From: Eledone cirrhosa
Lineage: Eukaryota
Length of the DNA: 64,000 nucleotides
Direction of reading: 5' to 3'
NCBI GenBank assembly: GCA_964016885.1
Contig: OZ024743.1
Location: 376,898,001-376,962,000 of the forward strand
The translations under genes and the position numbers were made by a program. This document shows positions 1 through 64,000 of this stretch, one piece after another. The notes beneath the pieces are model-generated. The model was not told the DNA's origin. It worked only from the letters and a program-made list of their open reading frames with translations, and did no database searches. Position 1 is the first letter of the stretch, and each line of letters opens with the position of its first letter.

Positions 1-31
1 ATGTCAGAAACAAAGGTACTTCTCCAAATAC

Positions 32-2262
32 CCACCAACACCACCAACACCACCAATACCACCAACACCACCAACACCATCAACACCACCAATACCACCA
101 ACACCACCAACACCATCAACACCACCAACACCACCAACACCACCAATACCACCAACACCACCAACACCATCAACACCACCAATACCACCAACACCACCAA
201 CACCACCAATACCACCAACACCACCAACACCACCAACACCACCAACACCACCAATACCACCAACACCACCAACACCACTAACACCACCAACACCACCAGC
301 ACCACCAATACCACCAACACCACCAACACCACCAAAACCACCAACACAACCACCAACACCACCAACACCACCAACACCACCAACACCACCAACACCACCA
401 ACACAACCACCAACACCACCAATACCACCAACACCACCAACACCACCACCAAAACCACCAACACAACCACCAACACCACCAATACCACCAACACCACCAA
501 CACCATCAACACCACCAACACCACCAACACCACCAACACCACCAACACCACCAACACCTCCACCTCAATCAACAACAACAACATCAGCAATAATACCATC
601 CTCACCATCAACACAACCACTACCAACACCTTCACAAGCACAACCACCACAACCAATACCACTATCACCACTACCACCACCACCACCACTACCACCACCA
701 ACAACAGCAGTAATACCAAGCACAACCACCACAACCAATACCACTATCACCACCACCACTACCACCACCACCACCACTACCACCACCAACAACAGCAGTA
801 ATACCAAGCACAACCACCACAACCAATACCACTATCACCACCACCACTACCACCACCACCACCCCAAGCACTTCCGCACCATCACCACCACTACCACCAT
901 TACCATTACCACCACCACCGCATCACCACCATCACCACTACCACTACCACCACCATAACTATTACAACCACCATAACCATTACCACCATCACCATCACCA
1001 CCATCACCAACACAACTATTACCACCAGCATCACCACTAATACCTCCCCACTACCACCATCATCACATCATCACCATCATCACCATTACCACCACTACCA
1101 CCACCACTACCTCCATCACCAGCACAACTATTACCACCACCATCACCACTACTATCTCCCCCACTACCTGCATCATCACCATTACCACCACCATCACTAC
1201 CACCACCACCATCATCACTATCACCATCATCACTACAACTACCACCACCATAATCACCATTTCCATCATCACTACCACCACCATCACTACAACTGCCACC
1301 ACCATCATCATCATTTCCATCATCACTACCACCACCATCACTACCACTACCACCATCATCACTATCACCACCATCACTACAACTGCCACCACCATCATCA
1401 TCATTTCCATCATCACTACCACCACCATCACTACCACTACCACCATCATCACTATCACCACCATCACTACAACTGCCACCACCATCATCACCATTTCCAT
1501 CATCACTACCACCACCATCACTACTACTACCACCACCACCATCACAACCACTACCACCACCACCATCATCATCATTACCATCATAACCACTACCACCACC
1601 ATCATCACCATTACCACCACCATCACAACCACTACCACCACCACCATCATCACCATTACCATCATCACCATTACCCCCACCACCACCTCCACCATCACTA
1701 CCACCACCACCATCATCACCATTACCACCACCATCACAACCACTACCACCACCACCATCATCACCATTACCTCCACCACCATCATCACCATACCCCCACC
1801 ACCACCTCCACCATCACTACCACCACCACCATCATCACCATTACCACCACCATCACAACCACTACCACCACCACCATCATCACCATTACCTCCACCACCA
1901 TCATCACCATACCCCCACCACCACCTCCACCATCACTACCACCACCACCATCATCACCATTACCACCACCATCACAACCACTACCACCACCACCATCATC
2001 ACCATTACCTCCACCACCATCATCACCATACCCCCACCACCACCTCCACCATCACTACCACCACCACCATCATCACCATTACCACCACCATCACAACCAC
2101 TACCACCACCACCATCATCACCATTACCCCCACCACCATCATCACCATTACCCCCACCACCACCTCCACCATCACTACCCCACCACCATCATCACCATTG
2201 CCCCCACCACCACCTCCACCATCACTACCACCTCCACCATCATCACCACCATCATCACCAAA
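32..2262. repeat. Compound CAC/CAT/AAC-type low-complexity array: 9-bp ACCAACACC units, then degenerate (CAC/CAT)n with local higher-order duplications
   Basis: Directly visible tandem units; explains the T/N, V/M and H-rich ORFs. Confidence 0.95.
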
Positions 2263-2799
2263 CATAGGTCAGTTGATTTACAAATAAAGATGTTCGGCCA
2301 TCTTTGTTTTATTCGAAACTATTCCTTCCTTAATTCCAGCTAAATTATTACCAATTAGCTGGCATTTGTTTACATTTGCTGTTAAAACACGACTATAATG
2401 AAATTAGCAGTTTTACTTTTTACATTTATTGTCATTTATATTTCATTTTATTTCTCTTTTGTTTATGTATATCAACCCCCATCTCAAACAACATATATGT
2501 ATATGTATATATATATGTATATGTATAGATAGATGCCATCATACGTGTATATATATATATATATGTGTGTGTGCGCGCGCGCGCGCGCGTGTGTGTGTAT
2601 GTGTGTGTGTATAAGTATATATATATATATATATCTATGTGTGTGTGTGTATGTGTGTGTATATATATATTTGTATATGTATATATATATATATATATAT
2701 ACATATATGTGTGTATATATATATATATATATTTGTATATATATATATATATGAATATCTAAATGCTCATATATATAAATATATATCTATATAAATACA

Positions 2800-2881
<82 letters not shown>

Positions 2882-2975
2882 TATATTTTAGAATATTTTA
2901 AAATGTGTGTATGCATATTTATTTATATATACATAAATATATATATTTATATATATATATACATATACATATACA

Positions 2976-3015
<40 letters not shown>

Positions 3016-4139
3016 CACCCATATTTACATATACACATGCCAAAGCACACATGAAAACACATACATAGGCCTATATATATATATATTACTTTTACTATAT
3101 ATATATATATATATATATACACTCGTACATACACATACATTCCAACAGACTAATACATACACACACCAATACATGCATATGCATACACTATCTCAAATTT
3201 CTTCTTTTTTTTGTTTCCTATTGTTTATTATTTGTTTACTTATTTTATTTTATTTTTTCCTTTTTTTATTTTTATGTTGTTTGCCATTTTGAAATTAATG
3301 TCAAAGAACATTTCATCTGTGTTTTTTTTTGTTTTTTTTAATAATGGACAAACTCTGAGATAAAAATTTTAACTAATCAACACTAGAGTTGACTCATTAA
3401 ACATAGAAATACCAATTAACTCTAGAAGTAGTCCCAATTACAATTTTTATTGCCCAACAATCAGTGAAAAAAGATGCCATTTAAACAAAAATTACAACAG
3501 ACTGTGTTAGAGTAAAGTTCAAATTTTAAATAGCATCTGCACTTTGATAAAAATATCAAAACCTTTTCATTTTCCCAAAGCTTTTTCTTTCGGCTTCCAT
3601 TCTTTCTTTCAAAATAAATTCAATAAAAAAAAATAATATTAAATGTTATAGAAGACGATCCTCTATTGCCATTTTATCTCGCATCAAATAATTTCAATGT
3701 AAAAAAATAAATAAAAATAAAAATAATAATAATAATAATAAATAACGAATAAAGATAAAAATATAAAAATAAAAAAAAATAAAATATATAATATAATATA
3801 TAAAATATACAAAATAATGTTAAAAAGTAAAAATTAAAATATAGAAAAATATATTTTGTAAAATATATCTTTGATATATATATTTATTTTGTATTTTTAT
3901 TTGTGAGCTGTTGTCATTGTTATTGTTGTTGGTCTGTTCCATTGTTTTTAGCTTTTAATATTTTATTTGTTTGTTTGTTTATTTATGTTTTTTATTTATG
4001 TTTTTTATTTATGTGTTTTTATCTCTATTTTATCTTTTATAGTTAAAGATTTTTATTCAGTAAAAACATGCAATTTTAATCAATCTTCTTTAAGTTACAT
4101 ATAATAATAAACAAACAATATGACATATATGTATAATAT

Positions 4140-4173
<34 letters not shown>

Positions 4174-5049
4174 CACACACATACACACACACACATATTT
4201 ATATATATATATATAATATGATGTATATTATATTATATATATATGACATATATATATAACATATATAACATATATATATAACATATACATATAAGATACA
4301 TACATATACATATATAAACATAACGCGCACATACATAACATAACGCGCACACACACACACACACATACACACATATATATATATATATATATACCACAAT
4401 ATAACATAAAATAACATTAAATTACAGTTTATTGAATATTTTTATATTCTGAAAAGGCCGAAAAATCAATCAATATACACTGAAACAAGGGAGGAAATAT
4501 TCTATAATAGTTTTATCCCAGCAGAACAATATGAATAAAGTTCAATACGAAACAGAGACAATGTGATAGGGGGTTATCTGCAAAAACCTTATTGATATAC
4601 TTGTAAAGAATGCTGTTTGTTTTCATGAATAACCATTTTAAAGACATGAATACCAGATATTACGAGTAATTAGACGTTCTCTACAGTGAAGTATTATATC
4701 TAGAGTAATTACAATTAACGCTTATATCTAATTAGAAACATTGAAATTCATTAACCTTTGTTTTGTTTTGTGTTTTTCTTTTGTGTGTGTGTGTGTTTTT
4801 TTTTGTGTATGTTATGTTTTACATTGCAAGTATATTTTTGTAAATTATATATGTATGTGTGTGTATATTTATGTATGTATATATACATGTGCGTGTGTGT
4901 GATTATATATATATATATAAATACATTTATGTATTCATACACATATATTCGTATGTTTATATAATATACATACATATATATATATATATGTATGTGTGTA
5001 TGTATATGTATGTGTATATGAATGTATATGTACGTATATGTACGTATAC

Positions 5050-5110
<61 letters not shown>

Positions 5111-5394
5111 AGTCTATACGCGCGCGTGTATGTATGTATACATGTACAACTCTGTATCCTCTACTCAGTACTGTTTAATGCTCACTAATATGCATTTTAT
5201 CACACTAGCCAGTACTAATAATACTAGCCAATAACCAATACTCTATTACACACCCTTACACTAATCAATATACAGGTTCTGGCACATTTATATTTCTTTT
5301 TTGGCACATTTATATTTCTTTCAAATTCTTTCACTAAACCTAGAATGGCAGAAATATAATATTTTGAATCCGATTTAATCTTCCTTATTGATAA

Positions 5395-5533
5395 TCTCAC
5401 CGAGGTCAGCTTTGCCTTTCATCATTAAGGGGTCGATAAAATAAAGTACCAGTAATGCACTGGGGTCAATTTACCCGACATTCCCCTCCCCCAATATTAG
5501 TGGCCTTGTGCCTAATTCAGAAACCATGATTAA
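5395..5533 (+). mobile_element. 3' part of tRNA-type SINE with Deu/Nin-like core
   Basis: GAGGTCAGCTTTGCCTTTCATC..GGGGTCGATAAAATAAAGTACCAG core and GGCCTTGTGCC..GAAAC tail, shared with many copies in this window. Confidence 0.8.
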
Positions 5534-5543
5534 TAACTTGTCG

Positions 5544-5777
5544 AGGGTAGTAGATTGGCAGGATCGTTAGAGTATTATACAATATACTCTGTAGTAGTTC
5601 TTCTGACACTTTACGTTCTGAGTTCAAACCCCGCCAAGGTCAACTTTGCCTTATATTCCTACGGGGTCGATAAATAAAGTACACGTCAAGTAGTGGGCTC
5701 ATTATAATCAAATCTCCCTTCCCATCCCAGCCCGCTAAAATTGCTGTCCTTATGCCGAAATTAGAAAACTGATTATT
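5544..5777 (+). mobile_element. Full-length tRNA-type SINE (Deu/Nin-like core)
   Basis: A-box-like TGGCAGGATCG, B-box GAGTTCAAACC, core AGGTCAACTTTGCC..GGGGTCGATAAA, ATT tail. Confidence 0.85.
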
Positions 5778-5819
5778 TGCCAAACATTGCCTTTTCTTTC
5801 CTTCGCAATAAATTGAGTT

Positions 5820-5871
<52 letters not shown>

Positions 5872-5950
5872 CACACACGCACATACATATATATATATAT
5901 ACATATATATATACATATATATATATATGCATATATATATGGAGATATAT

Positions 5951-6096
<146 letters not shown>

Positions 6097-6869
6097 TAAA
6101 ATAACAGATTAAAGTTTAAGCAAAGAATCGCTGCTTTCACCCTTAACAGGATCTTCTGAAACTAACAAAGTCAATCTGTAAACGCAGAACTGGATATTTC
6201 AAAAAACGTTGCAACCGGAGGAAGACAGGAAGACGATACTTTGGTTCGTGGTAACGTTCGCTGGCAAAGAACGGGAAAAAACGAATAATACGTTATTAAT
6301 AGGAGCGGTGAAAAACAATTACGCGCAAAGACAGAACCACGTTTATGGTATAAAAGAGGTCGTAGACTAATGTTCTCTTAGGTGGTGCATAGAGACGTTC
6401 TCTGGCAATGAACGAAAAAGACGAAGATAATAAGTCATATGTGGAGCGTGGAGAACAATAGCACGCAAAGACAAAACCACGTAAATGGTATAGCAGAAGT
6501 CGTAGACTAAAATTCTAACTAGGAGACCGAATGAATCTCCGCTACAGAGTTAAGAACAAAGTAAATAAATACAATACAGAAGTAATAGAAATAAATAAAT
6601 ACATACACGCAAACAAATACGTACATACACAAGCATACGCAAAACCTTACCATAGGTATACAACCACGCACATATAAATATGTGTGTGTGTGTGTATGCT
6701 TGTGTACAAATAAATAAATAATTATATAAACGTATATAAGTAAATAAATACGTATATAACAAGCGCACACACATACCTACATATAAATACACGAATGTTC
6801 GGAGACGCAAGTCAACTAAAACAAGAAGTACACATATACACACACCCACCATACGTACGAACCTGCATA

Positions 6870-6978
<109 letters not shown>

Positions 6979-7047
6979 ATATCTCCATATATATATATGC
7001 ATATATTTATGTATATATATATATATATATTCAAATATTCGAGGTCC

Positions 7048-7081
<34 letters not shown>

Positions 7082-7364
7082 GAACCTCGAATATTTGAAT
7101 ATATATATAATTTTGAATGAAACAAAACAGTTATGAGACTGAGACTGATCATTTGTGTTTAGTGATGCATACATCTGACTAAATACAGGCAATGACTGAC
7201 TGTAATAAAACCAGAAATATTTAACTAATAACTCGTACAAAACATATTCATATTTATGATGTTTGTCTCTGTTATATTTGAGGAAACCAGTTTAGTAACA
7301 AAATGATGTTTTGTAAAAATGTGTGTTTTTATTTATTTTCTTTATCTAAATGTATTTCTTGTAG

Positions 7365-7574
7365 AAGACAGTGCTGACACGAATGACTCCTTACCTAATG
7401 GTGATACTACAGATAAAATCCCAACATCAAGTCAATCTTTTGCCTCACAACTCCTCAATGGAGACACTCCGAGTATATCGTCAATAGAAACACTCTTACT
7501 CAATATTCAAGGTCTTCTCAAAGTAGCTGCAGAGAATGCCAGACACCATGAACGGCAAATCAACTTTGAAAAAG
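7365..7574 (+). CDS. dac: Internal coding exon of dachshund (start of DD2/DACH-box C domain)
   Basis: Translation SSIETLLLNIQGLLKVAAENARHHERQINFEK matches the Dachshund/DACH DD2 signature SSIETLLxNIQGLLKVAxxNAR. Pyrimidine-rich tract plus TAG acceptor ending at 7364; AAG|GTTAGT donor at 7574/7575; phase 1-1. Confidence 0.93.
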
Positions 7575-8834
7575 GTTAGTGATTGCAGAATTTATGCAAA
7601 TAGTTATACAAACTTCTTCTTAACATAGTATGGAGTTCTGAATAATTCAATAAATGTTATGTCGCGCTAAAAAAAAAAAAAAAAAAAAAAAAATTTCCAT
7701 CCAAAGAAATTTTTTCCAGCTTTCCACCATGTGTTTACATGTTTTTCATTACAGGGATCTTCTATGTTTTTTTTTTATTTTACTGTGTATTCTTAGAGGG
7801 AAGGGCAGATGAGGAAGGAAGGGAGCGAGATAGATCCTTAAATCAGAAACTTGGCTCCAAAGCCTGAAGCAAAGTGGACTTTGGTTAAAGAAATAAAGAA
7901 ACAGGTGATGGTATTAAACTAGTCGACCAATTATACCTACAATGCAAGTAGGCCTAGGCGGGATTGGAACTCTGAATGCAAAGAGTAAAAACAAATATTA
8001 AAATATTACAAGACATCTCATCCAACACTAACAATTTTGTTGATCAGAACGAGAATTAAAGTTGACTTCAGTAGGATTTAAACTCTGAGAAGATTTTAAT
8101 TTTTAAATGTAGAAATCCTAACGCAGAAATGTTTCTAATATATAGTGGATCATGATAAAAGAAAAGTAGTTGGAAAAATCGGTGTCGCTGTACACTTTTA
8201 TCATCTCCTGGTATACTTTACACGATTTTCTCAACTATTAGTTGTCATCAGCTATTATCTGCATTGAGACACCCACATTTCAAATTATAGATTGTATTTA
8301 ACCAAATTTAAAAGAGAGTAACTGAAATTGTCATTATGATGACATAATAACTTTGTTTATTGACTAAAAAGCGTTCAGTGGAAGCCATTATCATGGCCAT
8401 TATAAACGTTCAGTGGAAGCTTATTATCATGGCTTTGTTATCAATCGGTTATTGTTATCAACATTAGTAGGTTTCAAATATTTATTTGTTTAATGTTATC
8501 AGCTGGTTATCTCTGTGTCTATCCAGTTTAGAATAAGCATACTGTAGCTCCACCTCTCTTAAGAAGTGACAAAAAGACAGCTACCAGGAACGGCTTCTAA
8601 CCATAAAACATTGCCTCATGATGAGCATGAAACTTGCCTTGAAGCCTGCAAGGATAATACTTACTTAAAACACTTATTGTTGTTGTTGTTATCTAGTTAT
8701 TGCTATTTGTAGGCTTTATTCTCAACTGATCGCATGTGGCTACCATTGTAATTACATAATTAATTTTCCCTAAGTTTAAAACTTTTCGTGACTGCATTGT
8801 ATATGTTTCAATTAATTTTGAAAATAATTAATAA

Positions 8835-8945
8835 TTTGGCAAAGTCGTTAGATTGTTACAAACATGCTTTATGGTATTTGTTCTGACTCTCTGTGTGCTG
8901 AGCTCAAATCCCTCCGGTATAATATTGCCTTTCATCCTTTTGGGC
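8835..8945 (+). mobile_element. Degenerate SINE head/core
   Basis: TTGGCAAAGTCGTTAG..CTGAGCTCAAATCC..TTGCCTTTCATCCTTT resembles the other SINE copies. Confidence 0.6.
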
Positions 8946-9158
8946 GACTGGCTTCGTTCATTCTGAGTTCAAGACGCGCCTCTTGTCACAGAGAAAGCAA
9001 TTATGCTTTCTACCAGGAATTGCGACCGACTGATAGGTTTTAGCAATGAAATGACCAATGAAAACATAGATTATTTCATTTACAAAGGTAACACTGAGAG
9101 TCCAGAAGTTATGTTCAAAATTTCAAGTACTTTGTTATAAACATAGATAGTATATATA

Positions 9159-9200
<42 letters not shown>

Positions 9201-9203
<3 letters not shown>

Positions 9204-9628
9204 GGTGGCTGCCAACTCGTTTTCGAGTACGGCCACTACTTTATATCAATGTAGGAGAACTTGTACCAATGCGCTGAACGAGTGTGACTTTTTAGTCTAG
9301 CCAGCGACTTGAAAACTCTAGTACAAACACTACACCTGTGACAATTATTGACACATAGTGCTGGGCCCATGGTACCATGTGACGACAAGTGCAGGGAGAT
9401 CTCCAGATATAAAGCAATGCCTGTGCCGTGAAGCTTTTATAGTGAGCAAAGGCACTGCACAAAGCCAGTCCCACTCTCTTAACCAAGATGATATTTACCA
9501 AAAAGAAGAACAAGTCAACATCATTGGATACCATCAGGGTTGCAGGTGTTATATCAGAGCTTTCCTTCTCCTAGAATTCTGCCTTGACAAAGGCTAAGGG
9601 GTCATCTCTCCCGGTGATTTTGGATGGC
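9201..9628 (-). mobile_element. Short non-autonomous element resembling an RTE-clade 5' UTR (bipartite RTE-type SINE candidate)
   Basis: Minus strand carries TCTAGGAGAAGGAAAGCTCTGATATAACACC, which resembles the RTE 5'-UTR motif as I recall it; bounded by (TATG)n and (TA)n; no RT ORF. Confidence 0.5.
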
Positions 9629-9698
9629 CATACATACATACATACATACATACATACATACATACATACATACATACATACATACATACATACATACA

Positions 9699-10586
9699 GA
9701 GAAATCGGAAGATCCTATTCAATGTTCAAACAAGATGAAAAAATTGACCAATTTACAGAAAAAGTTGTGCACGGATACTTGAGACGTAAAACACAGACCA
9801 TAGAGAGGATAAACCACTCAAAAAGCCTGTTTATGATATCACACCTTGAGGGATATCTCTATTCAATACAGGAACAAGAACTCCCTACCAAATATCAGCT
9901 GCACAAAACAGGAGGGCCAGCAGCTGACAATAAATGCAGGCTATGTAAAACAAAGATCGAAGATGTAAGCCACATTGTTGCCAGCTGCCAAAGAATGTCA
10001 TCTCGCTACTACCTCCCCATGAGACACGATGTGATAGCTAGAACCATCTGGAACGCACTTCGGAAAACAAAATTGAAAAGAAACGTGGTAGAATATATTG
10101 AGACAGATGGCACTAAGGAATACTGGTGGAACCTGAAAATAAAAACTGCCACCAAATTAAAGCACAACCGGCCTGATATTGTTGTTTGGGACCACACATT
10201 GAAAACGTGTTCCGTTGTGGAGATCAGCTGCCCACTTGATGTAAATGTTGTCAGAAAAATACAGGAGAAGGAGGACATCTACGGACCATTGATGAGGAGT
10301 TTACAAATCCAGTATCCAAGATACACCTTTAGCTTCTTACCCATCATTATTGGAGCTACGGGTTATATACCAACCCGCTTGGACCAATGTATAACTGAAC
10401 TTGGATTTGCGGACAAAGAGCGCAGCTCCCTAATTCATAGTCTACAGATGGCTGCGATAGCTGGCACCTTCAAAACTTTCAAAACATTCTTGCGATTCAA
10501 GGGATGACAATTTCTTTTCTTTTACAACCTTGCTACCAGGAAGGTGGCCGGTCAAAAGTATACTCGAAATTAAGAGAAAGAGATAA
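9699..10586 (+). mobile_element. 5'-truncated R4/Dong-clade non-LTR retrotransposon (CCHC zinc knuckle plus restriction-like endonuclease) inside (CATA)n
   Basis: Open frame to 10507: CRLC..EDVSHIVASC, RHD, HNRPDIVVWD..VEISCP..K..EK..Y; (CATA)n at 9629-9698 and 10587-10606. Confidence 0.88.
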
Positions 10587-10603
10587 CATACATACATACA
10601 TAC

Positions 10604-10768
<165 letters not shown>

Positions 10769-10906
10769 TTTAATATGGAAATGGCTTCTACAGGACTAGA
10801 ACTGTTTCATTAAAAAGAAATCATGATGTTTACACACTACTAATGTATTGAGTACATTACTAACTGTGTTTACCCCCGATTGCACCCGGGACTCATATTT
10901 AATATA

Positions 10907-11008
10907 TAATGTGTCCCCAAAAATGTATACACACCTTGATTACCTGTACAGGCAATATTTATTAGAATGCTGTTGAAGTATATATACATTTTTTGGGGGG
11001 ACACCCTG
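10907..11008. mobile_element. Tc1/mariner-type MITE
   Basis: Inverted termini GTGTCCCCAAAAATGTATAC and TATACATTTTTTGGGGGGACACCCTG, followed by TA. Confidence 0.65.
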
Positions 11009-11139
11009 TATATATATATTATTCTTCTGTAAATATAATTCATTCTTCTCTAAGTATAATCATTTCTTTCTTGATTGTATAACAATCTAGGAGGGAGAAA
11101 TTGTAGCGGGTGAGGGTCCGAGGGAAATTCAACTTAAAT

Positions 11140-11399
11140 CAATGGTCCCCAACCTTGGGTATCAGTCTTCAGGGTGTTCGTGAGATTTTTTTCAAAATTA
11201 TTTATTTACACATATTTTTAAGTGTCCATTTTTTTCTCTGAGTATAAACATTTCTGTCTTTTGATTTTTGTGATCACTGTATAACAATCTGACACGATAA
11301 TAATTATAGCGAGGTATGGGTGGGTGAGTGTATGGTATCTTTGGGAAAATTCATTAAATACAAAGGGTTCTTAGTAGTGAAAAAGTTTGGGAACCACTG
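11140..11399. mobile_element. hAT (Charlie-like) MITE
   Basis: TIRs CAATGGTCCCCAACCTT and AAGTTTGGGAACCACTG. Confidence 0.65.
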
Positions 11400-11790
11400 G
11401 TCTATAACTAGATAAATGACCAAAGTTTTGTTAAGCAAGGCTGCATAAATTACATAAGATAGAATCACGTAAACGTAACCATATGTGTCAGAATAGGAGG
11501 ATAAGGGAGAGGAGACCAGGATGAGGGGGTGTAGGAAGAAGAGAAGACAGTGACTGTGTGGGAGGAAGGGGAGGTTAGACTGTAAAAATCAAAATTTTTC
11601 TAATTAAAAATTCAATTTAAACAAGATATTGAAATTATATTTTTCTGGACTGCATGTATTTATTTTTTAAATTAAAATAAATAAATAAATAAATTTTACT
11701 CTAGGTTTTGTTCCCACCCCCGTCCCCACTACAACTACTTTTGTTTTTTGTTTAGTTTTTTATGTCTGTGTGCGTGTCTGTGTGTGTGTG

Positions 11791-11828
<38 letters not shown>

Positions 11829-11870
11829 TTTCACTTGCTCGTTCCTTGGCTGCTTCTGCAGGAAATCGGG

Positions 11871-11927
<57 letters not shown>

Positions 11928-12461
11928 TATGTATACATATATATATATACATATATATATATATACATATATACACATACATATATATATAATACATATA
12001 CATATATGTGTATGTATACACACTACTACACACATATATACATACATACGTGTGTGTGTGCGTGTGTTTCTTTTGGATTTAAATACTCTTCCTTCTTTAT
12101 TTCCTATTTTATTTTTTTCTTATTTAAAAAAAATCTTTGAATTATTTTTTGTTTGTTTTAAATATTCTTTTAAATTTTGTTTAAATTTTGTACGTAATAT
12201 TCGTCTTCTTCTTCCATTTATTTAAATGGTGCTAATCTTTTCCGCTTCTTTTTATCGGGGAATTCATTGAAGTTGTTGAAAAATCTAAAGTTTACTTCCT
12301 CCTCCCCTTCCTCCCTCTCTTCCTCTTCCTCCTCCTCTCCTCCTGCTCATTTCCCTTCCTTCTTCTTATCCCTCACTGTCTTTGGATGTGGTTGTTTGTT
12401 GTTGATGCTAGCCTGTCCTTTTAAGGTAAACACCGACGCCACCATCACTGGCAGTTGCAGC

Positions 12462-12730
12462 AGTGGTGGGGTGGGGTGGAGAGGTGTGTTGGTGGTTGAG
12501 GTGATTGTAATGGTGGTGGTGGTGGTAATGGTGGTGGTTGTAATAGTGGTGGTGGTGGTGGTAGTAGTGGTGGTGGTTGTAATAGTGGTAGTGGTGTTAG
12601 TGGTGGTGGTGGTGGTGGTGGTGGTGGTGGTGGTGGTGGTGGTGGTGGTGGTGGTGGTGGTGGTGGTGGTGGTGGTGGTGGTGGTGGTGGTGGTGGTTGA
12701 GGTGGTTGTAATGGTGGTGGCGGTGGTAGT
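12462..12730. repeat. (GGT)n microsatellite
   Basis: Direct. Confidence 0.95.
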
Positions 12731-12855
12731 AAGAGGTGTAAATTGATATGTAGAAACAACTCCGAAGAAATATACGGTTGTTTCTTGTCGGTTGTTTCGA
12801 CTGCGTGATCTGCCGAGGAAGCTTCTAGAATTATTAAAGTTAATTAGATATAGAA

Positions 12856-12947
<92 letters not shown>

Positions 12948-12949
<2 letters not shown>

Positions 12950-13805
12950 TCAAGGAGGAAGAGCAGCCTTAAGGGAAAATCCCTTCATAGTACCTTCTTT
13001 GAGAAAACTGAATTTAGAGATCCACAGACATGGAACTGGTTGAGAAGAGGAGACCTCAAAAAGGCTACAGAAGGAATGCTAATGGCTGCGCAGGAGCAGG
13101 CCCTCAAAACGAAGTGGTTGAAGCACCATATCTACAAGGAGGAGGCTAGCCCACTGTGCAGGATCTGTGGAGAGAGAGAGGAGACTGTGGCCCACATTGT
13201 GTCCGAGTGTAAACACCTAGCCCAGACCCACTATAAGGGCTGGAGACACGATGTGATGGGCAGGGTGATCCACTGGCACCTGTGCAAAGTAAACAATCTA
13301 CCACATTCTGAGAAATGGTATGAGCATAGGCCAGAGGCGGTGATGGAGAACAGTCAGGTGAAGGTGCTGTGGGATTTTAGGATACAGACGGACAAAAAAC
13401 TGGAACACAATAGACCTGACCTGGTGGTTGTGGACAAAGAAAAAAGATCGTGCCTGATTGTGGATGTGGCCTGCCCGTTCGACACGAGAGTGCAAGAGAA
13501 GGAGAGGGAGAAAATTAACCGATACCAGGACCTAAAGTGGGAGGTGAAAAGGATTTGGAACTGCCATGAAGTCAAAGTGATCCCGATTGTCATAGGCGCA
13601 CTGGGGACTATCTCCAAAGGTTTCCAGGGATGGTTAAAGAAAATCGGCCCCTTCACGCTTTTTGGAACGCTTCAAAAGGCATGCTTGCTTGGAACGGCAA
13701 GAACCCTCCGATACGTCCTGAATATCTGAGGCTGCAGGTAGTGGCTTGATATTCAATCCAACGGACTTTCCAGTTAACCAACATCAATGACTGAGATTCA
13801 AGGAA
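12948..13805 (+). mobile_element. 5'-truncated R4/Dong element, family A copy 1, flanked by (TAA)n
   Basis: Frame open 12947-13729: CRICGEREETVAHIVSEC, RHD, HNRPDLVVVD..VDVACP..KEREKINRY; (TAA)n 12856-12947 and tail to 13839. Confidence 0.92.
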
Positions 13806-13860
13806 TAACAATAACAATAATAATAATAATAATAATAATCAGAAGAAGAAGAAGAAGAAG

Positions 13861-16733
13861 ATCTACCCGCAATAACTGGCAATGTAAAAACTGCTACAAC
13901 TCTGGGAAACTAAACCAGAACAACCTGCCACCCTCTACACACCATCATAAACTGCGAGCAGGGTACAAATTGTTGTCCTTAAATGCTCGCAGTTTATGCA
14001 ACAAGATACATCTGTTCGAATCCTACGTCAGAAGCATCGACCCTGACTTCATCACAGTCACGGAAACATGGGCACATTCCTTACTCTGTGATGGGGTTTT
14101 CACCATTACTGGGTACAACCTTTTCCGCAGGGACCGCATTAACCGCCGTGGTGGTGGTGTGATGGTCTACGTTCGTTCAAACTTTTCGGTAATTCCTTGC
14201 GTTGATTTGAACGAATCACAGGAAGAAGTTTTTTTCTGTGACATACGTATGACCATGTCAACACTTCTGCTTGGTGTTGTTTATCGACCCCCAAACTACC
14301 ACCAGGACACAGCTTTGCGATATCCTCAGAGTTGCTGCCAAGAAAACAGCCACTTATGTGTTTATTGCAGGTGACTTCAATCATCCTGAGATCGATTGGG
14401 AAACCTTTCGTTGGCCACAGGGTGCAAACGATTTCCTTGAACTAGTGCTGGACTCAAACTGGTCACAAGTAGTCACCTCTCCAACAAGAGGTGACAACAC
14501 TTTGGACCTGATCTTCACCACTACTCCTGAAGTGGTTATCAGTTGTACTACTGAGGAACCTCTAGGCGACTCTGATCATGCTATGATCATTGCCAATCTG
14601 GCACTTGAGGGCAGCAACAAAAACCAGGGCCATCTCCAATCTGCTTGCTTTGATTGGAAGAGGGCGGATTGGAACTTGTACTGCACTGAGCTACAGCGCC
14701 CAAACTGGCATGAGATGTATAACTCTGGAGATGTGAACTCTATACTCCAGAGCATCCTGGACTCAATATGGATAGCGTGTGCAGCATCAGTGCCACGGAA
14801 GCGGAAAAATAACCACCCCAAAAGTGCAATCTGGGAAACTTCAGCGGTCCGACTTGCCAGGAAAGAACGTCGGAACGCTGAACGGGAATATAAACTGCAT
14901 AGATCAGATGCCAACAGAAAAAAGCGGAATAAATCTTCTAACCATCTCAAGCAAGTGACAAAGAAGGCAGTGCTTGAATTTGAACAGTGCATCGCAACCA
15001 ATCCTGACAGTAAGGTGTTCTGGAAATATGTTCATTCAAAGCAGAGACCTCACTCTCCAGTTGGTCCTCTTCGCAATCCCCACACAAGCCAGATCACTGA
15101 CGATCCCAAGGAATGCGCAGAACTCATTGCTGAGTGCTATGCAAGTATTTTTACTGTTGAAGACCAGAATGTACCATCTCCACCATCTCTAACATCAAAT
15201 TCCATAACAACTATGGAATTTACACCTGCAATGTTGCGACGTCACCTTAAGAATAAGCGCAACTATGCCTCCCCTGGTCTTGATGGTGTGACATACCTGC
15301 TTCTCAAACGTGGCGGGGATTTCCTTTTGCGCCAGCTTTCTTTTTTCTTTCAATACTGTCTCAGCAATGGTGCTACTCCGGAGCAGTGGAAAACTGCCAG
15401 TGTCATTCCCCTGTTCAAAAAGGGCAACCGCATGTCACCTGTCAACTATCGTCCAGTCAGTCTTACTAGCTGTATGGCCAAACTGATGGAATCCTGTGTC
15501 AGAGAAACACTTTGGAACTTCTGGAGCTCTCACAGCCTCATCCGGCCCTCACAGTTTGGATTTATCCCTAACTCCAGCTGCTGTGATCAGCTTATCGAGT
15601 TTCTTGAGGACATCACCCGGATCACTGACAGCGGCTCATGGGTGGATGTTGTTTACCTTGACTTTGCTAAGGCTTTTAATTCTGTGCCACACAAAAGACT
15701 TATGGCAAAACTCTCTGCAATGGGTGTGAGGGATGATCTTTTCGACTGGCTGAAATCCTTCATTCTCAGCCGAAAGGAAGTAGTCACGGTTCTAGGACAG
15801 CATTCTTCACCATATGAGATGTCATCTGGTGTACCACAGGGATCTGTTCTTGGTCCTCTTTTGTTTGTGGCATATATTAATGACATAGATGCCAACTTAC
15901 AGAATGCCACGGTACTAAAATATGCAGATGACATCAAGCTGTACCTTGAAATCAAAAGGACTGATCCTGAAATTTACAACTCTTTCCTACAATCAGACCT
16001 GGACACAATGCAGCAATGGATCACAGACTGGCAACTGAAGCTGGCTGTGGACAAGTGTACCACCATGCATTTTGGAAGGAAAAATCCAGCGTCCACATAC
16101 TCCCTCCACAACACTGACATCAAAAAGTCCTCTTGTGAACGTGACCTGGGCATTACTGTCAGCAACGATTTGCGTTGGACAAAGCATGTCTCTAAGATTG
16201 TCAAGAAGGCCGAGGGTGTCTTGGCATCACTCAGCAAGACCTTTGTTAGCCGCTCTCCAGCCATCTATTTAAAACTGTATACAGCTATGGTGCGACCACA
16301 CTTGGAATTCGCATCATCAGTCTGGAACCCCTATCTTGCTCGGAACATTGACCTCCTGGAAACTGTTCAGAGACGTGCAACCAAGCGCATACCCTCCATC
16401 AGACACCTACCATACTCTGAACGCCTTGCTTCCCTGGGCATGGATTCATTGAAGCTCCGACGTCTGGCAATGGACTTGGTGAATACCCACAAAGTTTTTA
16501 ACCATCTCGCCAACTGCAACCATGAGCGCCTCTTTGATCTCCATGTGTCTAACACACGTGGACATGCCTACAAGATAAGAAAACAGCACAGCTCCCATGA
16601 CTTTCGCAGACATTTTTTCACGCTCAGAGTTGCTGAAGCATGGAACAAACTGCCTGCGTCAATTGTTAGCTGCCGAGACACTGCATCCTTTAAGACACTC
16701 ATGCTTCCCAAAATACGCCAAAACTACACCTGA
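13861..16733 (+). pseudogene. CR1 ORF2 (APE-RT) split by a frameshift near 14305-14312
   Basis: YRPPNYHQDT in the 13787 frame continues as QLCDILR..GDFN in the 14271 frame; the offset fits loss of one CA in GACACAG. Confidence 0.85.
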
Positions 16734-17015
16734 TGTACCCCTTCCATACACATGCACACATGTGTGTATCATGACTCGTGCACTGTTCATTTTACTGATG
16801 TTTGTGCATTGCCCTATGTACTGTACATGCACTTTTTTGATGAGTTGTGGTGCACCTGGGCACTGTGCACAATATTTCGTTATTGTTATTATATCATGAC
16901 TCATACACTGTTTATTTTCCTGACATTTGTACATTATTCTATGTACTATACATGCACCTTTGATGAGTTGTAGTGCACCTGAGCACTGTACACAATAATT
17001 TCATTATTATTATTA

Positions 17016-17016
<1 letters not shown>
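13861..17016 (+). mobile_element. CR1-clade LINE, 5'-truncated, APE endonuclease plus RT with one frameshift
   Basis: LNARSL, VTETW, RRDR..GGGV, YRPP, GDFN, SDH (APE); YRPVSL, QFGF, DFAKAF, GVPQGSVLGP, YADD (RT); RPHLEF..VWNP, VQRRATK, TRGH C-terminus; (TTA)n tail. Confidence 0.93.
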
Positions 17017-17046
<30 letters not shown>

Positions 17047-17156
17047 AAGAAGAAGAAGAAGAAGAAGAAGAAGAAGAAGAAGAAGAAGAAGAAGAAGAAG
17101 AAGAAGAAGAAGAAGAAGAAGAAGAAGAAGAAGAAGAAGAAGAAGAAGAAGAAGAA
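17017..17156. repeat. (AAG)n microsatellite; a matching short (AGA)n lies at 13841-13860
   Basis: Direct. Confidence 0.95.
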
Positions 17157-17953
17157 AACTGAATTTAGAGATCCACAGACATGGAACTGGTTGAAAAGAG
17201 GAGACCTTAAAAAGACTACAGAAGGAATGTTAATGGCTGCGCAAGAGCAGGCCCTCAAAACGAAGTGGTTGAAACACCATATTTACAAGGAGGAGGCTAG
17301 CCCACTGTGCAGGATCTGTGGAGAGAGAGAGGAGACTGTGGCTCACATTGTATCCGAGTGTAAACACCTAGCCCAGACTCACTATAAGGGCTGGAGACAT
17401 GATGTGATGGGCAGGCTGATCCACTGGCACCTATGCAAAGTAAACAATTTACCACATTCTGAGAAGTGGTATGAGCATAAGCCAGAGTCGGTGATAGAAG
17501 ACGATCAGCTGAAGGTGCTGTGGGATTTTAGGATACAGACGGACAAGAAACTGGAACACAATAGACCTGACCTGGTGGTTTTGGACAAAGAAAAAAGATC
17601 GTGCCTGATTGTGGATGTGGCCTGCCCATTCGACACGAGAGTGCAAGAGAAGGAGAGGGAGAAAATTAACCGATACCAGGACTTAAAGTGGGAGGTAAAA
17701 AGGATTTGGAACTGCCATGAAGTCAAAGTGATCCCGATTGTCATAGGCGCACTAGGGACTATCTCAAAACGTTTCCAGGGATGGTTAAAGAAAATTGGCC
17801 CTTTCACGCTTTTTGGAACGCTTCAAAAGGCATGCTTGCTGGGAACAGCAAGAACCCTCCGATACGTCCTGAATATCTGAGGCTGCAGGTAGTGGCTTGA
17901 TATTCATTTCAACAAACTTTCCAGTTAACTAACATCAATGACTGAGACTCAAA

Positions 17954-17955
<2 letters not shown>
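17154..17955 (+). mobile_element. 5'-truncated R4/Dong element, family A copy 2, (TAA)n tail to 18044
   Basis: ORF 17191-17880 nearly identical in protein to copy 1; same 3' UTR. Confidence 0.92.
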
Positions 17956-18045
<90 letters not shown>

Positions 18046-19032
18046 GGGAAGAAGACGCACGAGGTGGTAGAAGGTCATGAAATCGCTCCCGTAAGTTTTT
18101 GATTTTTAACATATTTAAATCAATTGTGAAATAACAATTCTTAGTACAAATGTTGCATAAACCACCGAATCAAGTCCCATAAAATTTCGGATCCATATTA
18201 TATTGTTATATCGCTCAAATATTCAATTTTGTATTATATATTTTGTATTAAAAAAAAAGAAAATGGTTATAAATGGAAGAAAACACCCTCTGTCTACACT
18301 ATATAGAACAGCCAAATAACAGCAATTTCACCAACACCAGAAACTTGACACACCACCTATCCCATCACACTAAATATAACAGCCAGATAACGGCAATTTC
18401 ACCACCACCACTATCAATCCCAGCATCATAATAATAATTACTATTATTATTGTCTCAAGTCTTAACAAAATGTTTAATTCCAATTTTACGGGAATATGTC
18501 AACACAATATATATTAAACATACGAACACAAACTCATAGATACTACATATCACAAAACACAGTAACGACAACGCCACCGCCGCCACCACCCCATCCATCA
18601 TTGCTACCACTATCCCATCACCGCCGCCACCACTCCTTCATTGCTACCACCACTATTCCCCTGTTAACTTGAGAGAGAAAGGGGAAGGTGGCAGTATCAC
18701 TAGACAAGGGAGAGGCTAGCAAAATATATAAATAGATTGACTTAGTGACCTGGCCACCGGCCAAACGTCAACATCAACAACTATGGGACTGCTGGCTCAC
18801 CCCTTCCTCACCAACAATATAAAAAGCCCCGGCACCACCACCGACATAGCCAACAACAATAACAGGCAACTTCAGCAAAAAGTATATTATATTATTGTAA
18901 TGCACTGGGTGATTGCTGGCCTTGTGCCTGGAGTGGAGACAATTATTAATAATTTCATTCTTAAGCCACGCAATGCTCACATTAAGGAACCACTCATGAT
19001 AATAACAATTTAAAAAAACAACAAAAAGAAAA

Positions 19033-22000
19033 CCCCGTGACCAAGAAATACCGGGATGGCGGCCGGCGGGGAATAGCCGTGTCTCTAGGGGAGAACGACC
19101 CCTCTAGTCTTGGTTGACACTCGTTCTAGAAGTGGTAACATGAAATGATTACCCCTTGGCGGATAAGGATAAAACGCGACAAAATAAAGTAAATGTCTAA
19201 TGATAAAATCTCATACCGGATCGGCCGTCACCCGGGTAAAAAAGGGCCGCGTCCCTCAGAGAGGAACCAGACTGGGGTCGAAAAATCAGCTAATGGTTCA
19301 AACCTTCCCATCACTTCGGAGCTGGAGACCTCCCATAACCGGAATACTCCTACTGGTGGCCCTCCATGCTCACCACCAAGAAATCCAAAGAAAAAGAGAG
19401 AAAAATGGTCAAGGGAAGATAATAAAGAAGTCATTGAGGCTTTCTACACTGCCATGTACTACCCATCAAATACATCGAATACAGAACAGACATATATCAA
19501 CTGGAAAAAGAAACATCCCGAAAACAGAGGCTATATTGACAGTAACAAACTAGCCAATATACGAAGAAATATTGTAAGAAAAAAGTTACTAACTGATATA
19601 GAAATTGATCAGATCAAGCTATTAGTACAAAGTCAGCGAAGGGAAAATGAAACATGTGTCAGTGAAAACGAGGCAAACTGTAACACTTCAAATCCCAGGG
19701 TTGGGGCGGAATCACTGGCAACAGAACAAATTAAAGAAAGGATCGAAAAAGTGGAGGGAGTGCATGCTCAGGATGAAACTCCAAATGAAAATAATGAGAT
19801 CGTAAATGATAAAGAAATGAATGAGAATGAACTTGCCAACTTGAAGGATGAAATTATGATAGAATGGATGAAAATGAAAGAATCTGACATGGGGCAACGA
19901 GACACCCTCCCTAAGATCCAGAACTCCAAACAGAACCAAAAGATAATACACAAGACTAACATAATTCTCAAAAACATTATCATCACAAACAAACTAAACA
20001 TTACTGATTTAAATCATCTCTATTATGCATCGGCTAAAGTCACCACTCACTTATGTGGAGTGAAGATGAAAAAACAAAGGAATTCCCACAAGAAATCTAC
20101 TTGGCAAGAGAACATCAATCGCCAAATAAACCTTCTCCGATCTGACATAGAAATTTTAACAAACTATAAAGTAGGTGAACATGTTAAACAAACTAAACTT
20201 AGAAAATTGAAAAAAAAGTACAGTATAAAATCAACATGTGACATAGACATGCAGATAGAAATAATCAAGCAAAAAGTGTCGGCCAAAGCTGCTCGTATAA
20301 GGCGCTTTGAAAAACGATCTAGATTCTATAAGGACAATAATATGTTCAAAAACAACCAAAGAAACTTCTACAGAAAAATTGGTAAGTCAACAGTAACTGC
20401 TAGATCAATACCACCCAAGGAGGAAGTGCAAGAATTCTGGGAAAAGATCTGGGCCGAAGAAAAAGTTCATAACATACATGCCCCATGGATAGACAGACAA
20501 ATGAAAGATACAGCTCACCTTGAGGAACAAATATGGGAAAATATAACAGTTGACCAGTTGCGCTTGGCTCTAAGAAAAACCAGCAAATGGAAATCCCCAG
20601 GAAAAGACAAAATACAAAACTTTTGGATAAATGCCTTCAGAGAGTCTCATGAGCTGTTAGCCCAACTTTACATTGAAATAGTTAAGGAGCCAGAAAAGAT
20701 ACCATCATGGCTAGTTAACGGCATTACATTCCTGCTTCCGAAGAATGATGAGACAAACAATCCCAAAAATTACAGACCGATAACTTGCTTGACCACAATG
20801 TATAATATGTTAACATCAGTCCTAACTGAATACACATATGACCACCTGATAACAAATGACCTATTTCCCATTGAGCAGAAAGGGTGTAAACGAGGCTCAT
20901 ATGGCTGTAAGGATCAGCTTCTGGTTAACAAAATGATACTGGAAGATTGTCATAATAGACACAAAAATCTATCGATTGCTTGGATAGATTATAAAAAAGC
21001 ATTCGATAGTTTGCCACACAGTTGGATTGAAAAATGTTTAGAGATTTTCAAAATATCCCCCGTTGTCAGGAGGTTTTTGTCATTCAGTATGAAGACATGG
21101 AAAACGACACTCCTTTTGAATAGTGAAACAAAATCACTGGAAGCTGGAGAAGTTAATATTAATTGTGGAATTTTTCAGGGTGACTCTTTATCACCGCTTT
21201 TATTCTGCATCGCACTTATACCATTAAGTAAAATGCTCAATGAAACAAAACATGGATATAAAGTCTATGACAAAACCATTAATCACCTGTTCTACATGGA
21301 TGACCTGAAACTATTTGCAAAAAATGATGAACAATTGCAAGGGCTATTATCCACTGTGGAGCAGTTCAGTGATGACATTAAAATGGAGTTTGGACTAGAT
21401 AAATGCGCCAAAGCAACGTTCGCCAGAGGAAAGCTGCTGAAGAGTTCAGACATTAATCTTGATCGGGGAACGTGATAAGAGAACTTGATCAAGAAAAAAC
21501 TTACAAATATCTAGGTGTTTGTGAAGGAGACGGAATCAAGCACTCGACAATGAGGGAAAGGATAAGGAAGGAATGTTACCGCAGAGTAAGAGCAATCTTA
21601 AAAACGGAATTGAATGCAAGGAATAGGATCGATGCCATAAACACGCTTGCCATACCAGTAGTAACCTACAGTTACAATGTCATCAACTGGTCAAGCACAG
21701 AGATCCGTAGGCTCGATACAAAAATTCAAAAATTCTTAACCATGCACAGAATGCATCACCCTAAGGCAGATATAGATAGAATATATCTCCCTAGGAAAGA
21801 AGGAGGACGTGGGTTAATCCAGTTAGACATTGCGTTGAAAACTGCAACAATTGGATTATCTACATATCTAAGGGAATCACATGATTGGATGATCAAACTC
21901 GTTTTGAAACACGAAAGCATCAAAAGATCATATTCCATTACAAAAGATGCACAAAGATACAGTAATGGACTACAAATTTCAGAAGTCCCATTTACTGCTG

Positions 22001-22985
22001 AAATGGAAAACACAGAAAAAGCAAAGCAAGTAAAAGTAACTGCAAAGAAAGAACTGCTACAGAAACTGGCTAAGAAATGGCAAGAAAAGCCTCTGTATGG
22101 AAAATACCCAGAGCGAGCTAACAATCCTGATGTTGACAAAACTTTAACCCATCAGTGGTTGGCATCCTCTGGACTGAAATCGGAGACTGAAGGACTGATT
22201 ATATCGGCACAAGATCAATGTCTGCCAGCAAAAAATTACCAAGCCAACATAATAAAAAATGGGTGCAGCCCATTATGCCGTGTATGCAAAAAACAACCAG
22301 AGACCATTGACCATATAATTTCAATGTGCAGTCCTATAGCTCCAACCGAATACCTAAACAGGCATGACAGAGCTGCACAATACATACATTGGATAATGTG
22401 TAAGCATTTTGACCTGCCCCATCAAAAGAATTGGTGGGAGCATCAACCACCTCCCTTACTTGAAAAAGATCACATCTCAACCTTGTGGAACTTTAGCATC
22501 CAAACAGACCGAAAAATAGATGCAAACAGACCTGATATAATATTGAAAGACTTTCAAAAGAGGGTATGCCTGCTAATTGATATGTCTGTTCCAATAGACA
22601 AGAATATATCTATAAAAACATTTGAAAAATTGAGCAAGTATAAGGACCTGGAGATAGAAATTGGAAAAATGTGGAAATTGAGAACTAAAACAATACCAGT
22701 GGTTGTAGGCGCTCTGGGAATGATACCTAAGGGGGCTAATGATTACTTATCGCAAATCCCAGGAAACCCGCGTATAGGAGAAATACAAAAGATAGTACTA
22801 ATGGGAACTGCCCATATACTAAGGAAGATTCTGTCAATATAAGTACATCACAAGTCTAAACACTAAAGATGTATGTGTGAATATGTATGTTCTTTCTTGA
22901 ACATGGCGGACCTTGTTGTCTCTTGAGGTCACTGGTTGTGACTTGGTGATAACTCGTATGAACATAAAGCAAGATAAATGCAACT

Positions 22986-22986
<1 letters not shown>
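19033..22986 (+). mobile_element. Apparently full-length R4/Dong-clade non-LTR retrotransposon (family B), (TAA)n tail 22987-23020
   Basis: GC-rich structured 5' UTR; KSPGKDKIQNFW, YRPITCL, EQKGC, WIDYKKAFDS, GIFQGDSLSP, YMDD, YKYLG, RKEGGRGL, CCHC knuckle, NRPDI..IDMSVP..EK..KY. Confidence 0.93.
19193..22842 (+). CDS. R4/Dong RT-RLE polyprotein (about 1216 aa) interrupted by a single 1-bp deletion near 21465-21471
   Basis: ORFs 19193-21475 and 21472-22842 join with a -1 offset at GATCGGGGAACGTGATA; no other stops. Confidence 0.85.
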
Positions 22987-23020
<34 letters not shown>

Positions 23021-23527
23021 TTACCACATTCTGAGAAATGGTATGAACATAAGCCAGAGGCGGTGATGGAGAACGATCAGGTGAAGGTGCTGTGGGATTT
23101 TAGGATACAGACGGACAAGAAACTGGAACACAATAGACCTGACCTGGTGGTTGTGGACAAAGAAAAAAGATCGTGTCTGATTGTGGATGTGGCCTGCCCA
23201 TTCGACACGAGAGTGCAAGAGAAGGAGAGGGAGAAAATTAACCGATACCAGGACTTAAAGTGGGAGGTAAAAAGGATTTGGAACTGCCATGAAGTCAAAG
23301 TGATCCCGATTGTCATAGGCGCACTGGGGACTATCTCCAAAAGTTTCCAGGGATGGTTAAAGAAAATCGGCCCCTTTACGCTTTTTGGAACGCTTCAAAA
23401 GGCATGCTTGCTGGGAACAGCAAGAACCCTCCGATACGTCCTGAATATCTGAGGCTGCAGGTAGTGGCTTGATATTCATTCCAACGGACTTTCCAGTTAA
23501 CCAACATCAATGACTGAGATTCAAGGA
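23021..23527 (+). mobile_element. 5'-truncated R4/Dong element, family A copy 3, (TAA)n tail to 23604
   Basis: LPHSEKWYEHKPE...LRYVLNI near-identical to copies 1 and 2; starts directly after the TAA tail of element B. Confidence 0.92.
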
Positions 23528-23535
23528 ATAACAAC

Positions 23536-23605
<70 letters not shown>

Positions 23606-23809
23606 TTGATCGTGATGATGATGGTTGATTGATTAAAGAGAAGTCTTGGAAAAACGATGAAATCACAAATGACTGGAGAAAAGCATTGGTGAAAAGTCTT
23701 AAGGCAATACATACATACTGCTTTGACTTCCTTTTCTACGTTCTATATTTCTCTGTATCTGTCTCTCATCTCTCTTTTTCTTTTTTCACTTTCTTTCAAC
23801 CAATTTTCA

Positions 23810-23851
<42 letters not shown>

Positions 23852-24828
23852 TCTCCATATCTTCTTCCCTCTCTCTCTCCTTCCTCTCTCTTTCTCATCT
23901 TTTCTGTGGCTGTCTCAGTTTACTGATCAGTCGGTTTATATTGCTGTAGACTCACTCAAGCGTCATATTAGGACAAGTGATAATGGTAAGGCATGGTAAG
24001 GCAGAGAGGGGTAGAAAGAGACAGTAAGAGACACATAGATAGAGAAAGAGGGATAGACAGAAGGACTTACAGAGTAGAAGAGAGAGAGAGAGAGAGAGAG
24101 AATCAGATCGAGAGAGGAACAAAGACACATGGATAGAAAGAGAAAGAGGTACACACAGAGTAACTGACATAGATAGAGACAGAGACAAGCAGAGAGAGGG
24201 GGAGAGAGACAGGGACTAATACACATAGAGAGATAGAGAGAGCGAGAGAGAGAGTGAGAGAGAGATAGAGGCAGAGAGACAAACAGATAGAGAAAAATTT
24301 TAAATTAAAGAAATGCTAATAATGGCAGTAAAGAACAAAGGAAGAAATTTTTTTACTTTTGTTTGTTTTTTTGTATTTTAAAGAAATTTTATTAAAATTA
24401 AAAACATAGATTTTATATTTTTTATTTTTATAATTTTATCTAAGAATAATGAATACTTTAAATAAATTTCTTGTGATTTTTAAACTCTAATATTTTCACA
24501 ACACAGTTCTGCTTGAGGAATTGTCTAACAAACTAAATTGCTAATCATTCCTTGCCACTTTTCTTTAATTCTTCAATTAAGGTGCTTTAATCTTTCGTGT
24601 ATTTTAAAATCTTTCTTTGGTTTCGGTTTTGTGTGTTTTTATTTATCTTTATTTTTTTTATTTTTGTTAAACAAACACAAAAACAAAAAGACAATATTTA
24701 ATATAGGAACACAAGACATATTTTCCATTTGGTTCCAAAGATTAATTTTAAAAAACTTGAAAATTGTCATATTTCAATAGCTTTCCTATAAATACGCGTT
24801 TACTTTGATGTTCAAAGGTGGATCTTGC

Positions 24829-24990
<162 letters not shown>

Positions 24991-25873
24991 TGTGGGTTTG
25001 GGTGTGTGTGTGTGCGTGTGTGCGTGTGTATAATTTTCTTTTCTTCCCATAATGCTAGTATACAAACACGTTAGTTTTTAAAAGATGCTGTTTGTCTTAT
25101 ATTAGATTGTCATTAAGGTGTTATTTGACATTAAATACCCCACCACCACCACCGATAACAACAACAACAACAACAACAACGTCAAAACAACACCTTAATA
25201 CCACCAACACCACATCCAATACCACCGCCGATACCATCCTTGTGCACCGACACCAACACTATTACACCAGTTAGAGAGATAAATGTTGATATCTTTCACT
25301 GTAGCTTTTAAAACATCTTTCTTCCATTAAATCGGCATTTATGCTAGTAAAATAAAAAAAATAAGAAGAGGCACAGGCTGTCCATGGAACTTGTCCAATC
25401 TATGAAAAGATATGTTTTGTTTGTCTTTGTGTTTATGTTTATGTGTTTTGGCAGAGCTTTTGAAACTGTTTACCAGAGGGCATATTCTTTCTAAAGCACG
25501 TAGAATCACTAAAACAAAGAGTAGATTTATCTAAATGTATAAAAACAAAAATATCTATTATAGCTTCCAGGGCTTTATAAATTCCTGCAGCCTAATCCTC
25601 AATGAATAGTATTATATATATATCTTGAGGCTGAGGAAATGATAACCTTTGTTTTGGTTTAAATCCAACCTTATACTTGTTGGCACCAACTGCCTGTCTT
25701 CTCTTGTAAAAAACAAATATTTCTTCCCCAAACTACATTAGTTAAAAATCTTCTGTTAACAGTAAGATTTGTTTGTATTATTTCCTTCCTTTAACACATG
25801 TTTTTATTCTTTTCCTGTCAACAACATACTGAATAAAGTACTAAAAATGTTACTGAAGCAAACCATCAGCATT

Positions 25874-26116
25874 TTAACCCTTTTGATACCAATCCGACTG
25901 AGACGGCCTCAGGTCATTGATTCAGCTAATATTTACATTAAAACCTTCCAACAGAGTGTTATGTAAGAACTAATCTACCGGCTATGTTCTGAACATCAGT
26001 TTAGTAATGAAAACGTTGATTGTTTTTTTATTAAATTCCTCAAAATTCTTGATTAATTTCCAAATTATACAGATAGGCAGAATATTTCATTAGAAGTATG
26101 GCCGTGAAATTGTTAA
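25874..26116. mobile_element. Degenerate TTAA-flanked MITE (piggyBac/Kolobok-like)
   Basis: TTAACCCTTTTGATACC at the left end, TATGGCCGTGAAATTGTTAA at the right end; imperfect TIRs. Confidence 0.45.
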
Positions 26117-26140
26117 AAGTTTATAATATAAATCACCATT

Positions 26141-26312
26141 AGAGCAGTGGGTTGGCAGAATCCTTACAGCGTTGAACAAACGCTCTACGATATTTGTTCC
26201 GGCTCTTTATGTTCTGAGTTCAAATCCCGCTGAAGTCAACTTTGCCTTTCATTCTTTCGAGGTCTAGAAAATAAAGTATTAATTCTGTTCTGGGGTCGAT
26301 ATAATGAACTTT
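26141..26312 (+). mobile_element. tRNA-type SINE (Deu/Nin-like core)
   Basis: TTGGCAGAATC, GAGTTCAAATCCCGC, GTCAACTTTGCCTTTCATTC, TGGGGTCGAT. Confidence 0.8.
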
Positions 26313-26684
26313 GACTAAAAAAAGGACCTCGTGGTGGATATGAAGCAGGCAATGTGGCCTGCAAGGCAGAAATCTGCTTTAATGTGAGGAAATGACCGTC
26401 TTATAAATGCCATAACAAATAAAGTCCAGCTTCTGAGTTGAATATAAATATACATTTGAAATATGTGCGTCCAAGCGCCAGTGACCACAATAAAAGTCAA
26501 TCATTATAAATAATACTTGAGAAAATTGGGTAATTTACCCGTGGAGACACAAAACGTAGAGAGATGTCTCAGTTCCCCCCCCCCCTTTTGGTTTAGCGGA
26601 TATTATGGCCACAACAAAGATTGTCTCTTTGTTATATTCGATTATGCTTTTATCCATCTATCATTTTAACACATTGTCCTGGGA

Positions 26685-26835
26685 TATTTTTTTCTTTTGC
26701 TGGCTTCAGTCACCAGAGTGAGGCCATCCTAGAGCAACACCCCGAAGGATTTTTAGTCGATCATACAGACCCGAATCTTATATATATTTTAGTGATCCCT
26801 ATTTATCGAAAGTTATGCGACACAAACAGTAACGT
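26685..26835 (-). mobile_element. Degenerate fragment of a second cephalopod-type SINE
   Basis: TTCAGTCA..GGCCATCCTAGAGCA..TTTAGTCGA resembles a common octopus SINE segment as I recall it. Confidence 0.4.
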
Positions 26836-27019
26836 AATATATGTATGTATATATAAATATATATATATATATATATAATAGGGGGGGGTATATGCAGAAG
26901 CATAGCTATGTTAAGAAAGTTTACATGCACGTAACGTTTGGTTTTCAATACCATTATATAACACCTTCATTATTAAATATATAGACACACACACACATAC
27001 ACACATATATATATATATA

Positions 27020-27096
<77 letters not shown>

Positions 27097-27137
27097 CGGC
27101 GATTAATTTGTTTTGCGAGGTTTTTGATATGAAATCG

Positions 27138-27302
27138 TGTGTGTATAGTGTTTGATGTGTGTTCGCATTTGGGTGACTGCGTTTCGGTTATTGTATTCTA
27201 TCTTAGTTTACTAGTGTGTGTTTATATAGTAAACTAAGATAGAATACAATAACCGAAACGCAGTCACGCAAATGCGAACACACACCAAATACTATACACA
27301 CA
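27138..27302. repeat. Fold-back inverted repeat: 76-bp arms, 13-nt spacer, about 3 mismatches
   Basis: 27138-27213 is the reverse complement of 27227-27302. Confidence 0.95.
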
Positions 27303-27396
27303 AGCAAACGCATGCGCAGAGAAGAAGACAAAATTAAATAAATAAACAGACAAAATAACAATGGGGTAGATATACAATACAACAGAAGGAACATAA

Positions 27397-27448
27397 TAGT
27401 ACCACTGATGATGTTGCAAATGTGCAACAAAAGAACTTTGTTAGACTA
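27397..27448 (+). ncRNA. Minimal type I hammerhead ribozyme, probably inactivated (GAAA to AAAA)
   Basis: CTGATGA-T-GTTGCA(AATG)TGCAAC-AAAA-GAACTT-TG; same layout as the 45331 motif, with covarying stem II. Confidence 0.7.
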
Positions 27449-27635
27449 TATATATGTGTTTATATCTATATTATATCTGTATTTTTGACCGTTGGTCAGT
27501 CAATGGTAAACATTGAGGACCAAATGAATTAACTGTGGAGATATAAAAGATACAGAGGCGAAAACCAACCAAACAGTGTGTTCTGTTATTATTTCTGGCA
27601 ATATTATTACAATATGACCCTCCCCAAGTAAGACA

Positions 27636-27675
<40 letters not shown>

Positions 27676-27889
27676 CTGTGTGTGTGTGTGTGTGTATGTA
27701 TGCATGTATATATATATATGTGTGTGTGAGAGGGTATATGTATGTGCGTATATGAGTGAAATATATTTATGTGAACCTTTATGTCAGCTTTAAAAGAAAG
27801 ATCCTGTTAGAATTAGAATTCGCCGTCTCTCTTCTCTTTCTCTTACTCTCTCTCTCTCACTCTCTTTTGTCCTCCATTTCTCTTTCTAC

Positions 27890-27936
27890 GCAGTTCTCTT
27901 GCACTCTCTCTATCTTTTATATTCTCTCTCTCTCTC

Positions 27937-27981
<45 letters not shown>

Positions 27982-28036
27982 CTCCCTCTCTCTCTCTCTC
28001 TCTCTACGCGGTTCTCTTGCACTCTCTTTATCTTTT

Positions 28037-28122
<86 letters not shown>

Positions 28123-28130
28123 CCTCTCCG

Positions 28131-28173
<43 letters not shown>

Positions 28174-28256
28174 CTCTTTATCTTTTATATTCTATCTTTC
28201 TCTCTCTCGTTCTCTCTCTCTCGTTCTCTCTCTCTCTCTCTCTCTCTCTCGTTCTC

Positions 28257-28326
<70 letters not shown>

Positions 28327-28336
28327 TCCCTCTCCG

Positions 28337-28367
<31 letters not shown>

Positions 28368-28432
28368 CTCTTTATCTTTTATATTCTATCTTTCTCTCTC
28401 TCGTTCTCTCTCTCTCTCTCGTTCTCTCTCTC

Positions 28433-28475
<43 letters not shown>
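27890..28475. repeat. Compound (CT)n/(CTAT)n array with higher-order duplication
   Basis: Direct. Confidence 0.9.
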
Positions 28476-28476
<1 letters not shown>

Positions 28477-28727
28477 ACTTGTCTACTTTCTCTTTCTTTT
28501 CAATTTCACAGGACAACATTTAATTTAAATTTTGTTGGATCCCAGAATAATATTAACTATTATTTCTCATATTTAATCTTTCCATACTAACAACAGCAAA
28601 CAACAACAACAACAACACCAGCATCAGCATCATAATCATAATCACTATCAACATCAGCAATAACAGCAGCATTATTATTATGTTTCTATTTAATACATAG
28701 AAGACGAATTTTCAGCAGTCCATTAAT

Positions 28728-28983
28728 GTCATCATAATCATCATCGTCATCATCACCAGTATCATCATCATCGTCATCATCACCATCATTATCATCATCA
28801 TCATCAAAATCATCATCATTATCATCATCATCATCAAAATCATCATCATTATCATCATCATTGTCATCATCATTGTCATCATCATCATCAAAATCATCAT
28901 CAAAATCATCATCATTGTCATCATCATCATCATCATCATCATCAAAATCATCATCATTGTCATCATCATCATTATCATCATCA
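28728..28983. repeat. (CAT)n-derived array
   Basis: Direct. Confidence 0.9.
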
Positions 28984-29313
28984 CAATTGTATTCATTACT
29001 GAAGATATATTCAAAAATACTCCCCACCATCACTCTCAACCCCACCGCTACACCCAAAATACTGTATGGAATCATTTTTACTGATAGATCACTGTCTATT
29101 CCACTGCTGCTGCTGCTGCTGCTGCTGCTGTCATCGGTGCTGGGGTCACTCCTGCTCTTCGTGCTGCTGCTCTTCTTTCCCTCTTTTCATCTAATCTTTA
29201 AAGTTTATTTTTCAAAAAACTTTCAAATGATAAAATTATTTATTTTCTTCATTTATATATACATTTATTCACACACATACATTTTATATATATAATATAT
29301 ATTATATATATAT

Positions 29314-29367
<54 letters not shown>

Positions 29368-29457
29368 CATACATACCTACATACATACATACATACATAC
29401 ATACATACATACATACATACATACATACATACATACATACATACATACATACATACA

Positions 29458-29488
<31 letters not shown>

Positions 29489-29678
29489 TATTTTTAAAAT
29501 AAAAAAACATTTGAAGAAGTCCCTATAGAACCGTTTGTGGTTCGGCTTTGTTTATCAATTTTTGAAAAAAAACAACATAATTCTTAGAAAGAAAAAAGAA
29601 AGAAAGACTAAAAGAAAACAAAGACCCAATAAAGCCATGATAAGACACATTAAGAAAATGACGAATAAAAATTTTTTT

Positions 29679-29720
<42 letters not shown>

Positions 29721-32119
29721 GTGCAGAGGAAAATTTTTTCATACCTTCTTTCTTCTGTAAAGTGAAGTTTTAATGATGAAATAAAAATATTGAAATAAAA
29801 AAAATTTATTCTATTTTTTTCTTTTCCAAAAAATTTATTCTTTTATTGTCCTGATACTAACATTAAAATACTGCAAGTAGCTTCCGAATAAAGCCATTAA
29901 GGCTACAACAACAACAACAACAAATGATGATAATAACAACAATAATAATAATAACTGATAATGATAATGATGATAATGATGATAATAATATCAATAATAA
30001 CAACAACAGCAACAACAGCAGCAATGATAATAACAAAAATATTAACAACAACAAGAACTAATATTTGATTGGATTCAAGGTTTTTCTTCCATTAATATGC
30101 CATTTAACCCAAACTTAGATGAAGACAATTGACTTTGTTTTTGGTTTGTTAGTTTGTTTTTGTGTGTGTATGTGTATGTGTGTGGGTGTGTATGTGTGTG
30201 TTTTGTTATTTCTATTTTATTTTTATTCTGTTTTTTGGGGTCTTTTTTTTTCTTTTGCTTTTGTCATTAGAACCGTCATGCTATATCTGAGTCACCACCA
30301 CAAAAATAGTGCTTTTGGAACATTTGAATACTATCAAAACATAGATCAACAATGCAACCTCGAAATTTGTATTGATTTTGCATAATGAATTTATAGTCGA
30401 AACATAATTTTAAAAAATTCTTTTTGATCCTTGAAAAGAAAAGCATTTCTACCATAAGGCTTCAAAGGTGATTTTTCAAAAGATGTCATTAATTTCACAG
30501 TCATCTTATCTTGCGAGCAGCCAAACAGTTTGGGTTTCAGACACTACCATTATAATTTCTTTCTATTTTATTTGTTGGTTTGTATTCGTATTTCTTTCAG
30601 TTTTGGGTAAAGTTTGCATTTGAAAAGTTTTATCCTGAAATCTCAATATTAAAACCCACTGAACAGAAGTTAAAGTTTCATTTTTATTTGTTAAACAAAT
30701 TTGATTATTTATATCTTTTTCAAATCTCTCTCTCTCTCCCTTCTATACCTCTCTTTCTCTCTCTCTGTCACTCTTTCACTCTTTATCTCTATCTCTCTAA
30801 TCAAGAAACTGCGGTATCGAGGTGGTGTGAAGCAAAGACTTGCATTAAGACCAAGCTTAATTCATTGATCCTCAAGTCAAAATATCCTGCTTTAAGCAAA
30901 CCATTTTTAATACTCTGGTGATAACTGCCATTGCTGCTTGCATGGAATAGTAATGCACTAATATTTCAAAGACAAAGGAAAAATATAATTTCTTTTATAA
31001 ATATATATATATGTTTCTTTTTATTTTAGAATTATCAATGATAAAATGTATTCATGCTTTTTAAAGCAATTTTTGTGAACAAAGAAAGCAATTTCACATC
31101 TTTATGTTTAATTAATACAATTGTTTCTATGTGTTCTTTTGAACTGACACTTGTTTTGTTTTTTGTTTTTGTTTTTTGTTTGTGTTGCTGTTGATTTTGT
31201 TTTTCCTCAGATGTGTAGTAGACTCATTTAAGAGCCTTTGTGTGCCAAAGTGTGCTTTAAATATCATTTAGCGCTACCACAATGGCAAGACAAACAACGA
31301 CTGTTCAAAGTACCATTAGATTTTAGCAATTTGTTGTTTAAAAACCATGAAAAGTTGTATAAATCCAACAATGTAGAGAAAGAGAGAAAGAGAAAACAAT
31401 AGAAATAAAGAAAGAGAGAGAGGGATGGATTTGCTAAACAATTCATATGTTTATGTTCCTAAGGGACTTTGATAAAATCGAATTCACAGATTTTTAGAGT
31501 GGATGTGTTTGTTTGTAGTGAGCCAATTTGAGTCTTTAAAGTTTGGTTCACTAATCCCATGTGGAGTTTATATCACGGCCATCAGTTAGAATTAGCAGAT
31601 TAATGAAGACGCATTAAGTTATGGGTTTCTCTCTGACAGATAGGAACCAATATTTCCACTCTGTGATGATCAGAGTAACTTTAAAAAAAAACCTTATCAT
31701 TATAAGAACGACGATGACATCAACAACAACAGCAACGCTCTTAAAACAATACAATAAAAATTATAAATAAATAAATATTAGCAAAATTCATGTATGTATA
31801 TATATATATATATATTCTAACATTACAGGAGTAATAACCAGTAGAGCTATTAATACAAATAATACTGTAACCAACATTACTGGCAATATAATTACAGTGG
31901 CCTCCTACCCTGTTCCCAACTGGCAGAGTTGTTACTATTTACCCGTTAGTGTTGACAACCTATGTTTTATGTGTCACACAAGCCCTGTCATCATCTCTTA
32001 AATAAATTTTCATGTTAGTTGGGATAATTTTGCATGAATAATTCCATTATAAATAACGGCCTCAGTGTTAAAACTCTGTTCAAATACCGAGCATGATGCT
32101 GAACAATCAATAATTTCAC

Positions 32120-33350
32120 TCAAAACAAACATACACACACACGCATACATTCATACACACATCGATACACACGTTTATACTGTCAGAAACACATCCATAC
32201 AGATCACACACACTCACACGTAAAATTATTAAAACGAAAATTTTTAAAATTTTAAACGCAAGACAACACAACGCCACCGAACATTCCAATGTGATTCTAT
32301 CAATAACACAAACACACACATACATACATATGCATGCATTCATACACGTATACACACGCGTACACATATATGCACACACACACACACATTCACACATATG
32401 CATGCATTCATACACGTATACACACGCGTACACATGCACACATATACACACACACATGCATGCACGCATACACGTATACACATATATACATTTATATAAA
32501 CATGCACTCGCACGCACGCACACACGCACACACATGCATGCACTCACGTATACACACGCATACATATACGCATACATATATACACATATATATATATATA
32601 CACACATGCATGCACACATACACGTATACACATATATACATATACAAATATACACTTATACACACATGCATGCCATGCACACACACATACACACATGCAC
32701 ATAAAGAAATGCATATAAATATGCATACATACTCATACACCCACATATATCCACATACACAAACATACACATATGTACATACATGATCATATACCCACAT
32801 ACATGCATATAATCCTACATATGCACAAGCATATTAACGTATATACACATACACACTGAATCACACTTACACACACATACACACATAAATATTCACATAT
32901 ATATATATATACATAGATATACACGCACATACACACATATGCACAAATTCACACATTTGCATGGGCACACATATACACAAAGACACGCATGCGCATGCCT
33001 AGACATACATACATAGATATATATACACACATACAGACATTTACACACACATGCATAGATTCACACATTTTCCATGGACACACACATATATACACAGACA
33101 CGCATGTGCATGTCTATACACACACATATAGATATACACGCATATACAGTCATATATACACACATATACACACATATACACATGTATGCACAGATTCACA
33201 CATTTGCATGGGAACACACATATGCATGCCTACACACACACATATATATACATATACACGCAGATAGACATATACACACATATACACACGTTTACACATT
33301 TGCATAAACACACACACACACACATAAAAAACACACACACACACAACCAC
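32120..33350. repeat. Degenerate CA/TA-rich low-complexity region
   Basis: Direct. Confidence 0.85.
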
Positions 33351-33875
33351 ACATCTTTATTCACCCACCGACCCACCGAGCTTACTGTGTAGTTCTCTCT
33401 AAGAATATCCAATGCAGCAACTGTGAAAAAATACTACCTATGTTTATTGCTTTCTACAGTACAAATAACAACAGCAAGAACAATAACAACAAAAGGCCAA
33501 TAAACAAAAAAAGGTCAACAACAAAACATTCTGAATGAGAAAGTAATTGGATATATCTATAGAATTCACAAAGTTTACTTAATTAGATAAGCTCGTTATA
33601 AATCAAATGTTTAGCTATACAATTCTAGAAGAGTGCTATATTGTTAAATTTCTCCTATAGATGCTTTTTAAAACACCCAGTGCTGATTATATATTAGATT
33701 TTAATAAAATAAAGGATATTTGTAAATATTAAAATATTAAGATATTAATAAACAGCCAAATAGGGGAAAATATTTTAGAACTAAAAATGTTTAAAATGAA
33801 CTTCAGTCAACTTTCAAATGATCAAATATTTATAAAATAATTGTTGAATAAACGTACAGATATTTCGATATGTAT

Positions 33876-33922
<47 letters not shown>

Positions 33923-34239
33923 TTTTTTTGTAGAAATACACACACTTATGAGAGACATTTTTACTTGATAAATCATATCAAACGTTTTCATTTGGAATGT
34001 TGAATTTCATATGAAAATATAAGATTTTTTAAAATCCATTTCAGTTTATATTTATTGAAAAGTAAAATTGAAATGTTGAAATGTGGAAGTTTACATTTTC
34101 ACAGTAAATAAACATGAAATGATGTGGAAAATGTTTATGAAGCTATATCATATGAAGACTTCTAGCAATATAGGCTGTGAATTGACACAGCCCTGTCGTA
34201 TTTGTTCTAGCTGTTTGTAATCTATGTTCATATCCTGCT

Positions 34240-34645
34240 GAGGTTAACGTCAGTCGTTCCAAAGGTTGACGTCACTTTTATTAAAGGTCAAGGTTAGTTG
34301 CTCAAAAGGTCAACATCATTTGTTCCAAAGGTCAAAGTCAGTCCTTCCAAATGTCAACGTCATTTGTTCCAAAGGTCAATGTCAGTCCTTCCAAACATCA
34401 ACGTTAGTCTTTCCAAAGGTCAAGGTCAGTCTTTCCAAATGTCAACGTCAGTCTTTCCAAACGTTATCGTCAGTCCTTCCAAACGTCAGCGTTAGTCTTT
34501 CCCAAGGTCAAGGTCAGTTTTTCCAAAGGTCAACGTCAGTCTTTCCAAATGTCAACGTCATTTGTTCCAAAGGTCAATGTCAGTCATTTTAAAGGTCAAT
34601 ATAGTTGTACCAAAGGTCAAATCAGTCGTTCCAAAGGTGAACGCT
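34240..34645. repeat. 22-bp minisatellite (CCAAAGGTCAACGTCAGTCTTT), about 18 copies, inside a SINE
   Basis: Direct periodicity; SINE head upstream (about 34165-34240) and SINE core continuing downstream. Confidence 0.88.
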
Positions 34646-34730
34646 TGTCTTCCATCCGTTTGGAGTTGAAGAAATCCCCCCCCCCCAGCCCAAGGCAGTA
34701 GATGCTGGAATTGTTAGAGCTTGTGATATA

Positions 34731-37700
34731 ATTCCTTGTGGTATTTATTTCTACCTCCCTGTATATATTCCTTGTGGTATTTATTTCTACCTCCCTGTAT
34801 ATATTCCTTGTGGTATTTATTTCTACCTCTCAGTATATATTCCTTGTGGTATTTATGTCTACCTCTCTGTATATATTCCTTGTGCTATTTATTTCTACCT
34901 CTCTGTATATATTCCTTGTGGTATTTATTTCTACCTGCCTGTATATATTCCTTGTGGTATTTATTTCTACCTCTCTGTATATATTCCTTGTGGTATTTAT
35001 TTCTACCTCTCTGTATATATTCCTTGTGGTATTTATTTCTACCTCTCAGTATATATTCCTTGTGGTATTTATTTCTACCTCTCAGTATATATTCCTTGTG
35101 GTATTTATTTCTACCTCTCAGTATATATTCCTTGTGGTATTTATTTCTACCTCTCAGTATATATTCCTTGTGGTATTTATTTCTACCTCTCAGTATATAT
35201 TCCTTGTGGTATTTATTTCTACCTCTCTGTATATATTCCTTGTGGTATTTATTTCTACCTCTCTGTATATATTCCTTGTGGTATTTATTTCTACCTCTCA
35301 GTATATATTCCTTGTGGTATTTATTTCTACCTCTCTGTATATATTCCTTGTGGTATTTATTTCTACCTCTCTGTATATATTCCTTGTGGTATTTATTTCT
35401 ACCTCTCTGTATATATTCCTTGTGGTATTTATTTCTACCTCTCTGCTATATATTCCTTGTGGTATTTATTTCTACCTGCCTGTATATATTCCTTGTGGTA
35501 TTTATTTCTACCTCTCTGTATATATTCCTTGTGGTATTTATTTCTACCTCTCAGTATATATTCCTTGTGGTATTTATTTCTACCTCCCTGTATATATTCC
35601 TTGTGGTATTTATTTCTACCTCTCAGTATATATTCCTTGTGGTATTTATTTCTACCTCTCTGTATATATTCCTTGTGGTATTTATTTCTACCTCTCTGTA
35701 TATATTCCTTGTGGTATTTATTTCTACCTCCCTGTATATATTCCTTGTGGTATTTATTTCTACCTCTCTGTATATATTCCTTGTGGTATTTATTTCTACC
35801 TCTCTGTATATATTCCTTGTGGTATTTATTTCTACCTCCCTGTATATATTCCTTGTGGTATTTATTTCTACCTCTCAGTATATATTCTTGTGGTATTTAT
35901 TTCTACCTCTCTGTATATATTCCTTGTGGTATATATTTCTACCTCTCAGTATATATTCCTTCTGGTATTTATTTCTACCTCTCAGTATATATTCCTTGTG
36001 GTATTTATTTCTACCTCCCTGTATATATTCCTTGTGGTATTTATTTCTACCTCCCTGTATATATTCCTTGTGGTATTTATTTCTACCTCTCTGCTATATA
36101 TTCCTTGTGGTATTTATTTCTACCTCCCTGTATATATTCCTTCTGGTATTTATGTCTACCTCTCAGTATATATTCCTTGTGGTATTTATTTCTACCTCTC
36201 TGTATATATTCCTTGTGGTATTTATTTCTACCTCCCTGTATATATTCCTTGTGGTATTTATTTCTACCTCCCTGTATATATTCCTTCTGGTATTTATGTC
36301 TACCTCTCAGTATATATTCCTTGTGGTATTTATTTCTACCTCTCAGTATATATTCCTTGTGGTATTTATTTCTACCTCTCAGTATATATTCCTTATGGCA
36401 TTTATTTCTACCTCTCAGTATATATTCCTTGTGGTATTTATTTCTACCTCTCTGTATATATTCCTTGTGGTATTTATTTCTACCTCTCAGTATATATTCC
36501 TTATGGCATTTATTTCTACCTCTCAGTATATATTCCTTGTGGTATTTATTTCTACCTCTCAGTATATATTCCTTGTGGTATTTATTTCTACCTCCCTGTA
36601 TATATTCCTTCTGGTATTTATTTCTACCTCTCAGTATATATTCCTTGTGGTATTTATTTCTACCTCTCAGTATATATTCCTTATGGCATTTATTTCTACC
36701 TCTCAGTATATATTCCTTGTGGTATTTATTTCTACCTCTCAGTATATATTCCTTGTGGTATTTATTTCTACCTCTCAGTATATATTCCTTGTGGCATTTA
36801 TTTCTACCTCCCTGTATATATTCCTTATGGCATTTATTTCTACCTCTCAGTATATATTCCTTGTGGTATTTATTTCTACCTCCCTGTATATATTACTTGT
36901 GGTATTTATTTCTACCTCTCTGTATATATTCCTTGTGGTATTTATTTCTACCTCTCTGTATATATTCCTTGTGGTATTTATTTCTACCTCTCAGTATATA
37001 TTCCTTGTGGTATTTATTTCTACCTCTCAGTATATATTCCTTGTGGCATTTATTTCTACCTCTCGGTATATATTCCTTGTGGTATTTATTTCTACCTCTC
37101 TGTATATATTCCTTGTGGCATTTATTTCTACCTCCCTATATATATTACTTGTGGTATTTATTTCTACCTCTCAGTATATATTCATTGTGGTATTTATTTC
37201 TACCTCCCTGTATATATTCCTTGTGGTATTTATTTCTACCTCCCTGTATATATTCCTTGTGGTATTTATTTCTACCTCTCAGTATATATTCCTTGTGGTA
37301 TTTATTTCTACCTCTCAGTATATATTCCTTGTGGTATTTATTTCTACCTCTCAGTATATATTCCTTGTGGTATTTATTTCTACCTCCCTGTATATATTCC
37401 TTGTGGTATTTATTTCTACCTCTCAGTATATATTCCTTGTGGTATTTATTTCTACCTCCCTGTATATATTCCTTGTGGTATTTATTTCTACCTCTCAGTA
37501 TATATTCCTTGTGGTATTTATTTCTACCTGTCTGTATATATTCCTTGTGGCATTTATTTCTACCTCCCTGTATATATTCCTTGTGGTATTTATTTCTACC
37601 TCTCAGTATATATTCCTTGTGGTATTTATTTCTACCTCCCTGTATATATTCCTTGTGGTATTTATTTCTACCTCTCAGTATATATTCCTTGTGGTATTTA

Positions 37701-39412
37701 TTTCTACCTCCCTGTATATATTCCTTGTGCTATTTATTTCTACCTCTCTGTATATATTCCTTGTGGTATTTATTTCTACCTCTCTGTATATATTCCTTGT
37801 GGTATTTATTTCTACCTCTCAGTATATATTCCTTGTGGTATTTATTTCTACCTCCCTATATATATTCCTTGTGGTATTTATTTCTACCTCCCTGTATATA
37901 TTCTTTGTGGTATTTATTTCTACCTCTCAGTATATATTCTTTGTGGTATTTATTTCTACCTCTCTGTATATATTCCTTGTGGTATTTATTTCTACCTCCC
38001 TGTATATATTCTTTGTGGTATTTATTTCTTCCTCTCTGTATATATTCTTTGTGGTATTTATTTCTACCTCTCAGTATATATTCTTTGTGGTATTTATTTC
38101 TACCTCCCTGTATATATTCCTTATGGCATTTATTTCTACCTCTCAGTATATATTCCTTGTGGTATTTATTTCTACCTCTCTGTATATATTCCTTGTGGTA
38201 TTTATTTCTACCTCCCTGTATATATTCCTTGTGGTATATATTTCTACCTCTCTGTATATATTCCTTGTGGTATTTATTTCTACCTCTATGTATATATTCT
38301 TTGTGGTATTTATTTCTACCTCTCTGTATATATTCCTTGTGGTATTTATGTCTACCTCTCTGTATATATTCCTTGTGGTATTTATGTCTACCTCTCTGTA
38401 TATATTCCTTGTGGTATTTATTTCTACCTCTCAGTATATATTACTTGTGGTATATATTTCTACCTCTCTGTATATATTCCTTGTGGTATTTATTTCTACC
38501 TCTCAGTATATATTCCTTGTGGTATTTATTTCTACCTCTCAGTATATATTCCTTGTGGTATTTATTTCTACCTCTCTGTATATATTCCTTGTGGTATTTA
38601 TTTCTACCTCCCTGTATATATTCCTTCTGGTATTTATGTCTACCTCTCAGTATATATTCCTTGTGGTATTTATTTCTACCTCCCTGTATATATTCCTTGT
38701 GGTATTTATTTCTACCTCCCTGTATATATTCCTTCTGGTATATATTTCTACCTCTCTGTATATATTCCTTGTGGTATTTATTTCTACCTCCCTGTATATA
38801 TTCCTTCTGGTATTTATGTCTACCTCTCTGTATATATTCCTTGTGGTATTTATGTCTACCTCCCTATATATATTCCTTGTGGTATTTATTTCTACCTCCC
38901 TGTATATATTCCTTGTGGTATTTATTTCTACCTCTCTGCTATATATTCCTTGTGGTATTTATTTCTACCTGCCTGTATATATTCCTTGTGGTATTTATTT
39001 CTACCTCTCTGTATATATTCCTTGTGGTATTTATTTCTACCTCTCTGCTATATATTCCTTGTGGTATTTATTTCTACCTGCCTGTATATATTCCTTGTGG
39101 TATTTATTTCTACCTTTTAGTATATATTCCTTGTGGTATTTATTTCTACCTCTCAGTATATATTCCTTCTGGTATTTATTTCTACCTCCCTGTATATATT
39201 CCTTGTGGTATATATTTATACCTCCCTGTATATATTCCTTGTGGTATTTATTTCTACCTCCCTGTATATATTCCTTGTGGTATTTATTTCTACCTCTCTG
39301 CTATATATTCCTTGTGGTATTTATTTCTACCTCTCTGTATATATTCCTTGTGGTATTTATTTCTACCTCTCTGTATATATTCCTTGTGGTATTTATTTCT
39401 ACCTCTCTGCTA
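34731..39412. repeat. 36-bp satellite (ATTCCTTGTGGTATTTATTTCTACCTCTCTGTATAT), about 130 copies
   Basis: Head-to-tail 36-bp units with few variant positions and no spacers. Confidence 0.98.
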
Positions 39413-39924
39413 TCATAGCAAGACAACGGCTAATATATTTTACCATATAATAAAACATCTAATTTATCATACCATAGAAAAATAGAATCTAATATTTCAT
39501 ATCGTAGAAAGTCATGTATCAAAACATTTTTGTATGCTTTTACACGTGTGTATGTCCATAAAATAAGATTTACTTCGCATATGAATATCCAAGCATATAT
39601 GTATATGTATGTATGTATATATGTATGTATGCATGTATGTATGTGTATGAGTGTATGTTTATGAGTGTGTGTGTGACTATGTATGTTCTTTTGGTTTTAT
39701 AATTTTATGAGTCGGTTTCTCTCATTGGAATTTAAACAACATCAACTAGGTAGATATGTCTGCATATGTGAGTGTGTGTGCAAGTATGGATGTTATTGTA
39801 TGTGTGGATGTGTGTTTTGAGTTATATGTGTGCATGTGCAAATGTTTTCTATCTGTACATGTGCACATGGAGTTATCAGATACAGAATGTTTGGAATATG
39901 TATGTATATGTATGTATACATGCT

Positions 39925-39956
<32 letters not shown>

Positions 39957-40547
39957 TGTATGTATGTATGTATGTATGTATGTATGTATGTATGTATGTA
40001 TGTATGTATGTATGCATGTATGGTGGTATATGTGTATGTGAATATAAAATATAATTTAATCCCTATGTATGAATACATATGTATGTATACAGGTGTAAGT
40101 TATTCTCCAATCTATATGTGCATAACATGCAGAATATTCATATATACACGACATACGTATAAAAGGAATATATTTTCAATATATTTAGTTGTGGTAAATG
40201 ATTATTTTCTGAATGTTGGATAATAAATGCTTAGAAAACATCTAGATAAATTTATCCAAGGGCATTTATTTTTACTGCAAAAGAAAATTCCAAATTGATG
40301 TGAGAATTATGGAAAAACCTGAGTTGCAAACCCTTTCGGCTGTCTATATACATTTTATTCCCTATAACGATATTATTTCCTTTTTCTTCACTATTTAGCC
40401 AGAGAGGGAAGGGTAGTGCCCGTAGCCCTTTACGGTACATCTGGGGTTAATGGGAATCTTCCTACCAACCTGATCTAAATGGATACAATATAGTTTATCC
40501 AAAGGTTTCCAAGGTCTAGGAGCTCGTGTTAAACCATGCGACTAATT

Positions 40548-40714
40548 AGGATTTTCACCCTAGTAGGATATGAAGTAATGGCATTTGAACAACTGAGATT
40601 TTCACTACTAGGATTCGAACTACTGGAATTTGAACTTCAGGCATTTGAACTACTGAGATTTGAAGTACTGGAATTTGAACTTTAGGCATTTGAAATATTA
40701 GAATTTGAATTCAG
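40548..40714. repeat. 15-bp minisatellite (GGAATTTGAACTACT-like), about 11 copies, abutting a minus-strand SINE head
   Basis: Repeated ATTTGAAC motif, the reverse complement of the SINE B-box. Confidence 0.75.
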
Positions 40715-40837
40715 AAAGCAAAGATTTGGAACAAATGCCACAAGGGATCATGTACAATACTCAAACAATTATAATTGTGTATATATATCTATACACAATT
40801 ATAGTGAGAAATGTCTTAGTACATAAAGTAACATTAA

Positions 40838-41175
40838 TAATAATTGTTTCTACATTAGGCACAAGGCCAGCAATTATCCAGTACATTACTGGTACTTTAT
40901 TTTATCGACCCCGTAAGGATGAAAGGCAAAGTCAACCTCGGCGAGATTTGAACTCAGATCGTAAAGGGACGTAACTATGCTATAATGGTTTCTTATATAG
41001 GCACAAGGCCAGCAATTTGGGGAGAGGGGATTAAATCGACCCCAGTGCGTGACTAGTACTTTATTTTATCGACCCCGTAGGGATGAAAGGCAAAGTTTAC
41101 CTCGGCGGTATTTGAACTCAGATCATAAAGGACCATAACTCTATGCTGCAAAGCATGGTGTCCGACGCTCTACCG
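40838..41175 (-). mobile_element. Two tandem SINE copies (40838-40982 head-truncated; 40983-41175 full length)
   Basis: Reverse complement of the SINE consensus: TTTATCGACCCCGTA.GGATGAAAGGCAAAGT, ATTTGAACTCAG, CTGCCAATCCACC. Confidence 0.9.
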
Positions 41176-41319
41176 ATTCTGCCAATCCACCGCTCTAACA
41201 TTAATAATAATAATGATGGTGATTATGTTGATGATGATGATAATAATCATGATCATGATCATGATTATGATGATGATGATGACAACGATCACGATGATAA
41301 TGATAAAAACAATAATAAT

Positions 41320-41540
41320 TATAATTGTTTCTGACATAGGTATATGGCCACATATTTGGGTGGTGGGAAGCTTAATCGATTAAATAGTAAATTGATTCTA
41401 GTATTTGACTGCTACTTTATGTTATCAACCTCAAAATAATAAAAGCAGAGTTGATCTGAGCAGGATCTGAACTCAGAAAGTAAATGACCGTAACTAAATA
41501 CTGCACAATATTTTGTCCAACGCTCTGATGATTCTGCTCT
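41320..41540 (-). mobile_element. Degenerate SINE
   Basis: Same motifs, more diverged. Confidence 0.7.
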
Positions 41541-41777
41541 AATATGAAAAAAAAGACATCAGTTTAAATTATTCCAATGAAATTCTCAAACTTTTTTTCT
41601 CAATACGTATTTAGAAGTTCTGGCGACCTCTAAATGTTCTATGACCAACAAGAAACTAGTTTACTAGTCAATATTATTTAACAAGAAGGGTCAAAGGTTC
41701 ATTTAGTAATTTGATAGTTTAGGGAAACCTAAGATGAATAACAATAATAATAACAAAGAAATTATATTTTCATTAAA

Positions 41778-41817
<40 letters not shown>

Positions 41818-42580
41818 GATCTTATGAATAATAGTTGATAATTAGAAAATTTTTCAATTATAGATAAGCCATTAAAAAAGCATATTATAAATAAATTTGT
41901 GAAAAAATGAATACTGATTTATCTTTCAAAATAATTATTATTGTATTTCCAACACAAATCAAACACTATTTGGGAATAAATCAAGCTAAAGCATACTTAA
42001 AGCTGTCGTCATAGTTCAATATTGAATGATTTCGCATTTTAATTCTGATAAGCAGTTTCACTTTAATTGTACCTTATTTTATTATTATTATTATTGTTTT
42101 TATTATTTTATTTTTAATAATTTTTATTTTCATCTTAATTTTTTAATATTTTCCATTTTATTTTTATTTCATTTTATTCTTATGTTTTTTTTTATTATTT
42201 CAGCTCTTAAATTGTTTACTTCTTTAGAAAATAAATTCCAGCCAAGAAATTTCTTAGAAAAATCATATCACCATGAAATTATAATCAAATCTCATTTAGA
42301 ATGGGGAAAAATTATATATATATATATATATATATACCAATAAATACACACACACACACACATATATATAATATATATATGTATATAATATATATATATA
42401 TATATATATTATATACATATACGTATACATATACATATAATGTACACACAAAAACAAACAATAATAATAATTTTTGCATCTGATTTAAATTTTTTCCCAT
42501 TAAAATAGTAAACTGCATTTGACAGAATCAAAGGGCAGATAGTTTGAATCATAGAAACAGCGGCAGGGTCCTCCCCCTCT

Positions 42581-42653
<73 letters not shown>

Positions 42654-43014
42654 CTCTCTGTCTGTCTTCCTTTCTCTCACACCCTGTTTCAATTGGAAAG
42701 GCTTTGGTTATCACTGGTTCCTTCTAGAAATTTCCTAGTACAAGGAAACGGGGCATAAAATTCATACAATGGGCAAGATGGTAGATCAAGTGGAAATATT
42801 TTCCTATTCAAGTGTCAATTTTGAAGTTTTTTAAACAATTCAAATGGTTAAAAGAAAACATTAATTACTCCTGCCTCATTTCTTTTATTCATCTTCTTCG
42901 TCGTCGTCTTTTTCTTCTTCATCATCATCATCATCATCATCATCAGCTTCTTCTTCTTCTTCTTCTTCTTCTTCTTCTTCTTCTTCTTCTTCTTCTTCTT
43001 CTTCTTCTTCTTCT

Positions 43015-43049
<35 letters not shown>

Positions 43050-43350
43050 TTCTTCTTCTTCTTCTTCTTCTTCTTCTTCTTCTTCTTCTTCTTCTTCTTC
43101 TTCTTCTTCTTCTTCTTCTTTTCTTCCTTTCTTTCGTTTTCTGCTGTGTACTAAATTTTTCCTTTTCTTCATCTTCACTATCATCATCATCATCGCTATC
43201 ATCCTCAACATTATCATCATCATCATCATATTATTATTATTATTATTAGGCTATGGACTGACAAGATCTGTAGGGCGTCGGACAACATATTTTATGGGAT
43301 ATAGCTACGGCCCTTTACGTTCTGAGTTCAAATCCTGCCAAACTAAAACT

Positions 43351-43395
<45 letters not shown>

Positions 43396-43409
43396 TGTGT
43401 GTGTGTGTG

Positions 43410-43468
<59 letters not shown>

Positions 43469-43577
43469 AAAATGGAGAGCTGTGTGGTTGCACATGGGTT
43501 ACATATGAATAAAATTAGTCCTTAATCAGTGATCTTCCAACTTTCATTGGTATTTCATCGCTTTATATATATATACA

Positions 43578-43644
<67 letters not shown>

Positions 43645-43852
43645 TATAATTGGCTTTCTTAAATTTTGAATTATCTCTATATATATATACAAACCAAAAT
43701 TTAAGAAACCTAAGGAGAGTATTATTATCGCTACGAACGTTTCATCCGGTTTTCTTTTCTCTCCTGAAGAGCAGAGGACTGTAAAGTACATGGTTCTTAA
43801 CTCATTTTACAAATGAAAATAGTGAAGTATTACACTGTAACCTCATACATTG

Positions 43853-44005
<153 letters not shown>

Positions 44006-44133
44006 TTAGCCGTCGAAACGGCTTGAGCTCAGCTGTCGGGGTCTTACTGGTTCCTATTACCCACTCTACTACCTCAATTAATGAGTACTTTGGTGTGTTA
44101 TGGTCCACCTGGTTCCTTACCACATTTCCTTCG

Positions 44134-44173
<40 letters not shown>

Positions 44174-44392
44174 AAAATTATATTAAGGGTGTCATGTCCG
44201 AGACATGCGCCATATTGACCGTAGAATAAGCTCAAAGATTCCAATGAATAGATCCGAGCATTTTATATCAACTAGAAATTGTTTGACATATATATATATA
44301 TTTAAAATTATCCTCTGTGATTGTTTCATGTCTTTATTTTAAATATATATATATATGTCAATCAATTTCTAGTTGATATATATATATATATG

Positions 44393-44498
<106 letters not shown>

Positions 44499-44674
44499 AA
44501 TTAGCGAGAATCGTATTTCAGCTCAGGAATTAACGAAAAACAACTTCCGAGATGTGTGGCAAGCGCTCGATCATTCATATGAATCAGAGCTACAACATAC
44601 GTTAAAGGCCAAACACGCTGAGATGGTGGTTAAACTAATCATCCGCACAGCCAAAAAAAAACGACCAAGTAATT

Positions 44675-44880
44675 CGGGTCAAACAATTAAAAACAACTGG
44701 TACGATCAACGGAACAGTCTGCTTGTGAAATTCACGTGCAAGTGGTTAAGCATTCCACCGACACGCTTACCTTTAACGCACTTATCAACGAGATTCAGCA
44801 TGGCACAGAATGTCACAAGGCAGGACCTTCAAATTATATAACTTATTCTTGCCAACTGAGTGGACTGAAGCAATATTACG
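44675..44880 (-). mobile_element. 3' portion of another cephalopod-type SINE family; related plus-strand copy at about 58340-58585
   Basis: GAACAGTCTGCTTGTGAAATT..GTGCAAGTGG..CTGAGTGGACTG; weak reverse-complement similarity to 58510-58585. Confidence 0.55.
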
Positions 44881-44949
44881 ATCGGGAGTTTGAATACACT
44901 AACCAGAAAACCACGCACCTTCACTATCACATACACACACACACATATA

Positions 44950-45017
<68 letters not shown>

Positions 45018-45222
45018 CGTTTCTGAATTTGTTTAGCAAGATTCTTTATCTGAAAACATGTGTTGAAACCGATATTGTTATACTTTGGAAGGGTCATGTT
45101 GCCAATAAGAAACACACGCACCAGTTGCTTTCACTTCAATTTATTATAATAAATTAAATTTATAAACTTATAAATTTCCGGTTGGTTGGTTGGTTCCACA
45201 ACCAGATGATTGTTCATATATT

Positions 45223-45265
45223 GTCAAAGTTCTTTCGTCACACATTCTGTGACCTCTTCAGTGAC
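45223..45265 (-). ncRNA. Minimal type I hammerhead ribozyme (minus-strand copy)
   Basis: GTCA-CTGAAGA-G-GTCACA(GAATG)TGTGAC-GAAA-GAACTT-TGAC; 4-bp stem I GTCA/TGAC. Confidence 0.8.
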
Positions 45266-45327
45266 TGGGGATTCTTTTCTTTGTTTTTGTGCCTCTCCTT
45301 TGTTCTGTCCTACGCCATCTTGTTTTC

Positions 45328-45368
45328 TCACTGAAGAGGTCACAGAATGTGTGACGAAAGAACTTTGA
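45328..45368 (+). ncRNA. Minimal type I hammerhead ribozyme (plus-strand copy), predicted cleavage after 45365
   Basis: TCA-CTGAAGA-G-GTCACA(GAATG)TGTGAC-GAAA-GAACTT-TGA; intact core, 6-bp stem II, short near-palindromic stem III. Confidence 0.78.
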
Positions 45369-45675
45369 CAATATATGAACAATCATCTGGTTGTGGAACC
45401 AACCAACCAACCGGAAATTTATAAATTCATAAATTTATAAATTTAATTTATTATAATAAATTGAAGTGAAAGCAACTGGTGCGTGTGTTTCTTATTGGCA
45501 ACATGACCCTCCCAAAGTATAACAATATATATATATATATATATATATAAAGTATAACAATATATATATATATATATATGTAAAAGTTCTATTTAAATTG
45601 TTGGGATACAAGTAAATATTTTTATAACTGAAATAAAGCACTCAATATTTATTTATAAAACTGATCTATATTATA

Positions 45676-45735
45676 TTTTATCTGATGAAAGCATACCATA
45701 ATTTAACTAGGTGTCCTTGAAATATGTATAATGAA
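45676..45735 (+). ncRNA. Degenerate hammerhead-like motif
   Basis: CTGATGA-AAGCATACC..GGTGTCCTT-GAAA-TATGTA; stem I poor. Confidence 0.4.
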
Positions 45736-46147
45736 ATAAATATGGTTTTATAAATATAGTTTCTATTTGTATATATATATATATTTAAGTATGACAATAA
45801 TATATATATATCGAACTTTAACTGCAGTGCAGCAAGTACTATTCGGTTTGTTTTGAGGCAATCACAAAACATTCAATAGATCGAAAGCTAAAAACACACA
45901 TTAAGTCCTGAGTTAAACGCCGTAGTTATGAAATGTGACACAAAGAGAACTGATCGAAGGCACAAACTACCTATACATACAACAAAATAACGATAGATAC
46001 AAAAAGGTTTTATGAATGGAAATATACATATATATATATGTGTGTGTTTGTGTGTGTGTGTGTGTGCGTGTGTGTACACATATATATATATATACACATA
46101 TATATGTATGTATCTATGTATGCATGTATGTATGTATATATGTATGT

Positions 46148-46226
<79 letters not shown>

Positions 46227-46235
46227 TATGTATGT

Positions 46236-46273
<38 letters not shown>

Positions 46274-46378
46274 GCGCGGTCTTGACCAAGCTGGTATGGA
46301 AATATTTTTCTCTCTCTCTCTTTCGTCTGCGACTTCACAAAACTTATGTTTACCGAATTCGTAGACCAGACCCCTTTA

Positions 46379-46510
<132 letters not shown>

Positions 46511-46839
46511 TTTTCCCCCCCGTTAGACTTGTGCAAAATTCTTTCCTTGCTCACATTTCAACCAGGTTTGATGGTTTTTGTCTCTTGTTCACGATTTCAC
46601 CGAGTTTATATTCATAGAGATCTGGGACTTGTCTATTTCTTCTCACTTTCCGTTGCTTAAACTTTTTGTTTGTTACCCTGGCGTCCCCTTTGTTTACGTG
46701 TCCCAACGACTTTTTTTAGCCGTTGTTCGCACCAACCTGAGGCATATGGCCCTTAAAGCGATGAAATGCCTGGGACGGTTGGAGGGTCACTGATGAAGGA
46801 CTTACCTTTTCATATATATATATATATATATATGTATGT

Positions 46840-46894
<55 letters not shown>

Positions 46895-47280
46895 TCATGT
46901 TCTCTGATTGGTTGTGTTTTTATCAGTTCTTTTTATTTCTGTTTCCATATAATTTTTTTTTATAAATTGCTAAGTCTTTCAGAAGAAATAACTTAAACTG
47001 GTAGCAGTTATATTATAACACTCGTTATACAATAAAACTAAACAAAATAACAATAATACATCTATTTCAGAATAAATCTAACTAGTGTATCCTGTCCGTT
47101 CCAATAACGAGTGCTTAAAGAGGCAGAGAGATGGGGGTAGAAAGAGAGAGAGAGGGGAGAGGAGAGAGAGAGACGGGAGATATACAGAAAGAGATAGAGG
47201 GAGGGTGAGAAAGAGACAGAGACACACAGAGAGAAAGAGACACACAGAGAGTGAGAGATGGAGATAGAGAGCGACAGAAA

Positions 47281-47384
<104 letters not shown>

Positions 47385-47850
47385 GAATAGCTATTTTAGA
47401 ATTAAATTGTATGAAACGGCAATAACAATGAATGCCATCTCTTTTTATCAAGAAACTACATTTGAAAACATTATTCCCCCTCAAGGAAATTACCTTTTGA
47501 CAGAGAGTATCGGCAAAAGGCTCTCACTTTACGGTGGCTGTTTAGTGAACTGTCAATTGAAAGCTGTCAGCAGACAGGAAGCTGACAAAGGGATCAGTCG
47601 ACGGGGCTAGCCGATGGCAACCTTCTGACAACCAATCTTGTTGAAGTCAAAAATATTTTCAGAATGAAAATAAGATGGCTTTAAAGACGGCAGTAGAGAA
47701 AACAAAAATGTTACTAATAGTGGATATAATAATAATTAGGAGAGAGAGGGGGGGGATATGTCTTTGTTATAAAAACCTTGCAATAGTCGAAAGATTTGTT
47801 ATCGCATCCTGACTAAAAAGATACAAATTAAAAGTCGCAAATATGAAAAC

Positions 47851-47923
<73 letters not shown>

Positions 47924-48926
47924 AAATATAATAAAAATAATGATATACAAAGACTATAAAGAAAAACATGAACGAATATATAATATATATAAAGCATTTT
48001 GAAGACGTCGGAAACGAGGCTGCAATCATGGCGCACAGGAAATTGTAAATGACCAAACTGACAGCTTACTGCTGAGTGAAATAAGAAAAGCGGAGCAGTA
48101 GTTCTTATCAATAAAAGAACTAACTTTAGAAACATCGTAATTATTGTAGGGAAATGTTTTGAAATTTACTGAAATTGTAGATATTTCTGATGGAGGCGGT
48201 GAAGAATGTAGGGCTGGTGTAAGTAGAAGTAGATGATGATGATGATGACGATGATGATGATGATGATGTAGAAGAAGAAGAAGAAGAAGAAGAAGAAGAA
48301 GAAGAAGAAGAAGAAGAAGAAGAAGAAGAAGAAGAAGAAGAAAGAGAGAAAGAAACAAAGAAGAAGAAGAAGAAGAAGAAGAAGAAGAAGAAGAAGAAAG
48401 AGAGAAAGAAACAAAGAAGAAGAAGAAGAAGAAGAAGAAGAAGGTGATGGTGGTGGTCTTAATGTGGGATTATCTTCACGTCGATGGCTTGGTGAGAAAA
48501 ACAGACAGACAGACAGACGTACAGACAGACAGAAGACAGACAGACAAACATGTACAAACATACGTACAGACAGACAGATGACTGACAGACAGATGACTGA
48601 CAGACAGATAGACAAAGAGAGAGACAAACTGACTAACAGACATACAAAGATACACACAGATAGACTGACAGACAGACAGATAGGCTAATTGATAGACAGA
48701 GAGACAGACAGACAGACAGACAGATAGACTTACAGACAGACAGACAGGCTAATTGATAGACAGAGAGACAGAGAGACAGACAGACAGGCTAATTGATAGA
48801 CAGACAGAGTTAGAAACAGATTAACTGACAAAGAGATAGACAGTGAGACTGACTGATAGACAGATAGAGAGTCAGACATGCAGTAAGACAGTTGTGGTGG
48901 TGGTGGTGGTGGTGGTGGTGGTGGTG

Positions 48927-49150
48927 GTGGTGAGTGGGATGGGGTGAGGTGGTGGTGGTGGTGGTGGTCGTTGTCGTCGGTGAGTGGGATGGGGTGAGGT
49001 GGTGGTGGTGGTGGTCGTTGTCGTCGGTGAGTGGGATGGGGTGAGGTGGTGGTGGTGGTGGTCGTCGTTGTCGTCGGTGAGTGGGATGGGGTGAGGTGGT
49101 GGAGGTGGTGGTGGTCGTTGTCGTCGGTGAGTGGGATGGGGTGAGGTGGT
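48927..49150. repeat. About 48-bp G-rich minisatellite (GGTGAGTGGGATGGGGTGA(GGT)nCGTTGTCGTC)
   Basis: About five visible units. Confidence 0.9.
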
Positions 49151-49241
49151 GTAGGGGTGGGGTTGGAGTGAGGTAAAGGTGACATTTCAAACATCGGACT
49201 ATGAAAGTGGCTGTCATCAAATACATAGACATATTAATTAC

Positions 49242-49273
49242 ACTACTACTGCTACTACTACTGCTGCTCCTAT

Positions 49274-49319
<46 letters not shown>

Positions 49320-49354
49320 GCTGCTGCTGCTACTACTACTACTGCTGCTCCTAT

Positions 49355-49400
<46 letters not shown>

Positions 49401-49432
49401 GCTGCTGCTACTACTACTACTGCTGCTCCTAT

Positions 49433-49481
<49 letters not shown>

Positions 49482-49536
49482 GCTGCTGCTACAACTACTA
49501 CTGCTACTCCTATTACTACTACTACTACTACTACTG

Positions 49537-49577
<41 letters not shown>

Positions 49578-49599
49578 GCTACTACTACTACTGCTGCTG

Positions 49600-49646
<47 letters not shown>

Positions 49647-49678
49647 GCTGCTGCTACTACTACTACTGCTGCTCCTAT

Positions 49679-49742
<64 letters not shown>

Positions 49743-49868
49743 GCTACTACTACTACTGCTGCTGCTACTATTACTACTACTACTATAAGACGAGTTTATG
49801 TTGAGGACTACTGCTGCTGCTGCTACTACTACTACTACTGTTGCTGCTGCTACTACTACTACTACTAC
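49242..49868. repeat. (CTA/CTG)n compound microsatellite
   Basis: Direct. Confidence 0.95.
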
Positions 49869-49985
49869 AAGACGAGTTTATGTTGAGGACGAAACATTTG
49901 GTTCATAACTCCATAACTCCTGTATGAAAGGGCTAACGAATATATTTGAGTGATTTAGTTTTTGTCACTTAGCTTTTCCGTCTAT

Positions 49986-50610
49986 ATTGGTAGTATCTGT
50001 AGAGGGTCGGACGCCATGCTTTGCAGCATAGATTTACGGCCCTTTACGGTTTGAGTTCAAATCCCACCGAGGTTAACTTTGCCTTTCATCCTTACGGGGT
50101 CGATAAAATAGAGTACCAGTAACGCCTTGAGCCAAAAGTAGAAACAATTATGACTAAATCATGTACAGCAGTGGATTGGCAGAATGGTTTGTGCGTCGGA
50201 TAAAATTACTTGTAGCATTTGTTCTGGCACTTTATGTTCTGAGTTCAAATTCCGCCGAGGCCACCTTAGCCTTACATATTTTGGGGGTCGATAAAATAAA
50301 GCACCAGTGAAATACTGGGATCGATTTATTCGACTTTCCCTACCCATATTGCTCACCTTATACCTAAATTTGAAATCAATATTATCAAATCAAAGGACGA
50401 TGGATTGGCAGTAAGGGCGGTGGATTGGCAGTATCGGTAGAGGGTCGGATGCCATGCTTTGCAGCATAGAGTTACGGCCCTTTCCATTCTGAGTTCAAAT
50501 CCCGTCGAGGTTAACTTTGCCTTTCATCCTTACGGGGTCGATAAAATAAAGTACCAGTAATGTACTGGGTAATTGCTGGCCTTGTGCCAAAAGTAGAAAC
50601 AATTATTATC
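49986..50610 (+). mobile_element. Cluster of three tandem SINE copies (about 49986-50150, 50165-50385, 50415-50610)
   Basis: Each has a TTGG(C/T)AG A-box, a GAGTTCAAAT B-box and the GGGGTCGATAAAATA core. Confidence 0.9.
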
Positions 50611-51689
50611 AAATCGTTTATTAGAGAAAATGCCACAGATTTTTCTATGCGTTTATTACTAGAACGTAGATACCAAATGATTTGTGATTTTTGTTCCATC
50701 TCTCATTTTCTATGATTAAATTCGATGAAGGTCAACTTCGCCTTTTATCCTTTCAGAGTTGGTAAATAAAGTACCAGTCCTAAATTGTTGATTAGCGCAA
50801 TTTTAGGGGCTGCCTAGCGGTGACTGTTTTGGTTCTTTGTTTTAAGTTCAGCGACCGCTTCCTGTACCGGGAAATGACGATATAACAGTATGCTGGTCCC
50901 TATCATTAAAATGCACAAGGGACTTGTGAGAAACAACCACTTAGAAGATAGGTGAAACCTACGTAGGTGTGGGTTGTAACAACAACAATAACCACAGCAA
51001 CAGATTCTTCAAACAGATTGTTTCATCTTATAATTATTGCTGTCTTAAGCCATATTTATTTAATCGATATAACCAAATATCATTCATTGCCTTACCTCGT
51101 AAATGCGTTTTATTTCGTTCTCATTCTTCTACGTTACCAGTTGTAACCTTTGCATTGAGATAAGTGACATCATATTGCTAAAACATATCATATCGTACTA
51201 TGACATGCCATATTATGACACATACAATGACATATAGTACTATGACTGATCATACTACTACATATATTATGGCACATTATACAATTACGATAAAATAAAG
51301 TACCAGTAATGCACTGGGATAATTGCTGGCCTTGTGCCAAAAGTAGAAACAATTATACAATTACATATCATATTGCTATAACATATAATCGTATCATAAC
51401 TTGTACTCTGACGAATCATAATATAGCATATAATTATGACTTACCAAAATTATGACATACGATCATGTCAAAAGTCGAGTAATATTTAAATGATTTCTCC
51501 ATCTCTTCTTTATTACATACAGTCACGTGATAGAGCCATGTGATTTCTATCTTATTTCACCTATACACTCACCTCAAGCAACTCTTTGCAGTTGTTTACT
51601 ATTCCTTCCCCCTCCTTTGACAGTTATCTATCCCACACCACTTTTACATCTTTACCTCTTACTATCACTCTCAATAACTAAAACTCAAA

Positions 51690-51960
51690 CTAATACTACT
51701 TTCTCTATTATGTCACTCTCACCATCACCCTCAATAACTATTAACACCTTTATTATATCCTTACCTTTCACTATCACTTTCGGTAAATAATACCCCCTTC
51801 TATTATATAACTCTTACAATCACCCCCAATAACTAATACTACTTTCTCTATTACCTCACTCTCACCATCACCCTCGATAACTATTACCACCTTGTCTATT
51901 ATATAACTCACACCATCACCCTCTATAACTAATACCACTTTCTCTACAACATCACTCTCA
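51690..51960. repeat. Degenerate minisatellite (AATAACTAATACTACTTTCTCTATTA..CTCTCACCATCACCCTC)
   Basis: Several diverged units of about 45-50 bp. Confidence 0.65.
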
Positions 51961-54289
51961 CTGTTACTCTCCTCACAATAAGGAATTCTCTCACTCATTC
52001 TATACTCTCCACTCTCTCTCCCTCTCACCCTCTCTCCCTCTCTCTCTCTCTCTCTCTCTTCTTACCGTCACAACTATGGTCAGACAATATTTATTTTTGG
52101 TCTTTTTGCTAGCAAAATTGTTGTATAAACAAACACAAAGTGAATTTCTTTTTTTTTTTTTTGCTTTTTTTGGATGGTGTTGGATGGAATTTTTGTTTTG
52201 TTTCTTTTTATCTTTGTTTTGTTTTAATACACATTGACAGTAATTATAATATGCACTAAGTCTGTAGCGGCTGCAATAATACAGCGTCAGGGGCGCACAA
52301 CAGCCTAGGGCCACAAACATTATCGTAAAAAGATTTATAACCAGAATTCAATTGGAGCATATCTTCCATTTTTTTTTCAAGCCATGAGGAATAAACAAAC
52401 AAAACATTTCCGGCAAGTGTTTCCATCCATTAAATTCAAATTATTTTACTGTTCTTCTAGTTTTTTGCCTTACCATTTTGTTATTTGTATAACGTTAAAA
52501 ATATAGTGAAACTCCCGCGCGCATATACACATATATATACACATATACGAGAAAAATATACACATACACGTAATTAGACATATACATATATACACAAGAA
52601 AATACACATACACACACACATCCACATATACATATATGCAAGAAAAATACACACATGCACGTAATTAGACATATACATATTGTACACAAGAAAATGCACA
52701 CACACAAAAATCCATATATTTATACATAGATACAAGAAAAATACACACATACACATAAATACATATATACATACGCATAGATATACTTATATAAAAAAAA
52801 TATCCACATACACACAAATACACATATACCAAAAATATCCACATACACATTTATATACATACACTGATACTAGATATATCCTCATACAGATGAATAAATA
52901 TATACTTGAAAAACATACTTACACATAACTCCACACGTAGAAGAAAAATACGCATAGACATGAATAAACTTGTATAAAAATATTCACATAAATATACATA
53001 TATATACACACAAATATACTTATACTTAAATAGACACAAATATACTTATACATAAATACACATAGTCGTAAATACACATTTACAAGAAAAATACATATGC
53101 ACATAGATACACTTATACAACAACATACACATATACATAAACATATTTACAAGAAAAATACACATACACATAGATACACATATACATAGACATATTTACA
53201 AGAAAAATATACATACACATAGATACAACAACACTTATACAACAACACACACACATATACATAGATACAACAACACTTATACAACAACACACACATATAC
53301 ATAGACATATTTACAAGAACAATACACATAGATACACATATACATAGACATATTTAGAAGAAAAATACACAGAAACAATAACAAAAGCAGTTGAATGAAT
53401 TTTGTCGTGATTTTATCAAAGAAAATGGTGGGTAGGGAGTTTGTGTCGATTCTAGTCTCCTGCTCTTTAATTCCTTTGCTGCTTTTAGACCATATTCCAT
53501 AAGTTTTTTCCCACTGGATTTCCTTTCTCACATCACCACTTTCCTATATACTTCACCCCACACTAACACCCCCCTCCACCCCACTCCACAACCCACCCCC
53601 ACCCCCACCCCACATACACACACCACCACCACTCCACTCCACCACCACCCCACACCACAACCACCCCACTCCACCACCATTCACCCCCTTTACCAACACA
53701 CACCGATATTCATATCCTAACTTGTTCTCTCCTTATATCTCCAAGTTTTTTCTATTCATCCCTTCGTCTTGCCAACACCGCAACAAACCACCTCAACTAA
53801 CCATTACCATGGTCACCATCTCTCTCTCTCTCTCTCCCTCTCTCTCTCCCTCTCTCTCTCCCTCTCTCTCTCCCTCTCTCTCTCCCTCTCTCTCTCTTTC
53901 CATCTCTCTCTCTCTTTCCCCCACTCTTTTTCCCCCTCTCCCTGTCTCTTTCGAACTCTCTCTCTCTCTCTCTCTTTCCCCTCTCTCTCCCCACTCTCTT
54001 CCCCCCTCTCTCTCTCACTCTCTAACTATCTATCTTTCCCCAGAGAGATAGGTGAAGAATTAATAATAAAGCAGCCATCTTTCCTACAATGAAGTGGTAC
54101 AATTTCTCCTGACTCAACACTCCAGTAATTATTGACTACAAATATGTTTGTCTAAAGTTTTACATTTATAACATTGATTGTCTTTTCCTTCTTTTCTAAA
54201 TTTGGTTTCCATTTTTTTTTATTCATCTCCCGCGCACACACACTATATATATATACATATATATATATATATGTGTATGTATATATACC

Positions 54290-54366
<77 letters not shown>

Positions 54367-55419
54367 GTATATATATATATATAATGTTCTGTTTTTTAAA
54401 ACATGATGCTTACATCCACCCAATTAAGACCCCTCCAGTGCCATGCTAGGCTGCTATCGAAATCTATAGCTTTATTGGTTTTTATCTGTGATTGCCATCT
54501 GTGGGAGTGGGGCTGGAAGAGAGCTCTATTATAGTAGCAAGTGCTGACGGCAGGGGAACGAGACGGAGAGGGGATCTGAGGATGATAGAAGGAGAGAGAG
54601 AGACAATCAGAGAGTCAGTGACAGGGATAGAGAGAGCGCGACAGAGAAACAGAGTCAGTGGCAGAGAGAAAGAGAGGGCGAGAGAGAGAGGCCGACAGAA
54701 GGGGAGAGAGACAGATAGTCAGTAGCAGAGAGAGACAAAGAGAAAAATAGAGGGGCAGACAGAAGGAGAGAGGATGAGAGAGGGGTGAGAGGGGGAGTGA
54801 GAAAGATATACAGAAAGAGAGAGAGTGAGAGAGAGACAGACTCAGGAGCCGAATGACTCATCACCATGTCGTACGTCACTTGAAACTGTCTTTACTACAG
54901 CGACAAATATCTACTGACGAACGTGAAATATTAGCTGTTGGCTGTAATCGATCCTGTGTTCCCTTGATTTACACTCGAAACAATCCGTGACTGATCCGTG
55001 ATGACCTTCTCTGCTAAGAGCATACTAGGGTGAAATCGATTCTATTGAAACATAGAAGATATGCAAAGACACACACATACAATCTCGAAAACATTTTTGG
55101 ATGGCTGCGAAGTCTTTGTTTAATGTTTGCTGCTTCCGGTTGAGGCTGAACTGATAGTAAAAGCCGTTACCATGAATAGATTTCTGACAAAGAGTTATGA
55201 CATCAATCAATGATGTGTTAGAAAGCAGTTCTAATCACTGTATCGCTAAAGAATATTTAGAAGAGAAATTATTGATATGTTTTTTTTTACAGGGTAGAAG
55301 AGGATATTGAAGTACAGAGAATTAAAGTTTAACTAGTTAGCATAAGAATCGCTAGAAGTGTAGGGTACGTGATATGTGTACAGGATATGGCTACGTCCCT
55401 GTCACTATTGCTATGTATG

Positions 55420-55451
<32 letters not shown>

Positions 55452-55847
55452 TGTATGTATGTATGTATGTATGTATGTATGTATGTATGTATGTAGGTCT
55501 GTATGTACGTGTGTATGTATGTATTATGTATGTATTATGTATATGTGCGTGTGTGTGTATGTGTATGTATGTAAGTATGAATGTATGTATATGTGTATGT
55601 ATGTATGTATGCATTATGTATGTGTTATGTATGTATATGTATATATTATGTATGTATGTATATGTACGTGTGTATATGTAAGTATGTATATATGTAAGTA
55701 TGAATGTATGTTTATGTCTTTGTATGTATGTATGCATGTATGTATGCATGTATGTATGCATGTATGTATGCTCTGTTCTTATTATTTTATAAAATTTCAC
55801 CAATGAAGAGAGAGAGAGGGAGAGAGAGAGGGGAGAGAGAGATAGAG

Positions 55848-55916
<69 letters not shown>

Positions 55917-56109
55917 CGGTTTCTAACATAAAAACAAGACACTTTCATTGGAATTTTGATAACATCAACTAGGTAGATATGTATGTCTGTATGTGCTTGT
56001 GTGTGGGGGCAGGTAAAGGTGTTATTGCATGTGTGGATCTATATGTTTTGAGTTTTATATGTACACGTGTATATGTTTCTGTATGTATACATGTGTATAT
56101 GCAATTATT

Positions 56110-57222
56110 ACTTGCTGAATTTTTGAAATGTCTTCCATTAATGAACTGTATTTGCAACTTCCTAACAAAACTGTGCCCTTTCTGGATCTGTGAAGCCCAG
56201 CTTCTCAAGAGTTTTACTAAGGTAGTTAGTAACATATCGCAGAACCCCAATGATCACAGCTACAAATCTAAAGATATAGACAGGGTGGAGTATCTGCTAA
56301 TCCCTCATTAATTCAACACAAATGTTCTCCTTTTCACTAATCTTCAGCATTATATTCACATCCGATGCAGGTTCAAACTTTTCGGGATTTAACATCAATG
56401 GTTCGGATCTCATCTAGCGTCCAGTCAAGTAGTCCAAATATCAGCACTGGCATAGCAAGCACATTTTGCGCAGAGAGTTCAGAAGACCATATTTTTCTTA
56501 TTCTGATGTTATATTCCCTGGTTATTCTTTCCTTGTTCCAAATTCCATCATAAAATATATTTTCATTTATCCCTAAGTATCTATAGCAGTCTATGTCAGA
56601 TATCGATGAAACAGTCCCGCCATTGATAGAAATGTCGCTAGATTGGCTTGTAGATTTCCCTTGCTTTACAATCATATATAATCATTTATCCTGGCCAAAC
56701 TTCATTCCTGTATTTTTCGAGAACGTCGTAACCAGGTCAACATTTTTTTTATCCTATTTATATTCTTGGCATAGAGTTTCAGGCTATGTGTTAATTTTAT
56801 GTTTCTGGCTTCATGTGAACCAATTATATATCCTTCATATGTCCTCAACATAAAGGACAAGCAGTTTACTGACAGTATAAATAGCATCACTGATTTACTG
56901 TTTTCTTGAAATATACCCTTGCTATATTCTATTTCATTAGTGACAGTATAGTCATCCTTCTCTGTATTTAAACTTCAAAAGAGTGACCCAGGAACAAGAT
57001 AGGTTCCCCTTAGCTTTGATAATGGTATCTGGGATTTTGGCAAGTGGAAGGGCCTCTAGCATATAAGAGTGGGGAACAATATAGAATGCTTTCCTGTAGT
57101 TCAGCCAGACTATAAACAAGTTCCGTCTTTGTCGCCGCATCTTTGACATCGCGGTTTTGTTAATTAGGAATTGCTCAACACATCTCCCAACTCCTTTTTT
57201 CCTAGCTTTTTCATCTGTGATG
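56110..57222 (-). pseudogene. Old, frameshifted R4/Dong RT fragment
   Basis: CVEQFLINK..WLNYRKAFYIVPHSY and YRYLG..RIRKIWSSELSAQN..WTLDEIRTIDVK motifs in broken frames. Confidence 0.8.
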
Positions 57223-57228
57223 ATATTA

Positions 57229-57410
57229 TTATGGTGGATTGGCAGTATCGGTAGAGGGTCGGACGCCATGCTTTGCAGCAAAGAGTTACGGTCCTTTATG
57301 GTCTGAGTTCAAATCTCGCCTTTCATTCTTACGGGGTCGATAAAATAAAGTACCAGTAATACACTGGGATAATTGCTGGCCTTGTGCCAAAAGTAGAAAC
57401 AATTATTATT
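57229..57410 (+). mobile_element. SINE copy with an internal deletion, flanked by TATTAT-like repeats
   Basis: Near-identical to the 50415-50610 copy. Confidence 0.9.
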
Positions 57411-57815
57411 GTCGCAGTGATCCTGGAGGACAAAAGGAATTTATCCGTTAATGCTTAGTATTTGGCCATCTTCGGTTCTTCTACGTTGTGGGTGGCAGCA
57501 CCAGGATCCATAAACGAATTGGTAAGGATGGCGTCGAAGAAAATATCCCTGACGAGGGATCTAACTCACTCAAGCAGAAAAAAGGGTTACCCCACCCGGA
57601 TGGCTAAATCTCCGATTTTTATGTTTGATAATTGGATAATTTGAAAAACTCTAATTATCTAAGATAAATCTTATCGTATGTATAGAATAAAAAATATTGG
57701 TGTTTGTTTCTATGTATTTCTCAGTGTATGTGTGACTGTGTATATCTCCGTGTGTAAGAATGTGAGACTGTGAGACAGAAAAAGATAAATATAAATGTGT
57801 GTGTGTGTGTGTGCG

Positions 57816-57856
<41 letters not shown>

Positions 57857-58028
57857 GGGGGAGGGAGAAGTGGTAACACAACAGTTAGTTTACCATACCG
57901 AGAACAATTGTTTCACCTTAGCGGATCCTCAGCTCGTGATGGTCACGGTTATACGGAATAGGAAGGACAACCGTATGAAAGCGCATGCGCAGAAACGGTC
58001 ACACATATGCGTACATATATATATGTAT

Positions 58029-58092
<64 letters not shown>

Positions 58093-58768
58093 ATGTGTAT
58101 ATATATATATATATATATAATGTTAGTGTCACTTCCACTGTTATCCTATAAACCAATAGAGAATGAAAGAATGAAATGTGTTAAGAAAACTAATCATTAT
58201 TAACAAATTATTTATCTATATGTATCGATCTGATCTGAATAATTAAAGCAATAGAAAATTAGTAGATTAGAAGATAAGTGATCAACTTCGGTTTTGTTTA
58301 ATTTTTACCTATGAATAACAATGGATTTATAAACCAGAATGGATATGGCTTAACCGAGCTGGTAAAGACCCTTGTTTTACAATCACGAGTATCCGGGTTC
58401 TATCCTACTTAGGGTCGACCTAAACCTACTGACTGAAATTGGGTAGACAGAGAAACTATATGGAAGGCCGTTAGAGGAACTGCATTTGTATGTAATTGAA
58501 GGAGTGAATTGTGTCACATTCAGTGTTACGCTGGTTTCTCTGAATATTTCGTTAGGGGGACATGTGAGTAATTCTCACCCACTTATATATTATGATACAA
58601 GTGGGCCTTCATCATAGACACACACGCGTATATGTCAGCGTGTGTGTGTGTGTGTATGTGTGTGTGTATACACACACACACATATATATACATTCAAACA
58701 TACACACACTCGCACGCAAGCACATACATTTTAAACGTATACATACACACATGCATGTATATATATAC

Positions 58769-58810
<42 letters not shown>

Positions 58811-58875
58811 ATGTATATTCGTATGTATGCATGCATATTGTATATACACATATATATAAATATATATATGTATTG

Positions 58876-58944
<69 letters not shown>

Positions 58945-59001
58945 TCGTATGTATGCATGCATATTGTATATACACATATATATAAATATATATATGTATT
59001 G

Positions 59002-59106
<105 letters not shown>

Positions 59107-59851
59107 TTTATATGCGTGTGTGTGTATACACACACAAACACATCTATGGTTGTGTGTACCGACATACACGTCTCTGTACGTTTCAATATTTATATGCCCC
59201 TCTGTTTGTTTCTATAGGTCTCTTTCTTGCAATTAATCTTGTACATAAAAATGAAATAGTATTTTTATTTACTATGAAAGTATTAAGCTTAATAATAGAA
59301 CTACAAAGTTTATGAAGTCATGAATGCTGAATAAAAGCCGTCTATAACAGACTCCGAAAGCGATTGTTGAGAAGACTGTAGTCTTGGCTATTAACACCTG
59401 GTAACAAAGTTTGTCGGCTGGCTGCTAGCAAAACCAATAGGCTTTAGCAACAACAAGTCGCTCGATTCTGGTTATTAATTGTGCTCCGAGTTCTTTTGTT
59501 AATGGGCGCATTTCCTTGGCAATGTGCCGAGTAGAGAGAGGGTGAAGAATTAGAACTAAATGTTTTTCATTGTACTGCAGATTCATTAGCGTGTTCTGAT
59601 ATTTGAACAGCATTGCTTGCAGTGATGAGAGAGGATAGGGAACAAAAGAAATGCTTTGATCTCGTATACACAAGGGTGATCTCAATGAAATGGGACTTAG
59701 CCACTGAAGAGAGAGAGAGAAAGAGTGAGAGAGGGAGAGGGGTAGATAGATAGGTAAAGAAAGAGAGGGAGAGGCAAATATACAGAGAGGGAGGACAGAG
59801 AGAGGCAGATAGACAAAGAGACTGAGAGACAGGGATAGATAGAGAGAGAGA

Positions 59852-59935
<84 letters not shown>

Positions 59936-60959
59936 CAAAGAGAAAGGTAGCGATAGAAAGAGACAGCAAGATATAGAGAGAGAGGTAGAGATATTTTTAT
60001 AAACAGCCTCCTCAATACTCCAAAGTGAATTAAGTATGAATGTTCTATTCATACGTTAATGTGATAGGTCGTATTCTAGATATGTGAGAACTTTGTAATG
60101 GCGACGTAGTTCATGTTAACAAGAAGCACAGAACAATACACATGGAAATCTAGACAAGCTATAATATCCAGCATATGTATTTTATATTTACTCACTCAGT
60201 CTATTGAAACAGAAAATATCTATATAAACAACGAAAAACTGATTGCTGAATGTTTTGCTTTAGAAGATGGTTGATTTCCGGGCCTGTTTCAATGACGATT
60301 TACAAATTACACGAATAATAGCTTTATGTGAGTGAAAAATATCTGATAAACCAATGAGTTGTACAAAAAAAGCGAGCGCGAAAAAGAGAGGATGGTATAT
60401 ATGTATAAATAAATATATATATATATATGGCTACTCTTTCATATATATATATATATGAAAGAATATCTATATATATATATATATGAAAGAATATCCAGTT
60501 CTGATAGGATGTCTCACAAATGGGTAATGGATTAAGTTCCTTATTTATATTTGCATTGTTAATTATTTTCATCGTTTTTACGTCCGTTTTTTTTTCATGA
60601 TGGCATGGGTCGGACGAATCCCTGGGAGGTTTCAGTAGAATATAAGTACTTTCTTTTTCTATGCATGGAGGTAGCTAGCCCCTTGTTGAACTTTTCTCTA
60701 TTTGTGGTGAAAGGGACGCCGTTAATGAGCTTCCGCGATCGTTTTCACGGCACAACGTATATGATTCAACGACAGAGATATAAAAAGATAGACTGAGATA
60801 GGACAGAGAGAGAGGGGGAAGACATAGAGAGAGAGAGAGACAGACAGACAGGCATACAGACAGAAATAGAGACAGGGATAGGCTAACATACAGACAATCA
60901 GTCAGACGGACAGACATATAACCAGGGAGACAGACCTACAGTACTTCTAGCAACCACGA

Positions 60960-61055
60960 AATTATGAAAAGCAAAGTTGACCTCCGCGGGATTTGAACTC
61001 AGAATGCAGAGAGTTGGAACGCACTCTAAACGACGTTTTGACAATTCTATCAATT
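60960..61055 (-). mobile_element. Degenerate SINE head/core
   Basis: ATGAAAAGCAAAGTTGACCTC..GGATTTGAACTCAGAA. Confidence 0.7.
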
Positions 61056-61420
61056 CACTATTTTATAGGTGAAGTTAGATGACGTTAAATTACATTAAAT
61101 GAGGTTATGTACAGTTAAATGACGTTATATGTAGTTAGAATATGTTACCGCATCAAAGAACTACTAGAACTAATTTCGGTTCCGTTTATTTGGGTTGAAC
61201 TCAAACCAAAAGCAAAGAAATCTTCTGACCAAACCTTCTCTGACTATTGACCAAATCTGGGCGGAAATATTGAAAATTAGAAGACTACTTGCTTCCTTGA
61301 AAACAAAAAAGCTCTGGCTACGATGACTGTATATATATATATATATATATATAGGGAGAGAGAGAGAGAGATTACATATATATATATATATTTATGTCTA
61401 CATACATAAATATGTATGAG

Positions 61421-61548
<128 letters not shown>

Positions 61549-62968
61549 CACACACACACAAAGATATTGATATATTACATGTGTGGAAGGTCACACCACT
61601 CATGACCAGTTTAATTTCCAATATAACGGTTGAGGTTAACTTTGAGTTATTTGCTTGCTTTAACACGATTATTTGACCTTTGTGGGTGTATACTTAATGA
61701 TGAAATGTCAGCGAACCAATGTATTTCACATCCGAATTACTTATAGAATAATATCCCTAGGTAGCAACTAGCAGGTCTTTGGAATTAGTTTGGTTCCAAT
61801 TTATTCCATGCTTATTTTCCCGGTCCACCAATCTATATTAAGGGCATCATGTTCATGGCAGTTGCTGTCTCCATTAAATCGCCATTTTTTTAAACACATC
61901 TCTCCTTCTCCCCTCATTCTTAATCTCGCATCGAGAATTTCCTTCACCTTGGTGACACATCTATGCAAATATCTTAATAATCCTCCAGGTGTCCATTCTT
62001 AAATACGTTTCGTTTAACCGATAGAGGAAGGTATGCAATTTTATGGAAGTAATAAAGAAGCGAGTTGGGAGTCCTCTTTCAAAAGCAATATTAGACTGGA
62101 CGTAAATTGGCCATCAACACAAGTAGTGGCCACTAAGTTTAACAAGATCAGTCAAGCGGGAAAATAAATAAACTATATGGTCAAATGAAAACGTTATGTT
62201 TATTCACGAGATCTCGTCGAAATAATAAAGTATCCTGTACCATATCAACAACAGTTAAATATTTGGGGAAAGGAAGAGAAAATGAAAGAGAGAGCGAGAG
62301 AGGGGAGTAAGAAACAGAGGGTGAATGAGAGAGAGGGAGTGAGAGAGAGAGACAATTTGAGACAGTGTGACAGAGATAGAGAGGGAATGAAACAAGGCGA
62401 TGTAATAGAGAAAAGTGGGTGAGAAATATTTAGTCTTGAAGCGAAGTCAAATTGACATGAAACACTCGTTATTATTTTTTTCCGTTTTTATTTCATGTTA
62501 TTATTGTTGTTGTTTTTAACGTATTTTGAAGATGTTAGGGGGAGACAGGAAGAATTATTTTAGTTTTATGAGTGAAACAGTTGTGCATTAATTCGAGCTG
62601 TCGAGTTTGTTGATGTAGAAGATGACTGCCGACATAATATGGCCTCCTCTCTCCTTTTATGCTCTTTTTCGTTGAACGATGATATTTCTAGTTAAATCGA
62701 TTCTTTTGTCTATAAAACTGGCTAAAATGCTATAATCCATTTGGTCGATTGACGCCGATGACACTTCATTATAACTTTACGGAACTACTTCAAATTGACT
62801 TGTTAAAGTCGGCTGCCTTCAACTGACATTCCATATTTTATGCTTCGTCTTCAATATTGATATGTAGTTTCCAACGAAATATTATTGCTCCGCGTTTTCC
62901 TCAAATATTCAATCAAAAATATATCAATTTTTTGTGTATATATATGTATATATATATATGTGTGTGTG

Positions 62969-63024
<56 letters not shown>

Positions 63025-63084
63025 AACGAGTAGGACCCCGACGGCTGAGCTCAAGCCGTTTCGACGGCTAATTCTGGACTACAT

Positions 63085-63164
<80 letters not shown>

Positions 63165-63204
63165 AGTATAAATATATACATTTTTATGTATATATATATT
63201 TATG

Positions 63205-63274
<70 letters not shown>

Positions 63275-63290
63275 ATTTATATGTGTGTGA

Positions 63291-63339
<49 letters not shown>

Positions 63340-64000
63340 TATATGTGTCGTCGTTTTAATGGGCAATTTTTTGACGTTACAGTTCTCTACTATTGACATT
63401 CTTCTTCTTCTTCTTCTTCTTCTTCTTCCAGAGAGGAGGGGGCGGTTCCATATGTTACTGAGACCAAATATATTGCTGTATTTTAATTAATGACACCATT
63501 AAGATGTAAAATATTTAACAATTTTCCTAGTTAATTAATTAACATATATTCTCTACAATTCCTCTATTTTCGCCTTTTATTCATTTATTTTTTTTTTTTT
63601 TCATTTATTTTACTCCCCATTTTTCGCCCTTTCGAGACTTATATCCAAAATCTAGCACGACAACCCACGACATGGTCACTCGACCAGCTAAAAATCCCAG
63701 CTATGTCTCCTTCATATCACAACGTACAATCTCATAGAAACGAAGGAAGACGGTGTAGTCCTTCATATTCCTAATGAGAGAAGATGGCCATGTATGTGGT
63801 CTCTTGGCATGGTAGAAATAACAGCGAAATCCCTCTCAAATCAGATCCTACCATTAAAGTGTATTAACTGCAGGGCACGTTGGATAATAGAGCCATAATA
63901 TACAATCTTCAAAAAAGTTTTTAAAAAGCTAGGATGATTATTGCTAAAATGTGTATCATCATAAATCTGCTTGATCAGAACTGACCTGGGGGGGGGGCTA

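What the first reader, a model, noticed from the sequence alone, without database searches (positions are those of the whole stretch)
45072..45570. Twin divergent hammerheads in a near-perfect 200-bp palindrome: a self-masking ribozyme cassette
Seen: each arm has an intact hammerhead core, and the inversion breakpoints fall within stem I, 3 nt before CUGAAGA. The terminal AAAGTATAACAA is re-duplicated in the downstream TA run. Whichever strand is transcribed, the antisense arm is made first and can fully pair with the ribozyme. Known: minimal PLE hammerheads with short palindromic stem III cleave best as dimers. Inference: the inversion neutralises a sense-strand ribozyme in the presumed dac intron while creating a long dsRNA (ADAR or siRNA substrate), and editing could unmask it.
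Basis: partly seen in the sequence, partly recalled or inferred. Interest (0 to 1): 0.75.

Follow-up and report, generated by a model that had tools for sequence, protein, structure and literature searches.

The report
Head-to-head Penelope retroelement end stub
The palindrome is real and each half carries a small hammerhead ribozyme motif, but it is two cut-short ends of a very abundant Penelope-type jumping gene inserted back to back in a dachshund intron, a layout already described for this class and likely made at the moment of insertion, not a purpose-built self-masking switch.

Summary
Observation largely confirmed, interpretation not. Two 200-bp arms (2 mismatches, one 8-nt indel) each hold the same minimal type-I hammerhead motif, inside a ~60-kb dachshund intron. 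They are 3' ends (pLTRs) of a Penelope-like retrotransposon with a 1,121-aa-plus RT/GIY-YIG frame (Neptune/Nematis type); the exact 39-nt core occurs 5,566 times in this genome. The 63-nt 'spacer' is just more element; there is one junction, not two, and the left copy runs 55 nt further (the known Penelope 'tail'). In 86 position-ordered loci, 45 have such a 5'-to-5' junction and 19 keep both cores; 1 of 128 5' ends falls in stem I. Opposite-strand twin hammerheads, inverted pLTRs and a one-sided tail are all in print. Masking in a read-through RNA is predicted but is a by-product; simulated editing does not free the ribozyme. Residual interest is mechanistic: 32 of 32 complete pairs are one tailed plus one tail-less arm, both ends lie at the same AATATCG motif, and in 17 of 32 neither arm contains the other, favouring priming from both sides of the cut. 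This scan noted the same layout, and the end rule, before on other DNA. No RNA or read evidence was obtained.

The parts
45017..45326 (-). Tailed 5'-truncated copy of the Penelope-like element's 3' end (positions -65 to +247, counted from hammerhead C3)
   Evidence: 94% identity over 313 columns to the 3' end of natural near-full copy L104; spacer matches upstream element sequence in most loci
45017..45071 (-). 55-nt 'tail' extension, present on this arm only; encodes part of the first ~27 codons of the element's frame
   Evidence: frame start seen in L097, L104, L108, L113
45223..45265 (-). Minimal type-I hammerhead motif with complete 4-bp stem I; predicted cut between 45227 and 45226
   Evidence: sequence; fold of the isolated arm shows stems I and II; activity untested
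45265..45326 (-). 'Spacer': upstream pLTR sequence of the tailed copy, ending at the family's 5'-end hot spot (-75 to -56)
45327..45327 (.). Single junction between the two copies; one base that matches neither copy's continuation
   Evidence: loose ends at 45326 and 45328 show the normal continuations
45328..45528 (+). Tail-less 5'-truncated copy (positions -3 to +192), sense to dachshund
45328..45369 (+). Minimal hammerhead motif with stem I cut to 3 bp; predicted cut between 45365 and 45366
   Evidence: alone it is not predicted to fold stem I; activity untested
45549..45560 (+). 12-nt repeat of the element's tail-less terminus inside the TA run; likely an aborted extra priming event or slippage
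   Evidence: the same TA-embedded motif occurs 19 times in the genome, reversed control 0, mostly with no element end upstream
44946..45016 (.). (TA)n target, left side
   Evidence: 120 of 131 sampled arms end in TA repeats
45526..45579 (.). (TA)n target, right side
7365..7574 (+). dachshund exon (start of the C-terminal conserved domain); the ~60-kb intron after it holds the insertion, next exon 3.8 kb past the window's end
   Evidence: splice phases of the two exons match

Best explanation
This is a young, doubly 5'-truncated insertion of an endonuclease-bearing Penelope-like retrotransposon, two element ends joined head to head in a TA repeat, likely made in one integration event. Shown: family membership, copy number, one junction, one tail, TA target, intronic position. 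Inferred mechanism: the element's RT/GIY-YIG protein cuts both strands of a (TA)n run; each free 3' end pairs with an AAUAU site near the start of the frame (+192 on one side, +247 on the other) and primes its own cDNA from element RNA; the two cDNAs stop early (-3 and -65, the latter probably the RNA's 5' end) and are end-joined. The hammerheads are passengers of the pLTR. In dachshund pre-mRNA the arms are predicted to pair into a ~200-bp duplex, plausibly an ADAR substrate like other young inverted repeats, with no evidence of a selected role.
For: Arm is a high-copy repeat: 838 first-look candidates, 42 matches at 95-100% from 40 scored; 5,566 exact cores, control 0. Upstream of other copies lie RT and GIY-YIG frames. 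First 100 listed cores: 13 divergent neighbour pairs within 5 kb, 2 convergent, 0 same-strand, about 0.8 expected in all. 86 loci: 45 with a 5'-to-5' junction, 19 with both cores, 32 of 32 complete pairs one tailed plus one tail-less, 120 of 131 arms end in TA. In 17 of those 32 the tail-less arm reaches further 5' than the tailed one (hand count), so neither arm can be a copy of the other. Both 3' ends sit at AATATCG. Published: inverted copy plus one-sided tail (PMC8557442, PMC3846280), opposite-strand twin minimal hammerheads 100-700 bp apart (PMC4209133), both-strand cleavage and extension with two internal start sites bounding the tail (PMC11167929).
Against: The two-sided priming model is inferred from genomic end patterns only. 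PMC11167929 found no difference in start site between strands in vitro and described the start site as not homologous to the cut DNA, which differs from the strict pairing and TA microhomology seen here. For this one locus the tail-less arm lies wholly inside the tailed arm, so fold-back copying is not excluded here. The tail is 55 nt, longer than the 30-40 nt usually quoted. The whole 1,121-aa frame gave no Pfam hit; the RT hit in a piece is below cut-off (E 7e-4) and one GIY-YIG hit just passes (23.2 vs 22.6 bits). The junction was not seen in sequencing data.
Confidence: 0.9

Rival explanations
1. Same element, but the second arm arose by fold-back or self-priming on the first cDNA or on an antisense template (the reading offered for head-to-head Penelope repeats in PMC3846280).
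For: At this locus the tail-less arm (-3 to +192) lies inside the tailed arm (-65 to +247); arms of a pair are more alike (2.7% mean) than arms of different loci (4.4%), partner nearest in 9 of 14.
Against: In 17 of 32 complete pairs each arm has sequence the other lacks (hand count), which simple copying of one arm cannot give; it does not explain why the second arm always ends at the other AATATCG site.
Confidence: 0.2
2. One reading: a selected self-masking cassette; the inversion neutralises a sense-strand ribozyme in the dac intron, and editing can unmask it.
For: The site is intronic and the + arm is sense to dac; the duplex is predicted to mask stem II completely; young repeats are the main A-to-I targets in most animals sampled (10.1101/2020.01.19.911685, passages); 5' ends at -10..0 are slightly dense (4 of 128) and L188 has another junction at about -3.
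Against: Layout is the family's default (45 of 86; both cores 19 of 86). Single minimal hammerheads did not cleave in vitro (PMC4209133). With 10-100% of arm A's changed to G the fold stays at -232 to -336 kcal/mol and stem II probability rounds to 0 in 19 of 19 folds, while 6 core A's would themselves be hit (G is a rough stand-in for inosine). The insertion is young (2 substitutions in 187 columns between arms).
Confidence: 0.04
3. Assembly or library fold-back artefact.
For: No listed Logan contig bridges the junction; Penelope tandem/inverted structures are known to trouble assemblies (PMC8557442).
Against: Arms differ by 2 substitutions and an 8-nt indel, end at two different family-typical sites and are flanked by different unique DNA; the same build recurs at many loci.
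Confidence: 0.03
4. A MITE or fold-back DNA transposon, or a retrozyme, that moves as a palindromic unit.
For: Near-perfect inverted repeats in a TA target.
Against: Arm lengths and spacers vary from tens of bases to over 3 kb and run into an RT frame; the two ends are unequal; no same-strand tandem cores within 5 kb among 100 listed, unlike tandem retrozymes.
Confidence: 0.02

Closest known systems
Inverted-pLTR-plus-tail insertions of endonuclease-bearing Penelope-like elements (Craig et al. 2021, PMC8557442, passages and section 11 read; Arkhipova et al. 2013, PMC3846280, passages read)
   Same: 5' truncation, inverted copy adjoining the 5' end, head-to-head as the commonest layout, tail on one end only, pLTR and tail covering the first codons of the frame, TA-repeat targeting, Asn-rich stretch in the frame.
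   Different: Tail is 55 nt rather than 30-40; this locus has no coding body left; the one-tail rule is here counted (32 of 32) rather than described as 'often' or 'optional'.
Minimal hammerheads of metazoan Penelope-like elements (Cervera and De la Pena 2014, PMC4209133, parts 1-2 of 4 read)
   Same: Type I, short stem I (4 bp), longer stem II, unpaired base between A9 and stem II, G-C first pair of stem II, thousands of copies, dual motifs 100-700 bp apart on opposite strands tied to truncated elements.
   Different: Stem II is 6 bp; a 2-bp stem III with an AA loop that is not self-complementary; this subfamily has U at the cleavage position where the commoner long-frame copies have A (6 vs 30 of 36).
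Neptune and Nematis clades of Penelope-like elements (as defined in PMC8557442)
   Same: C-terminal GIY-YIG endonuclease, CX4CX2C linker, two Cys inside the GIY-YIG core plus downstream His residues, DKSG form of the DKG motif.
   Different: No tree with named references was built, so Neptune versus Nematis is open; I found no paper naming this family.
Poseidon_Ac (PAc) of Anolis carolinensis (Frangieh et al. 2024, PMC11167929, parts 1-2 of 4 read)
   Same: Two 3' end sites near the frame start bounding the tail; AT-rich targets; hammerhead in the pLTR with no sign of cut-site ends (0 of 30 copies begin at the cut here).
   Different: Different clade; here both sites share AATATCG with homology to the TA target, and the two sites are used one per side.

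Membership tests
Endonuclease-bearing Penelope-like element | Single frame with RT followed by C-terminal GIY-YIG endonuclease | tested here: met
   Frames of 828-1,121 aa ending just upstream of the same 3' repeat; RVT_1 E 7e-4 (below cut-off) and GIY-YIG PF01541 E 8e-5 (above cut-off) on pieces; whole frame no Pfam hit
Endonuclease-bearing Penelope-like element | Pseudo-LTRs from partial tandem or inverted copies | tested here: met
   Direct pLTR-frame-pLTR in L097, L098, L101, L104; inverted in L096, L099, L102 and others
Endonuclease-bearing Penelope-like element | Tail extension at one end, overlapping the frame start | tested here: met
   +192 and +247 end classes; 32 of 32 complete pairs discordant; tail translates as the frame's start
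Endonuclease-bearing Penelope-like element | RT groups with Penelope-like RTs in a tree | not tested
   No named reference sequences on hand; motifs read by eye
Neptune/Nematis clades | CX2-5CxxC linker between RT and endonuclease | tested here: met
   C-X4-C-X2-C upstream of the GIY-YIG core in L031, L095 and others; definition from PMC8557442
Neptune/Nematis clades | Placement in Neptune or in Nematis by phylogeny | not tested
   Supplement of PMC8557442 listed but not opened
Hydra clade | CCHH absent, CxCX5C linker, DKT motif, under 3 kb | tested here: not met
   Two Cys in the core and His pair present, CX4CX2C linker, DKSG, element over 4 kb
Minimal type-I hammerhead of Penelope-like elements | Conserved core, stems I and II, unpaired base before stem II, NUH site | tested here: met
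   among 36 copies from long-frame loci the two common variants fall in loop II and at the H position (A or U); Rfam does not recognise it; fold energy no better than shuffles
Minimal type-I hammerhead of Penelope-like elements | Self-cleavage as dimer or with protein | not testable with these tools
   No assay; 0 of 30 copies start at the cut site
Non-LTR retrozyme | Non-coding tandem repeats with same-strand hammerheads | tested here: not met
   0 same-strand neighbours within 5 kb among 100 listed cores; sequence runs into a coding frame
MITE or fold-back DNA transposon | Fixed, equal termini and uniform size | tested here: not met
   Unequal ends and arms from under 100 nt to over 3 kb

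The most novel reading that the evidence does not exclude
The family records an asymmetric two-sided priming mechanism: one integration complex (perhaps a dimer with two RNAs) primes both strands of a cut TA repeat, always using the +192 AATATCG site on one side and the +247 site on the other, so the Penelope 'tail' and head-to-head inversion are two faces of one obligatory reaction; the 5'-end hot spot at -75..-56 would mark the RNA's start. With thousands of young copies and long open frames this is directly testable.
Probability: 0.4. Interest if true: 0.5.

Novelty: new member of a known kind. Interest (0 to 1): 0.2.

Why it matters
As a locus it matters little: it is one of probably many hundreds of similar palindromes in this genome. 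The useful residue is for the open question of how Penelope-like elements make inverted insertions with a one-sided tail: the counted end rule (32 of 32), the shared priming motif and the pairs in which neither arm contains the other narrow the models. Collectively such palindromes would be a large source of intronic double-stranded RNA, but that was not measured.

Tried and rejected
Rfam: no match at gathering score in the window; 8 weak non-hammerhead matches at E up to 10. Sequencing runs: no RNA holder listed, so expression and editing are untested. Laying Logan contigs on the junction (X1-X4; X1-X3 and X5): no listed piece bridges it, but the tables are cut, the repeat fragments the contigs and the runs may be another individual; no verdict. 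Stem I as a breakpoint hot spot: 1 of 128, rejected, with a slight excess at -10..0 left open. Ribozyme-cut 5' ends: 0 of 30 copies; 1 partner arm at +35 (L094), no peak. Tail hairpin closing between the two end sites: predicted but z about -1 and variable among 79 tails; inconclusive. Editing as an unmasking switch: failed in simulation. Hydra clade, retrozyme and MITE: rejected (membership table). A gapped count of re-duplicated termini was not obtained; an exact shorter motif was counted. Orientation bias within dac introns not attempted: too few copies expected. [quoted passage not shown]

Full report
Observation. The inverted repeat is in the sequence: 45072-45264 against 45328-45528, 201 columns, 2 mismatches and one 8-nt indel in an AT-rich microrepeat, with 63 nt between. 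Each arm carries the same hammerhead-type motif, core C3 at 45331 (+) and 45261 (-); my scan found no other in the window. The predicted + strand cut after CUU is 45365/45366 and the terminal 12-mer recurs at 45549-45560. Rfam does not score the motif, and its folding energy is no better than shuffles, as expected for so small a motif; the case for it rests on the core letters and on family variation, which among 36 copies from long-frame loci is concentrated in loop II and at the cleavage position, A in 30 and U in 6.

The window lies at G000:C4:376,898,001-376,962,000 of a 3.0-Gb genome, and the arm is a high-copy repeat. In other copies the spacer, read on the - strand, directly precedes the hammerhead. 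So there is one junction, at 45326-45328 with one extra base, not two breakpoints. The - copy has its full 4-bp stem I and runs on to 45017, 55 nt past the end of the palindrome; the + copy starts 3 nt before the core and ends at the TA run.

Identity of the repeat. [quoted passage not shown] A 175-aa RT piece had 7,796 first-look candidates, 150 scored, at 88-100%. Twenty loci chosen for long frames show direct and inverted pLTRs, and the frame begins inside the pLTR so that the 55-nt extension is coding sequence. The CX4CX2C linker, the Cys pair in the GIY-YIG core and the DKSG motif fit Neptune or Nematis and not Hydra as defined in PMC8557442 (passages and section 11 read). No tree was built. 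The exact 39-nt core occurs 2,812 + 2,754 times, reversed control 0; this counts only the CUU subfamily.

How common the layout is. Among the first 100 listed cores on C1, neighbours within 5 kb were divergent 13 times, convergent twice and never on the same strand, against about 0.8 expected in all. I fetched all 100 as 89 loci, dropped 3 that overlapped others, and mapped 86 on natural copy L104. 45 of 86 have a 5'-to-5' junction and 19 of 86 keep both cores; 27 loci had only 1.5-kb flanks, so these are lower bounds. Of 46 junctions, 32 have both arms reaching a 3' end, and all 32 pair a tailed (+247) with a tail-less (+192) arm (p 5e-10 at even odds). 120 of 131 arms end in TA repeats. Of 128 5' ends, 28 fall at -75..-56 (1.4 per base, against 0.04-0.5 elsewhere within 1 kb), where this locus's - copy ends; 1 falls at -4..0 and 3 at -10..-5. 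The sample needs one intact core per locus and BLAST ends are fuzzy by a few bases. Among 30 copies picked by sequence just 3' of the cut site, none begins at it.

Mechanism. Both 3' ends lie at AATATCG, whose first letters match the TA target. In 17 of the 32 pairs the tail-less arm reaches further 5' than the tailed arm (hand count), so each arm has sequence the other lacks and neither is a copy of the other. PAc protein cuts and extends both strands and starts at two internal sites that bound the tail (PMC11167929, parts 1-2 read). I infer priming from both sides of a cut, one start site per side, then end-joining of the two short cDNAs. Against this, PAc showed no strand difference in start site and no homology to the target, and at this locus fold-back copying (discussed in PMC3846280) still fits. 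Arms of a pair differ by 2.7% on average against 4.4% between loci, 14 pairs measured; this locus by 2 of 187, so it is young. The extra 12-mer recurs in TA runs 19 times, control 0; in 15 loci inspected only L213/L214 (one place) and this one have a same-direction element end upstream, which suits aborted priming, with slippage possible here.

Host gene. A Ski/Sno/Dac domain lies at C4:376,498,415. A window exon at about 7365-7574 matches dachshund-like proteins; one of them maps exons at 376,498,382, 376,788,813, 376,905,364 and, weakly (E 0.03), 376,965,760, all on +. The last has an acceptor in matching phase. The insertion is thus in a ~60-kb intron, + arm sense. The name dachshund rests on the Pfam domain and my recall of the C-terminal motif; the library proteins are unnamed.

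Masking and editing. The + strand RNA folds into the long hairpin and stem II has probability about 1e-19. Changing 10, 30, 50 or 100% of arm A's to G left it at -232 to -336 kcal/mol with stem II still unformed in 19 of 19 folds; six core A's are among the targets (G only approximates inosine). A single minimal hammerhead did not cleave in vitro and dimers cleaved weakly (PMC4209133, parts 1-2 read); opposed copies never put two sense motifs on one RNA. Editing of such a duplex is plausible, since young repeats are main targets in most animals sampled (10.1101/2020.01.19.911685, passages), but no RNA holder was listed and contigs neither bridged nor contradicted the junction.

Prior art and verdict. 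PMC4209133 reports dual minimal hammerheads 100-700 bp apart on opposite strands from truncated elements; PMC8557442 and PMC3846280 describe the inverted copy and one-sided tail. 10.64898/2026.07.22.740005 (passages) added nothing specific. Earlier notes of this scan (read after my counts) describe the same layout in this and other genomes, one with a near-strict end rule; they are not independent support. Verdict: a new member of a known kind, interest 0.2; the self-masking cassette is very unlikely, and the end rule is the lead worth keeping.

Noticed in passing
L065-L094, L120-L178 (C1 sample); window 45326: 5' ends of copies pile up at -75..-56 from the hammerhead core (28 of 128), in a CA/A-rich stretch; may be the RNA's start site or an RT stop. 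Tandem 5' pLTRs in long copies extend past it.
   Followed up: partly
L095-L114: Two subfamilies differ at linked positions in loop II and at the cleavage base (CUA in 30, CUU in 6 of 36 cores); both fit NUH. The long-frame copies are mostly CUA.
   Followed up: partly
L095:4310-7672, L096, L097: The element's frame has a long Asn/Thr/His-rich low-complexity stretch before the RT, like the N-rich inserts described for Adineta Penelope elements (PMC3846280); many copies keep frames over 800 aa, so the family is recently active.
   Followed up: no
window 44005-44135, 44170-44290, 44355-44378: Other short repeats sit in neighbouring TA runs; similar sequences appear beside TA runs at L220, L141 and L124 (by eye), including a short inverted pair at 44263-44290 and 44355-44378. 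Likely stubs of other TA-targeting elements; no canonical hammerhead found there.
   Followed up: no
window 9575-23452: Several LINE-type frames on + (RVT_1 at 14253-16730 and 19193-21472, AP endonuclease, weak zf-RVT) inside the same dachshund intron.
   Followed up: no
L188; L209, L215, L216: Very short head-to-head insertions: L188 has two cores almost abutting; L209, L215 and L216 join a tail to a 15-30-nt tail-less stub, again one tailed and one tail-less end.
   Followed up: no
G000:C4:376498382-376965846: The dachshund gene spans at least 467 kb, with four exons located.
   Followed up: partly
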